From Utricularia gibba (Eukaryota > Plantae > Magnoliophyta), in assembly GCA_002189035.1 (NCBI GenBank), contig CM007992.1:1612001-1676000 (forward strand): a stretch of DNA of 64,000 bases. Reading direction: 5' to 3'. Position numbers and translations under genes: made by a program. Below, piece by piece: positions 1 through 64,000 of this stretch (position 1 is the first letter of the stretch; each line of letters begins with the position of its first letter). The notes beneath the pieces were generated by a model. It worked only from the letters and a program-made list of their open reading frames with translations, made no database searches and was not told the origin of the DNA.

Positions 1-1
1 T

Positions 2-1537
2 AAAAGAGCTGGCTCAAGGTTGAAAAGCCGCATTGTCGCTGAGCAGTCTATTGTGAAATGGTCTCAAATGATTGACCAAATGGAACCTGACGTGTCATTA
101 ATTCTCCAGGAAGAAAGGTATCTACTTGCTTTTCCTTCTGTAGGATGATTCCATAGAAAGTTTTTGACATTAAGTTTTTTCTAGGGAAGAAATGGCTCTT
201 CGAAAAGCTGAAATGGAGGCGACAAAGGTTTGCCCACCTATTCATTTGGTTTGGTCACTGTTGTAGCGCAGATGACATGGCTTTCCTGTTATGCTGTTCC
301 TTGTGTAACTCTTTAATGCGTCAATGTGTAGGCAGAGAACATGATTGCCCACAAGGATGAAATATTTTCGCGCCCAAAAAGAACCTGGTTTGTTACAGAG
401 AAGGAGAAGAAGAATGTTGCTAAAGCCGCCAAGGCAAGCTATTCTTTTTTTTTCTTTTTGTGCATGCTGCGGCAAAGAGTTTTTTTTTTTTTCCTTTTCT
501 TTCAACAGTCTGCTTTTAAGAACAATGCATATGATTTTTCTAACGACATTCAAAGCAGAAGCTTGTATTTTCGTTTTCTGAACTATTGTGCTGTGTATTT
601 GAATGTGCATCCAATTACCTTTTTACGTGCGTTAGGTTTCATCCTGCATTGCGTAGCCTTTAGCGTTTTGCTTTGGCATAAGCGTTTGTGTTGTGCATTT
701 GTAACTTCCCTGTTGATGACCATGTCTGATGCTCCTGCCTTTCAACATTCCATCAGGAAGCTTTGGGTAACGGCCATGTTTCCACCAAAGAGGTGGTGAG
801 TGTTGAACAAGCCGAAGAATTGAGGAAAAAAGAAAAAAGAAAGAAAGAACGAGAGGTGCGTTATACTTCCATATGTTTTTTTGTAAGTGAGGCTACACTA
901 CTCTCTGCGTAAGTTGACACAATCCCCTCTCTCCAAAGAAAAATCTACCAAGGAAAAAGCGGAGAAAACTGGAGGCAGCTAGGGAGATGTTAGAGGACGA
1001 AGATGAAAAGGCAAGACTTTTTTTATTCTTCATTTTGTCTACAAAATCTTGCAAAAGTAAATTGGGTGCCCGCTGTGACGCATTTCAGTTCAGTTGTGGG
1101 TCTCATTCAGTGTTGTGGTGCCTTTACTTTGAATCCACTAGGGAGAAGAGAAAACCAACAAAGGAAAAAGCAGCATTCCCCTCGTTGATGTGGCGTATCG
1201 GAGGGCAAAAGCAGTGAAAGCTGCCAAAAAGGCTATTGATGCTGGAAAGATTTTCCGGAAGCCAGAGAAAAAGCCCAAGAATCGCCCAAAACCGAGGATG
1301 GAAGAGGAGAAGAAGGAAGTCGCTTCCCGTGATGACACGAGGGAGAAGATACGGAAGAAGGCCCCAGGAAAGGGCAAGTCAACCTTCAAGAGCAAATCAC
1401 GGTACCTCATTTTTATCATCAGCTTCTGCCGCATATTTTGCCTCCTTATCCTCGTGGGTCTAATGGCTGAGCCTCGTCCCCAGCTACAAACGCCGATAGT
1501 TTTGAAGACACTCCATCAGCCACCGTATTCGGGATGA
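2..1537 (+). CDS. RH28: 3' part of DEAD-box RNA helicase 28 (DRS1/DDX27-like), 5'-partial
   Basis: Exons 2-117, 185-227, 332-433, 757-855, 939-1010 and 1142 onward join in frame: KRAGSRLKSRIVAEQSIVKWSQMI..EEMALRKAEMEATK/AENMIAHKDEIFSRPKRTWFVTEKEKK..KNLPRKKRRKLEAAREML..KSTFKSKSR, the typical DRS1 C-terminus. True last exon is uncertain. Confidence 0.88.
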
Positions 1538-2132
1538 CTCTTCTAATTGCCCCTGGGGTGGTGTGGCGTGGCGTGGCCAAGTGTCTGACCCCGGTAAGAG
1601 GGCTGTTGTTTTATTACTTGTGATCTCCTTTCTGCTTCCGCCTTCTCTACTATGGTGGCATTTTTGTTTAATTACCCTTGACAGTGTGCATTTACCTTCT
1701 TGTTTTCAATCCTATTGAACGAGTCAGGGTAGTACGTAGTAGCATAACTCTTGTGTAGTTGAGGGAACACATGTGATGGGGTATCTTTTTGCAACATGCT
1801 TAATTAATGAAAAGACGGTGAACATTTTCTATTCTATTGTAAAGTGGGTAGTAGAGTCTGGTGGGAAGTGCAGCATTGGTTGCAATCAATTGGAACAGCA
1901 GTGAATGATAATCATATATTCCAAAGATTGTCCCGTCTAACCCCTTGTCACTAGACACGGAGATCTATGATTGTTATGGCTCGTATGGAAGAATCTGTAA
2001 ATGGTTACAGAATCTATTCCTATTCCCGGAAAAGGAAAAGCTCGAGAAGCTCCTTGCCATCTCTCATCCGGAGCGCCAAACAATAGCAGGAAAATTTCAC
2101 GATAAGTAAGAAGGCAGCAGCACCCCATTCAT

Positions 2133-3679
2133 TCAGTAAAGAAAAGGTAAGATTGCACGGCGATCCCTGGGGTAGTCGTCGAATTTACTAATATACCAGT
2201 TGTGTGTCTCCTTGGCTCCCAACCCAAGATTCGCCACCTGCGACCAGGAACCAAGCTATGTGAGACTAACCGCAGGTAACTACCTACCTCCTTACCTCGA
2301 AATTTCACCAAGGTAAAAAGGGCATACCACAAAGACCCAGAGCAGCAAAACTGTGACATCCCAAAACCCAGCAGCAATCACCAATCCACTGTAGATAATC
2401 TACGCGCAACACAGGGAAGGAAGATACAGGGTTTATCTGTGACTGAACTAGGAGTTATATTTAAGAAAGCAAAACGGCTTACAATTTCTGCTAAATAGTG
2501 AGGGGATGAAACATAGTTGAACCAATCGCCACTAGGAATAGCATAGCCTTCATCACGACTACTGTTCTTCCTCAACGAGCCCTGATGTTTTTTGGAGGCA
2601 AGAACGCGGATGTGGTATGAGTAGCTACCCACATGAATGGAGGTGCAGTCTTGATGCTAAACAAATGATAGCAAAAATCTTACCAGAATAGCGTGGCAAC
2701 GGCGCTGATGAATCCAACCCCATGAAAAGCAAGCGGCACCTGCCCATGCATACCATCTCAGATGTACAAAGGTATTCACAAACTTTTTGATGGCAAACTC
2801 TGCATACCCATCTGCCACAAAATTGACCACCTCTGATGCATGTTCACAGCAAAGGGAAAGCGGGGCTGCGGTATAAAAACTGTGGCCAGGAAAATCATTA
2901 ATCGGCGATAAAGATTCATCTGGATTGTAAGGGATTAACATGATATCAGAAATGAAATGATTGAACAGTCATGAAAGAATCATTTTTTTTGTAATTTTCG
3001 AACACTTGATTGTCAAAGCACTTCACGGGAAAATGCTGACTTACGTTAGCCCAGCGAGATAACCCATAATATGCATTCGAGCCGAGGGGCTATACTTGAA
3101 TACGTATAAGCTCTCAAAAAGGCGTCGGAGTACCTGAGTTTCCATTAAGAAAAGCAGGAACACCGAATTCCATATCCCGTTTTTGTGTTCCTTCGTTGAA
3201 GCAAGGAGTAGAGATTGATCCGAGGCTCCAAGCAATTGGCTAGTAATGCTCGGGTAAGAAACCACAGGCGCAGTTCCGAATGCACAGAGACATGTTCCAA
3301 CAAGCAACAAAGTAGTCCAAACAACTCCCAGTACGTAGAAATGGCAAAAGTACTTTTGCGGAACGCTGAATTTCTACATTTCAATAAAGGACAGTGAGCC
3401 CCAGCTACCATTCAACCCATAGGCACTCAGGTGCGACAGAAGACAGCCCAGATTCGACAATCAAATTGTAAAATCAAGCTCACGGAAAAAAGAAGTCAAC
3501 GAAAAGATGGATAAAAATTTTACATGCGATGAACATTGCAGCAATGTCTTCCCTCGCCTAGAAAACCCTGTTAACAACTCCTGAAACGAAGCGAGTTTCG
3601 GCAATGGCAGGAAGACGATTAAAATCGGCGCGATCGCCGTAACCCAATAAGCTCTCAACGCATACGCGACAGAAAACAT
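2133..3679 (-). CDS. PPRD: Polyprenol reductase (steroid 5-alpha-reductase family, SRD5A3/DFG10-like), 6 exons
   Basis: GT-AG exons give MFSVAYALRAYWV..KFSVPQKYFCHFY..VLRRLFES..ARMHIMGYLAGL..FYTAAPLSL..WGWIHQRRCHAIL/GSLR..YAIPSGDWFNYVSSPHYLAEI..VANLGLGAKETHNWYISKFDDYPRDRRAILPFLY*. Confidence 0.93.
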
Positions 3680-3851
3680 TGCAAATGGCTACCCGCACCA
3701 AAATTCAAACACCCTCGCTAAAGATCCTTCGTCGGAAGAAAGCAATCCATTTTGGGTCTTGTTGGGCCCTCGAGAACTGTATCATTGTTGAGATTCTTCG
3801 GCCCGAAATTGCCCAACTTCATGGAGTTTACAATTAAGCCCAGCTGTGCCA

Positions 3852-3875
3852 TTTTTTTTTTTTTTTTTTTTTTTT
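3852..3875. repeat. poly(T)24 tract
   Basis: Read directly from the sequence. Confidence 0.9.
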
Positions 3876-5824
3876 GTAACTTCTCATTAAGCTGTATGTT
3901 TTAGTAGAAATTATTTTTTAATTAGTTGGGGATAAATTATAAATAAATATAAATGTATTATAAATTATGTTTATATTCTTTTTTTATATATCAAATACCA
4001 TATATTTTTTAAGTTAAAAATAATACATTGAAATGAAATACGTAATTTTCAATAATTCACTATATTATGATCTTATTCTATTATAATTTATTCATAACTC
4101 ATTTGTAATCAATTTTCGTAGACTATTCATAGATTGGTTCATACTTTCATTTCTATTTTCTTCTTCAATGTCACAATCAACTCACCATTGTGCATTTATA
4201 TTTATAGTCTCATTTGAATGAAATTTTGTATCAGACTTATCAAGCAATTTTTTTCAAAGTTTTCTTTCAGTGCGAAGCTCATTGTAACAATTCTTGATGC
4301 ATTTTATGTCATAATCAATTTGACATTTTCATTGACAGTATTTTTTATATTCTCTCAACCAATAGATCTAAGAGTTATTATTGGTTGGTTACCTTTCAAA
4401 ATCTCATTAACTATTGACTTTAAGATAGCATAAGTTCTATTGTTATCACACTTGGATCTTATAAACTTTTTCTTAACTAGAACTTTGCATCTGTTATTTT
4501 TCATTTCTGATAGAAAACATCATATAAATTGAATAGAATGAATTTAATTATGCTAAAAAAACATCAATGCAGCTTAAACTGTTTTGAATCTAATTTTGCT
4601 AATTTATTGCCCTACTTGAATATATTCGCATCAAAAAATCATAATATGTGATGCCAAAAAATGTGAAAATATAATGTAATCCAACAATAAAGATATAAAA
4701 ACCTGATATAGCATTGTGAACACTATTGATAAAGTTGTAAAAATAGAGAAATTGAAACATGACAATAGAAGACACCATGTATAATGGCCAAAGGATATCT
4801 AAAGCACCAACCAATGATGTAGATGATCTTGAGGTCCAAGTATCAAAGATTTCTTGTACTGTCAAATATATTAAGAAAGTACACAATACTTCATATGGTA
4901 ACATATATCATCCAATAGAAATGAAAGCTTTGACACCGAGAACATGGTAAAGCAAAAATCCATTAGAATTAATAAGTTAGGGAAAACTTATTGTCGTAAG
5001 AATTCAAACTCAACTTAAACAAGATGTCAACTATCATAAAACTTGAATGGATGAGAAATAACGCGAGCAAAAATAAATTCATATATTTATATTTTTTCCA
5101 TTGAAGTAACTTTGGGAAATGCTTCAATACAAAAGACATACATAGCATCTAAAAAGGAAAAAATGGAGAAATAGTAAACTATGATACATTAACAAACTAG
5201 ATTCAGATTCAAATAGAATCACTTCATTCTAAAATTCCTAAAAGTCTTTTCAGATTGGATTCAGATTTCATGAAAAAAACAAAGAATGGAAAGCATGCCC
5301 AACAATGTAAAAAGTAGGAAGAAAACAAAACTAAAGGGTATCTTTCATGCCTGTTGATTGAGTAGCGCTATTCTCTGGAGAGTATAGGGCTTGAAAATTT
5401 TTTTCAATAAGTTAATATTTGTTGAATAAGTAGCATTTTCATGGCTTATGTAATAAGTCAATAAATAGTTAATTATAGTTAAAATATAATAAATAGTTGA
5501 TAACTAAAAATAGAAGTATAAATTAAAGTAGCATGTAAAATAGTTTTTTAATTTTTACTTTAAGTTATAAGAAAAAAAAATATGTCATGTATACTATAAT
5601 ATTAAATTTAGAATCTGTTTAATGGTGAAAAATTATAACATCAGTTTCGTTATCAAACATAATTAATTTTTATTCCAAAAAGAAAAAAAATTAGAAAATC
5701 TTCTTATTTTTAAAAAACCCGTAAGAGTCCGCTTTTTATTTTATCATAAACATTTTTTGAAAAATATTTGTTGGTAAATAAAGTTAAATAAAAAATTAAT
5801 TCTCGAGTTTCGAATAATAATAAT

Positions 5825-6836
5825 TGATTTTGTGTCATTCCAAAACATGTTATTCCACTACTCTTGAATGTTGTTTTTACTTATCTTAGACCCCACTTTC
5901 TCATTATTCTCAATTGATTTTGCATCTTTCACACTACTTTGATCTTTTTGGAGAGAAATTGTATTTTGTGGATTTTTAGGGTACTTTTGGTTCAATTTGA
6001 GGAGAAATTAAGACCCACCAAATTATGGACTTGATGGATCACGAATCTCAACCCAAGACTCGGTCAACCGATGAAGATTTAGTCCAAGATTCGTAGATAA
6101 GATAGAAATATGAAGATGATCTTCGAAGATTTGAATAAAATATTTGGATAGAAGATCTTATCCAAGCCCATCAAATAAGATCAATACGAATATTTAGATT
6201 GACTCTCCTATAAATACTCCACCCTCTCAACCATTAGAAACGTCTTTGACCACTTTTCCTTTGTATCTTTCCTATTTTCGTGTCCATTTTCATGTTAGAG
6301 TCGAGTCTGCACGTGTAGGCGCTTGCGGCTGAGGATCTGCGGTGAAGCCTTGCTTGCGCAAGTCTTGCGCGTGTGACTGTTTTACTATGTTTTTCGACAT
6401 TTAAATTGAGGTTAGACACATTCTGTCTAATGTGTCTGCGAGGTGTGAGATGTAGGGGTTAGATTTGGATGTGGGTAAAACATGGGTTATCATAGGAGTT
6501 GAAATGGCTCTGAAGGTGTGGTTGATTCTATAATTTCACTAAATGAGGAACGGTACTATAACGGTCACCAAGTAGCACTATTTTAGAATAACACCCCTAG
6601 AACTTGCGTAAGTAGGTCAATTCTCAAGGTTTGCAGACACGCAAGGGCGAGTTTCAAGTAAGATGAGTCCTGGATTCAAAGTCAATTTTATTATTGTTTT
6701 TAAAACCAAATATTTCTTTTATTTTCGTATTTTTTTCATTCTTTATTTGAAAAGAAAATTCCAATAACAATTCACTGTGAATACGATCTTATTTTATTAT
6801 TTCGACGTTTTCTGTGCACTTGTAGAATTACCATCA
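5825..6836 (+). mobile_element. Solo LTR (Athila-type family A), 5'-clipped, with internal deletion
   Basis: Colinear with the LTRs at 26091, 28123 and 31387 (tgattttgtgtcattccaaaacatg...gaattaccatca). Lacks ~130 bp near 6415. Confidence 0.88.
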
Positions 6837-7248
6837 AATAAATTGATCCAAGTAATTAAAATATAGAAATATTTTTCATAAGAGTTTTTCATCTTTTTGT
6901 CTCATTTTGTCATTACGTTGTTTAATAATTTTTTAATATATAAATTATCTAAAGACTGATTACTATTTTTATAATAGTGAATTAAAAATATTTATTAAAT
7001 TGAAAGTCGGTTGAATGTCAAATTCATTGGATTTGCAGGTCATTAATGACCATTAATTAATATGATCCATGTCCACGTTTATCCAGAGAGAGAAGACCAT
7101 CTTGAGAAAATGGAGGACCGGGGTCAAGTCCTGTCGGCATCGTTGAAGTTTCCACACACACGAAGACAATAAATGTAGAAGAGGAGAATGGATAAAAATG
7201 ATTTTATTAAAAAAATGAAGGATATCTCTTCATATAATAATAAAAATG

Positions 7249-7441
7249 AAGGACGTGTTTGGTTAGACGGATAGTAATAAGTAAATTTATTTTTATTCGA
7301 GATAAAATACAAAACACCAAATTTGCATTATTATTTTTATTATTTTTTGTTTCCATTGTTTCTTTTTACAAATGAATAACTTAACCAAACATATAAATAA
7401 TACTTTGTTTCCTACTAAAACACCAAATCAAACACCTCTTA
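7249..7441. mobile_element. Possible Tourist-like MITE
   Basis: Imperfect terminal inverted repeats aaggacgtgtttggtt / aatcaaacacctctt around an AT-rich core. Confidence 0.35.
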
Positions 7442-8270
7442 GGTGAGAGGCCAAATGAGAAATGAATGTTTTTTTTAATAAATTTATTATTTTTAATAAA
7501 TATTATAATATAAAATCATTTTTATTCATATCATTTATGGTGAGATTGATCATCATTATTATTAGGCAAGATAGATAATATCACTTCATTTTTATTAATT
7601 TAATTATTAACAATTTCATATGCTTTTGAATCTTGTTATTTCTTATGAAAATGATTTACAACTAAAAGTGTGAAACACATGGCATATCTGTTTTTTACTA
7701 TCACATCAAATCATTTATTTTACCAATTTAGTGCTTAACTTTATGGACCATATAGATTGAAAACTATTTGAAATTAAGTGGACACCAAATCAATGTCATG
7801 GTTTAGTTTTATTAGAAATTATATATAGTTTTAGTTGAATAAAAATATCATGTTTTTCTTTTGTTTTAATAAATATTTATAAAAAACTGATAAAAAATAT
7901 ATATTTCTATCCATCCAAATCTATACAAACTCATCAATCAAACATCCTTTTAAGGCATGTGTCTTGCACCCCTTTGACAACTATGTAATATAATGTGCAC
8001 AAACTATAATATATAATATAATACAAGTAGCATATACAAATGCACTTGTCAAAAACAGAAAAAAAAAAAGATTTCTCTTTCGCTGTTTATGATGGAATAT
8101 GTAATAAATAAATAGGGAATGTATTCATTATAGTATATTATTTCAATAGTTGCCATGTTTGAAACTTCAACGTACGGATGGATGCTCTCTGGACTTCCAT
8201 TTCTTCCAGATGATTCTGTGATTCCACATCGTTATAAAACACTATGCTGCGGAAGCAGAGCCAGACAGAC

Positions 8271-8840
8271 ATGAAGAAGGAGAAGAAGATGGGGCCTGCA
8301 GCGCTGCTCCTTGCCTTTGTCACCATGGTGATGGTCGCTACCTGCGTGCAGGGTACACAGACACAGTCGCAGGAAACCGTGAAGCGCCTTCGGTTCTACG
8401 TCCAGGACATCGTCGGCGGCGTCAACCGCACCGTGTGGGTGGTGGCGAAGACCAACCTCTCCGACAGTTTTCCTTCGAGATTCGGCACGATCCTCGTGAC
8501 GGACACTCCGTTGACGGCAGGCCCCGAAAGGGAGTCGCAATACCTGGGGCAGATTCAGGGCGTCATCGCTTATACGGACAAGGGGCACTCTGCCATCACC
8601 GTCGATGTCAACGTGATGTTCACTGAGGGGGAGTTTAAAGGAAGCTCGTTGAGTCTCGCCGGGAGAAATGAGCTCACCGATGAGGTGCGAGAGGTGTCGG
8701 TGGTTGCCGGCACGGGGGCCTTCAGATTCGCCCGTGGGTATGTGATCACTAGGACCTATTCCATCAGCCAGGATAAAACCAGAGGTGTTTATCAATACGA
8801 CGTGGTCCTTTTGCTGCCACAATTCGCTCAACACATTTGA
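8271..8840 (+). CDS. DIR: Dirigent protein, intronless and secreted
   Basis: Signal peptide, RLRFYVQD, RFGTILVTDTPLT, LGQIQG, FTEGEFKGSSL, REVSVVAGTGAFRFARGY. A TATA box at 8232-8239 makes ATG 8244 unlikely; the start is 8271 or 8289. Confidence 0.92.
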   Translation: MKKEKKMGPAALLLAFVTMVMVATCVQGTQTQSQETVKRLRFYVQDIVGGVNRTVWVVAKTNLSDSFPSRFGTILVTDTPLTAGPERESQYLGQIQGVIAYTDKGHSAITVDVNVMFTEGEFKGSSLSLAGRNELTDEVREVSVVAGTGAFRFARGYVITRTYSISQDKTRGVYQYDVVLLLPQFAQHI

Positions 8841-10286
8841 AACAGATTACAGAATTGAAGATGTGCTATCAGATCTTGTTCTTGCTGCCAGATGATCCTG
8901 TCTTGAAACTTGTCTTTTTTGTTGTGTAAGAAGCAAACAAAACAAGGACTTTAGATCTTTTTTTGTTGTCTTTTTTGGTATCAGATCTTTTTTGTTGAAA
9001 CTTGTTCTTTAGATCTTTTGTTATCTGAGTATGTTTCTCTAACCAAACAAGGACTGATCCCTGAACCTATTATTCTATGTGCCGCTCTGTCACCACTCCC
9101 AACTCGCACTATCCTGTATCTGATACAACAAAAGGGCACATCTGGCTTCTCCAGTAACCATATGGGCTGAAGTTTCTCGGCGATTAAGCAGTGTTGAAGA
9201 GGCCAGCAGCACACCAACGGCTCTTCGGAGAGTCCTTATGGTTTGACTAAGAAACTACAGGGGACATTTCCTCTTTTTCTTCACATCTGGTGCTTTCGAT
9301 TGGATCTACCGCATCTACTTGTCTCCAGCTTTTTTCCCTTCCTTTATTCGCTTAAAATTGGAAAGAAACTGCAGGGTGAATCCAGATGATTAAGAAACGT
9401 TTGGCATAATTCCCAGATGCTAAAATTAGTCCTAGCATTCCATCATCTTGAATGATGACCATCCCCTTGTCGACCCATCGATCTTTTTCCAGGTTCCCAT
9501 TCAGATGCTACTAAGTAGTAGCCAGACCAAGTTGTACAATCCATTTGCTGGTCCAAGCATTTCCACATAACTCAACACCTCATTGTTTGACTTTCATGTT
9601 TTTCACTTTCAGACTGTGCATTAACTCGTACGGGTTCTGAACTTTCCAACATCCCTTTCTTATATTTAAAAGCAGCAATCTGGTGAACTTGTTTGGACTT
9701 TACATGAGACCATATTTAGTAATTTTCGGAAATACTAACATTATTTTTCGAAAATCATTTTTGTTTTTATAGAAATGATTTATTTGAGTAAATTTTATGT
9801 TGTAAAAATTACATTTAAAAAATTCTGTTTTCTCATAAAAATTCAGTAAAAGAAACCACGTCATCCAGAAATCAATAAATATACTCATACTCATGTTCTA
9901 CTTCTGCAGTCAGAACACATCTAATAAACATTTCATCTGTGGGCGATGGAGTTTCTGAAGAATGTTTATCTACATTTGAGTTTGCGATAACACCTTTTTC
10001 GGGGTTCATTCACGACTGGTGGTTATGCGGTTTCGTGGGTATAGAAGCGAACAAAAACATCTGTTGCAGATGAATCCGGCCCAGCTCATTCTGAAAGCAA
10101 AAGGACAAAAACCTGGTCCCAATAAACGAGTTATGCTTCCCATATGAGTAACTGTAATAATGTGAAGATGGACACTTTATTCTCCTACCACGTTGTGCGA
10201 GGGCAAAATCCTTGCTTCTTCGTCTTCTTCCTCTGCTGCTGTTGAGGTGCCGCTTTCTGGAAAATTTACCCAGATTTGCTGTAAAA

Positions 10287-12181
10287 ATGGCGTCTTGGAA
10301 TGAATTTGGGGAGGTAGCAAATGTTCTTCAGTTAACTGGGTTAAATGCAGTGGCGTTGGTTGGTTTGATTGTGAAGGCGGCGAGTACAGCGAGAATGCAC
10401 AAGAAGAACTGCAAGCAGTTTGCGCAGCACGTGAAGTTGATTGGGAATTTGCTGGATCAGCTTAAGATTTCGGAGCTCAAAAAGTACCCTGAAACCCGGG
10501 AACCATTGGAGCAACTTGAGGATTCTCTTCGGAGAGCTTTTCTGCTTGTGAATAGCTGCCAAGAAAAGAGCTTTTTGTATCTGATCGCCATGGGGTGGAA
10601 CATTGTCTACCAGTTTCGTAGGGCTCAAGAAGAAATTGATCGCTACTTGAAAATTATTCCTCTCATTGCCCTTCTGGACAATGCCAGAGTCAAGGTATGC
10701 AATTTTTGTCTATCCCCATGGTTTTCTGCTTCTCTTTTCTTGATTAGGGACCAACATGCAATATTTGATATGGCTGCTACAATAAACAGTTGGTTCTTAA
10801 TCAATTTGGGCAACATCTAGTTTAAGTTGCTGAGGAACAGGCTTGGAAAAGCCTAAAATATAGAGGACGGTTTCTACTTCTGAGTCGGTTTTTAATCTTC
10901 AACTGTTGGATACCCAATATGTTTGTGTGTGTGTTAACGTTACAGGAGAGACTTGAGGAAATTGAGAGGGATCAGCGTGAGTACACCTTAGATGAAGATA
11001 TGCAGAAAATCCAAAATGCTATCTCTGAGAACAATGTGGTATTCTTGAAGAAAAGCATATCTTGTTCCTACCCAAATCTTCCATTTGACAAAGCGCTGCA
11101 AAAAGAACGCGAAAAGCTCAGCGCTGAACTTCAGCATTCTCAAGCTAATTTAGATGTACAAAAGTGCGAAGTGATAGAGCGACTCATGGAGGTTACTGAA
11201 ACAGCAGCTGCTACTTTTGTTCAGAAGGAGTCACCCCACAAAGCTTCCCGTGTCTCTAAGCCAGAAGAAGAGCATTATTCAACATTTGGTATCTCAACAG
11301 GTTCAAGGTTCCGCCCCATTTTCTGCATTCTATAATTGTAACTCAGCCCTTTTTATCATACACCTCATTGGATTCTGTAGATTCTAAAGTCGAATTGAAA
11401 ACTCTATTGAACTGTTCTTGTAGAGAAGCTAATAATATTGCTGGTGATGAGGCGTATTGGGATGGGGAATGGCATGCTGATCTGCTAGGCTGTTGCTCTG
11501 AGCCTTACTTATGTAGGCGATTCCTTCTTTGTAATGTGCTCGTTGTGATTTTCTTTCTTCTACATGATCAAGTTGATGTTTTTTTTTTTTTTACTGTTGA
11601 ATTTCAAACTACTTGCAGGTTTCAAGACCCTTTTTTGTCCTTGTGATACACTTTCAAGGATATCATCTGTGGCGAAAGGCAAAGAGATATGTATGCATTG
11701 TTTATTTACTGCAACTTCACGTCTTCTGTAATCTCCAACTCTTGATAGCTCTGTTAACAAAAGCTTTACCATGATGTTCAACAACAGCACCTGCAGAAGT
11801 GTGCAATGACATATTTGCGTATTCCTTGATACTCTCATGCTGCTGCTACACATGCTGCATCAGAAGGAAGCTCCGAGGAACTCTGCAGATTGAGGTAATA
11901 CGCCAGTTTTAGTTTAGTTGCTTCAAAATCAGCTGGCCATTTTGTTGTTGTAGGGTGGCTGCATAGACGATTTCTTGTCGCATTTCATGTGTTGTTGCTG
12001 CGCCCTTGTTCAAGAATGGAGAGAAGTGAAAATTCGAGGTTCTGGTTCTCTTGGAATCGCTGAACTTCAGCATGTTGTTGTTATCTGAATGGAGAAAGAG
12101 AAGTAACATATCTGATGTCTGTCTTCAGGTATGCAGAGAACGAGCATTAGGCCCCCTTCACACCAGAGAATGGAGCACTGA
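10287..12181 (+). CDS. MCA: MID1-complementing activity / CNR13 mechanosensitive Ca2+ channel (MCAfunc + PLAC8), 7 exons
   Basis: MASWNEFGEVANVLQLTGLNAVALVGLIVKAASTARMHKKNCKQFAQH..; exon 2 from 10946 (ERLEEIERDQREYTLD); PLAC8 part WHADLLGCCSEP..CCCYTCCIRRKLR..GGCIDDFLSHFMCCCCALVQEWRE; stop TGA 12179-12181. Confidence 0.93.
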
Positions 12182-12424
12182 ATAGATGTCTATGCAGGGT
12201 TGAATAGATGACTGTTCATTGAATCTTTTCGTACAAAGACTTCCATCATTCATCACAATTATGCATTCCCTTTTTTTTCAGTTGAAAAGATAAACAATTG
12301 GAACACATTTTTCACTGAAAATTCCCAATCCAATGCAAACAAGGTCGATATCCAAGCAAAAGCCATCTCTTAAATTCAAGGTGGTTCTCAATAGAAGGAT
12401 AGCCATGAGAAGTAGATGAAGCAA

Positions 12425-12823
12425 CTATGACAGTGCTTTTTTAGCGGCATCTTCTTCATCTTTCATTTTTCTTTCCCATTTTCTCTTACGATAGTCAGCC
12501 AACATCTGAGGCATGGCTTCCATCAATTCGGCAGTACGCTCACGCTTTTCTGCAGCTAGCCTATCTACCTTATGCCCTTTCCTCTTGGTCTTCATCTCTT
12601 TTCTTTCTGGATCGTAGGGCCAATCTGCTCCGGCAAGAAGCACTTCCTTACGGAGTCGAGCCCTACGACGAGCACTGATCCCAAGAGGCTTCCAAGCGCC
12701 GAGCTCCCAATAACCCCAGACCCCCTTGGACAACTCGTTTCTGTACTTCGCCAACTTTTCTTGCCACGGGTATTGGTATTCCCCAACTGCCTTGACAACA
12801 GATTTCACTGCCTTTCCAGCCAT
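12425..12823 (-). CDS. Mitochondrial ribosomal protein mL59 (yeast MRPL25-like)
   Basis: 132-aa single-exon ORF with GAWKPLGISARRRARLRKEVLLAG..KRKGHKVDRLAAEKR..MPQMLADYRKR. Probable 5'UTR intron up to ~13.7 kb; TGGGCC site II motifs at ~13890. Confidence 0.85.
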   Translation of the reverse strand: MAGKAVKSVVKAVGEYQYPWQEKLAKYRNELSKGVWGYWELGAWKPLGISARRRARLRKEVLLAGADWPYDPERKEMKTKRKGHKVDRLAAEKRERTAELMEAMPQMLADYRKRKWERKMKDEEDAAKKALS

Positions 12824-14559
12824 ACTGAATCAAAAGAAATATTATTTTTATGTAAGGTATTGCTGCAGCATAACCCAACAGAGAATACACTCTGAGAAGT
12901 TAAAGAGATGATGATTTTGAATGAAAAACAAAAAAAAGCTGTTACATCTTACGGTCAAAGCAAACAAATGGTAGAGCTGAAGTGATGTGGAATCAATCAC
13001 CCAACTTTTAGTGATAAACTTGAAACATAAAACCGAATCCATCTATGATTTGAAGCTACAAAACTGGGCAAGTAGGATTCAAAACCTTCGATCTTATTAC
13101 TCACAGACATTTCAACAAGCAGTTTACATACATTCAATGGGCACACGTCTTGCCTACAGATAACATTTATCTATTTGTTTTCCCAATATAAAACAAGCAA
13201 ACACATTGAGCTGGAACGATATGGAATCAGTGACCAACTCTGTAATCATAAATTTGAAGTAGGATAATGGCTCCAATCTAGAAGCCATCAAAATGGGGCA
13301 AGGAAAATAAAAAATGATTTGATCTTGCTTTAGAAATTTCAACAAACAATGAGAAAACGGGGGAATAAATACATATCTTGGCGCGAAGAGATTAAATCGG
13401 CAAGAAAAATATTAGGGAGAGTCCGCAGACCGAAATACCTATGTGGTAACCATAGCGTTCACTATAACATCATTACCCATTAGCAAAATAACGAAACAGA
13501 TGCAAGAGACGTAAATAAAAATCGGGACTTCTCTAGCAAATATCAATGAAGAGAAAAAAAAAAAAAAAAGCTCTGCAGGTTGGCAGAAACATGAAGCAAA
13601 TCCAGAGGAACGTAACAGACAAAAAAAGGCAACAACACAGAAACGAAAGAAGATCTGAAAAAGGAGAGGAATCGAAACCTTGAGGTATACAGAGACGATA
13701 ATGGACAAGAGTCGCGCTGAAATGATTAAGATCGAGCCGGAGAGACGAGACCAGGAAGGGCTTTAGACGCCATCAAGGTTTCCGCATTTCTTCTTTTACC
13801 AGTGAAGAGTGAAGAACAAACCCTGCCTCCTGTAACACGCTTTTTGTTTGTTTCACATCGAAAGAGAAGTGCAACTTTACTTTGCATCCAAGCCCATTGG
13901 GCCCTAGGATCCAAGAACCGGGAATTATTTTTTCTGACCCGGTCCATCTATCCCTAATTAGGCCATTAGTCCAAGCCATCAAACAACTGGATCAAGTTAG
14001 GCAACCATATTTAGTTAAAAGGAAAGAATTGAAGAGGTTTAGTTTATCAAGGAATATGCATGGATTTAGTTGAAAGTAAATATTTTTACCTACCTCCCCT
14101 TAGGATTTATTTTTTCCTTGATGCGAAGGAAATCTCAACCTTTTGTTTTTATATGGCTTTAATAAATCTTTTAGACCAAACACATGAAATATATTCTACA
14201 TATTCAAACATCCAACCATGGCCTTAGGGGCTAGGTTGCATCAAAATAGGTGCGAGGCATGAAATTCGGGGTGCATAGGTGCAAGATTCATTGATTTTAG
14301 AAATCTGATTTTTAGGGTATGTTAAGAGTGCATTATTTTAAAATATATATACACTATAAATTCATATAATTACAAGTAAACCAAAATTAATTTATCAAGT
14401 ACAATAACTAACTTAAAAACATTCATTAATATCTAAAAGGTAATGCCAAAAACATGAAACAACATAATAGAAAGTTTCAATTTAACAAAATATACATGAA
14501 TTCCTCTAGCCTAAACATCAAAGTCAACATCTAATCCTAAATCAAACTTTTCATCACTA

Positions 14560-16720
14560 ATTCCACTCCCATTACCATTCCATTTTCAGTTGTCCTTCTC
14601 CATATAATAGAACATCATAAGACTCATCAATCTCCTATTCTAGCATATTTATCTCCAAAATAGGCTCATCTAAAGATAAGGTACTATCTTCAAGAATGCT
14701 AGAATCATTTACTTCATACAAATCACTCAAAATATCCCACATCTTGGAAATTCCTTCTGTATACTTTGATAATTTATGAGACAAGAGGCATAGATTAGTG
14801 TGCACATAAGCAAGTTCTATTGCCCATTGGAAAGTTAACTCGTTCCTTTTGGTTGAATGTATGAACTTATAAGTGCTCCAATTTCTATCTTAAGCTGATA
14901 AAGATAATACAAAACAAAGTAATTTGAACTGAAGATGTTGATTTAGAGGTATCTTGCCTCCAAAACATGACCACCATTCAATTCCATCCATACATGTTCA
15001 TCTAGCAATAGCATTCAAAGAGCTAAATTCAAATCTTGCATTTATATATCTTCCAAGCTCACAAAGTGCTGTCAAGCCTTTCTTTCTATCACCAATGTTA
15101 AATTCCATGTCATATAAATTTAAGAATAAATTTCACGAAGTTTCTTAACATTAATCCAACAAGGTCTACTAAAGTGGGATAAGGGAGTTGATCAGCTTTA
15201 TGGCTAGCTGGAAGAAAAGCTAAAGGCTGCTTCCCCCTTTGCTATCAAGAGGAACAATGAGAATGGTACACATGATTAGAGCATTGGGGGCTTGGATGTC
15301 TCCTCACCAGCCTCTCCTCACTTTTTGATTAAGAGCTTGATTCTTCCATTGTAAGCAATGTGGCCTTGGTGTGAGCGCGTTCTGTAATCTCTTGAACTTC
15401 TTCATGTTTCAATTGTGTTTCTAGACCATAGTTTTTTCCCTTCAGTGTTTCCACGTAACCATTGTGTCATTTATCTTTCTCTACATTAAAATAAAATACA
15501 TAACTCACACATAAGGCATGACAATAATCTGGTGTTCATGAACTTCTGCAAGGAAGTTCATGCAAATCAGCTCATATCCTCTAATGAAAGCTAACAACCA
15601 AAAGGTTTTTGCAATTCTTTATTTCTCAAGCTAATCAATACTTGATCAGTTTGAAGTAAAACCATATCAGGAAGTTCATCTCTCCATACTTGTGATTCAA
15701 TTCTATGAGTATATTAAACAAATAAAAAAATCTCAAATATAAAATAGAAAACAAAAATAAGAATATATAATAACTCAAAATATTATTTTTTCATTTATGA
15801 CCTTCCAAAAATCATTTTCCATATTAATATTCTTTTTTTCGAAATTATATATCACTTCCTTTATCTTTTCCAACTTGGAATATCACATGGTGTAAATCAT
15901 ATGAAAACCAGTTTTATTTTATATCATAGATTCCAAGCATAGAGTAAATAGAGGATGTGAAAGAAAGCACATTATTCCAATAATAGAGTCCCAAAAATGT
16001 TTATACACAAAACTATATCACCAAACTCCCTCACTTTCTCCATCTTATCATTCCAATATCCACGTAGCTTAATCCATTTATTACTAAGAACCATGGATTT
16101 CAACTCTTGTTTAATTATTTTAAACTGTCTCATCATGACAATCATCGAATCAAAACATGCCTCTCTAATTGTCAATAATCTCAATTTAGAATACCTTTTA
16201 AGTAAAGCAAACCTCGTTTAATGACTTTGGATAAAATGCTTTATCTTTTTCATCTTCTCCATGTTTTCTATTATCCATCCACATTATATGTAAGCCAAAG
16301 TGTTTAGTCTAGGTGAGAAAATATAAGGACAAAGCAAGTTTAATATATGGACCATACATGAAGTCCAAAAAATCTATCAACATTAAAGAAAATATTAGTA
16401 ATACATATTTGGATAAATAAATTATTGCAATATGGGGTTAATTATGCTATAAACTATAAATTTATATTGACTTTGAGAGTTTTTCTTCTATAATCTTATC
16501 AGTAGCATTACAAATACTAGCATTGTCAGTTATAATTTGTATCACATTTGAAGCCCCAACTTCAATGATTATCTTTTCCATCAATGAAACAACAAATGCA
16601 ACATCTTTGAACTCACTCTCACAATTAGTAGCTTTTCCACACTTATTCACAATCAAAAAGTTAATCAATGGTCGTTTTTATGGATCAATCCACCAATCAC
16701 TTACCAAAGTATTACGTATT
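14560..16720 (-). mobile_element. Degenerate hAT transposase, central and 3' part
   Basis: LVSDWWIDP*KRPLINFLIV, VGASNVIQIITDNAS (DUF659-like), TSSIYSMLGIYD and NLCLLSHKLSKYTEGISKMWD, with many stops. Confidence 0.8.
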
Positions 16721-17049
16721 AGATATCATTGTGTTTGGTTTGCTGGTTTATATATCTCGGGTTTATACATGGATTTGATAAACCCTTTTTGGTGGGTTTA
16801 TATAAAGTAGCCACCTCCCTTACTTTACCCATTTCCCGCAATGTGATTTTAACAAACTAACCTTGTTTTCAACCCACATTCATCTTCAATTAATCATCTA
16901 TTCTTCTGCATATATGATTTGGGGGATTCGAATCTTGGGTTTGTAACAAGTTCCATTTCGATCAAGGATTTCGAGTGTAATAGTGAGTGCAATCCATAAG
17001 AACATATTAATACTTCTTGTCGTTTGAGCAATTATCCTTCAAGTAACTA

Positions 17050-20000
17050 TTTTTCAATTCACTTGCTACTTGTATTGGAAATATTCACGAGCAGTGAACA
17101 ATCAAAATTATTCACTTCTAGGTAGATGTTTGAAATAAATTAATTATCTCTCCAATTTGGTAAGTGATATCAAAGGGGTAGCATGCAAGAATTTGCATCC
17201 AAGTCGGGATGTTTTTCATCGATTCTATGTTTTGTTACATCATTATTTTGAGCTGAAGGAATCTAGATGAATTTCTATTGAATAAAGGTAGCATTTTTCC
17301 TTGGTGTTTTAACTCACCATAAAAAATTAGAACACAAAAGTTTGATTTTTCATGTTCGACATCTACTTGTAGCATTTATTTTAATGAAATATAGATATAT
17401 GTTCTTAAGTTGCATGATCAATTGTTGATTAAAACAAACCTTAACAATAGCAACAATGGCTCTCCGAGTTTCAATCATTTCAAGGTATGTGCTCTATTTC
17501 ATTATATTTGGTAATATCAACTATGTAATACTTTTTGTTTTTTAATATTATCTCTCTCTATGCATTAGAACGGCACATACATTGATGTTACAGTAAAAAT
17601 AGCCAATAAACCATAGCATAAGATGTGAAAAGGATCAATTTCATCCAATGTGTTAGAAATATGTGATTACAACATATGCTTCATATACTTATTAGCTAGA
17701 TGGGAAGGCTCAACAATGGAGAGTAAATTCTTTATCACACCAACACTTGGAAATAGAATTCTATATCATAGTCAACTTTGTCTTGTAGTATAGTATTTCA
17801 TTTTCACATCATCATTTCTTATTTATTTTTGCACAAAAATTCATATAAATACATACTTTTCTAATATATATATATATATTTAATCATATTTTATATTTAA
17901 AAATTTAAATATAATATATTATAATATAATTATATTACAATATTTATATTAAACAAAAAATTAAAACATAAACAATTAAATACATGCAAAAATTATGCAA
18001 TAAAATATTTAATAAATGCATAAGCAATATTATATGAAATAAAATCCCAAAGTCTTGAAAACACATTCTCGAAAATATCTAAAATTGAAATTAATCAACT
18101 CTTGATCTTCTCTTCGAATGTATATGAGTTAAGTTGGTTGAAAATGGTTTTGATCTAGCACGATCCCTGATATTCACTTTTCTTGCTGGATTGTGAACAA
18201 TATCAAATGGAGATGTACCCCATCTACTCTCAGGGATTGGTGGATTAAATTGTCTTTTGTATATTTTCGCAAGGGTCTTCACTTGATAATATTTTGAAAT
18301 ATAAGAACTTACATCTTCATTGAATTTCTTGTACACCTAAGAGAGGAATAAAGTTAACAACTGTTATGATATTACAAATAACATGATATATTAAAAGATA
18401 ATTTTTACTTGAATAGCATGTGAAAATGGAATAGCTTTTTGCTGCCACTTTCCACAAGTACATATCAAATCTGTCAAACAAACAATATAGTAATGCTTGT
18501 TTTTTCTAGAATTTTTGCTCCGAGACATCACAGTGACACTCATTTTCTCTGCATTGTATTTCTTGATCCTGTAATTAGTTGATTTGCCATCATATCTCAT
18601 ATAAACAGATAGCAAATATGGAATAAATAATTGACCTCTTTCCATGAGTAAATCCATCTTCGCTTTACTATTTGTGAAAATCTTAACACATCGCTCGAAA
18701 GTGGCCTCAAAAGAGCTTTTGGAGGTAAATATCATGCCCCACATAAAACAATGTTTAATGATTTAGAGATACTTATGGTATGCACACCACATCTGCAAAA
18801 ATAAGAAATATAAGATTAACATAGTAATAATATGAATAAAATTATTCCATTTCAAGTTACCTAATGCAATCATCATATGATAATGTCCATAGCTTTAAAT
18901 CGATTTCATGGAGATACTCAAATGCTACTTCATTCTTAGTTCTAATTTTCTGCATAGCTGTCTAAAACTTTTCTGTTTATGAACTTAAGGCAACTTCGCA
19001 AAATAAATAAGTCAAGTGTTTCGACCTGAAATGGGACATGAAATTTGCAAGTAGATGTTGTATATAAAATCTATAATCTCCTATAGGCTCACTGAAAGAA
19101 TATATATCCTTAATCGTAGATAATAATCCTGTACCACGATCAGTTACTAGATAAATACGACGTCCTTTCACGATATGCTTAACCAAAAGGTTAAAAAATC
19201 AATAGTAGGATTCATAAGATTTTTCCTAAACAATAGCAAATGTAAGTGGAATTATAGTGTGGTTGCCATCAAGTATGCATGCTATTAGAAGGTGATATCT
19301 ATATCCTGCATATAGATGTATTCTATCAACAGTAATAATCGGACGACAATACCTAAAAGCATGGACGTATGATCCAAAAGCCCAAAATACATGGTGTAGC
19401 ATTGACTTGCCATCATGAGAATGAAAATTCTCATATTCAAATATAGTATCTATGATAAAACAAATATGTTAGTAAACAAACATCAATATTTATAAAATAA
19501 TAAAAATAAATTACATAGGTTGGATTCCTTAATAGATAACAAATAAGAAAAGAACTTTGTCATCGATTCCTCGCAAATACCATACATATGCATGATAGCA
19601 CGCCTAATAACAGTCCATCCAAGTTTATATGATATCTTGAAACAATAAACTTCATCAATATCATCAATGACATCAGAAACACGTATTGCTGGATTCTCTT
19701 TAACCTTGTTCATGATATAAAGAGACACAAATTTACCAGTAATGCTATCATTTCTAGTAGTTTTGGAACTGCTAGAAAAGCAAGTATGAGGTCTATCGTA
19801 TTGTGTCACAGTCCAAAACTGAGTGATACTGTTGTTCCACACTCTAACACGCCATTCACATGGAGGCGTTGCATTTCGGTTGATACAGTTTATTTCATAC
19901 TGCTTGTTGTTGTTGCTCTTCTCAACATGAAAAGGCTTTTTCAGTTTCATGATATAATAATAATTCAATGCTCATTCATTGAAGTTTTAATTTTGAATTG

Positions 20001-21060
20001 AAAAAAAAATAAATTAATTTAATGTTATATCAAACTTTTTTTCAGAATTTTAATGTTATTTTTGAATATGTCAGTATCACATGTGTACAATTAATTCATT
20101 TTTCAATTTTGAATTAGAAAAGAGATAAATTAATATAATGTTACACTGAACTTTTTTCAGAATTTTAATGCTAAAATCTAAATATGTTAATGTCACGTAT
20201 GTATTATTGTACTGAACGGATTGGTTATGATATAATATAAAAAGAAATAAATATAATATATTATTTATTTGAATTTTCGTGTAAAATATAAATATAAAAT
20301 GGTGATTGAATTTTGGTGTAAAAATTAAACAAGAAATGATGATGTGGAAATGAGGTGGAGCACTATAAAACAAAGTTAGTTATGATATGGAATTCTCGCT
20401 CCAATAATTATTCAGATAAGGAATTTGCCCTAGCAATGGATGGCTGCATTTTAAGGGATGCTATGATTCGTACGAATCCTTTTGTGTGCCTAGAGGTTAG
20501 TTTACTAAAATCTAAAATTTTAAATCAAAGAAGCAATGTTTAGTTTATACATCTTGTAATTGTTTATTGAAAAAGTTTTGAATATAGAAATTTGGCAATA
20601 AGTCTATTGAAGTATCAGCTGTACATTCTAAGGTTGGTTAGGGTTCTAGGGATCCTCCTCTAAGCATAATTAACCAGCAAGTTGTATTAGAAAATGTAGT
20701 TAACTCCTTGGGAAATGAAAAATGAAAGCCTGAAAAAAATTTCTTGCATTGTTTGAAAGCTATTTTTACTTGGCGAATAATGGATATACAAATAGTGAAG
20801 ATATTTTAACTCCATATAGAGGTGTAATATACCATTTAAAAGATTGGAGCGAACAACATCAAATCCAACAAGATGAGAATGAATACTTCAACATACGACA
20901 TGCTAAAGCTCATAATGTGGTCGAAGGGACATGGAGTATATCAAGAAATGATGTGATGTACTACGATCCCCCTCTTTTTATCCTATCAAGACTCAAATAA
21001 AGATGATAAATGCATATGTTTTGCTTCACAATTTCATTTGTGGAGAAATAATTATTGATG
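17050..21060 (+). mobile_element. PIF/Harbinger transposase remnant, split by a MULE
   Basis: AL(D)GTYIDVTV..SSNVLEICD..FIYLLARWEGSTM (ends 17720) resumes as DGCILRDAMIR (from ~20440), then FYLANNGY..LTPYRGVIYHLKDW..EYFNIRHAKAHNVVE. Confidence 0.85.
17721..20430 (-). mobile_element. Mutator-like element (MULE) with TIRs, degenerate TSD and decayed MuDR transposase
   Basis: Imperfect TIRs of ~130 bp (17721-17850 and 20300-20430); flanks caacaatgga / tagcaatgga; CEWRVRV..HTC, VFWAFG..CRPIITVD, LVTDRGTGLL and SWIM CTCGKWQQKAIPFSHA. Confidence 0.9.
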
Positions 21061-21082
21061 CATAATTGAATGGCACTGGCAT

Positions 21083-24000
21083 AATTGAAGAACTTCGAGA
21101 ATAATTGGATGATTTAATGGAGAAGAAATTTATTCAGTCAAGTAGCAGCCCATGCAAAGCACCCATACTGTTTGTCAAGAAAAAGGATGGTATGATGCGA
21201 CTATGTGTGGATTATTGATAGATTAACAAGGTGACCATCAAGAACCGTTATCCTTTGCCGCTAATTGATGATCTGTTTGATCAATTGAAGGGAGTCAAAG
21301 TATTTTCAAAGATAGACCTAAGATTGGGTTACTATCAATTGAAGATAAGTTCAGAGGATGTGCCCAAGACTGCTTTCAAGACATGCTACGACACTATGAA
21401 TTCATCATTTTATAGTTTGGCTTAAAGAATGCACCAGGCGTATTCATGAATCTCATGAACCAAGTCTTCTGGCCTTATTTGGATAAATTCATTGTGGTCT
21501 TCATCGATGACATATTGATGTATTCTCTGGACCATAAGTCATGAAATGCACTTGAGGACGATGTTGTAGACATTGTGGTAAAATAAATTGTAAAATACTC
21601 CAAATGTGAGTTCTAATTGTCAAGCATGGCATTTCTAGGCCATGTAATCAGTGGAGAAGTCATCGCCTTGAATCCAAAGAAGATAGAAGCAATTACCCGA
21701 TGGCCTGCTCCATGGTCAATGGCAAAAGTCAAAAGTTTCCTACGCTCTGCCAAATACTACAAGAAATTTGTGGAGGGATTCTCTAGTTTGGTTAAACCCC
21801 TCACATTGCTCACTAGGAAGGAAACCACGTTCTTATGGAGTTTGGGATGCGAAGAAAGTTTCCAAAAGCTCAAGGAAAAGCTCACAACTTCTCCAATGCT
21901 TGCACTTCCAGAAGCGAACAAGGATTTTTCGATATACATGGATGCATCCAAAGAAGGCTTAGGGTGTGTAGTTATGCAGAAGAGTAGAGTCTTGACCTAC
22001 ACATGTGGGCAACTTTGAAAGCATCAGATGAACTACTCGACCCACAACATAGAATTGGCCGCATTGGTATTTGCTCTAAAATTATGGAGGCATTTCTTAT
22101 ATAGTCATTGGCGCGAACTATTCACTAATAATCAAAGCTTAAGGTACTTGTTCACTCAGAGGGAACTAATTCTAAGACAACGTCGATGGATGGAGCTAAT
22201 GAAGGATTATGATGTGGAGATTAAATACCAGCTGGGGCACACCAACATAGTAGCCGATGCATTGAGTAAGAGGAGGCATGAGCAGCCGCACCATCACTGG
22301 AGAGATGACTTAGAGAAACTTGAAAACAAACTACCAATGAGAAAAGGAAGTCTAAATCATTTGCGACTTGAGCCAGACCTAATGAGGGCTAACAAGGAAC
22401 TTCAAGATCACCCAGACGCTATAAGATGAAGAGAGTTAGCTAGAGATGAAGATTCGGCCTTCAAGGTTGATGAAGAGAGCTTGGAGTGATGAGCTTTGGA
22501 CAACGGCTTTTGCCGAAGATCGTGATCCCATGGCATGCAAATCTGACCATTTAACCCTAAACTAAACCCTTAAACACCCCAGGGAGAACAAAATGTACCA
22601 AGATCTGAAGCCCTCGTTTTGGTTGTCAAAAATGAAAAGGGAGATCACAACGACGATGGCCAAGCGCCTAACTTGCCAAAGAGTCAAGGCTGAACATCAG
22701 AGATTCGAAGGATTACAGCAACCCTTGAAGATCCTTACTTGGAAGTGGGAACACATCACTATGGACTTTGTGACAGGGTTTCCTTTGATGCCACGAAAAC
22801 ACGATAGAGTATGGGTGGTGGTGGATTGGCTCACCAAGAGTGCACACTTCCTACTGATCCACACAATTGGGGGATGGAGAAACAAGCACAAACGTACATC
22901 AATGAGATAATCCACCTCAATGGGGTTTTGTGCAGCATAATATCAGTTAGGGATGGAAAGTTTTTATCACGATTTTGGCAAACACTACAACAAGTGATGG
23001 GAACCAAGTTGAACATGAGTAATGCCCATCACCCCAAACCAATGAACAGTCAAAAAGGACAATACAAGTATTGGAGGATATGCTGAGAGCTTGCATATGG
23101 GATTTTCCGGCCGATCGGGAAAGATACGTCTCTGGAAAAAATCGTCTACAACAATAGCTACCATACTAGGATCGGGATGGCTCTATATGGCAGGAGATGC
23201 ATGACTCCATTCTATTGGAATGCTGTGGATGAAGGAAAACTGGTTGGGCCAGAGCTGGTAAACGATGCCGAGGCTAAAGTAAGGATAATTAGAGAGTAGT
23301 TGAAAGAGGCTCCAGATTGATACAAGAGCTGTGCAGACAAAGGAAGAAAGCCCTTAGAATTTGAGATCAATGACAAAGTGTTTTTAAAGATATCCTCAAC
23401 AAAGGGGGTAGTAAGGATTTCCAAGAGGAAGAAACTAGGGCCACAATTCGTGGGTGCACATCATATTTTGGTAAAATATAGAAAGATGGCGTACAAACTT
23501 CAATAGCTGCCCCAGCTAAGCCCTCTAAATGATGTATTCCATGTATCATAGCTTAGGAAGTATATCTCAAACTCATGTCATGTCCTACAATCGGAACCAA
23601 TGGAGATAACTAAGAACTTGATGTTGTCGAAGGAACCTCAATGGGTCTTAGACTCAAAAATTATTAAGCATGGACAACAAGATGTACCCATGGTAAAAGT
23701 ACAATGGACACGGCAAATTGAGAGGGAGGCAACTTAGGAAGATGCCAAGGAAATAGCCGCCACACACCCGAAGTTAATGTAAGATACATAAGTTTCGAGA
23801 CGGAACTTAAATTATAGGGAGTTGAGTGTAATATTACCTTTCTGGATTTGGATAAATATCAAGTGCTAATTTAGGAAGAAATTAGGATAGAGTTGACCGA
23901 AATAATTGATTAGGAGGAAATTGGGAAGGTAGTTAGTGATTGGAGGGATTTTTGGAATCTTAGGATTTGAAGAGATTTTGAAAGTGGGAAACATAGAGAA

Positions 24001-24230
24001 ATGCTGGTGGAAGGGGAACTGGATCAAGGAGCTACGATGGTAAGATTGACATGTGATAAGCATTTTAGGAAGTTACTAATTGTGAGATTATGTGTAGGAG
24101 GATTGCGTCTATCAATGAAGGATAAGGAAGTTTCAATAGAATTCTATTTGCCTCTACTACACGCATAGTCATGGTCTGATTACTCCTCTGCACTGAGAAT
24201 CAAGAGCAACTTTGTTTTTGGGTTTGGGCT
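21083..24230 (+). mobile_element. 5'-truncated Ty3/gypsy chromovirus (Tekay/Del-like) pol remnant with PPT and start of 3' LTR
   Basis: RT ([30 protein letters not shown]), RNaseH (YMDASKEGLGCV, ADALS), integrase (WKWEHITMDFVTG), chromodomain (VKVQW..EAT). PPT 23813-23826, TGTAAT at 23827. Many stops; LTR end uncertain. Confidence 0.92.
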
Positions 24231-24849
24231 TCCATGGCCACGGAACACCCTAAAGGCAACGCAGTGCTGACCGTAGAATGCAATTCCCTTGAATATCAGA
24301 GTGCCACCCCTCATAAGATTATCAATTTGTTCATGGTTTAAAATTTGATGTTCCCATTGATCAACTTGTAGGAGTATGGCAAATTAAGTCCTTACATTTT
24401 TCTGTGCATGGAAAGAGCGTTTGAAGGGGGCATCCAACACCGAAGACCCCTAATGTATCACATCGAGTCTCACGCTGCCCTCAACCGACACCCATTTATT
24501 TCCAACATTAATGTTTATTAGAAATTTCTCCTATGAACAATCGTGATGTTGTCTATTCCAATAAGGGTGTTTCCTTCTTTCCTTTATTACTTTATAGACC
24601 AAACATGGCGTGACGATTTTGTTTAGAGAGGGAACATATTTTGGGAGAAAAAAAAAGAGCCCTACATTCCTGCGGGGTATTTCAATAAACTACCATTTTT
24701 TAATTTTATATGTTTTAGTAATAGTAATTGAGCACAATATAACATAATTCCATACTAAGTAATCGAATGTAATCAAAAATTATATCCCACCTCACCCAAC
24801 TTTATCTAATCCTCATTAATATAAACCCACCCCCACGATATACTTGTCA

Positions 24850-25460
24850 ACTAAATGCTGCACAAGAGTATTGTATCTAGGTGGTTTCTAGTCTACAAAA
24901 TATAAAAGATGTAACTTTATCAAACAAGTGATGAAAAGTATAATCATAACTAGAATAAGAAGTGCTGCTACAACTTCAAATACATCTACATTATATGAGT
25001 TGCGAGACATATTAAAAGGAATTCCATTAGAATAAAATAACCTTGCAATTATACATCCAACATCTCTTTCACTCATACATAATTCTTTAGCATTTCATCA
25101 ACCCTTTGCTAACTTTTCCTTTTGACTCCCTCCCCACAATACCTATGTTTAGGTTACTACATGATTTAATTTCAGTATTACAACATTTTGGCGTAGCTGT
25201 TAATTTCTTACTTTCTCTTAAAGCTACTCGTTGATTCTCCATCTTTCTCATTTGAACAAGTGTCAAGAATCAACCTTGAGATATCCACCTATATTTTGAC
25301 CAGCCAACAAGTGGGTTCAAACTCTAGAATAAGATGTAGTAAAAGTTTTCTCACAAAAAAATGTAGTTAACTTGTCTATTGCCTCCTATATCATCTCTCC
25401 TATGATGCAACATAAATTTCCACAATGAGAGTTGAATTTTCTTCATCCACATTTGACATA
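24850..25460 (-). mobile_element. hAT transposase 5' part
   Basis: IIARLFYSNGIPFNMSRNSY motif, which normally lies N-terminal to the DUF659 SDGW motif found at 16700. Confidence 0.75.
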
Positions 25461-26090
25461 TGAATATGTAACAATTCACTAAATTATCTGAAAAATTTTT
25501 TTAAAAAAAGAGTAGGATTCCGTCATAAAATAATCAAACATCAATCTAAAAAATTATCAAGTAATAACAATCATAGATGAGAATCCAAACTTAGATAAAA
25601 GAAATATTGAGACTTCAAATTTCAAGAACCAAATTAAGGAATGTACTCAAATAAGAGGAGTTTTGAGATTTATAAATAACTCAAATAAGAAGAATATTGA
25701 GGCAAAAAACCATTCAACCTCAAAACCCAAGTTGAGGAATGTTAAAAATATCATAAAGGACATCAATTATTCTAGATGCTCATTGATTAGGATTAAATAA
25801 ATAAATAAATATATATATATACATGCACCTTGCATGCAAAAAGTGCATGATTCCTTACGAATTGTAGGGAATTGTCCAACGTAGATTTGGGGTATGCATG
25901 GACTTCATTGTACTTATTTACTTATACAATTATCAAGTCCAAATTAAAAAAAATATGCACTCAAATCCAATTCCAAAAAAGTTTTACAATATTAAATTAA
26001 AAGCCAATCCAATAAATCCACAATTCGTTATATTTTGTCTTTTAATATATCTTTTATTAACATCTTTAATCTTAATTCGTTATAAATCGT

Positions 26091-28035
26091 TAATAAGTGA
26101 TTTTGTGTTGTTCCAAAACATGTTCTTTTATTACTCTTGAGTGTTGTTTTTACTTATCTTAGACTCCAATTTCTCATTATTCCCAATTGATTTTGCATCT
26201 TTCACACTACTTTGATCTTTTTGGAGAGAAAGTGTATTTTGTGGATTTTTAGGATACTTTTGGAACAATTTGAGAAGAAATTAAGACCCACCAAATTATG
26301 GAATTGATGGGTCACGAATCTCAGCCCAAGACTCGGTCAAACGATGAAGATTTGGTCCAAGATTCGTGGATAAGATAGAGATATGAAGAAGATCTTTGAA
26401 GATTTGGATAAAAGATTTGAATAGAAGATTTTATTCAAGCCCATCGAATAAGCTCAACATGAAGACTTGGATATACTCTCCTATAAATACCCCACCCTCT
26501 CAACCATTAGAGACGTTTTTTACCACTTTTCCTTTGTACTTTTCTTATTTTCGTGTCTATTTTCATGTTAGAGTCAAGTCTACGTGTAGGCGCTTGCGGC
26601 TGAGCATCTACGGTGAAGTCTTGCTTGCGCAAGTCTTGCGCATGTGATTGTTTTACTATATTTTTCGATATTTAAATTGAGGTTTGAGTCTGTTTTTCGC
26701 AACGTTTTCTTTACCAAAGTGCTCTTTAGTATCACATAACCCGAAGGGAGTGTGAGAGAATCAAAGGTTGGCCTGAAGCACCTAAGAAGAAGGGCTCAAT
26801 CGGACATCGTTTTAAGCAAGCAGGTCAATCTTCATGGTTTACACACACAAGTTTGGACGAGTTTTAAGCAAGTTGGATCTTGGATCCAAGGCCAATTTTC
26901 TTCTTGTTTTTAAAGCCAAAGATTTATTTTGTTTTTGGTCTTTTTGAGTCTTTGTTTGAAAAGAAAATTCCAATAACAATTCCCTGTGGATACGATCTTA
27001 TTTTATTACTTCAACGGTTTCTGTCCACTTGCAGAATCACCATCAAGTTTTTGGCACCGTTGCCGGGGAATTGTATTCCTTTGGATTTTCTTTTCTGATT
27101 TCATTTTAGGTTATTTCTTATTTTTCTGTTATTTTCATAGTTTTTCTCTATTTGCGCACTTGCGCAAGCAGCTGGTCTTATCCATATAAAAAAGAGGTAA
27201 AAAAAGATCTTTTGTTTTCGATTTTCGTTCATCATTTGCTTGTGTAGATATGAGGAGACTTGATCGAGATGTAACCTTTAATCTCGAATTTGAGAGAGGT
27301 GAATTAGATCAAGAAACCGGTCTGCTCAAGAATATTATCCTTGGGTGGCAGATTCTAGGATGCGTTCTCAGAAGATGGACGACTTGTTTTATCTTGAAGA
27401 TTATCCTAAAGAATCACATGTTGAGAGATGCATTCTTGAGCACAAATCACATGAGCATTAGGTAAATCATTTGATTTCATATTCAGGTTTGACACCTTCA
27501 CGCAAGTATGACAGGGATCAATTGATGCTTGCGCAAGCATGGCCAAAAAAACAAAGCACACTTCCAGCAACAAATCGTTACTACACCAGAGAAAGGATTG
27601 TAATTGAATCTCATGCTAATTGTGATGATGTTGGGTATGAAAAAGATTGGAGGTCCAGAAAGCAGCAATACACCAGGTATCAATCTTATTTATCATTAGA
27701 TTCAAAGGACAATAATTTTGGAAGTGATTCTGAAGATGAAGAGTTAGAGGAGAAATTCATGAGGCCTGACAGTAGACTTGCGCAAGAAGAAAGTCATGGG
27801 AATCGAGTTGACAACAACCACAACCCAAATCAGAGTTGGAGACAACCTCAATGCCCATCTTTTAGAGATATGATGAGCCAATTCATCGAAAGACAAGAGC
27901 AGATGAACAATGAATTATTTGATCAAATCAAGAAGATGAAAGATGGGGTCATTGAGCAATTCAAGCAAGTGAAAGAAGAATTTTCAGATCAAGTGAAGAG
28001 ACTACATGGCATGAATGACAAGTTGTAGCAACTTA
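26091..28035 (+). mobile_element. Athila-like LTR (26091-27045), PBS and decayed gag 5' region
   Basis: LTR runs TAataag...ccatCA; PBS tggcaccgttgccgggga at 27052-27069 is Athila-type; ORFs 27250-28028 begin MRRLDRDVTFNLEFER. Confidence 0.88.
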
Positions 28036-28039
28036 TAAC

Positions 28040-30920
28040 TAAAAATCAAATGCTGGGATAATAGAGATAAAATAAGAAAAATCCTAATGCCTGAATCCCT
28101 TTGCGCAATGGCGCCAAAAACTTGATGGTGATTCTGCAAGTGCACAGAAACTGTCGAAGTATTAAAATAAGATCGTATCCACAGTGAATTGTTATTGGAA
28201 TTTTCTCTTCAAAATAAAGACTTAAAGAAGATTGAAAACAAAAGAAACATTTGGTTTTTAAAAACAATAAGAAAAGTGGCCTTGGACCTAAGATCCACTT
28301 TACTTGAAACTTGCCCTTGCGTGTGTTCAAACCTTGAGAACTGACCTGCTTGCGCAAGCTTTGGGGGTGTTATGCTAAAATAGTGCTACTCGGTGACTAT
28401 TATAGCACCGTCCCTTGTTTTGTGGGATTATGGAATTAACCACACCACCAGAGCCATTTCACCTCTTGTGATAACCCATGTTTTCCCCACACCCAAATCT
28501 AACCCCTACACCTCACACCTCGCAGATAGATTAGACAGAATGTGTCTTACCAACGATGTCCGATTGAGCCCTTCTCCTTAGGTGCTTGAGGCCAACCTTT
28601 GATTCTCCCATACTCCCTTAGGGCTATATGGTACTAAAGATCACTTTGGTAAAGAAAACGTTGCGAAAAACAGAATCAGACCTCAAATTAAATGCTCAAA
28701 AACATAGTAAGACAGTCACACGTGCAGGACTTGCGCAAGCAAGGCTTCACAGTAGATCCTCAGTCGCAAGCGCTCATACGCGCATGCTTGACTCTAAACA
28801 ACAAAAGTTGATGAAAAACGAAGAGAAAGGAATCCAAAACATACTAGACTCGACTCTAAACCCTAGATTGACTCTTTGGTCGTCCACCCTTGACTCTCCT
28901 CTAGATCTTCGCGTTTGGATCTTTATATAATAGTGGGGATTTGTTGGGCTTTCTTGATGGGCTCTCATCAAATCTTCTATCCGAATCTTCTAAGATTTGT
29001 TACAAATCTTCTAGGATAAGATCCAAATTTTCTAAGATAATATGGGAATCTTATCTTATCCGAGAATCTTTGACCGAGTCTTCGTCTGGATAGACCGAAT
29101 CTTTGCTTCCATCAAGGTCAACTCGAAAATCCTCCAAATTATTCCAAATTCGTCCTGAAAAATCACAAAACACACTTTCCCTCCAAAAAGATCAAAGTGG
29201 TATGAAAGATATAAATTTTTTCTAAAAACATAAGGAAAGTGGGATAAAAAGAATGCAAAACTCATCTACGTGAGTCGTAATAAGTAAAAATATAAGTGAC
29301 ACAAAATCACTTATCAACTCCCCTACACTTAAATGTTTGCTTGTTCTCATGCAATTGTTCAGGACATTTTCCTTCAAAATAGTAGCTTGCAAATAGAGTT
29401 AAGGCAACAATATGCATAAGTTATTCAATGGCATACCATACACTAGCTCCCCTTGCACGTGGCTACTCCTCACAGATGTCACTCAATACGCTCAAGAAGA
29501 AAAATCCATAAGAGGAGAGTAAAATGAAAAGGTTCACTCAGTACCTGAATGTAGGTGAGCCAGTAAACTTGCGCAAGTGATCCACTGGTTTCAGCAAACT
29601 TGTGCAATCATGAGGTCTTTTTCACGGGTTGTAGCATGGCAAGATCTTGGGACAGGTGGGAAATTCGGCTGGAGGCTCCATTTCAGGGGTAATAAGGAGT
29701 GAGCATCCATCAAACAATTCTGCCATGCTTGTCCTTTGATTTTCGTGCTCCATGAAACTCCTTCTCTTTCAGTTTTGTGGCTTGTTCCAACCTTTCAGTC
29801 TTTTTTCTCTCTTCTTCTCATCTTCTTCTTCTCTTTTCTCTTTTTTTTCTTTCTTCTCTTTTTTTTTTTTCAAAATCAACTCTCTCTCGGACATGATGTT
29901 ATTGAAAATCTTTTCATAAATTCTTGAGATAGAGCTTGATCAAAGAATTGAAAATCGCTCTCAACTTTTCTTCTTTGCAATAGAGCTCCTGGTTCTGCGA
30001 CTTGCGCAAGAAAACGAACAGAACTATTTTCCAGATGCTCATTCCTTGGGTCGAGAGAAATTGATGTAGGCTATAATTGTCAAAACGGATTTGGCTTCTA
30101 ATGTGGTGATCCAAATAAAAGGTTTCAGGCCAAGCGGGCTCACTAAGTGGATTCAAGGTGGGATATTGGGATAAAACAAGGCAAATCCTAGTGCCTCAAT
30201 CCTTTTGCACAAGACCTGCAGAATAACTCAGCAGTATGCACAAGAACAAGTCTATGATCATTCTGCATTCAAGTCACTCATAATGAAAAGAAAATGGTCT
30301 CCTCACCAAGAAATTAGGGCTATGTAGCTTGCGCAAGGGACAGAAAGTAACAGCATGCCAAGAAACAACATAGCAACAGGCATACCAATATTCTAATTTA
30401 CAGCAACTATCTCGAAAAAATAATACCAAAAACAGATGCCTAGGTTACAGCAAAACATAAAATGCAAGGAGTTGATTAATGAAATATATGCCAAATTTCG
30501 AATTTTTTTTTAAAGGTATGAAAAACAATCTAGAAAGTAAACTATTCCCCCCCCCCCTCCCCACACTTAAATGACATCTTGTCCTCAAGATGGGCAGAAA
30601 TACTTACCTTTCGTCAGGTGCTCTGATGTATCTAATAGTATGGAATTTTTCCTCAAAAGTATCCATTGCACCTATGCTTATTGAAGAGAAAGAAGAAAAG
30701 AAAAACAATGCAAGAGAAAATCGAAAATAAAATAACTAAAAGGGAAATCACTTTTTTTTGTAATGGCAACAAGTAAACCATAGGTGCTTTCTCATCAAGA
30801 TGAGGGGTGGTGAGAGAGGTTCACTGGAACATGCAATGTGTCCATGGAAGATTTTACCCCTTCATGAAACCGTTTCAATCTCTGAATATTTACTGTGAAT
30901 TCTCCATGGTCAGGATGAAA
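28040..30920 (-). mobile_element. Inverted Athila-like segment: pol end, internal PPT, 3' region, PPT, LTR (28123-29316), PBS
   Basis: Minus strand shows EFTVNIQRLKRFHEG (integrase tail, ~30850), a polypurine run at 30546-30560, PPT 29317-29330, a full LTR, then PBS tggcgccattgcgcaa at ~28101-28116. Confidence 0.85.
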
Positions 30921-30924
30921 AGAG

Positions 30925-32720
30925 CCCACAAAGATGAAAGAGAAGGAGTTCCTTGGAGTACGAAAATCAAAAGGCAAGCATGACATAATTGTTTGATGGA
31001 TGCTCTCTTTATTACCCATGAAATGGAGCCTCCAACCGAATTTCCTACCTGTCCCAAGCTCCTGCCGTGCTACAACCCGAGAAAAAAACCTCATGATTGC
31101 GCAAGCTTGCTGAAACTAGTGGATCACTTGCACAAGTCTACTGACGTGCCTACATTCAGGTATTGAGCGATCCGCTTTTCATTTCACCCTCCTCTTATGG
31201 ATTTCTTTTGTTGAGCGTATTGAGTGACTTGTGAGGAGTAGCTACGTGCAAGAGGAGCTAGTGGATGGTGTAATATTGAATAACTCATGCATTTTGCTAG
31301 CTTTACTTCTATTTGAAATTTACTACTTTGGAGGAAAATAACTTGAACAATTGCTTGAGGACAAGCAATATCTAAGTGTGGGGAGTTGATAAGTGATTTT
31401 GTGTCGTTCCAAAACATGTTCTTCCACTACTCTTGACTGTTGTTTTTACTTATCTTAGAACCCACTTTCTCATTATTCTCAATTGATTTTGCATCTTTCA
31501 CACTACTTTGATCTTTTTGAAGGGAAAGTGTATTTTGTGAATTTTTAGGGTACTTTTGGATCAATTGGAGGAGAAATCAAGATGCACCAAATTATGGACT
31601 TGATGGGCCACGAATCTCAACCCAAGACTCGGTCAAACAATGAAGATTTGGTCCAAGATTCGTGGATAAGATAGAGATATGAAGAAGATCTTCGAAGATT
31701 TGGATAAACAATTTGGATAGAAGATCTTGTCCAAGCCCATCGAATAAGCTTAATACGAAGACTTGGATCTACTCTCCAATAAATACCCCACCCTCTCAAC
31801 CATTAGAAACGTCTTTGACCACTTTTCCTTTGTACTTTTCCTATTTTCATGTCTATTTTCATGTTAGAGTCAAGTCTGCGTGTATAGGCGCTTGCGGTTG
31901 AGGATCGCGGTGAAGCCTTGCTTGCACAAGTTCTACGCGTGTGACTGTTTTACTATGTTTTTCGACATTTAAATTGAGGTTTAATTCTGTTTTTCGCAAC
32001 GTTTTCTTTATCAATGTGCTTTTTAGTATCACACAACTCGAAGGGATTGTGAGAGAATCAAAGGTTGGCATGAAGCACCTTAGGAGAAGGGCTCAATCGG
32101 ACATCGTTGGTAAGGCACATTCTGTCTAATATGTCTGCAAGGTGTGAGGTGTAGGGGTTAGATTTGGGTGTGGAGAAAACATGGGTTATCACAAGAGGTG
32201 AAAATGGCTCTGGTGGTGTGGTTGATTCCATAATCCCACAAAACAAGGAACAGTGCTATAACGGTCATCGAATAGCACTACTTTAGAATAACACCCCCAG
32301 AACTTCTACAAGCAGGTCAGTTTTCAAGGTTTACACATACAAGTTTGGATGAGTTTTAAGCAAGGTTAATCTTGGATCCAAGGTCAATTTTCTTAGTGTT
32401 TTCAAAACCAAATCTTTCTTGTGTTTTCGTTCTTTTTTTAGTTTTTGTTTTGAAAAGAAAATTTCAATAACAATTCCCTGTGGATACGATCTTATTTTAT
32501 TATTTCGACGGTTTCTATGCACTTGCAAAATTACCATCAAGTTTCTAAACCCATTGCTGCACCAGCCATTAACGTGTGGAGATTCCAACTGCAACCTTCA
32601 TTGATCACCATGGTGCAGCATAGCCCATTTCGTGGAGAACCCGATGAGGATCCCGAAGAACACATTGCAATTTTTCTCAAGTATTGTGAGATGGTGGTGG
32701 AATGAGGAGTCTCCGATGAC
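30925..32720 (+). mobile_element. Athila-like 3' region, PPT, LTR (31387-32539) and gag fragment
   Basis: aagtgtggggagt|TGataag...accatCA, followed by PAINVWRFQLQPSLITMVQHSPFRGEPDEDPEEHIAIFLKYCE..GVSDD (gag). Confidence 0.9.
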
Positions 32721-33389
32721 GGGAACAGTGAATTAATTATTCGAACTTTCTTAAAAACAACTTGAAAAGAATTAAAAATAAAACAAAAGGATTATTTTAA
32801 AAATAATATATAAAAATATCATGGGATCTAGGTTTTACTTTAATAAAACTCCCCATTGATATAAAAACACTTATTTGCTTATTGTTGTGGTGGAAAATCG
32901 ATATTCCGATTTCTGAGCTGTGGATATGGCCGGATGTATCGTATCCAGTTAGGATTTTAATGCTTTACTTGGTGTGGTTAACAGAAATAAAGATACAGGG
33001 ATTTTTTACATGAAAACTTGTCTATTGCTCGCCAGAAAATGACTTTCACTAGATGGGGATGAAGAGAAGATACAAGTTGGAGGGTTTGGAGTCGAACCCT
33101 TTCCACTGTAATGTTTCTCGCATTTATAGGTGAGATGAGCCTGATCGAATTCTGAATTCTGCAGTTGTCGACTGTTTTCTGCGCCTGTTGTACATACAAT
33201 GGTTCTACTATCAGATAACCGTCAATTGCTCTGTCATTGCCGTAATTTGGCTACTTTTTAGTTTGTCCAAAGCGGTCGCCACTGACAAACTCTGACAGTG
33301 ATTGATCTATCGGCTTGCACCAAGGTGTCAGAACACCTTTTGGCTACTTTTCAGGAACCGATTATCCCAATCCGATTTAGACCCCATCA
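32717..33389. mobile_element. LTR-like fragment of another family
   Basis: Termini tgacggg / cccatca are nearly inverted and it interrupts the gag fragment. No TSD found. Confidence 0.4.
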
Positions 33390-33415
33390 CTTATGTAAGT
33401 TTTGAGGATAAGATT

Positions 33416-34840
33416 TGATAGCACACAAATTTTCATGTTTTTAGGATATGAAAATCATGAGTTTTTAATTATGTTTAGTTGTTTATTTTATAGTTTTAAG
33501 TATTTTTATATATAATTTAGGGAAACGTAATTTTTGGTGTGTTGGGCTAAATCCCTTGATTAAGCCCACCCACGTTCTAACCCAATTTTGAGTCCAGCAA
33601 CTACCTAAAAATCATGGAAATGTCAAGGATTTCATGTAAGTTACCGCGCAGCAGGAAGTAATGAATACATTTTCCCGACAATAGTCTGCAAGTCAGGGCT
33701 AAGAGTAGTATATTTGTGCAAGAATGTACTTGCCTTGGGTAGTGGGAGGCGAGAGAAAGGGAGAGGAGAGAGAATCACAAGGGGACAACGTGTTTTTCAG
33801 AATACACACGGGGGATTTTCCCTCCAACATTCAGCAACCCCCAACGGCGGGAGGACGACTTCTCCAACAACAACAACACCTCCAACACGAAGAACACTGA
33901 CCAAAAGAGGAGAAGAAGAACTTCATCCTCAAGAACAGCATCGAAACCCGTTCAGCGCAACGGTTTTGGTCCAGGAACAGTAGCAGACGGAAACAAGACT
34001 TCTTACTGCTTTGTTTTCATTTATTGATGTTTTCAGTTTCTGCAACCAACTTCTGCACGATGTTCCTAACGTTTTCGTTGTTTTATGTTAATGTCATTGC
34101 TTTTTACCTTCCAAATATGAGTAACTAAACCCCTATGGGTCTCTTAAGGTGAAGCATGTTGGTGTGGTCTAGGAATCTTAATAAAATTGACCATTGTTTC
34201 TTAGCTCTTGTTTCTATCAAACCATGGGTAGATCTAAGGAGGGAAACAAGTAGCTTCACAACTTAGATGCTTGATTTAGAGGTAGACCAACAAATCAAGA
34301 CGGGAGCAGTATGTGTTAGTTCGGGTAGAACTAGTAGAACCGGGTAGACCTAATTCTATATGCTTTGCATGCGGGTAGACCTAATTGCAATGTTGGTGAT
34401 GATATGAGGGACTAGCTTAGCCGAAAATATGATGAATAACCTGTGTAGACTTGGGTTATTTGAAGTTGTAAGTGTAGGAACATGGTAGATTAAATTATGG
34501 ATTTTCGCACCATACCACCTGAAGACCCTTAAGGAACATTAGTATTATTTTGAGTTAGAACCAGTACCCGTTACCTTAGCATTAAGACCTGATATTGTTT
34601 ACTGATCTTGTTTACCGAACTTATTTACCACTGTCGGTTCGAGCTTAGACTAAGACTTACCATTACTTTAAATTCTGCATCTGTTGAATAAATGACAAGC
34701 ACAAGCTCTTTGTGATCAACCTCGAATTCCACTGTACACTTTGTATTTAATTTGTATTTTGTGAGAATTAGGAACTATAAATTTATTTGATACGGATTTC
34801 TATTTTTATTGCAACGATATTAGGAATTTTCCGTTTATCA
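33416..34840 (+). mobile_element. Solo LTR (family B)
   Basis: TGatag...ttatCA with TSD agatt / acatt (4 of 5 match); reverse-complement copy at 41499-42914. Confidence 0.85.
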
Positions 34841-36145
34841 ACATTGTAAAATAGTATTATTCGGTAATCGTTATAATATTGATCCTTGTTTAATGAGATT
34901 ATAAAATCAATCAAGTCTTCAAAGTCATTTTCAACTTTGTGATAGTTCATGTTTTTCCCACACTTGATCCTAATCCATACAACTCATATCTTCGTAGACA
35001 AATTAGGTTAAATATGTCTTACCAATGATATTTGATTGAACTCTTTCACTTAGGTGCATGAGGTAAATTTGGCATTCTTCTACATTCTCTTAAGGTTCTA
35101 TAATACCAAATATCACATTGGTAAATAAATATATATATATATATTGCAAAAAATGAAATAACTTCAAATTAAATATAGAAAAACATAATAAAATAATTAC
35201 ATGCTTGCACGAACAAAACTTTATGGCATATCTTTAGTCGCAAATGACTACATGCACATATTCAATCTAACATACAAAAATTGATGAAAAATGAACGTAA
35301 ATAAAATTAACAGATATTGAAGTCGATTTTAGATTTTTTTTAGAGCAAAAATGTCATCATAAAAAATTTTGATTTTAAATTGAATAAATTAAATTATATG
35401 TTTTTTATCGTGTAATACTATAACTATCAAATCAATTTAACAGGTATTATGCTATACTACGTCTTGTTTTAAAATTTACCAAATAAGCTTTTAATCTTCA
35501 TAATGATTTTCGTATTTGACGTATTCCCTATTTTAAGTTGATCGAATTGAACATTGCAGTTTTAATCGCAAATCCAACTCACTGACTTGGAAGCTTCAAC
35601 TCCGTAGATTCTTCATGCAAATCCATTGTCATGTTACCCAAATTTTGTTTCCTCGTCCCGCGGCATCCAGTTGAATATACTACAACTGGGAGATGCTTAA
35701 AATCAGCAATGATTATACTAAATTGTTCATTCCAATGCAAACCCTAATTATTTAATGGTGAAATCTTGAAACTCAACGACTTCGTTGTCAGAGCATCGAC
35801 TTGTAAGTGATGGAAAGTTGAAGTCTTTCTTGAGTTTGGAACAAGAGACGTAGCTGGGTCCAACTCCTAAGTTCATACATAACCTGTCTGTTCTCGTTTC
35901 TCAAGGTGGCTTCTATTAAAGCAGCATGCGTTGCATCTCTCGCCTGCATCTCATACTTCATAGAATTAGCTTTGCTGAGAGAAGAGGTTATGCTGATCGA
36001 ACGGCTCCTTCGTGACGGTGGCAGTGAGTGAGCAAGACGGCAGTCTTTTGATACTCCCAGCTCCTTTCTGTTGAAAAAACTTGGATGCCAGTACTTCATT
36101 TCCTTGACAAGTGCTTTGCTTTCACTTGGTTTCAGGTAGAAGAGA

Positions 36146-37092
36146 ATGCAAACGTTCAAGCTTGTCAACCAGGAAAAAGAGGTGTAGGAGCATGAAGTTG
36201 CTTTCAGAACAAATTCGTGCATGCAAATGTTCAACAAGTTTCGAGGAGAATCTGAAACAAGTAGTAGTAGCAAATTGGAGCAAGGTTACTTTGCGGAACG
36301 GAGCCAAGGAACCTTGAGAAGCATTGAAGCCAAAGATATCCATCATTTTGTTGTGAATTACTTGGATATAACACGAGATGCAAACAGTTTATTGGAAACC
36401 ATACTTTGGAATATCCATCAAGCCACCAATAGTCACAACAGAGTGGAGCAGATTGATCAACAACTAATTGATGATGCAACATGGGATAACTTCTCAAATT
36501 CAGCTCAAGACAAGTTGCGCGAGTTGCATCATTGGCACGGATTATTCTTCAAGGGTTGACATCGAGAATGAGGAAGATGCGGAGGAGAAGACAACGCAGG
36601 CGCTTGGTTACATGGGCAATGGCAATTTCTGCAGTATTATCTGCAACAGCAGTTGCAACCCTAATACTTACACTGCACATGGCTGTAGGAATAGTGGCTG
36701 CACCAGGTATCCTAGCGTTAGTTCTTGCCATCTTTAAGATGAAGAAATGCATGCAGAATTCGAAGAGGACCCGACTTCCGAGTCAGCTCGACGCTGCAGC
36801 AAAAGGGGCTTATACGCTGATGCATCATCTGGCTACAGCAGGCTGGCTAATGCAGAGGGTTAGTGATGATATGGAGCACATGAAATTTGTGAAGGAGATT
36901 GCAATCACAAATGGAAACATTAAAGCATCAAGGCAAGTGATGGAAGACTTGCAAATGCGTCAATCTTGCTTTCATGAACACCTGGAAGATCTGAAGAAGC
37001 ACCCCTACCTGTGCTTACTTGACATAAATCAATCAAGAAGGCAAGTTTTCAACATCACGAACACAGTTTTGCATATGAAAACTGCCAGTTAA
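36146..37092 (+). pseudogene. UPF0496/DUF677 family pseudogene
   Basis: MQTFKLVNQEKEV*EHEVAFRTNS (in-frame TAG at 36185), 1-nt frameshift near 36545, then LTSRMRKMRRRR..TM..SQLDAAAKGAYTL..CLLDINQSRRQV. Confidence 0.8.
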
Positions 37093-38295
37093 GTTCAAGA
37101 TCTACTCAAGCCCAAAGTTTTTCTTCTTGAGAAAGTCTCTCACATATTAATAAAAATCAAAGTTTCCGGCGACTCCTCAACAATGGGCTGCACTAGCCTC
37201 CTCAAATCTTCCGACTCCTGATCCTGCTCATGAATGGGATATGAAGAACGACGTTGCTCAACTTCATTGCTGTTTTCCTTCAAATCTGTAAAATGGTGGG
37301 AAGCGTTGTCGGAGTTCGCCTCCGGCATCGAAATTGCCCAACAGCTCTACTCTCAGGGAAATTTCGAAATCCTTCAGCTTAAGCCCGGCACCGACCGGCA
37401 GTGAATTTACTTTTTGGACTCGACACCTTATTTGTGGGTACGCATCCGAAGTTGTTTTGCATTGGAATTTGGAAATATGGAGTCACAAAAACCTTCATTC
37501 ATTCTTTTCCATTAGTAGGTATAGCCGTTTCCATTTGAATTAATTTTTTTTATAAATATTTTAAAACAATGTGAAACAAGGGGAAGCAAATGTTTGCATG
37601 GACACGTGACATCCACAAACGTGAGATCATTAATTTGAAAAATTGAAAATCTTTGTGTAAGACTTCCAAATCTCTGCTCCAACTTATTCTCTATCTTTTA
37701 GAATAAACATATTTTATATTAAATACAAAATTATTTCCTTACAAAATCAAGTGATTAGTCCAGAGTACAAAAAAATCTTTCCATAAACACCAAAGCTTTT
37801 AAAAATGGGTTAAATCTATCTTTAAATCCAATTTTAATCCACTTCCCTCAATCTTCCTGTGAAGAAATATTCCAACCAACTATGGTTTATTTCTTTTGTG
37901 TTGTACAATATAAGAGAGAAATCTGATCCTATGGAATATTCTTATGCACTTGGAACATTTTTAATTTGTATAATGAGTGTAATATTCTTGTTATGCCACC
38001 ATCTTAACCCAATTAGGTATTTTTGTTACATTATGGAAAACAAAGAAAGACACTTTCAACCACCCACAGCCTCACAAACATCCCAACTAAAATTGTGTTT
38101 TTCATTGAAGCTTCTTGGAATTGGAATAGAGTAAAAGAGTGACCAAATGGATGAAGAAAGGGATGATGAAATATACAAGTTGTGTGTTCTATCTCAGAAC
38201 GAATACTACCAAGAGCCGTGAGTGTCTGTCTCTCTGTCTGTCTGTCATCAACACAACACAAGCGCCACCCCGCTCCCACCACTGGCGCCCTGGAG

Positions 38296-39483
38296 ATGGA
38301 GATGCAGCACAGTGACGGAGCCTTTGATGTGATCGTGGTCGGAGCCGGCGTAATGGGCAGCGCCGCCGCATACCAGACCGCAAAAAGAGGCCTCAACACT
38401 CTGCTTCTCGAGCAGTTCGATTTCCTCCACCACCGCGGTTCTTCCCACGGAGAATCCCGCACCATCCGGGTCACCTATGCGAAGCTGCACTATCCCAAAA
38501 TGGTCTTGGAATCGTCTCGCCTCTGGGAAGAAGCCCAAACGGAAGCAGGATTCAAGGTCTATTTCAAAACCAGCCATGTCGACATGGGGCCATCCCAAAG
38601 GGAGTCACTGCTCGCAGTCTTTGAAAGTTGCCGCAGAAACTCTATCCCCGTCACAATTCTCCACGGGAATCAACTGTCTCAGGAGTTCTCCGGTGTTTTC
38701 AGGCTGCCGGAGGACTGGATCGCGGTGGTGAACGAGCACGGCGGAGTTATAAAGCCGACGAAAGCGGTGGCCATGTTTCAAGCACTTGCGCTGCGCCACG
38801 GCGGCGTTCTCAAGGACAACAAACAAGTAGTTGACATCTTCAAGGACCCATTGACAAGCGAAACAATCTTACGCACCGCTGATGCTGAAGAATTCCGATG
38901 CAAAAAATGCGTAATCACGGTGGGGGCTTGGACCAGAAAACTGATCGGCAAAGTAAGAGGCGGCTTAGATCTACCGATTCAACCATTGGAGACCACCGTC
39001 ATGTACTGGAAACTCAAAGACGGGTGTGAAAACAAATTCACCATCAACAACGGCTTCCCCACATTCGCAAGCTACGGTGACCCCTTCATCTACGGAACGC
39101 CGTCGTTAGAATTCCCAGGACTCATGAAAATCATTGTGGACGCCGGCGTTGCTTGTGAACCTGAGGAGCGGACGTGGGCGGCGCCGAAGTCTGGGTTTGA
39201 GGCGTTGGCGCGGTGGATAAAGGACAGATTTGGCGATTTGGTGGAATCAGAGAAGCCTGTAATGACGCAATCCTGCTTGTACTCCATGACGCCTGATGAG
39301 GACTTTGTGATCGATTTCTTAGGAGGTGAATTCGGGGAAAACGTCGTCGTTTGCGCCGGATTTTCGGGGCATGGGTTCAAGATGGCGCCGTTGATCGGAC
39401 GCATAGCGGCGGACCTGGTGGAGCGTGGATCCACGCACGGCGTGGAGCTCAACCTCTTCAAGCTGGGAAGATTTCGAGCGTAA
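38296..39483 (+). CDS. SOX: Sarcosine oxidase / L-pipecolate oxidase (MSOX/PIPOX family), copy 1, intronless
   Basis: FDVIVVGAGVMGSAAAY (FAD-binding), GSSHGESRTIR, SCLYSMTPDEDFVID (flavin-linked Cys), GFSGHGFKMAP. The upstream open frame starts at 38182; likely ATG is 38296. Confidence 0.95.
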   Translation: MEMQHSDGAFDVIVVGAGVMGSAAAYQTAKRGLNTLLLEQFDFLHHRGSSHGESRTIRVTYAKLHYPKMVLESSRLWEEAQTEAGFKVYFKTSHVDMGPSQRESLLAVFESCRRNSIPVTILHGNQLSQEFSGVFRLPEDWIAVVNEHGGVIKPTKAVAMFQALALRHGGVLKDNKQVVDIFKDPLTSETILRTADAEEFRCKKCVITVGAWTRKLIGKVRGGLDLPIQPLETTVMYWKLKDGCENKFTINNGFPTFASYGDPFIYGTPSLEFPGLMKIIVDAGVACEPEERTWAAPKSGFEALARWIKDRFGDLVESEKPVMTQSCLYSMTPDEDFVIDFLGGEFGENVVVCAGFSGHGFKMAPLIGRIAADLVERGSTHGVELNLFKLGRFRA

Positions 39484-41498
39484 AGCCCAAAGAACTGATG
39501 CATCTGGAAGCCCAATTTAACAAGATGTAAGCCCAAAGCTTATAAAGCCCAAATAATTATCAATAAATTTCAAAAACACAAAAAAATTATTGATGAAGCT
39601 ATATATATGTTTTTAAGGAAAATACGCATCCACAACTTGTAATAAAAAAACAACCAGATTTAAGATTTTACAATGATAGTGAATTATAACTTATTTAATA
39701 ATATTAGATTCCTATATATATGTTTCTTGATTGCTCTTTTTGTATTTCATTGTTTTTCTAGAACTTTGTATATATTGATATTTATTGGGATTTTGAACAT
39801 AATTTTCTTGAATGATTAAGCACTTTAAAAACTTTTCATATGTAGTTAGGATATTGAAAATTGAGAGAGATTTTTTAAAACACATTACATAAAATTAAAA
39901 ACAATTATTTCTATAATAATCTCAAGATATACAAATTGGAGCCATAGAGTTTGGAGGTGTCAAATGAAACGATATTAGTTTTTAATGCACTAACAAGAAA
40001 AAAAAAAGATAAAAGATCGGTATGGTTCACTAAGTAAAAAGAGAGTAAGCTACATTGGATTCTGATTTTGGAAAAATTTGACAAGTTTTTCACATAAGAC
40101 TTGTCAAATTAATTAAATAGTATGCACAAGACATTTTTTTTATCAATTCAATTGTCGGAAATGATAAAATATAAAAGGATATCTCACATAAAAATTTTTG
40201 ACCTTGTACAATTAGGAAATTTGGAAAGTAAATAATCACATTATATAAGAGTTAAACATCTTACATAACCAAAATATTGTAAACAAAAATATCCAAATTG
40301 AAGCATCTTAAACTAATGTTTGAAGTATTGCAAAACATCAAATGTTAGACTGTAATAAGTGAGTTGAAGATAAGTACATTCATACAAACAAAGCAAAAAT
40401 AAAATGATATCATTCCATCATTGTTTATTACTAACCTATTTTAATAAATTTGAATAAATTTAACATCGATCAATTGCATCCAAAAAAATTAAATTTTTCT
40501 TTATTTGAAACAATTCACATATGTTATATTATATTATGTGTGTCATTTCTATAACAAATTGTAAAAGAAATTAAAACATAAGATAATCCAAGGATGTTGC
40601 AATTATAAAAATAAATAACAAAATAAATCTAAGTGATAAATCTTAAGCATACGTTTGATAGAAAGAATAAAGAAGGATAGTTAAATCAGAAAAGAAAAAT
40701 AGGATATTTAGTAGATGAGATAAATTATACTTTGGATAATTTATACCATGAATATGTGATAAAATAATAGGAGATAAAGGATTAAGATAAAATTATACTA
40801 TCACATAATCTCTCATTATATATTATTTCTTGTCCTTAATATAATTTATTCATATACCAAACACATTTTAAATAAAAGCATCGATCCTAAAATTGGAATA
40901 TTTTCCAATTATTTTCATCATAGCTCTAATTTTATCACATGTCGCACAAAAGTATGGTTCCCTATACATTTCATTCTTTACGAAAGGGAAAAAAGTAGCC
41001 ACGTAATAGTGAACCTCTTTTTGTGATTGGGATGAGGTGCTATGATTTTTTCCCAACTAGGAGGTTGATGGAATCGAAGTTTCTTTTGGTAGCCAATGAT
41101 CTACAGTGTTCCTCACACTTCCATGCTTGGTGAAGAAGAAGTAATCAAAGGTATGTTTGCTTGTTGCCATGTTCACAATCTCGAATTGGAATCGCTAGCC
41201 AGTTAGGTAAGATTGGAGTTAGAATGATCGAGAACATATACTAAGATACCTAAATAAGGAATAACATATATTCCTTTACATTCTCTTACAAACAAACATA
41301 ATAAATGCTTTATGTGGCTCCTCTTTAGACAATTGAAAAAATAAGAGTTACATTCATTGATTATCTTTACGGTTGAACTGTGCGTATGTACAAGAGTGTC
41401 ATCAATGATCAATAATTCAAATATGAGGTCACTATTTCTCTATTACACTAGAGTACGATCATGAATAAAGCAATGTATGCTTTGAATAAGAAGGATAT

Positions 41499-42914
41499 TG
41501 ATAAACGGAAATTTTAGCATATTGTTGCAATTAAAACAAATCTTCGTATCAAATAAATTTATAATCCCTAATCTACACAAAATATAAATTTAGAAAACTT
41601 GTATAGTAGATATCGAGGTCAATCATGAAGAGCTTGTGCTTACTAAGTGTTTTAGTAAATGCATAATTCTGGATAACAGTGGTCTTAGTTTAAGCTCGGA
41701 TCAATAGTGGGTGGCAAACAAGTTTGGTAAGCAAGATCAAGTTTTAATGCGAAAGGTAACAAGTACTGATTCTAACTCAGAATAATACGAAGATGCCTTA
41801 AGGATCATTAGGTGGTGTTATGCTAAGGTGCCTAATTTAATTTACCATGTTCCTAAATTTACAATTTCAAATAACCTAAGTCTACCCAAATCATTCACCA
41901 TATTTTCGGCTAAGCTAGTCCCCAATATCATAACCAATATTGCAATCAGGTCTACCCGCATGCAATGCATACAGAACTAAGTCTACCCGGTTCTACTGGT
42001 TCCACCCTGGACTAACGCCAATTGCTCCCGCCTTGGCTTGTTGGTCTACCTCTAAACCAAGCATCTAAGTTGTGAAACTACTTGTTTCCCTCCTTAAGTC
42101 TACCCATGGTTTGTTAGAAACAAGAGTTAAGGAATACACATAAATTTCATCTACAACCCTAAGCACACACCACACCACTTCACCTTAAGGTATCCCTAAG
42201 ACTCTAACCACTCATGCTTGGGAAATAAAACACGATTTCATTCATGTAAGTTGGCCAAAATGGCAGAAACATTGTAAACAAGTCAAATGCAGAAACTTGA
42301 AATGTTCAGAAAACGGAAAGTAGATAAAAATTGTTCTTCCGCCCATTAGCTACTGTTCACCGCTCGGAACAGTAGCACTGGACTGGGCTTCGGTGGTGCT
42401 CTTGGTGATGAAGGCCTTCCTTCCCCCTTCTCGTTGGTGTTTTTCGTGTTGGAGAAGAAGCCCCCTTACGTCTCCTTGTTGTTCCCCCGTCTGTTGTTTT
42501 CCTCAACTTCGCGCTCTCCTTCCTTTTCGAATAATTTTCCCTTTTGCTTCACTCCATTGCACTGTTCCTGACTGCGAGTACTGTTCTTGGCCGCCAGCAC
42601 TGTTCCCGGCCTGAACTTGCAGACTGCGGTGGCAGCATAACAGTGCTCTTTGTCCTTCTCCGGATTTTGCACCTTTTTTCTCTTGTTTCACACGCTTGCA
42701 AGTCTGATTTTCGAGTGATTTCCCTGCTGAACTTACTGAAACATTAGTAACAAAAGTTGTGGACTAAATCAAAGGATTTATTCCACTTTTCACATAATCA
42801 CATGAGATTAACATAAATACCACTAAAACATGAAAAATCACATTTATCTAACCTAAACCATAATACAATATAACCATTTTGTATTTTGAAATTTAGGAAA
42901 AATGTGTGTTATCA
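41499..42914 (-). mobile_element. LTR (family B), inverted relative to 33416-34840
   Basis: Colinear reverse complement of the other copy (for example ttcggctaagctagtcccc, tctacccatggttt). Flanks gatat / cattg do not match. Confidence 0.85.
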
Positions 42915-43421
42915 CATTGGCTTGCTATCATGAGAACGAAGATTCTCATATTCAAATATAGTATCTGTGATAAAAAAAATATGTTAGTAAACAAACATTA
43001 ATATTTGTAAAATAATAAAAATGAATTGGCTAGGTTGGATTCCTTAATAGATAACAAATAAGATGTAAGCTTTATCACTGATTCCTCCCAAGTATCATAC
43101 ATATGCATGATAGCATGCCTAAGAGTAGTCCATCCAAGCTTATATAATATCTTGAAATGATAAACTTCATCAATATCATCAATAACATCAGAAACACGTA
43201 TCCTTGGATTCACTTTAAACTTATTCATTATATGAAGAGATACAAATTTGTTAATAATGTTATCATTTCATGTAAAATATAAATATAAAATGGTAATTTA
43301 ATTTTTGTGTATAAATTAAATAGTAAATGATGATGTGGAAATGATGTGGAGCACTACAAGCCAAAAATAGTTATATTATGAAATTATCTCTTCATTAGTT
43401 AGTAAGATAAGGAATTTGACC
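42915..43421 (-). mobile_element. MULE end fragment related to 17721-20430
   Basis: Matches ~19410-19740 (NPRIRVSDVIDDIDEVY) and the TIR ending gataaggaatttgacc. Confidence 0.85.
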
Positions 43422-43552
43422 GTTTAAATGTTGCATGTGGCAAACTCAACCTCCGTAGGCCCTTCTCTCTGTGGTTCATTTTCATGTTTTTACCAAAAGC
43501 CCTGAGTGTCTGTCTGTCAACACGAGCGCCAGCCACTCCCACCACTCACCCA

Positions 43553-44744
43553 ATGGATATGGAGATGCACAACAGTGACGGAGCCTTCGATGTGATCGTG
43601 GTCGGAGCCGGAGTAATGGGCAGCGCCGCCGCATACCAGACCGCAAAAAGAGGTCTCAACACTCTGCTTCTCGAGCAGTTCGATTTCCTCCACCACCGCG
43701 GTTCTTCCCATGGAGAATCCCGCACCACCCGGGTCACCTATCCGCAGCTGCACTATCCCAAAATGGTCTTAGAATCTTCTCGCCTCTGGGAAGAAGCCCA
43801 AACGGAAGCAGGATTCAAGGTCTATTTCAAAACCAGCCATGTCGACATGGGCCATCCCAAAGCGAGTCACTCCTCGCAATCGTTGAAAGTTGCCGCAGAA
43901 ACTCTATCCCCATCACAATTCTCCACGGGAATCAACTGTCTCAGGAGTTCTCCGGTGTTTTCAGGCTGCCGGAGGACTGGATCGCGGTGGTGAACGAGCA
44001 CGGCGGAGTTATAAAGCCGACGAAAGCGGTGGCCATGTTTCAAGCACTTGCGCTGCGCCACGGAGGCGTTCTCAAGGACAACAAACAAGTAATTGACATC
44101 TTCAAGGACCCATTGACGAGCGAAACAATCTTACGCACCGCCGATGCTGAAGAATTCCGATGCAAAAAATGCGTAGTCACGGTGGGGCTTGGACCAGAAA
44201 ACTGATCAGCAAAGTAAGTGGCGGCTTAGATCTACCGATTCAACCATTGGAGACCACCGTCATGTACTGGAAACTCAAAGACGGGTCTGAAAACAAATTC
44301 ACCATCAATAACGGCTTCCCCACATTCGCAAGCTACGGTGACCCCTACATCTACGGAACGCCGTCGTTAGAATTCCCAGGACTCATCAAAATCCCTGTGC
44401 ACGCCGGCGTCGCTTGCGACCCTGAGGAGCGAACGTGGGCGGCGCCGAAATCTGGGTTTGAGGCGCTGGCGCGGTGGATAAAGGACCGATTTGGGGATTT
44501 GGTGGAATCAGAGAAGCCTGTAATGATGCAATCCTGCTTATACTCCATGACGCCTGATGAGGATTTTGTGATCGATTTCTTAGGAGGTGAATTCGGGGAA
44601 AACGTCGTCGTTTGCGCCGGATTTTCAGGGCATGGGTTCAAGATGGCGCCGTTGATCGGACGCATAGCGGCGGATCTGGTGGAGCGTGGATCCACGCACG
44701 GCGTGGAGCTCGACCTCTTCAAGCTGGGAAGATTTCGAGAGTAA
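43553..44744 (+). pseudogene. SOX: Sarcosine/pipecolate oxidase copy 2 with two 1-nt deletions (possibly assembly errors)
   Basis: Near-identical to copy 1. GGG at 43849-51 versus GGGG in copy 1; GGGG at 44184-87 versus GGGGG. No other lesions seen. Confidence 0.85.
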
Positions 44745-44992
44745 AGCCAAAACAACTGATGGATCTGGAAGGCCAATTTCGATGGCCCATTTAATAAGAT
44801 GTAGGCCCAAAACCTATTAAGCCCCAATAATTAAATTTGGAAAAACAAAAAACAAATTATTTTCTATTTTAATAAGAATAGAAATTTAAAAATATTTTTA
44901 AATAAGCTACAGAAAACAAGTTTTAATTTTATTAAAAGTATTCTTAGAAAAACAAAATTAAACATAACCCCTAAGACCAAGGGATCCAATAT

Positions 44993-45989
44993 TTAAAAGT
45001 ATTTAATGGAGCGCTTGCCGACCAAGGGATCCAATATATGCCTCCACTCCTTGTACTCGAGAGCAGAGCCGGCGTCGGGCAGAGGGAACCCGTTCACGAA
45101 GAAGAACGGCGTCCCGTAGACTCCCCGTAGGCAACCAATCTGGTTAGGAATTAACCGCGGTTAGTGTTTTCACCTTTCTGTAAACCAAGCCAAAAGGCTT
45201 CCTTCCCTTTACCTTGAAAGCAGTTCTCGTTGCTGTGTTGGATTCTGAGTGGAGGAAAGCTTCTTCAACTGCGGAGCCGTAAGAGTCCCCGAGTTCATTG
45301 CCCACGAACTTCGCTATTTTATTGATAACACCCTCCCTGGAGAGCTCAGCTGTCGCGGCGTTATAGAATGTTTCCTGCATAACCCGCGACAAGTTTATTC
45401 ATCAACAATAGGTAGTAACTTACCCTGAATTTCAATAACTGGTTCTAAGTTTCGTAAAACAAGTTCAGCTGCACCTGTTGGTTGTAGAAAGCTTCCAATA
45501 GAGTGAAGGTAGCTGAGCTGTTCAATCCATTGACGATGTGCAGAGCTTGCGAAGTTGCAAACGAATTGTCATGATACCTGCAGCACCCACATCCACATCC
45601 CCATCAATCATTAACACCGCCCATGAGATTCAATGATTTTGAACAAATTGAAGAGGGAATTGAATTGAATCGAATAAGGGAATCCGGAACTAAAACCCTC
45701 AAGATTTAAAAGTTTCTAAGGAGCCTCACGGCAAAGTGAAAGTGTGAACGATGAGGCGCACAAGAGACCCGTATCGCTCTAGGGCCTTCTTGAGAGGCGG
45801 CCATGAATCTCGACTATCCGGGCAAACGGGATCGATGAACGCCTCGACAAGAACCGATTTCTCCTCCAAAACACTCCCTTGGTACCAAAAGCCGTCCTGC
45901 TCCGCGGGTATAGCTTGGGATACAACCGGAGAGAGCAGGAGGAGTAGGAGAAACCCAGTCGCAATCCGGTGAAAATCCTCCAAATCCAT
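44993..45989 (-). CDS. Secreted thioredoxin-fold / DsbA-like protein, 4 exons
   Basis: Exons 45989-45730, 45577-45475, 45374-45213, 45139-44993: signal peptide, VEAFIDPVCPDSRDSWPPLK, PYHDNSF, IGCLRGVYGTPFFFVNG. Confidence 0.9.
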
Positions 45990-46728
45990 TCTAGATGAGC
46001 TTCTCCTCGAAGAAACGCCCACCATGACTAAAGAGCGCAAACTCATCAACTCCCTCCCGCAACTGCCTGCAATCCTCTCTCGGATTCAAGGAAATGAAAT
46101 CACGATATCGTTGTTTTCCGGAGAAAGGAGTTCAAACCACAAGAAAAAATAAATAATTAGAAGAAAAGAGGTGAAGTTTCACCAGGACGTATTTCTCCCA
46201 TTTCCCGTACAGGTTCATCATGCGACACTTCATATTAAATTAAAAATTTTATATATTCATTGATAATTACCCCTAATGTGAAATTATGTTCTTTTATAAA
46301 TTAATCGATATTCAAGATTAATAAATTTAATTAATTGTATAATTTCAATATTGTATGGTAACATCAAAGTTCAATCTTGAATTTCCAAATTGTCAATAAA
46401 TTTCATTAGACAAAAAATGGATATTCGAATATATTAAAAAGAGAAAAGAAAATACAAATTCCACGTCATTTTTCAAAATTTTCTTTTCAATCTAATAATT
46501 TTTTGTATTCCATTTTTTCAAACTATTTCCGTTAATTCACAATTTTGAATAAAAAATAGTGATAACGTAATGTTGCAACTTTTGATTATTCTCCAACAAG
46601 GGGTTGGCCCATTCCATAAACCACTATATCCTTCCCTCTCTTCATATATTCTTTGTTCCAAGGCTCCCAGTGTCTCCAACTTCGCGCTAGTCTGGATCAC
46701 ACCAGGCGAATTCCCTGCTGTGTTCAAC

Positions 46729-49105
<2,377 letters not shown>

Positions 49106-49973
49106 CCGCCTTACTAATTCATGTGACTATATTTAATTCGAATGCTGGAAATATCCAACATATAAAATAAAAAAGAGAATTATTATTACTATTTTTTGCA
49201 CAATTTTTTATTCCGGAGGTAACTTTCTCGTTTTGGACGTTCGTTTTTTTTAGTTTAATTTAAAAAGTCGTAGTGTTGAATTAGTGACTAAACAAATAGT
49301 TAATTTTTCTTCGGAGAGTCGGGTCCGGGGACACCGGAGGTTGTCGTCCTTCGATTAGTACGAGTGCGGGTGAGGTTCTTCGTCTCCTCCGAGGTCGTCG
49401 CTCCATTTGATCGAAATCTATTGTCAAATCGAGAAATGTGTTCGAGTGCGATGCGGTCTGTTCATGTAAGCCAACGCATTACTTTTCTTCTAGATCTCAG
49501 ACCTTTATGTGTTAGCGGTTTGCTAAATGCTGAATTTTGGATTCTCTTGGAGTTTTTTTAGCAATTGATGAGATGCCCTGCCATAATATCATAAATCGTT
49601 TTGCGTAGGTGTCTATGCTGTGCCTGTATAGTATTCATACGTTGATTCAGATGTTCTTGGTTAGGGAATAACCTCCGTTACTGGTTTGACGAATTCATTA
49701 GTCGCCGTTACTTCTCTATATTAAGTGGATATTTGAGGTTATTGAAACTAGAGCATGCATGATGTTGCTTGGTTTTTTATTTGATCGATGTTGTATACTA
49801 CGAGTGTTGATTCATGATGGTGATAAAATGAGTTCATGTGAGCTCTCGAGATTATTGTCCCAGGAGGGTGATCTGGTGGCCTCAACTCATTCAGGAAATG
49901 CGTGATTTATGTTTTCCATGGTTGTGACCTATTATTGTCATGGTGTTTTAGATCTAAAGTTTAATCAAGATAC

Positions 49974-51725
49974 ATGGAAATGCAATTGGAAGATCGCAAT
50001 TACAAGACTGGGGATGATTCAGAAGCAGAACCTATTTTGTCTTCCCCTTCTGCGGCAAATGTATCAAACGAATGTTCTTCCTCGGTTGAGATTTCAGTAG
50101 ATGGTGATTCTTCTGTAGTTGTTGATCCATCGGTTTCTCATACTGATGAAGGAGTTGTTTTGGTTGATGCTGAGCAACCTCAATGCCGCATATGCTTTGA
50201 TGCTGAAGGTTTTACAGTTGCTTACATAAAATTTATCATGCGGAGCAAATGTTTTCAGACAACAGTTAACACCTCCATTGAAATGAATTTTACAAAAGGA
50301 TTCACCTCTCTAGAAGTTTCAATATTTAATTTGGCATTTTAATGTCAGGAGAAGACTTAATTGCACCATGCTACTGTAAAGGAACCCAAAAGTACGTCCA
50401 CAGGTCATGCCTTGATAACTGGAGGTCATCAAAGGTTTATAGCGTAATTGTTTTCTATCCTTTCAGTTTTAACTCTATATTGTATGCTAAATTCCTTTTT
50501 TGATCTGTATGGTTATGAAATCCAGGAGGGGTTTGCCTTTGCTCACTGCACTGAATGCCGAGCAAAGTTTAGATTGCGTGCAAATGTAACTCCTGATCGT
50601 TGGTGGCTAAGATTAAAGTTTCAGTGTCTTGTTGCCAGGGACCATGCGGTCATCTTCATTATTGTTCAGCTGGTAGGGAAAGTGCCTCTCGATCAAAATT
50701 TTTTACCTTGTCCCATGTCTAGTTGCTTCCTTTTTACTATTGTTGAATTGTAATGCCTCCATTTAAAACTGTCCCTAGGTTGTTGCATTTCTAGGTGTTC
50801 TGGTGTACAAATTTTATGGAGAAGAACTGCGGAAAATGTTTGGCTATGAAGAACACCCATACGGTTTTTATGTTATGGCAGGTAAAATTATGTGGTTTCA
50901 ATTTGTGTTTTTTCTTCATCGTTGTGTTTGATTACTACCTGGACCAGAGCAAACCCTCACACATGTTCTGTAAATATGGATCAAACTAGCTGACTCCTCA
51001 ATATGGGAAACCATTAATGTCTTGCTGTTGGCTGTCAGCATGGATCAAAAAACCATTTATAGATGGCTCCTTTACGTTGTCCTGGTTCCCAATTATCAGT
51101 TTTTTTCCTAGTCTTGTGTTAGTGTGTTGCAAGAGTTGTTTGATGAAACAAATCCAATGATATCTTGAAGGAAATGTTCATGTTTTTTTTCTTCTGATGA
51201 ATTTAGTGTCATCTAGACGATTCTTTTAGAAGCAGCCATTTTAATGCTTTTTTTGTGCCCAGTCTGATAGCCTTCTTTATCATTGCTCGACAAATTTTCT
51301 TGTCCATTGTAGTGAGACCTTCAAGAACTTGCAGTTTTGGCTATTTTGTTGGTGGGGTTGCTTTACGGCTTCTTCATTGCAATTATATGTGCACAGCAGA
51401 TCAATGAACGCCACTACCATGTTCTTGCCAAGCAAGAGCCTACCAAGGTTTAGTGTGATTCATTTTTGGATATCGTATCTTCAATATTATCGTGTTACAC
51501 ACTAATCAAGTCTACAATCGAAAACATTCCTTCTACTGTCTGAGGAATATAAATTGATTGTTTTAAGATTCAATCTGTTGCTAGTCATTTCATTATCCTC
51601 ATCTGCCCTAATTGCATGTTCTGGCGTCTCAGGAATATGTGGTGGAAGACCGTGATCCATATAGAGACTCTCAGGAACTCGATCTTATCCATGTGAATGA
51701 ACTCAGAGAACTTGGCCTATATTAA
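49974..51725 (+). CDS. RING-CH (RINGv/MARCH) membrane E3 ligase, 6 exons
   Basis: CRIC..LIAPCYCKGTQKYVHRSCLDNWR..HCTEC, transmembrane segments, ERHYHVLAKQEPTK/EYVVEDR..LRELGLY*. Confidence 0.92.
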
Positions 51726-52099
51726 GGTCAGTGCACACTTGCATTCTATATAGAATTTATGATTTTCTTTTGTCATCTTACCAATTTTTGCTTCCCAACT
51801 GTTTGTCATATTAAAGCTCTTTTCTGATAATATTCTGTTCAAGCCAAAATAATCACAGGATTTCCAGGGCTGTTGGTTCCAGGATCGATGCATGTTTGTG
51901 GATCATAGGAAGATGTGTCCGTCCGAATGCCTCTTCGGGTTGAAAAAAGCACAACGCTTGGGAGACAGGTGACGATTTCGAAGCTTTTTAGCAGAATTTC
52001 AAGAACAGGGGAAGCTGATCAGGAGAACATGGATCATGTTGGTTGATTCAGTTATTGAATGACACATTCGAGGTTTTTCACGATGAGGAAGAGCAGAAA

Positions 52100-53351
52100 T
52101 CATTCTGGTTTACCGATGGTTTTGGCAACATCGAGGACGAAGCGGTACTTGACGTCGCCTCTTTTTAAGCGTTCCATTGCCTGGTTCACGTACTCCACTC
52201 GAATGAGCTCAACATCCGCGTACACCTTATTCGCCGCCGCGAAATCTATCATCTCCTGGGTCTCTTTAATCCCTCCGATCAAGCTCCCACCCAGAGTCTT
52301 CCGCCCCGCCACCAGCGGGAAAACCTTAACCTCCATCTTCTCCGGCACCCCCAAAATCACCATCTTCCCGTGTGGCTTCAGCAAGTTTATCAACTCCGAC
52401 ACCGGATGTACTGCGGACACAGTGTCGATTATCCCATCCATCGTCCCGGCCGCCGCTTTCATCTCCTCCGTGTCCTCTCTGGTTACGATAACCCTGTCGG
52501 CCCCGAGTTCTTCGACGGCGGGCTTCCTCTTTTGTGGGGACGAGGTGATGACGGTCACTTTGGACCCGAAAGCTTTCGCGAATTTCACGGCTATGTGCCC
52601 CAGACCCCCCAGCCCGACGACACCGATATGGAGGTTGGGCTTGTCGAGTCCGTAGTATCTCATCGCGCTGTACGTCGTCGTTCCGGCGCATAGCAGCGGC
52701 GCCCCGCGGTCCAGAGGGAGGCCTTCCGGCCACCGGATTACGAAGTTCTCGTCAACCACGAGGATGTCCGAGTACCCACCGAAAGTCACCCTCCGGTCGG
52801 CGCCCTCGCTGTTGTAAGTATACACCTGCAACACACACAAAACACAGTGGGTATTTTTCAAAAAAAGCCCCCCGAGTAACCTAAAAGTTGCTGGATTCAT
52901 CTCCTTTAATAAAAGGATTTCTCACCGTTTGGGAGCAATAATTCTCCAGATGATTACGGCACTGATAGCATTTTCTGCAGGATCCCACCATGCAGCCGAC
53001 TCCAATCTTGTCACCTATCTTCACCTTTTGGACCTTTGAACCCACTTCAGTAACCGACCCGACAATCTCATGACCCGGCACAAGGGGGTAACTCGAGATT
53101 CCCAACTCGTTCCTGGCAAGATGAAGATCCGAGTGACAGATCCCACAGTAGAGGATGTTAAGCTTCACGTCATGCTCCCCAGTCCTTCGCCTCGAGAACT
53201 TGAAGGATGAGAGCGTCCCGGATGGATCCCAAGCGGCCCACCCGAATGCCTTCACAGGGTACAAATCTTCCCAATAAGTGCTGCTGGCCTTCTCTATCCC
53301 TGGAGGCGAGACGGAAGAAAGGGATTGGTAAAATTTGTAGGGTATGCGCAT
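52100..53351 (-). CDS. CAD: Cinnamyl-alcohol-dehydrogenase-like MDR (class II CAD / 8HGO / mannitol dehydrogenase type), 2 exons
   Basis: [47 protein letters not shown]. Single intron 52826-52925. Start codon uncertain. Confidence 0.93.
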
Positions 53352-53569
53352 CGCTGCTTTGCAGACTCTGCAGATGAACGTCATAGTTCTTTTTTGTTTT
53401 TTTTCGCCGTGAACCTTAACTCTAAAATACCATTTTATAGCTAAAGCAAGGGAGAGGTATTGTTGTTTTGATGAAGACGAGGATTCTGGTTCTTTGCTTT
53501 CCTGCGGAAGAGGAGATGGAATGTCTGTGACTGCAGTTTTCTGAAGACCGTCTGCATGCGGATGCATCT

Positions 53570-53733
53570 AATCTGCTCAAGAAAGGGATCACCAATTTGT
53601 TATTGTGATGGGCCCGTTATTATATTGGGCCTTTTCTAGAACACTGTACGGTCAGCCCATGTCAGAACCCACAAATCCCATTTTGGAGGAGGAGACTTCC
53701 ATTTTACTTCTACGTTTTGTGTGCGTGTGTGCA
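53570..53733. promoter_or_regulatory. Short divergent promoter between CAD and the pseudouridine synthase, with site II motifs
   Basis: TGGGCC at ~53609 and ~53626 and AGCCCA at ~53654, between head-to-head start codons ~380 bp apart. Confidence 0.55.
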
Positions 53734-56700
53734 ATGCTTCTACGTTGTTATCGGAGCTCTGGGATGTTGGCCTTCCAGTCTCTGTCTGGGTGCTCAGCGA
53801 GGCCAGTGAATAGCATATTCCGGATAAATTCTTCCGTTCTCAGGATTGTGTGCAATGCTTGTTCGAGTTCAAATTCCTTTCTTGGTTTGACCTCCAGCCA
53901 CGGTGGCTGCAAGCTTTCTGGTCAGCCTTCAGGTTACTCTGGTGTTAGAATCGAAGAAACGGTGAGTGTGGAGTCTGGGAAGCATAGATTGGATACATGG
54001 ATTTCTTCTCGGATTGATGGGATCAGTAGGGCTAGAGTTCAAGCTAGCATCCGCTCTGGATTGGTGTTTGTCAATGGAAGCGTTGTAAATAAGGTTCCTG
54101 GATTTTTCTCCTTTTTGTTCTTGTGGCTTTTATGCTTAGTACTACTAAGTTAGTAGTATGATTTTGTTATGAATATGTAATGGTGAATTGAAGGTTTCCT
54201 ACTTAGTGAGACATGGGGACAAAGTGAGTTGCACCGTGGCCGAGTTGCAGCCTTTGAGAGCTGAACCCGAGGACATTCCACTGGATATTGTACATGAAGA
54301 CGAGCACGTTCTAGTGGTCAATAAACCTGCACACATGGTGATTCCTTCACACGGTGCTTTTTCTTCGCTGAGTTTGTGAAGGGCCGCCACACTTAGGGAA
54401 TTGACTGAAACATTCTGTGAAATTGCTTCATTTTCTTCCGATTTAATTCTTTGGCAGTGCAGCATTGTTGTTTGCTTGTCATAGCAAACAACGCTGTGTA
54501 AATTTTCTAAACCTTTTTGCGAAGTTTCTCGTTAATTTGATGATATTATGGGTGATAAGAACTCATTCATATCAAGTTTTCCCAATTTCAGGTTGTGCAT
54601 CCAGCACCCGGAAATGCATCTGGTACACTTGTGAATGGAATTCTCGGTCATTGTCAGCTTCCCACTCCATATTTCAGTCCAGATCCAGAGATTGATGGTG
54701 ATTCCTCTGATGAAATCACTGCCGAATCTATTCATAGAATTCGTGATGGAAGCATCAATTTTGGCTTATCCGAGGATGTGCGCCCTGGAATCGTGCACAG
54801 ATTAGATAAAGGGACCAGTGGATTGCTTGTCATTGCAAAGGTAATCATTATCCGGGCTACAAAAATCTCAAGAAACTTCTGAATTTTGTTTTTGGTGTTA
54901 TCCTTCCTGACGCAGGATGAATATTCACACTCCCATTTAGCTAAACAGTTTAAGGAACACACTATTAAGAGAGTTTACGTGAGTATTACCTGTGGTGTCC
55001 CCTCATCTGACTCTGGACTTGTAGAAGTACCTGTTGGTCGTGATCCAAACAACAGGATTCGCATGGCTGCCATTCCTGGGTCTGTTGCTAATGGAAAGTC
55101 CCGCCGTGCTGTTAGTAGGTGATCACAGTTTTTTCAAATTTGATCGTTGTCCCTATAGTTCGTTTTTTAAGTCAAATCTATTGCACTTCTAAGCTGATCG
55201 GTAGTTACATTTTTGAAGTAATCTTTTGCAGTCGGAGTATGTCTTCTATGATAAATTCTAAAGCTTCTTCTCACAGTAACTCCCTAGTTCAGATAGTTGA
55301 TTGCTGTGAGCCCAATAAATCGAAAGTTCATAACCCTTACACCCTTTGTGGTCTGACGAATGAGGAACCAGTGACATCCGTTGGTCATCATTCAAGACTT
55401 GAATCTGGTTTTGTTCATAATAGTGAAGTTAACAGCCGAGTTGGAGCTCAGCTTTCAATTTATTTTGACCTCCTGCATAGACTGAGTAACTCAAATGCAT
55501 CACTTTGCCAAATACGGCAGACCCATGCAATACTACTCAGAACAGGCCTTCTTGATATCTGCAAGTGCAGCAACAAGCTACTGTCTCTTTATGCCAGTCA
55601 AAAACACTTTTCTGATGCCAAAAGCCTTCTTCGTTCTATTTTACACCCAGATTCTCATGCTTTCACCACCCTTATTACTTCGTTTTCTAAAGCTAGCGAT
55701 TCTGAGAGCACTATCATTTTATTTTCTGAAATGCTTAGGATTGGACTTTTCCCAGATGCTCATGTTTTACCTAGTGTAATCAGGGCGTGCGCTGGAATGT
55801 TAGTTTTTGAAATTGGAAAACAGGCTCATGGGTTTTCTGTAGCATCTGGGCTGTTTTTGGATCCTTTTGTAGAATCTTCTTTGGTTCATTTCTATGTGAG
55901 AATTGGAGAGCTAAGTGATGCTAAAAAATTGTTCTGCAATATGGTTGAGAAGGATGTTGTTTCTTGGAGTGCCTTAGCTGCTGCTTATGCAAGGAAAGGT
56001 GATATAATTAATGCAAAAGGGGTATTTGATGCAGTTGAGTGTCTTGGGTTTGAGCCAAATATTGTGTCATGGAATGGTATGATTGCAGGGTTCAATCAAA
56101 GTGGGTGTTTCCAGGATGCAATTTCAATGTTTCAGCAGATGCATTCGCGTGGATTTCCCTCTGATGGGACTAATATCTCTAGTGTTCTTCCTGCAATAGG
56201 TAACTTGGGATATTTGAATTTGGGCACTCAAATTCATGGGCATGTGATCAAGGGCGGTTTTGCTGGTGATAAGTGTATTGTAAGTGCACTTATTTATATG
56301 TATGGCAAGTGTGGGAATGCTTCCGCGATGCTGCTTGTATTTGAAGATATGGACCGAATTGATGTTGGTGTCTGTAATGCCCTAATTGCAGGGCTGGCTC
56401 AACACGGTCTTTTTGACAAGGCACTCAGTACATTTGAGCAACTGCGTCACCTTGGAATGGAAAACGTAGTTTCCTGGACTTCAGTGATAGCAGGCTGCTC
56501 ACAGCATGGAAGGGATATTGAGGCTTTGAGGCTTTTCAGAGAAATGCAGGCCTCTGGTGTGAAACCAAACTCAGTGACCATACCTTGCTTGCTTCCAGCT
56601 TGCGGAAATATTGCAGCTCTCATGTATGGAAAAGCTGTGCATTGTTTTTCTCTCAGAAGCTACTTATCAGATGATGTTTATGTTGGCAGTGCTTTGATAG

Positions 56701-58579
56701 ACATGTATGCGAATTGTGGAAAGCTTCAGGCTGCACGATGCTTCTTTGAAAGGATGAGCGTTAGAAATCTAGTTTGCTGGAATGCATTACTGGGTGCATA
56801 TTCGATGCATGGGAAGGCCAAGGAAGCTATTGAAATCTTTATCCGGATGCAGAGATGTGGAGAGAAACCGGATTCGGTTAGCTACACCAGCCTCTTATCT
56901 GCATGTAGCCAAGGTGGCCTTATTGACGAAGGGTATCAGTACTTTGAATGCATGTCCAGAGATCATGGCATACAGCCTAGATTAGAGCATTATGCATGTA
57001 TAGTGAGCTTGCATGGTCGTGCAGGAAAGCTCGAAGAAGCTTGTTCTATGATCAAGAACATGCCTTTTGAGCCGGATGCTTGTGTGTGGGGAGCATTGTT
57101 AAGTTCCTGTGCCCTTCATATGAATATGCACTTGGGTGAGATTGCTGCAGCCAAGTTGTTTGAACTAGAACCTATGAATCCTGGTAACTATATTCTGCTT
57201 TCTAATATTTATGCTTCTAAAAGGAAATGGAAGGAAGTGAACAGGGTTAGAGATATGATGAATGCGAAGGGAATGAGGAAGAATCCTGGTTGCAGTTGGA
57301 TTGAGATAAAGAATAAACTTTATATGGTTTTGGCTGGTGACAAATCGCTTCCTGGATTGCCCCAAATACTAGAGAAATTAACCATATTCAACCAGGAAAT
57401 GAAGAAAGCTGGTTACGCTCCAAATACTGATCATGTGTTGCAAGATGTTGAGGAACAGGAAGAGAAGGAGTACATTTTATGTGGACACAGTGAGAAGTTG
57501 GCTGTTGTTTTTGGAATTCTGAATACTAGCCAAGGTTCTCCTCTTAGAGTTACAAAGAACCTAAGAATTTGTGGGGACTGCCATGCTGTAATCAAATTTA
57601 TATCTGGATTTGAGCACAGAGAAATATCTGTCAGAGACGCTAATCGCTATCATCACTTTAAAGAAGGTGTCTGCACTTGTGGGGATTATTGGTGACGGAT
57701 TTTTGGGTGTAATACCAGTCTGAAGTTTCGGTGATATTCACATCTATCTGTTCAGTCCTGTGTTAAGCTTCACTAGCATTTTGACCACTTACCCGATCAG
57801 GTCGGTCTTCGAAACCGCGCCAGACGTTCATGAGTTAAACCAATCAAACTGGCCTAAGCCAGTGCATTACCTAAGTTGTGGTGGGTAAAAGCGGCCCTGA
57901 ATTGATTGCACAGGTTTAACTGAGCATTTAGCTGCAGTATAACAAAATACAGTACTACTTAGAGCTTAGGTTTCACTTACTGTAATTATACTGGATGCCC
58001 CTTGACAGTTACCTTTTCAAACCATTTAGCATTTCTCTACCAACAAGCTACTGTTAAATATGACCTCTTCTCTTGTATCAGGTACAAAGTGCTCGAAATT
58101 CTAGCTGGTGGAGTTGTGCACTGGTAGAATGGAGGCTAGAAACTGGGCGCACTCATCAAGTAACCAACCTTGTTACCTACCTTCTTTACATAATTCATCA
58201 TGCAAGCGTAACTCCTGTTGCCTAGCTAGATCCGAGCCCATGCGAAGTACCTTGGCAACCCTCTCCTGGGAGATGATGTGTATGGGGGAACTAACAGCAT
58301 GGCACTGTCACTACTTCGGTCCAGAAACCCACGAACAGAGGATGAGAAATTCGTGCAGATTGTTGATTCGTTAGACAGACCATGTTTACATGCATTTGTT
58401 CTTGGGTATTGTGATAAAGGATTGCTCTTTCATCTCCATGTATGCTGCAAGCTCGATTACTAATCACTTGCATTGATTTCAGGTTCGAGCATCCGCACAC
58501 AGGGGAGAACCTCAACTTTTCTGTGAAGCCGCCCTCCGATTTCGAACGAGTTCTGGGTCAGCTTCGTGGCATTAGATGA
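53734..58579 (+). CDS. RluA/RluD-family RNA pseudouridine synthase, probably plastid-targeted, 7 exons, with a 1-nt frameshift in exon 5
   Basis: Exons 53734-54093, 54194-54337, 54592-54840, 54916-55118, 58082-58159, 58230-~58408 and ~58483-58579. S4 domain (RLDTWISSRIDGISRARVQ), VVNKPAH, VHRLDKGTSG, LETGRTHQ/IRAH, RPCLHA. Confidence 0.9.
55239..57695 (+). CDS. PLS-class PPR protein with E/E+/DYW domain, nested in intron 4 of the pseudouridine synthase
   Basis: Intronless ORF with PPR arrays (VVSWS, VSWNGMI, LEHYACIV), PGCSWIE, HSEKLA, KNLRICGDCH and terminal DYW. It resembles At1g20230 as I recall it. The ORF-track start at 55119 is the GT splice donor; first ATG is 55239. Confidence 0.95.
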   Translation: MSSMINSKASSHSNSLVQIVDCCEPNKSKVHNPYTLCGLTNEEPVTSVGHHSRLESGFVHNSEVNSRVGAQLSIYFDLLHRLSNSNASLCQIRQTHAILLRTGLLDICKCSNKLLSLYASQKHFSDAKSLLRSILHPDSHAFTTLITSFSKASDSESTIILFSEMLRIGLFPDAHVLPSVIRACAGMLVFEIGKQAHGFSVASGLFLDPFVESSLVHFYVRIGELSDAKKLFCNMVEKDVVSWSALAAAYARKGDIINAKGVFDAVECLGFEPNIVSWNGMIAGFNQSGCFQDAISMFQQMHSRGFPSDGTNISSVLPAIGNLGYLNLGTQIHGHVIKGGFAGDKCIVSALIYMYGKCGNASAMLLVFEDMDRIDVGVCNALIAGLAQHGLFDKALSTFEQLRHLGMENVVSWTSVIAGCSQHGRDIEALRLFREMQASGVKPNSVTIPCLLPACGNIAALMYGKAVHCFSLRSYLSDDVYVGSALIDMYANCGKLQAARCFFERMSVRNLVCWNALLGAYSMHGKAKEAIEIFIRMQRCGEKPDSVSYTSLLSACSQGGLIDEGYQYFECMSRDHGIQPRLEHYACIVSLHGRAGKLEEACSMIKNMPFEPDACVWGALLSSCALHMNMHLGEIAAAKLFELEPMNPGNYILLSNIYASKRKWKEVNRVRDMMNAKGMRKNPGCSWIEIKNKLYMVLAGDKSLPGLPQILEKLTIFNQEMKKAGYAPNTDHVLQDVEEQEEKEYILCGHSEKLAVVFGILNTSQGSPLRVTKNLRICGDCHAVIKFISGFEHREISVRDANRYHHFKEGVCTCGDYW

Positions 58580-58679
58580 AATTGAAAGTGCTTGCACTAA
58601 CCTTTGTTGTTACGCGATCCTCGATTTCTCTTTGAAGTGAGATGAGTTTGATGACAGAGTTAAGATTAGCAGCAAGAAG

Positions 58680-59135
58680 TCATTGACGCCTTCTTTCCTT
58701 GTCCAATTCCTGCTTCTGCTTCTCAACGAGCTTGTCGATGGCTGCTTGCACGGCATCTCTTCCGCCGATGAGCAGACGGGTGATGACTTCCGGGTCCTTT
58801 TCGAATCGGGCTTCCTCAAATTCCTTCCGGGCGTTCTCCCTCAGCACGTCGCGCCACAGGACGCCTCGTGAATCCGGCCAGGCGAAGAACCGCGTGGCCC
58901 GTATAATGTCTCGGTAGAGACTTAGGGCTTCGCGTCGGGTGCTGGTGAGCCGCCGCCGGGCCAGGAACTCATCCTCTTCGTCGGTGAGAATCTTCTTGGG
59001 TTCCTTCTGGAGATGCCTATCGAGAAGCTCTTCGATCGTGTCAGGCCCCTCGTGCAATAAACGGCGGCGCAAAGGGTCCCCCAGCCTCCCGGCCGCCAAA
59101 ACTCGCCGGAAGTCACAGATCTTCGCGACGATCAT
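58680..59135 (-). CDS. Complex-1 LYR-family protein
   Basis: RREALSLYRDIIRATRFF..LRENARKEFEEARFEKDPEVITRLLIGG. Confidence 0.9.
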   Translation of the reverse strand: MIVAKICDFRRVLAAGRLGDPLRRRLLHEGPDTIEELLDRHLQKEPKKILTDEEDEFLARRRLTSTRREALSLYRDIIRATRFFAWPDSRGVLWRDVLRENARKEFEEARFEKDPEVITRLLIGGRDAVQAAIDKLVEKQKQELDKERRRQ

Positions 59136-60137
59136 CTCTATAATCTCCGCATCGGTGTTGACATTTTTGGGATTGAGAATTCTGAGACGGCGTATGCAAG
59201 GCTGATGCTATGGGCCCTTTTACAGCCCAACTGAGCAAAACCAGAGATAGATGTCCAATTTAGAAATTCGTAATTAAAATTCCCCATTTAGGTGCCAGAA
59301 AGCTTTCCAAGTGTAAGAGTGAACTAAGAATTTTAATTACATATTATCGAGGGATTAGAAACCTTAGAATAATAATAAATAATCGAATATGGCTCATCAA
59401 TGTAGTGGTATTTAACTAATCATATTGATATTAGTAGAAAATAATATTGATTGAGAGAAAACTGTCTCAAGAGCACCATCATCTACAACACCCACATTCT
59501 ATCGCAACTCTATAAGAGATTTGAGGCAAATCTCAAGAACAATAGTAAAACTTCCACAAGAGAGATGACATATACATATAAAATATATTTGATACATGAA
59601 TGAATTATATAAAAAATAAGAGATAGTATATAACAAGATAATTTTATTTCAATCCTTCAACTTCCATTATTTTATCTCATGTATCAAACATTATGTTTTA
59701 TTTTTCTTATTTAATTATCTCTCTTTATATTTTCTATCAAACATAATCATAAAGATGAATACTCGTAGAAAAAAAAAGAAGGAAAATGAAGTTGGGCTAA
59801 TTGTGCTCGACCCAAACTTAATCAAATGAGCTTTCAGAAATACAAACTTATTCAGGTCCACATGAATAAGACAATTCCTAGATTCGAATTATCTTGTTTA
59901 AAATCTATTGGAGCAATTACTGGTGATATTAATGATTATAAATAAATAAACACAATGAAGAATTTCTTTTTATACACCATCGATATATATTTTACTTACT
60001 GTGCAATAAATACCTCAAGATATATATAAAACAATTCACATACATGCTCAAAAGTGATTTCATGTTGAATTTGAGGTGAACGAAAAATCATACCCATCAA
60101 CCTTTAAAAACTATTTACTTTGCTTCATTTTTGGATT

Positions 60138-60158
60138 ATTATTATTATTATTATTATA
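60138..60158. repeat. (TTA)n microsatellite
   Basis: Read directly from the sequence. Confidence 0.8.
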
Positions 60159-61789
60159 CTGTATGTAATTTTTTTTCTCTTTTAGCTTTGCAAATAGAGA
60201 ATGACATTTCGGTTTCAAATATATTTCCTCCTTTATTTGATGAAAAAAAAAAGTGACATATAGGTGCCTAAGATTGAGATTTAACTTCAACTACATGGGT
60301 TTTGGCAACAGATCCTAAATGTAATGGCATACTTAAAGAAATTTGAGCTTCTATTGATAACTATAGTCAATACCTAGTGTTGTATCACAATAAAACCTCC
60401 AAGGAAAGTTTCGTAGACACTGCAGGATTACTTTTGAAGAAAAATGAAATATAGAAATGAAAAATCTAACTATTTTGAAATCAAGTTTACATATTTTAAA
60501 ATTAGAAATGGAAAAGTAACCCCTAGCATTGAGCAGCCATAAAAAATCTTAGAAATTTGAATCAAAGATTATTGATGAAGGTGAGGAACAAAAATTTAAG
60601 GTTAGGCTTATTCATAAAACATCTATAGAATTTGATGCTATAATCAAGTCCCTAGGTGCCATCCATTTAGGGTTTATAGAAATCCTACTAAGTAATGAAT
60701 ATCTGCAATGTGAGGATCTGAAAATTATACTTCCATTACACATCAAACACATCCATTAAATGAAATCCATTTACAAATAACTAAAGCTAACTAATTCAAT
60801 ATCGGTTGACATATAGTGTTATAACACATTTTATGCAAAATGAGTGATGATAATAAACTAGAACAACCCATATAAAAAGGATAGTAATCGAGGGGATTCA
60901 AAAATTACAATAACAACAAATGAAAAAAACACTATTGTGCAAATAGGATTCTGTCATACTACCAAAAAATTTGCACTACCTACAACATGAAAATTAGACA
61001 AAATTCATAACCTACTTCTCAATTCAATTGCATGAACAAATTCGATACCAATCTATGATTGAGTGTCAATTTCATATGTATCTTTCAAAAACACAATCAC
61101 CTTCCTAAATTTTTTTATTTGAATTCATTTCCATTGAAACCAAAAATCGGTTTCAATGATAGATGAAAAACTTGAAATAAAATGAACATACCTTAGGAAA
61201 TCCCCAAATGACAATGAATCCGGTGGGGTCCTTTTCAAAAGAGAGTTATTCAAACAAAGGAATAATTTAGTCCCCAAAACAAATGATAGATGGATGGATC
61301 TCACAACACCCACCTACATGGGTATGGCTGTTGCCCATGGTTTACTAAATCAATGGGTTTTACAACATCTGTCAATCAAACTTGAATGCTGCTTTCATAA
61401 AATAACCAACAATTATTTACACTCACGAACTAAATACATTTTAAATATTTTACAAAACAAATGTAAATTAAAAAATGTATTTATCACATGGAATTTTCGT
61501 CTGGAGAGGTGATACAAAGGTATTAAATGTGACCTAAATAATTTGATCAACATTTTATAGTTTTATTGCTTTGGTAATATTATTATGACAACCCGCATCA
61601 CCAATCTTCTTTTCTTATGATTTTGTATTTAAAAATTGGAAATCAGCCTTTATGGTCTCCTCCCTCCATTCTCATCGATTAATTAATACCTTGCTTTTTG
61701 GGTTCTCCTATTTAACCTGCACCGCACCTCCCATCGTCTTCCCATCACTCTTCCTCTTCAGATCTCCGTCCGTGGCGCCATTGAAGTGG

Positions 61790-61886
61790 CCATTGTGATG
61801 TTGGCTCGGCTCACTCAGACGTGGCCTGTTTTCTGGTTTCTTGCTATCCATAGGTCTGATTGAGCCGTGCCAATATCGTAATGGTC
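61790..61886 (+). ncRNA. MIR171: MIR171 precursor hairpin
   Basis: Canonical miR171-3p TGATTGAGCCGTGCCAATATC at 61857-61877 and 5p arm TGTTGGCTCGGCTCACTCAGA at 61799-61819. Flanks ccattgtga / tcgtaatgg extend the stem. TATA-like tatttaa at ~61709. Confidence 0.96.
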
Positions 61887-62880
61887 TTCTTTACATAACG
61901 CAGAAATCCCTTGTGGTTCGTGGGAGCGAAGAAACCCCCACTGTAATACATTCGGTCATCTGCTGATAATCGAGCTTTCGTGCAATATATTTACCGACTG
62001 TAGAGACTCATGAGCTCCCTGCAACGTGGCGCAGATCCACCAATCCGCATGCGAAAGTGTCCAACCGAGTTTACTTGCGTTCAAGAATCCCTTCATTCTT
62101 TAAGCATGATTTGATGCTCCGTTCCTTACATTTTGTGCATGATTTCATTTGAAAAGTTAGCGCATTCTTATCTGCAGAAAGAATGCGTCTTATGGAGCAA
62201 AAGATGAAAAGCTCATGCACATTGTATTTTATTGGGTGGTCGTAGCCACACCACCGAAAAAGACGGATCCACCGGCAAAGATTTCCCCCGCGGTGAAAAA
62301 AAAGCTTTCTGGAAGTCGGGTCGTGACCATTTGCTGTAGAGTTAACCACAGAGCGTCATGGTGGATTGGGCTGCCTGTTTTTAATAGCATTCACTCATCC
62401 CACGGCTGTGCCTGTGTTTGTAATAATGATGGGCATGAGATTATGCAAGTGTTCCGGAACACTCAAAAGTTACGCACTGCAGCTGCATAGAGAGGTGTGG
62501 TGTGCATGCTGGAAGATTGAACTCGTGGTTGGTTGGGGGAGTAAATGGGAGGCAATAAATGTGAACAAAGGGAATCTCTGCAAATGTTGTTTGGAGGAGC
62601 TGCAGAGGGAGATGGAGGTGGATGCATTGAATTGCAACAGCAGACCAAGATTCCCTTCTCTTCATTCATTACCATTACCATTACCATTCATTGCCGGCTG
62701 CCTGCCTTTCTTCATCAACCACCACCACTTGAACTTCAATTCTTTCTCACTCACTCACTCACTCACTCTCCCACAAAACACACACATTAAATGTGCCACA
62801 TGCACGCAGACATGCCTCCATCTCCATTTGCATTTATCACTTCTGTTTCCCTGTCCACCCCGTACCTTGTAAAATGATTA

Positions 62881-62947
62881 ACCAGGAGTGGAGGAGCAGT
62901 TGAGCACTTTGTCCAATGCTCATAACCACTCCTCCCATTCCATTGGT
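62881..62947 (+). ncRNA. miR482/miR2118-like hairpin (candidate)
   Basis: 3' arm tcataaccactcctcccattcc carries the family core ACTCCTCCCATTCC and pairs with 5' arm ggagtggaggagcagttgagca, with bulges. Confidence 0.5.
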
Positions 62948-63393
62948 GCATGGACAGACAGTTTAGAGCGTGGATAAGTTGGGAATTCAAAGTGAATCAG
63001 CATCTGATTTTTTCATGGGAATCCGGACAACATTCAACTTGGGGATCTTACAGCTGGGAGGGCCGGCAGATGGATGGGCTGTTTGTAGTATTCAGGCTGC
63101 AGCTGACTTGTGGAGCCACAAACACATCCTAAGGAGGTTTATTATCGTGCAGCATGCAGAAGAAAACACACAAATGAGACAACACAGCAATGGTGAAGAA
63201 AGCTAGGAAGACCGCAAGATGTTTCTAGAGCAACCAACTCGCAGCAGCTCCAAGGATATGCTCGAAATCAATGTGATCACCATAAGGCGAAAAAGAAAAT
63301 ATTTGGCAGCCTAGCACTGAGGGTTTTCAACTGTGACAAATATGGAACAAGACAAAATATCAGTTGAGTAATGTGCATCAGCAAACCATTAAG

Positions 63394-64000
63394 TTAATAA
63401 AGACATCCACCACGCTCTATGGATCCCCTTTCGTCCTCAAGTCTCTCCGAAAGATCATGATGGAGCATTTCCACGAAATCCTGTTAAGTCACAGAAAGAG
63501 TGAAAGAGCGGCAAAAACATGCATATTTCCACCTTCATGTATGGGTCAGCAGAGCAGACGAACCTGAAATAGCTCTTGATTATTGCACAAGTCATTGATT
63601 CCTTCGTCGGAGATGCCGATGTTGGAAATATTTACGGCACGGGCGATCACGGAATGAAATAAGGCTTCAGTTGAGTTCTGGTTTTCACGGTTCTGAAGCG
63701 TCTGTTGGGTTCCAACCTGCAGGGTGTCAAAAATGTTCTAGAAATAAATATAACCATAATGCAGGCAAGGAATAATAGACAACTCTAAAAAAAAGGTGGA
63801 TTATCACTCATGCATCACCTCTTTTCTAGTTCTGCTTTCTGAGGGAAGTGGTACGGTGCTAGCACCACGAGAACCGGACGAAACCCCACCCAACGCCTGA
63901 GACACTATGGGCATCATCTGCTGCATCATTCTTGATAGATCAAACCCACCCCCAGCCCCCCCTTGAATTCCTGGGAACATGCTTCCAAGATCTTGGCTTT
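63394..64000 (-). CDS. C-terminal exons of a CIP73/BAG6-like ubiquitin-like-domain protein (5'-partial)
   Basis: Exons >64000-63819, 63716-63564 and 63480-63394 are in frame: GGFDLSRMMQQMMPIVSQALGG../..ALFHSVIARAV..DLCNNQELFQ/DFVEMLHHDLSERLEDE..*. Confidence 0.8.

Follow-up and report, generated by a model that had tools for sequence, protein, structure and literature searches.

Background

PPR editing factors are nearly all encoded by simple intronless genes that bear their own targeting peptide. A general class of chimeric genes is also known, in which an intronless gene copy inserted in an intron recruits the 5' exons of its host. The locus described here lies in a window of 64,000 nt, i.e., the whole stretch of Utricularia gibba DNA that was analysed (contig CM007992.1). 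By analogy, it would share with this class an intronic intronless ORF that takes a promoter, a start codon and an N-terminal peptide through a new acceptor. It would differ in that the host is still functional through an alternative distal acceptor, the linker comes from a duplicated host exon 1, and the arrangement has persisted throughout an entire plant order.

The closest described relatives of the two genes involved are from Arabidopsis. At1g76050 (AtRLUA5, "RNA pseudouridine synthase 2, chloroplastic") is located in the chloroplast or mitochondria by prediction only (PMC8910892), and At1g20230 is mitochondrial by GFP (PMC3858439). An initial reading of the locus from its letters alone (hereafter the sequence-only reading) had called the editing factor plastid-targeted, which these locations do not establish. 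No editing target of the At1g20230 group was found in the literature searched. Orthologs of At1g20230 elsewhere are stand-alone and intronless with a short N-terminus of their own, whereas here the gene is nested in a PUS2 intron and carries a 90-aa extension. Compared with the At1g76050 group elsewhere, a PPR-DYW gene within PUS2 intron 4 is found in core Lamiales only.

The host gene

The host is a 7-exon RluD-type pseudouridine synthase gene whose structure is confirmed by RNA contigs. Its best protein matches are named RNA pseudouridine synthase 2, and sequence comparison identifies it as the ortholog of At1g76050 (PUS2), with the same domain order and the HRLD and TGRTHQIR motifs. An N-terminal S4 domain combined with PseudoU_synth_2 carrying the HRLD catalytic Asp places it in the RluA/RluD type. 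The full product, from the start codon at 53734 to the stop codon at 58577-58579, has 435 aa. The exons are as follows:

53734..54093, + strand: PUS2 exon 1, with the start codon, Ser-rich N-terminus and start of the S4 domain; RNA joint 54093/54194 in all RNA runs
54194..54337, + strand: PUS2 exon 2; RNA joints
54592..54840, + strand: PUS2 exon 3, with the catalytic IVHRLD motif; RNA joints
54916..55118, + strand: PUS2 exon 4, ending in phase 2 (AG/GT); RNA joints 54840/54916 and 55118/58082
58082..58159, + strand: PUS2 exon 5, with the ETGRTHQ motif; the window is short of one G after 58109
58230..58405, + strand: PUS2 exon 6; RNA joints
58483..58579, + strand: PUS2 exon 7 and stop codon; RNA joints and translation

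Exon 1 is Ser-rich in composition and free of acidic residues up to aa 73, and its N-terminus is a putative organelle-targeting peptide; the Pfam S4 match falls on aa 85-119 of this exon, and that of PseudoU_synth_2 on aa 60-83 of exon 3. Every coordinate that the sequence-only reading had given was borne out, as was the phase 2 ending of exon 4 (agt ag/gt).

As written, the window has a frameshifted exon 5 with a TAG at 58125, a consequence of a missing base that the sequence-only reading had overlooked. An additional G after 58109, present in every RNA run and in the DNA contigs of X11 (the probable source sample), restores the exon-5 reading ...AGGSCALVEWRLETGRTHQ, and with it the C-terminal half of PUS2, including the TGRTHQIR motif, is an uninterrupted frame in all RNA contigs and X11 DNA contigs. 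Because the RNA contigs and X11 DNA carry the extra G, the break is an assembly error rather than the mark of a pseudogene; in practical terms, the 1-nt gap in the window would mislabel PUS2 as a pseudogene.

The nested PPR-DYW gene

Intron 4 of PUS2 (55119-58081, 2963 nt) is defined by the joint 55118/58082, which is present in X2, X3, X4, X5, X13 and X14. The following features lie within it:

55232..55502, + strand: N-terminal extension of the PPR, about 90 codons; local ATG 55239
55239..57695, + strand: PPR-E-DYW ORF, from ATG 55239 to TGA 57695, 818 aa plus stop; Pfam, motifs and orthology
57411..57692, + strand: DYW deaminase domain (Pfam PF14432 DYW_deaminase, aa 725-818, E=4.7e-41), with HSE, CGDCH and C-terminal DYW

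The ORF at 55239-57695 is wholly inside the intron, on the same strand and spanned by the RNA joint; together with the Pfam and motif evidence, this confirms the earlier claim that intron 4 holds a complete same-strand PPR-DYW gene. Tandem PPR repeats (Pfam PPR, E=1.7e-62; PPR_2, E=2.7e-62) are followed by E motifs (E_motif, E=2.2e-28) and the deaminase domain, and the zinc-binding signatures HSE (HxE) and CGDCH (CxxCH) and a terminal GDYW can be read in the translation. By its repeats and E/DYW region, the ORF belongs with the PLS-class PPR-DYW RNA editing factors. It is, as judged by protein comparison, the ortholog of Arabidopsis At1g20230: this PPR is 56-63% identical to At1g20230 and its eudicot orthologs (~756 aa) over about 90% of the protein and shares with them an orthologous PPR array, E motifs and the DYW domain. 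Ka/Ks values of 0.08-0.25 across Lamiales indicate strong constraint on the PPR body.

The 90-aa N-terminal extension is a decayed copy of PUS2 exon 1. Exon 1 of Perilla matches the Perilla extension by BLASTP (E=2e-9), and the DNA comparison in Henckelia scores 48, as against 21.8±2.8 for shuffles. The extension evolves with a Ka/Ks of 0.5-0.9, contains no stops and has a single 1-codon indel; it is predicted to be a disordered linker (pLDDT 22-39 in a Henckelia model). The sequence-only reading had described the N-terminus of the PPR as acidic, which is not simply so, as the first 20 residues from ATG 55239 are Ser-rich and lack acidic residues.

Splice signals and RNA evidence in Utricularia gibba

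Besides the canonical intron, three further GT..AG or alternative introns are relevant here:

55119..55231, + strand: proposed alternative intron (GT..AG), 113 nt
56280..56391, + strand: minor 112-nt GT..AG intron in the PPR ORF, frame-shifting, seen in one contig of run X2 only
57801..58081, + strand: alternative 281-nt intron; joint 57800/58082 in X1 and X5, with a matching loose end in X14

The proposed fusion splice would use the same exon-4 donor as the canonical splice. Its acceptor (...tcttttgcAG, with the AG at 55230-55231) is in the PPR frame, as the sequence-only reading had noted, and a ctgat lies 34 nt upstream, at 55194-55198. When 55118 is joined to 55232, the frame is open for 1139 codons, i.e., a 1139-aa fusion; with the 113-nt intron left in, the PUS frame ends at TGA 55120-55122. 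The intron is 67% A+T and 43% T (exon 4 is 55% A+T). The fusion would cut the PseudoU_synth_2 Pfam domain at position 100 of 152, and the truncated catalytic fragment is modelled with low confidence, so that the doubt already voiced about pseudouridylase activity of the fusion is well founded.

RNA evidence was available as seven RNA-like contig sets (X1-X5, X13 and X14), i.e., as assembled contigs only, and assemblies drop minor paths. The junction 55118/55232, which the sequence-only reading had proposed as a check, was found in none of the seven sets of assembled contigs, from which minor paths are dropped, and no ORF spanning it occurs among Logan-derived proteins. The path assembled in all seven is unspliced and leads from exon 4 through the retained 113-nt intron into the PPR, and this intron-retaining form is the abundant PPR-bearing RNA. 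Contigs begin at 53703-53729. A single 3650-nt contig of X1 runs from spliced exons 1-4 into the PPR and reaches 57802; no exon 4-exon 5 joint is present in X1. The depth of the PPR region is one third to one times that of the PUS exons, against a depth of zero for the other introns. A new donor at 57800, 105 nt past the PPR stop, is spliced to the exon-5 acceptor, and therefore the PPR RNA runs on into PUS exons 5-7. Thus, exon 4, the PPR and exons 5-7 are co-linear in RNA.

Comparison across Lamiales

The nesting is present in all sampled core Lamiales but absent from Oleaceae and Ilex. In Oleaceae, PUS2 intron 4 is about 790 nt long and empty, and the PUS2 and PPR genes are located side by side; the Ilex PPR ortholog adjoins Alba/thioredoxin genes. 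In a phylogenetic tree, the Lamiales PPR copies form one clade, sister to the Oleaceae copy, and the nested lineage is the only lineage of the At1g20230 ortholog found in core Lamiales.

Splice signals were aligned for five genomes from four families. All five have an identical exon-4 donor and an identical TTGCAG acceptor, whereas the intron that separates these cannot be aligned and contains indels whose lengths are not divisible by 3; the frame after the acceptor is open for 819-822 codons. U. gibba and L003 have the local ATG, as do the models of Salvia and Orobanche. Elsewhere it has been replaced by GTG (Genlisea), TTG (Lamiaceae L002) or ATA (Gesneriaceae Henckelia and Primulina), and its position is Leu in Castilleja and Striga. 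The first Met of the ORF is then residue 238 in Genlisea and 158 in L002, in both cases inside the PPR array.

In two relatives, parts of the host gene at the locus have been lost. Primulina eburnea lacks exon 3 as well as exons 5-7, and its PUS function is dead, yet exons 1, 2 and 4 are still in frame into the PPR. At the syntenic Erythranthe locus, a deletion of ~1.9 kb fused the PPR in frame to the true exon 1, Met included, so that one exon encodes all 827 aa. This gene (Erythranthe guttata ABFS82_07G078000) has the same location, flanked by Rft-1 on the upstream side and by relics of PUS exons 6/7 on the downstream side, and its PPR is the same ortholog, headed by the PUS2 N-terminus; it differs in that the fusion is fixed in DNA, the S4 domain, catalytic fragment and splicing have been dispensed with, and an intact PUS2 is located on another chromosome. 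In relatives throughout the mint order, the PPR is shown to rely on 5' exons of its host, which provide a start codon and a targeting peptide.

Annotated proteins with S4, PseudoU_synth_2, PPR and DYW domains (1041-1295 aa) are found in at least 10 Lamiales genomes, compared with about 756 aa for non-Lamiales orthologs. Those of Genlisea aurea (M569_00411), Salvia splendens, Henckelia pumila, Orobanche hederae and Perilla frutescens have the same architecture, although all are database predictions from genome annotation. In models that retain the N-extension, the junction is at an identical residue (AVSS/xx), which corresponds to the exon-4 donor and the same acceptor. Annotation pipelines treat this locus inconsistently, as a fusion, as two genes or as truncated models. 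No publication describing these chimeras was found in the literature searched.

A probable single transcription unit with two protein outputs

The explanation that we favour, and consider rather probable, is a single transcription unit that yields PUS2 and a chimera of the PUS2 N-terminus with the PPR-DYW protein, depending on acceptor choice. Transcription would start from the PUS2 promoter, and exons 1-4 would be spliced normally. Use of the distal acceptor (58081) by the exon-4 donor (55118/GT) would remove the whole PPR and give the 435-aa organellar RluD-type pseudouridine synthase. Use of the proximal acceptor (55231) would instead extend PUS2 residues 1-319 by some 820 in-frame codons. 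The PUS2 part would supply a start codon, a targeting peptide and the S4 domain, together with a piece of the catalytic domain that is truncated and probably unfolded; the added codons would encode the 90-aa disordered linker (the exon-1 relic), followed by the PLS PPR array, the E motifs and the intact DYW deaminase domain. The PPR would thus borrow the promoter, AUG and targeting peptide of its host, with the PUS fragment as a passenger. In this species, ATG 55239, two codons past the acceptor, may also permit stand-alone translation.

The idea of a single unit with two acceptors is well supported because the donor and acceptor are conserved, the PPR's own ATG has been lost repeatedly, Erythranthe has a single-exon fusion, and Primulina keeps in-frame exons of a dead PUS. 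Hence, the part of the sequence-only reading that proposed one promoter, alternative splicing and two products gains from the Lamiales comparison but is not matched by a junction in any of the seven contig sets, each of which assembled the unspliced path. In U. gibba, removal of the 113-nt intron and the making and import of a fusion protein would follow from the same reasoning. Several observations weigh against the fusion: the fusion proteins are all products of genome annotation, which may reflect a choice made by the software, U. gibba retains an ATG directly after the acceptor, and a contig spanning two genes is no proof of a single transcript. Moreover, a fusion mRNA with 3'-UTR introns should be sensitive to nonsense-mediated decay (NMD), and the Ka/Ks of the N-extension is not low.

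Alternatively, the PPR might be an ordinary nested gene that is transcribed from a promoter of its own, located in exon 4 or intron 4, and translated from ATG 55239; we regard this as unlikely, albeit worth serious consideration. The continuity with exon 4 would then be due to a start site farther upstream or to overlapping PUS RNA that retains the intron, and the annotated fusions would be prediction artefacts. The presence of the ATG in this plant, L003 and the models of Salvia and Orobanche, the Ser-rich, non-acidic residues that follow it and the fact that only the unspliced form was seen all agree with this. So do the truncated, intron-4-retaining PUS2 isoforms (~313 aa, ending after exon 4) found, with no PPR involved, in annotations of Arabidopsis and of many more plants throughout the angiosperms. 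Contig depths point in both directions: in X3, exons 1-4 (16) are about as deep as the exon 4-exon 5 joint (15.5), leaving little room for exons 1-4 on the PPR contigs (9.6-11.7), whereas in X14 the joint and the retained path (23.4 + 27.7) together roughly match exons 5-7 (55.1), and X1 has no such joint at all. Against an independent gene speak the loss of the ATG in at least three lineages that kept the ORF and acceptor, and the host 5' exons retained in frame with the PPR in Erythranthe and Primulina despite the loss of PUS function at the locus.

It is very improbable that the intron-retaining RNA is itself a working bicistronic mRNA, whose first ORF would be a PUS truncated to 320 codons (stop at TGA 55120) and whose second, the PPR, would be reached at 55239 through reinitiation or internal entry. 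The abundance of this form in all runs, the single X1 contig from exon 1 to 57802 and the gap of only 116 nt between stop and ATG would suit such a message, yet a contig is no proof of one molecule, established scanning rules give no reason to expect reinitiation after a 320-codon ORF, and the route is closed to species without the ATG. That the intronic PPR is a functionless decaying passenger and its RNA nuclear waste, as the frameshifting 112-nt splice in one run might hint, is least credible of all and already contradicted by the conservation data, i.e., the intact 818-codon ORF with complete DYW signatures, the low Ka/Ks of the PPR body across Lamiales and its place as the sole At1g20230 lineage found in core Lamiales.

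Implications

A broader extension of the two-acceptor model is put forward only tentatively. In core Lamiales, the At1g20230-type factor would have no start of its own and would be made only as a PUS2 chimera, so that each transcript yields either an rRNA-modifying enzyme or an editing factor, the two being reciprocally regulated and the host's targeting inherited. If this is true, the editing factor may have shifted from mitochondria to plastids or to both, and Erythranthe and Primulina would represent later stages, the fusion having been fixed or the host enzyme given up. The locus presents an order-wide case of an editing factor that has come to rely on an unrelated RNA-modification gene for its promoter, start codon and transit peptide. 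The natural series from Oleaceae (side by side) through most Lamiales (nested) to Erythranthe (fusion fixed in DNA) and Primulina (without the host enzyme) provides a testable model for the passage from nested to chimeric gene, for a swap of organelle targeting and for the coupling of two RNA-modifying activities by one splice decision.

Host gene and nested reading frame

Sequence reading and an ORF listing of positions 53000-59500 revealed a split RluD-like pseudouridine synthase gene (PUS2) with a long same-strand ORF between coding blocks 4 and 5, in intron 4, that ends in CTCGDYW. The gene model was fixed by contigs from six runs labelled RNA (X1-X5 and X13) and from X14, which is labelled DNA but is spliced; every intron is of the GT..AG type.

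Features of the locus (window positions; PUS2 exons from RNA-derived contigs)
52103-53360, minus strand, zinc-type alcohol (CAD-like) dehydrogenase gene, starting ~370 nt before the PUS2 ATG
53734-54093, plus strand, PUS2 exon 1
54194-54337, plus strand, PUS2 exon 2
54592-54840, plus strand, PUS2 exon 3
54916-55118, plus strand, PUS2 exon 4, ending in phase 2
58082-58159, plus strand, PUS2 exon 5
58230-58405, plus strand, PUS2 exon 6
58483-58579, plus strand, PUS2 exon 7
58683-59135, minus strand, Complex1_LYR gene, converging on the PUS2 3' end with ~100 nt between the stop codons

The spacing of genes around PUS2 is that of a very compact genome, and RNA contigs cross both the PUS2 3' end and the convergent Complex1_LYR gene.

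The sequence-only reading had proposed that a PPR-DYW frame lies complete within intron 4 and that an internal acceptor could splice it in frame to exon 4, and this observation was confirmed in every detail. RNA contigs place intron 4 at 55119-58081, after a phase-2 end of exon 4, and the ORF runs from ATG 55239 to TGA 57695 (818 aa), with strong Pfam scores for PPR repeats, the E motif and DYW_deaminase and with the HSE and CGDCH signatures and terminal DYW kept. Joining 55118 to 55232, i.e., removing a small intron of 113 nt (55119-55231), yields an uninterrupted frame of 1139 codons. The branch-like ctgat lies 34 nt before the AG of this segment, which is 67% A+T and 43% T (exon 4 is 55% A+T).

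As written in the window, exon 5 runs into a TAG at 58125, a point overlooked by the sequence-only reading. One extra G after 58109, in a G-run (window 58109-58110), is present in all RNA contigs and in the contigs of X11, a DNA run that may be the source sample; with it, the exon 5 frame reads ...AGGSCALVEWRLETGRTHQIRAH... and the PUS2 protein has 435 aa. The one-base gap is thus an assembly error in the window, and the same contigs rule out a PUS2 pseudogene caused by an exon-5 frameshift.

By homolog search, the PPR protein is the ortholog of Arabidopsis At1g20230, a PLS-E-DYW protein that a systematic GFP localisation study placed in mitochondria (PMC3858439). The ortholog of the host gene is At1g76050 (AtRLUA5), listed in databases as "RNA pseudouridine synthase 2, chloroplastic"; its chloroplast and mitochondrial location is predicted (PMC8910892). 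In the PPR-body tree, Genlisea is the closest partner of the window (100/99) within a core-Lamiales clade (100/100) whose sister is the Oleaceae copy (100/98). The Genlisea contig also carries the same LYR-family gene downstream, on the opposite strand, and a Lentibulariaceae plant is thus the probable source of the window.

Nesting and the small intron in relatives

Annotated proteins with S4, PseudoU_synth_2, PPR and DYW together (1041-1295 aa) are found, among the closest homologs of the PPR, in at least ten Lamiales species (taxa: Genlisea, Perilla, two Salvia, Henckelia, Castilleja, Phtheirospermum, Phlomoides, Andrographis, Orobanche and Dorcoceras). PPR orthologs outside Lamiales have ~756 aa and are without the first ~70-90 residues. 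In Ilex, the PPR gene stands alone next to Alba/thioredoxin genes, as in Arabidopsis, and in Abeliophyllum (Oleaceae) it stands alone on the same strand, 8 kb upstream of PUS2, whose intron 4 is ~790 nt long and empty. From this distribution, nesting arose once, after Oleaceae branched off. A different PPR ORF of 551 aa (25-32% identity to the window PPR) is located within PUS2 intron 1 of Abeliophyllum distichum (contig L008, 10670-12322) and is annotated as an 859-aa PPR+PUS fusion; it is a second, independent PPR in the same host gene.

Annotated models that keep the N-extension (the ~90 codons between the acceptor and the PPR body) share one junction residue, ...AVSS|xx, which in Henckelia matches a 134-nt intron of the same phase. 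The sequence-only reading had named acceptor conservation in relatives as a check, and this was borne out. When the window was aligned with Genlisea, Henckelia and two genomic contigs of Lamiaceae, neither the exon-4 end and its donor nor the TTGCAG acceptor varied, the interval between them was barely alignable with indels that are not multiples of three, and the stretch examined 3' of the acceptor aligned without gaps; the frame remains open for 819-822 codons from the acceptor in all five genomes. Invariant splice sites, an unconserved interior and an open frame beyond would together be the signature of a real intron. Within the otherwise unconserved interior, a short block at ~55168-55181 (TTTTAAGTCAAAT in the window, TTTTAATGTCAAA in Henckelia) is near-identical in both Lamiaceae contigs and not clearly present in Genlisea. 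The 801-aa RefSeq model of Sesamum indicum, with its "MERPAMLSV" first exon, was uninformative as evidence, since a run of N covers the small-intron acceptor (contig L007, ~10180-10250); this first exon is probably spurious and read from another frame of PUS2 exon 4.

With regard to its origin, the N-extension of Perilla matches the PUS2 exon-1 part of its own protein (E=2e-9, 38% over 52 aa), and in Henckelia exon 1 and the N-extension give a DNA score of 48 (shuffles, 21.8±2.8). The homology rests on these two species: protein similarity in the window is weak (E=0.26) but in the same register, and DNA homology of exon 1 and N-extension within the window and within Genlisea is not significant. 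The N-extension is therefore a decayed duplicate of host exon 1 spanning the transit-peptide end and the S4 start. A simple tandem duplication starting from the Oleaceae gene order fails to yield an exon-1 copy ahead of the PPR in intron 4.

PUS2 isoforms of ~310-330 aa ending directly behind exon 4 have been annotated in many species from monocots to asterids (313 aa in Arabidopsis), which suggests that an isoform made by intron-4 retention or polyadenylation is ancient. Since such isoforms extend across angiosperms, read-through of the exon-4 donor is old, and we infer that the PPR may have exploited an isoform that was already present.

RNA of this plant

The canonical 55118|58082 joint is seen in X2, X3, X4, X5, X13 and X14, and not in X1. 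The fusion junction 55118|55232, for which the sequence-only reading had called for junction reads, was found in none of the seven RNA-like contig sets (eight runs searched); these are assembled contigs, which may drop a minor path. Likewise, when residues 205-404 of the Salvia protein P0009 were used as a query for junction-spanning partial ORFs, matches covered the PUS half or the PPR half and never both, and no full-length fusion ORFs were found among Logan assemblies. One candidate for a junction-spanning ORF, P0285, is unspliced read-through, and two candidates for a full-length fusion ORF (L002 and L003) proved to be genomic contigs of Lamiaceae.

Depth across the PPR-bearing part of intron 4 lies between a third of that of the PUS2 exons and the same value. 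The other PUS2 introns have zero depth, and RNA from the PPR region is thus stable and does not represent general pre-mRNA. Exon 4 runs unbroken into intron 4 in all runs (contigs starting at 55091 or 55098 reflect the k-1 overlap at the branch), and one 3650-nt contig of X1 comprises spliced exons 1-4 and 54914-57802 with no break. In X1 and X5, the exon-5 acceptor at 58082 is joined to a new donor, 57800|GT, located 105 nt 3' of the PPR stop; a loose end in X14 agrees with this splice, and RNA also passes unspliced from the PPR region into exon 5. In X14, the depth of exons 5-7 (55.1) approximates that of the exon 4-exon 5 joint (23.4) plus that of the retained path (27.7). Thus, the PPR RNA extends into the host 3' exons and overlaps at least exon 4. 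The 57800|58082 splice turns PUS2 exons 5-7 into an intron-bearing 3' UTR of the PPR RNA.

What assembled contigs lack may still be present in the RNA, and a contig that crosses two genes is no proof of a single molecule. Depth is not decisive as to whether exons 1-4 belong to the PPR RNAs because it is contradictory between runs: X3 speaks against, X1 and X14 in favour. It is quite probable that the PPR RNA is part of the PUS2 transcription unit.

In X1 and X13, which come from one study, the ratio of the canonical exon 4-exon 5 joint to the intron-retaining form is strongly different (no canonical joint in X1; 13.5 vs. 5.7 in X13), as might be expected of a regulated splice choice. In a single X2 contig, a 112-nt GTAAGT..AG intron (56280-56391) is removed from within the PPR ORF, which would shift the frame and truncate the PPR. 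All PUS2 splice joints are present in X14, which differs from the window by ~20 SNPs and has an adapter-like loose end near 53744; its behaviour is that of RNA from a different strain.

Start codons and derived states

Where the window has its local ATG (55239), Genlisea has GTG, L002 has TTG, both Henckelia and Primulina have ATA, and Castilleja and Striga each have a Leu codon. An in-frame Met first occurs at residue 238 (Genlisea) and residue 158 (L002), both of which fall inside the PPR array, and at residue 43 in Henckelia. The N-extension is weakly constrained (Ka/Ks 0.5-0.9), yet it contains no stop and only a single one-codon indel.

At the syntenic locus of Erythranthe guttata (Rft-1 upstream, as in Sesamum; relics of PUS2 exons 6 and 7 downstream), there is a single-exon gene of 827 aa, the first 85 residues of which are true PUS2 exon 1 (65% identity to an intact paralog on another chromosome; 72% DNA identity to Sesamum exon 1) and lead directly to the end of the N-extension and the PPR. 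A ~1.9-kb deletion made the fusion permanent at the DNA level, discarding S4 and the catalytic fragment. At the host locus of Primulina eburnea, exon 3 (an in-frame loss of 83 codons) and exons 5-7 are gone and the synthase can therefore not be made, yet exons 1, 2 and 4, their splice sites and the small-intron acceptor have stayed in frame with the PPR. Ka/Ks between Primulina and Henckelia is 0.29 for exon 1, 0.24 for exon 2 and 1.18 for exon 4, as pairwise values that do not separate the two lineages. The losses of the local ATG, together with the states in Erythranthe and Primulina, are hard to explain unless PPR translation uses the host start codon.

Proposed fusion protein and alternative explanations

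The Henckelia fusion was modelled with AlphaFold2 from 105 aligned sequences (mean pLDDT 75). Its N-terminus (residues 1-53) is disordered, the S4 domain is confident (~59-125, pLDDT mostly 81-96), the PUS fragment (~126-300) is poorly modelled with values mostly below 60, the extension (300-370) is disordered at pLDDT 22-39, and the PPR-E-DYW body is again confident. The Pfam match to PseudoU_synth_2 covers positions 1-100 of 152 and no further. Along with Erythranthe and Primulina, the model and this partial match suggest that the host would supply promoter, AUG and targeting peptide and that the catalytic fragment would be a passenger. On balance, a chimera made through the alternative acceptor would be expected in this plant, with a fair measure of doubt.

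The main rival, an independent nested gene with the PPR translated from ATG 55239, is consistent with the RNA seen in this plant, and the ATG route is still usable in this species, unlike in Genlisea; in view of the lost start codons of relatives, this explanation is possible but doubtful. In the retained form, with the 113-nt segment unspliced, the PUS2 frame ends at TGA 55120-55122, right after exon 4, and bicistronic translation of such a PPR RNA is unlikely. Strong purifying selection acts on the PPR body (Ka/Ks 0.08-0.25), and it is most improbable that the PPR is a functionless relic.

The S4-PUS-PPR-DYW fusion proteins in public databases are automatic predictions, and a full-text literature search on At1g20230, on At1g76050 and on PPR proteins in connection with pseudouridine synthases, fusions or nested genes turned up no paper on the arrangement. 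There is precedent for nested genes, for chimeric genes built by recruiting host exons and for PPR proteins that carry extra domains. The new element, with the fusion junction not found in the contigs of this plant, would be the coupling of an editing factor to a pseudouridine synthase by alternative splicing across a whole order, for which natural derived states exist.
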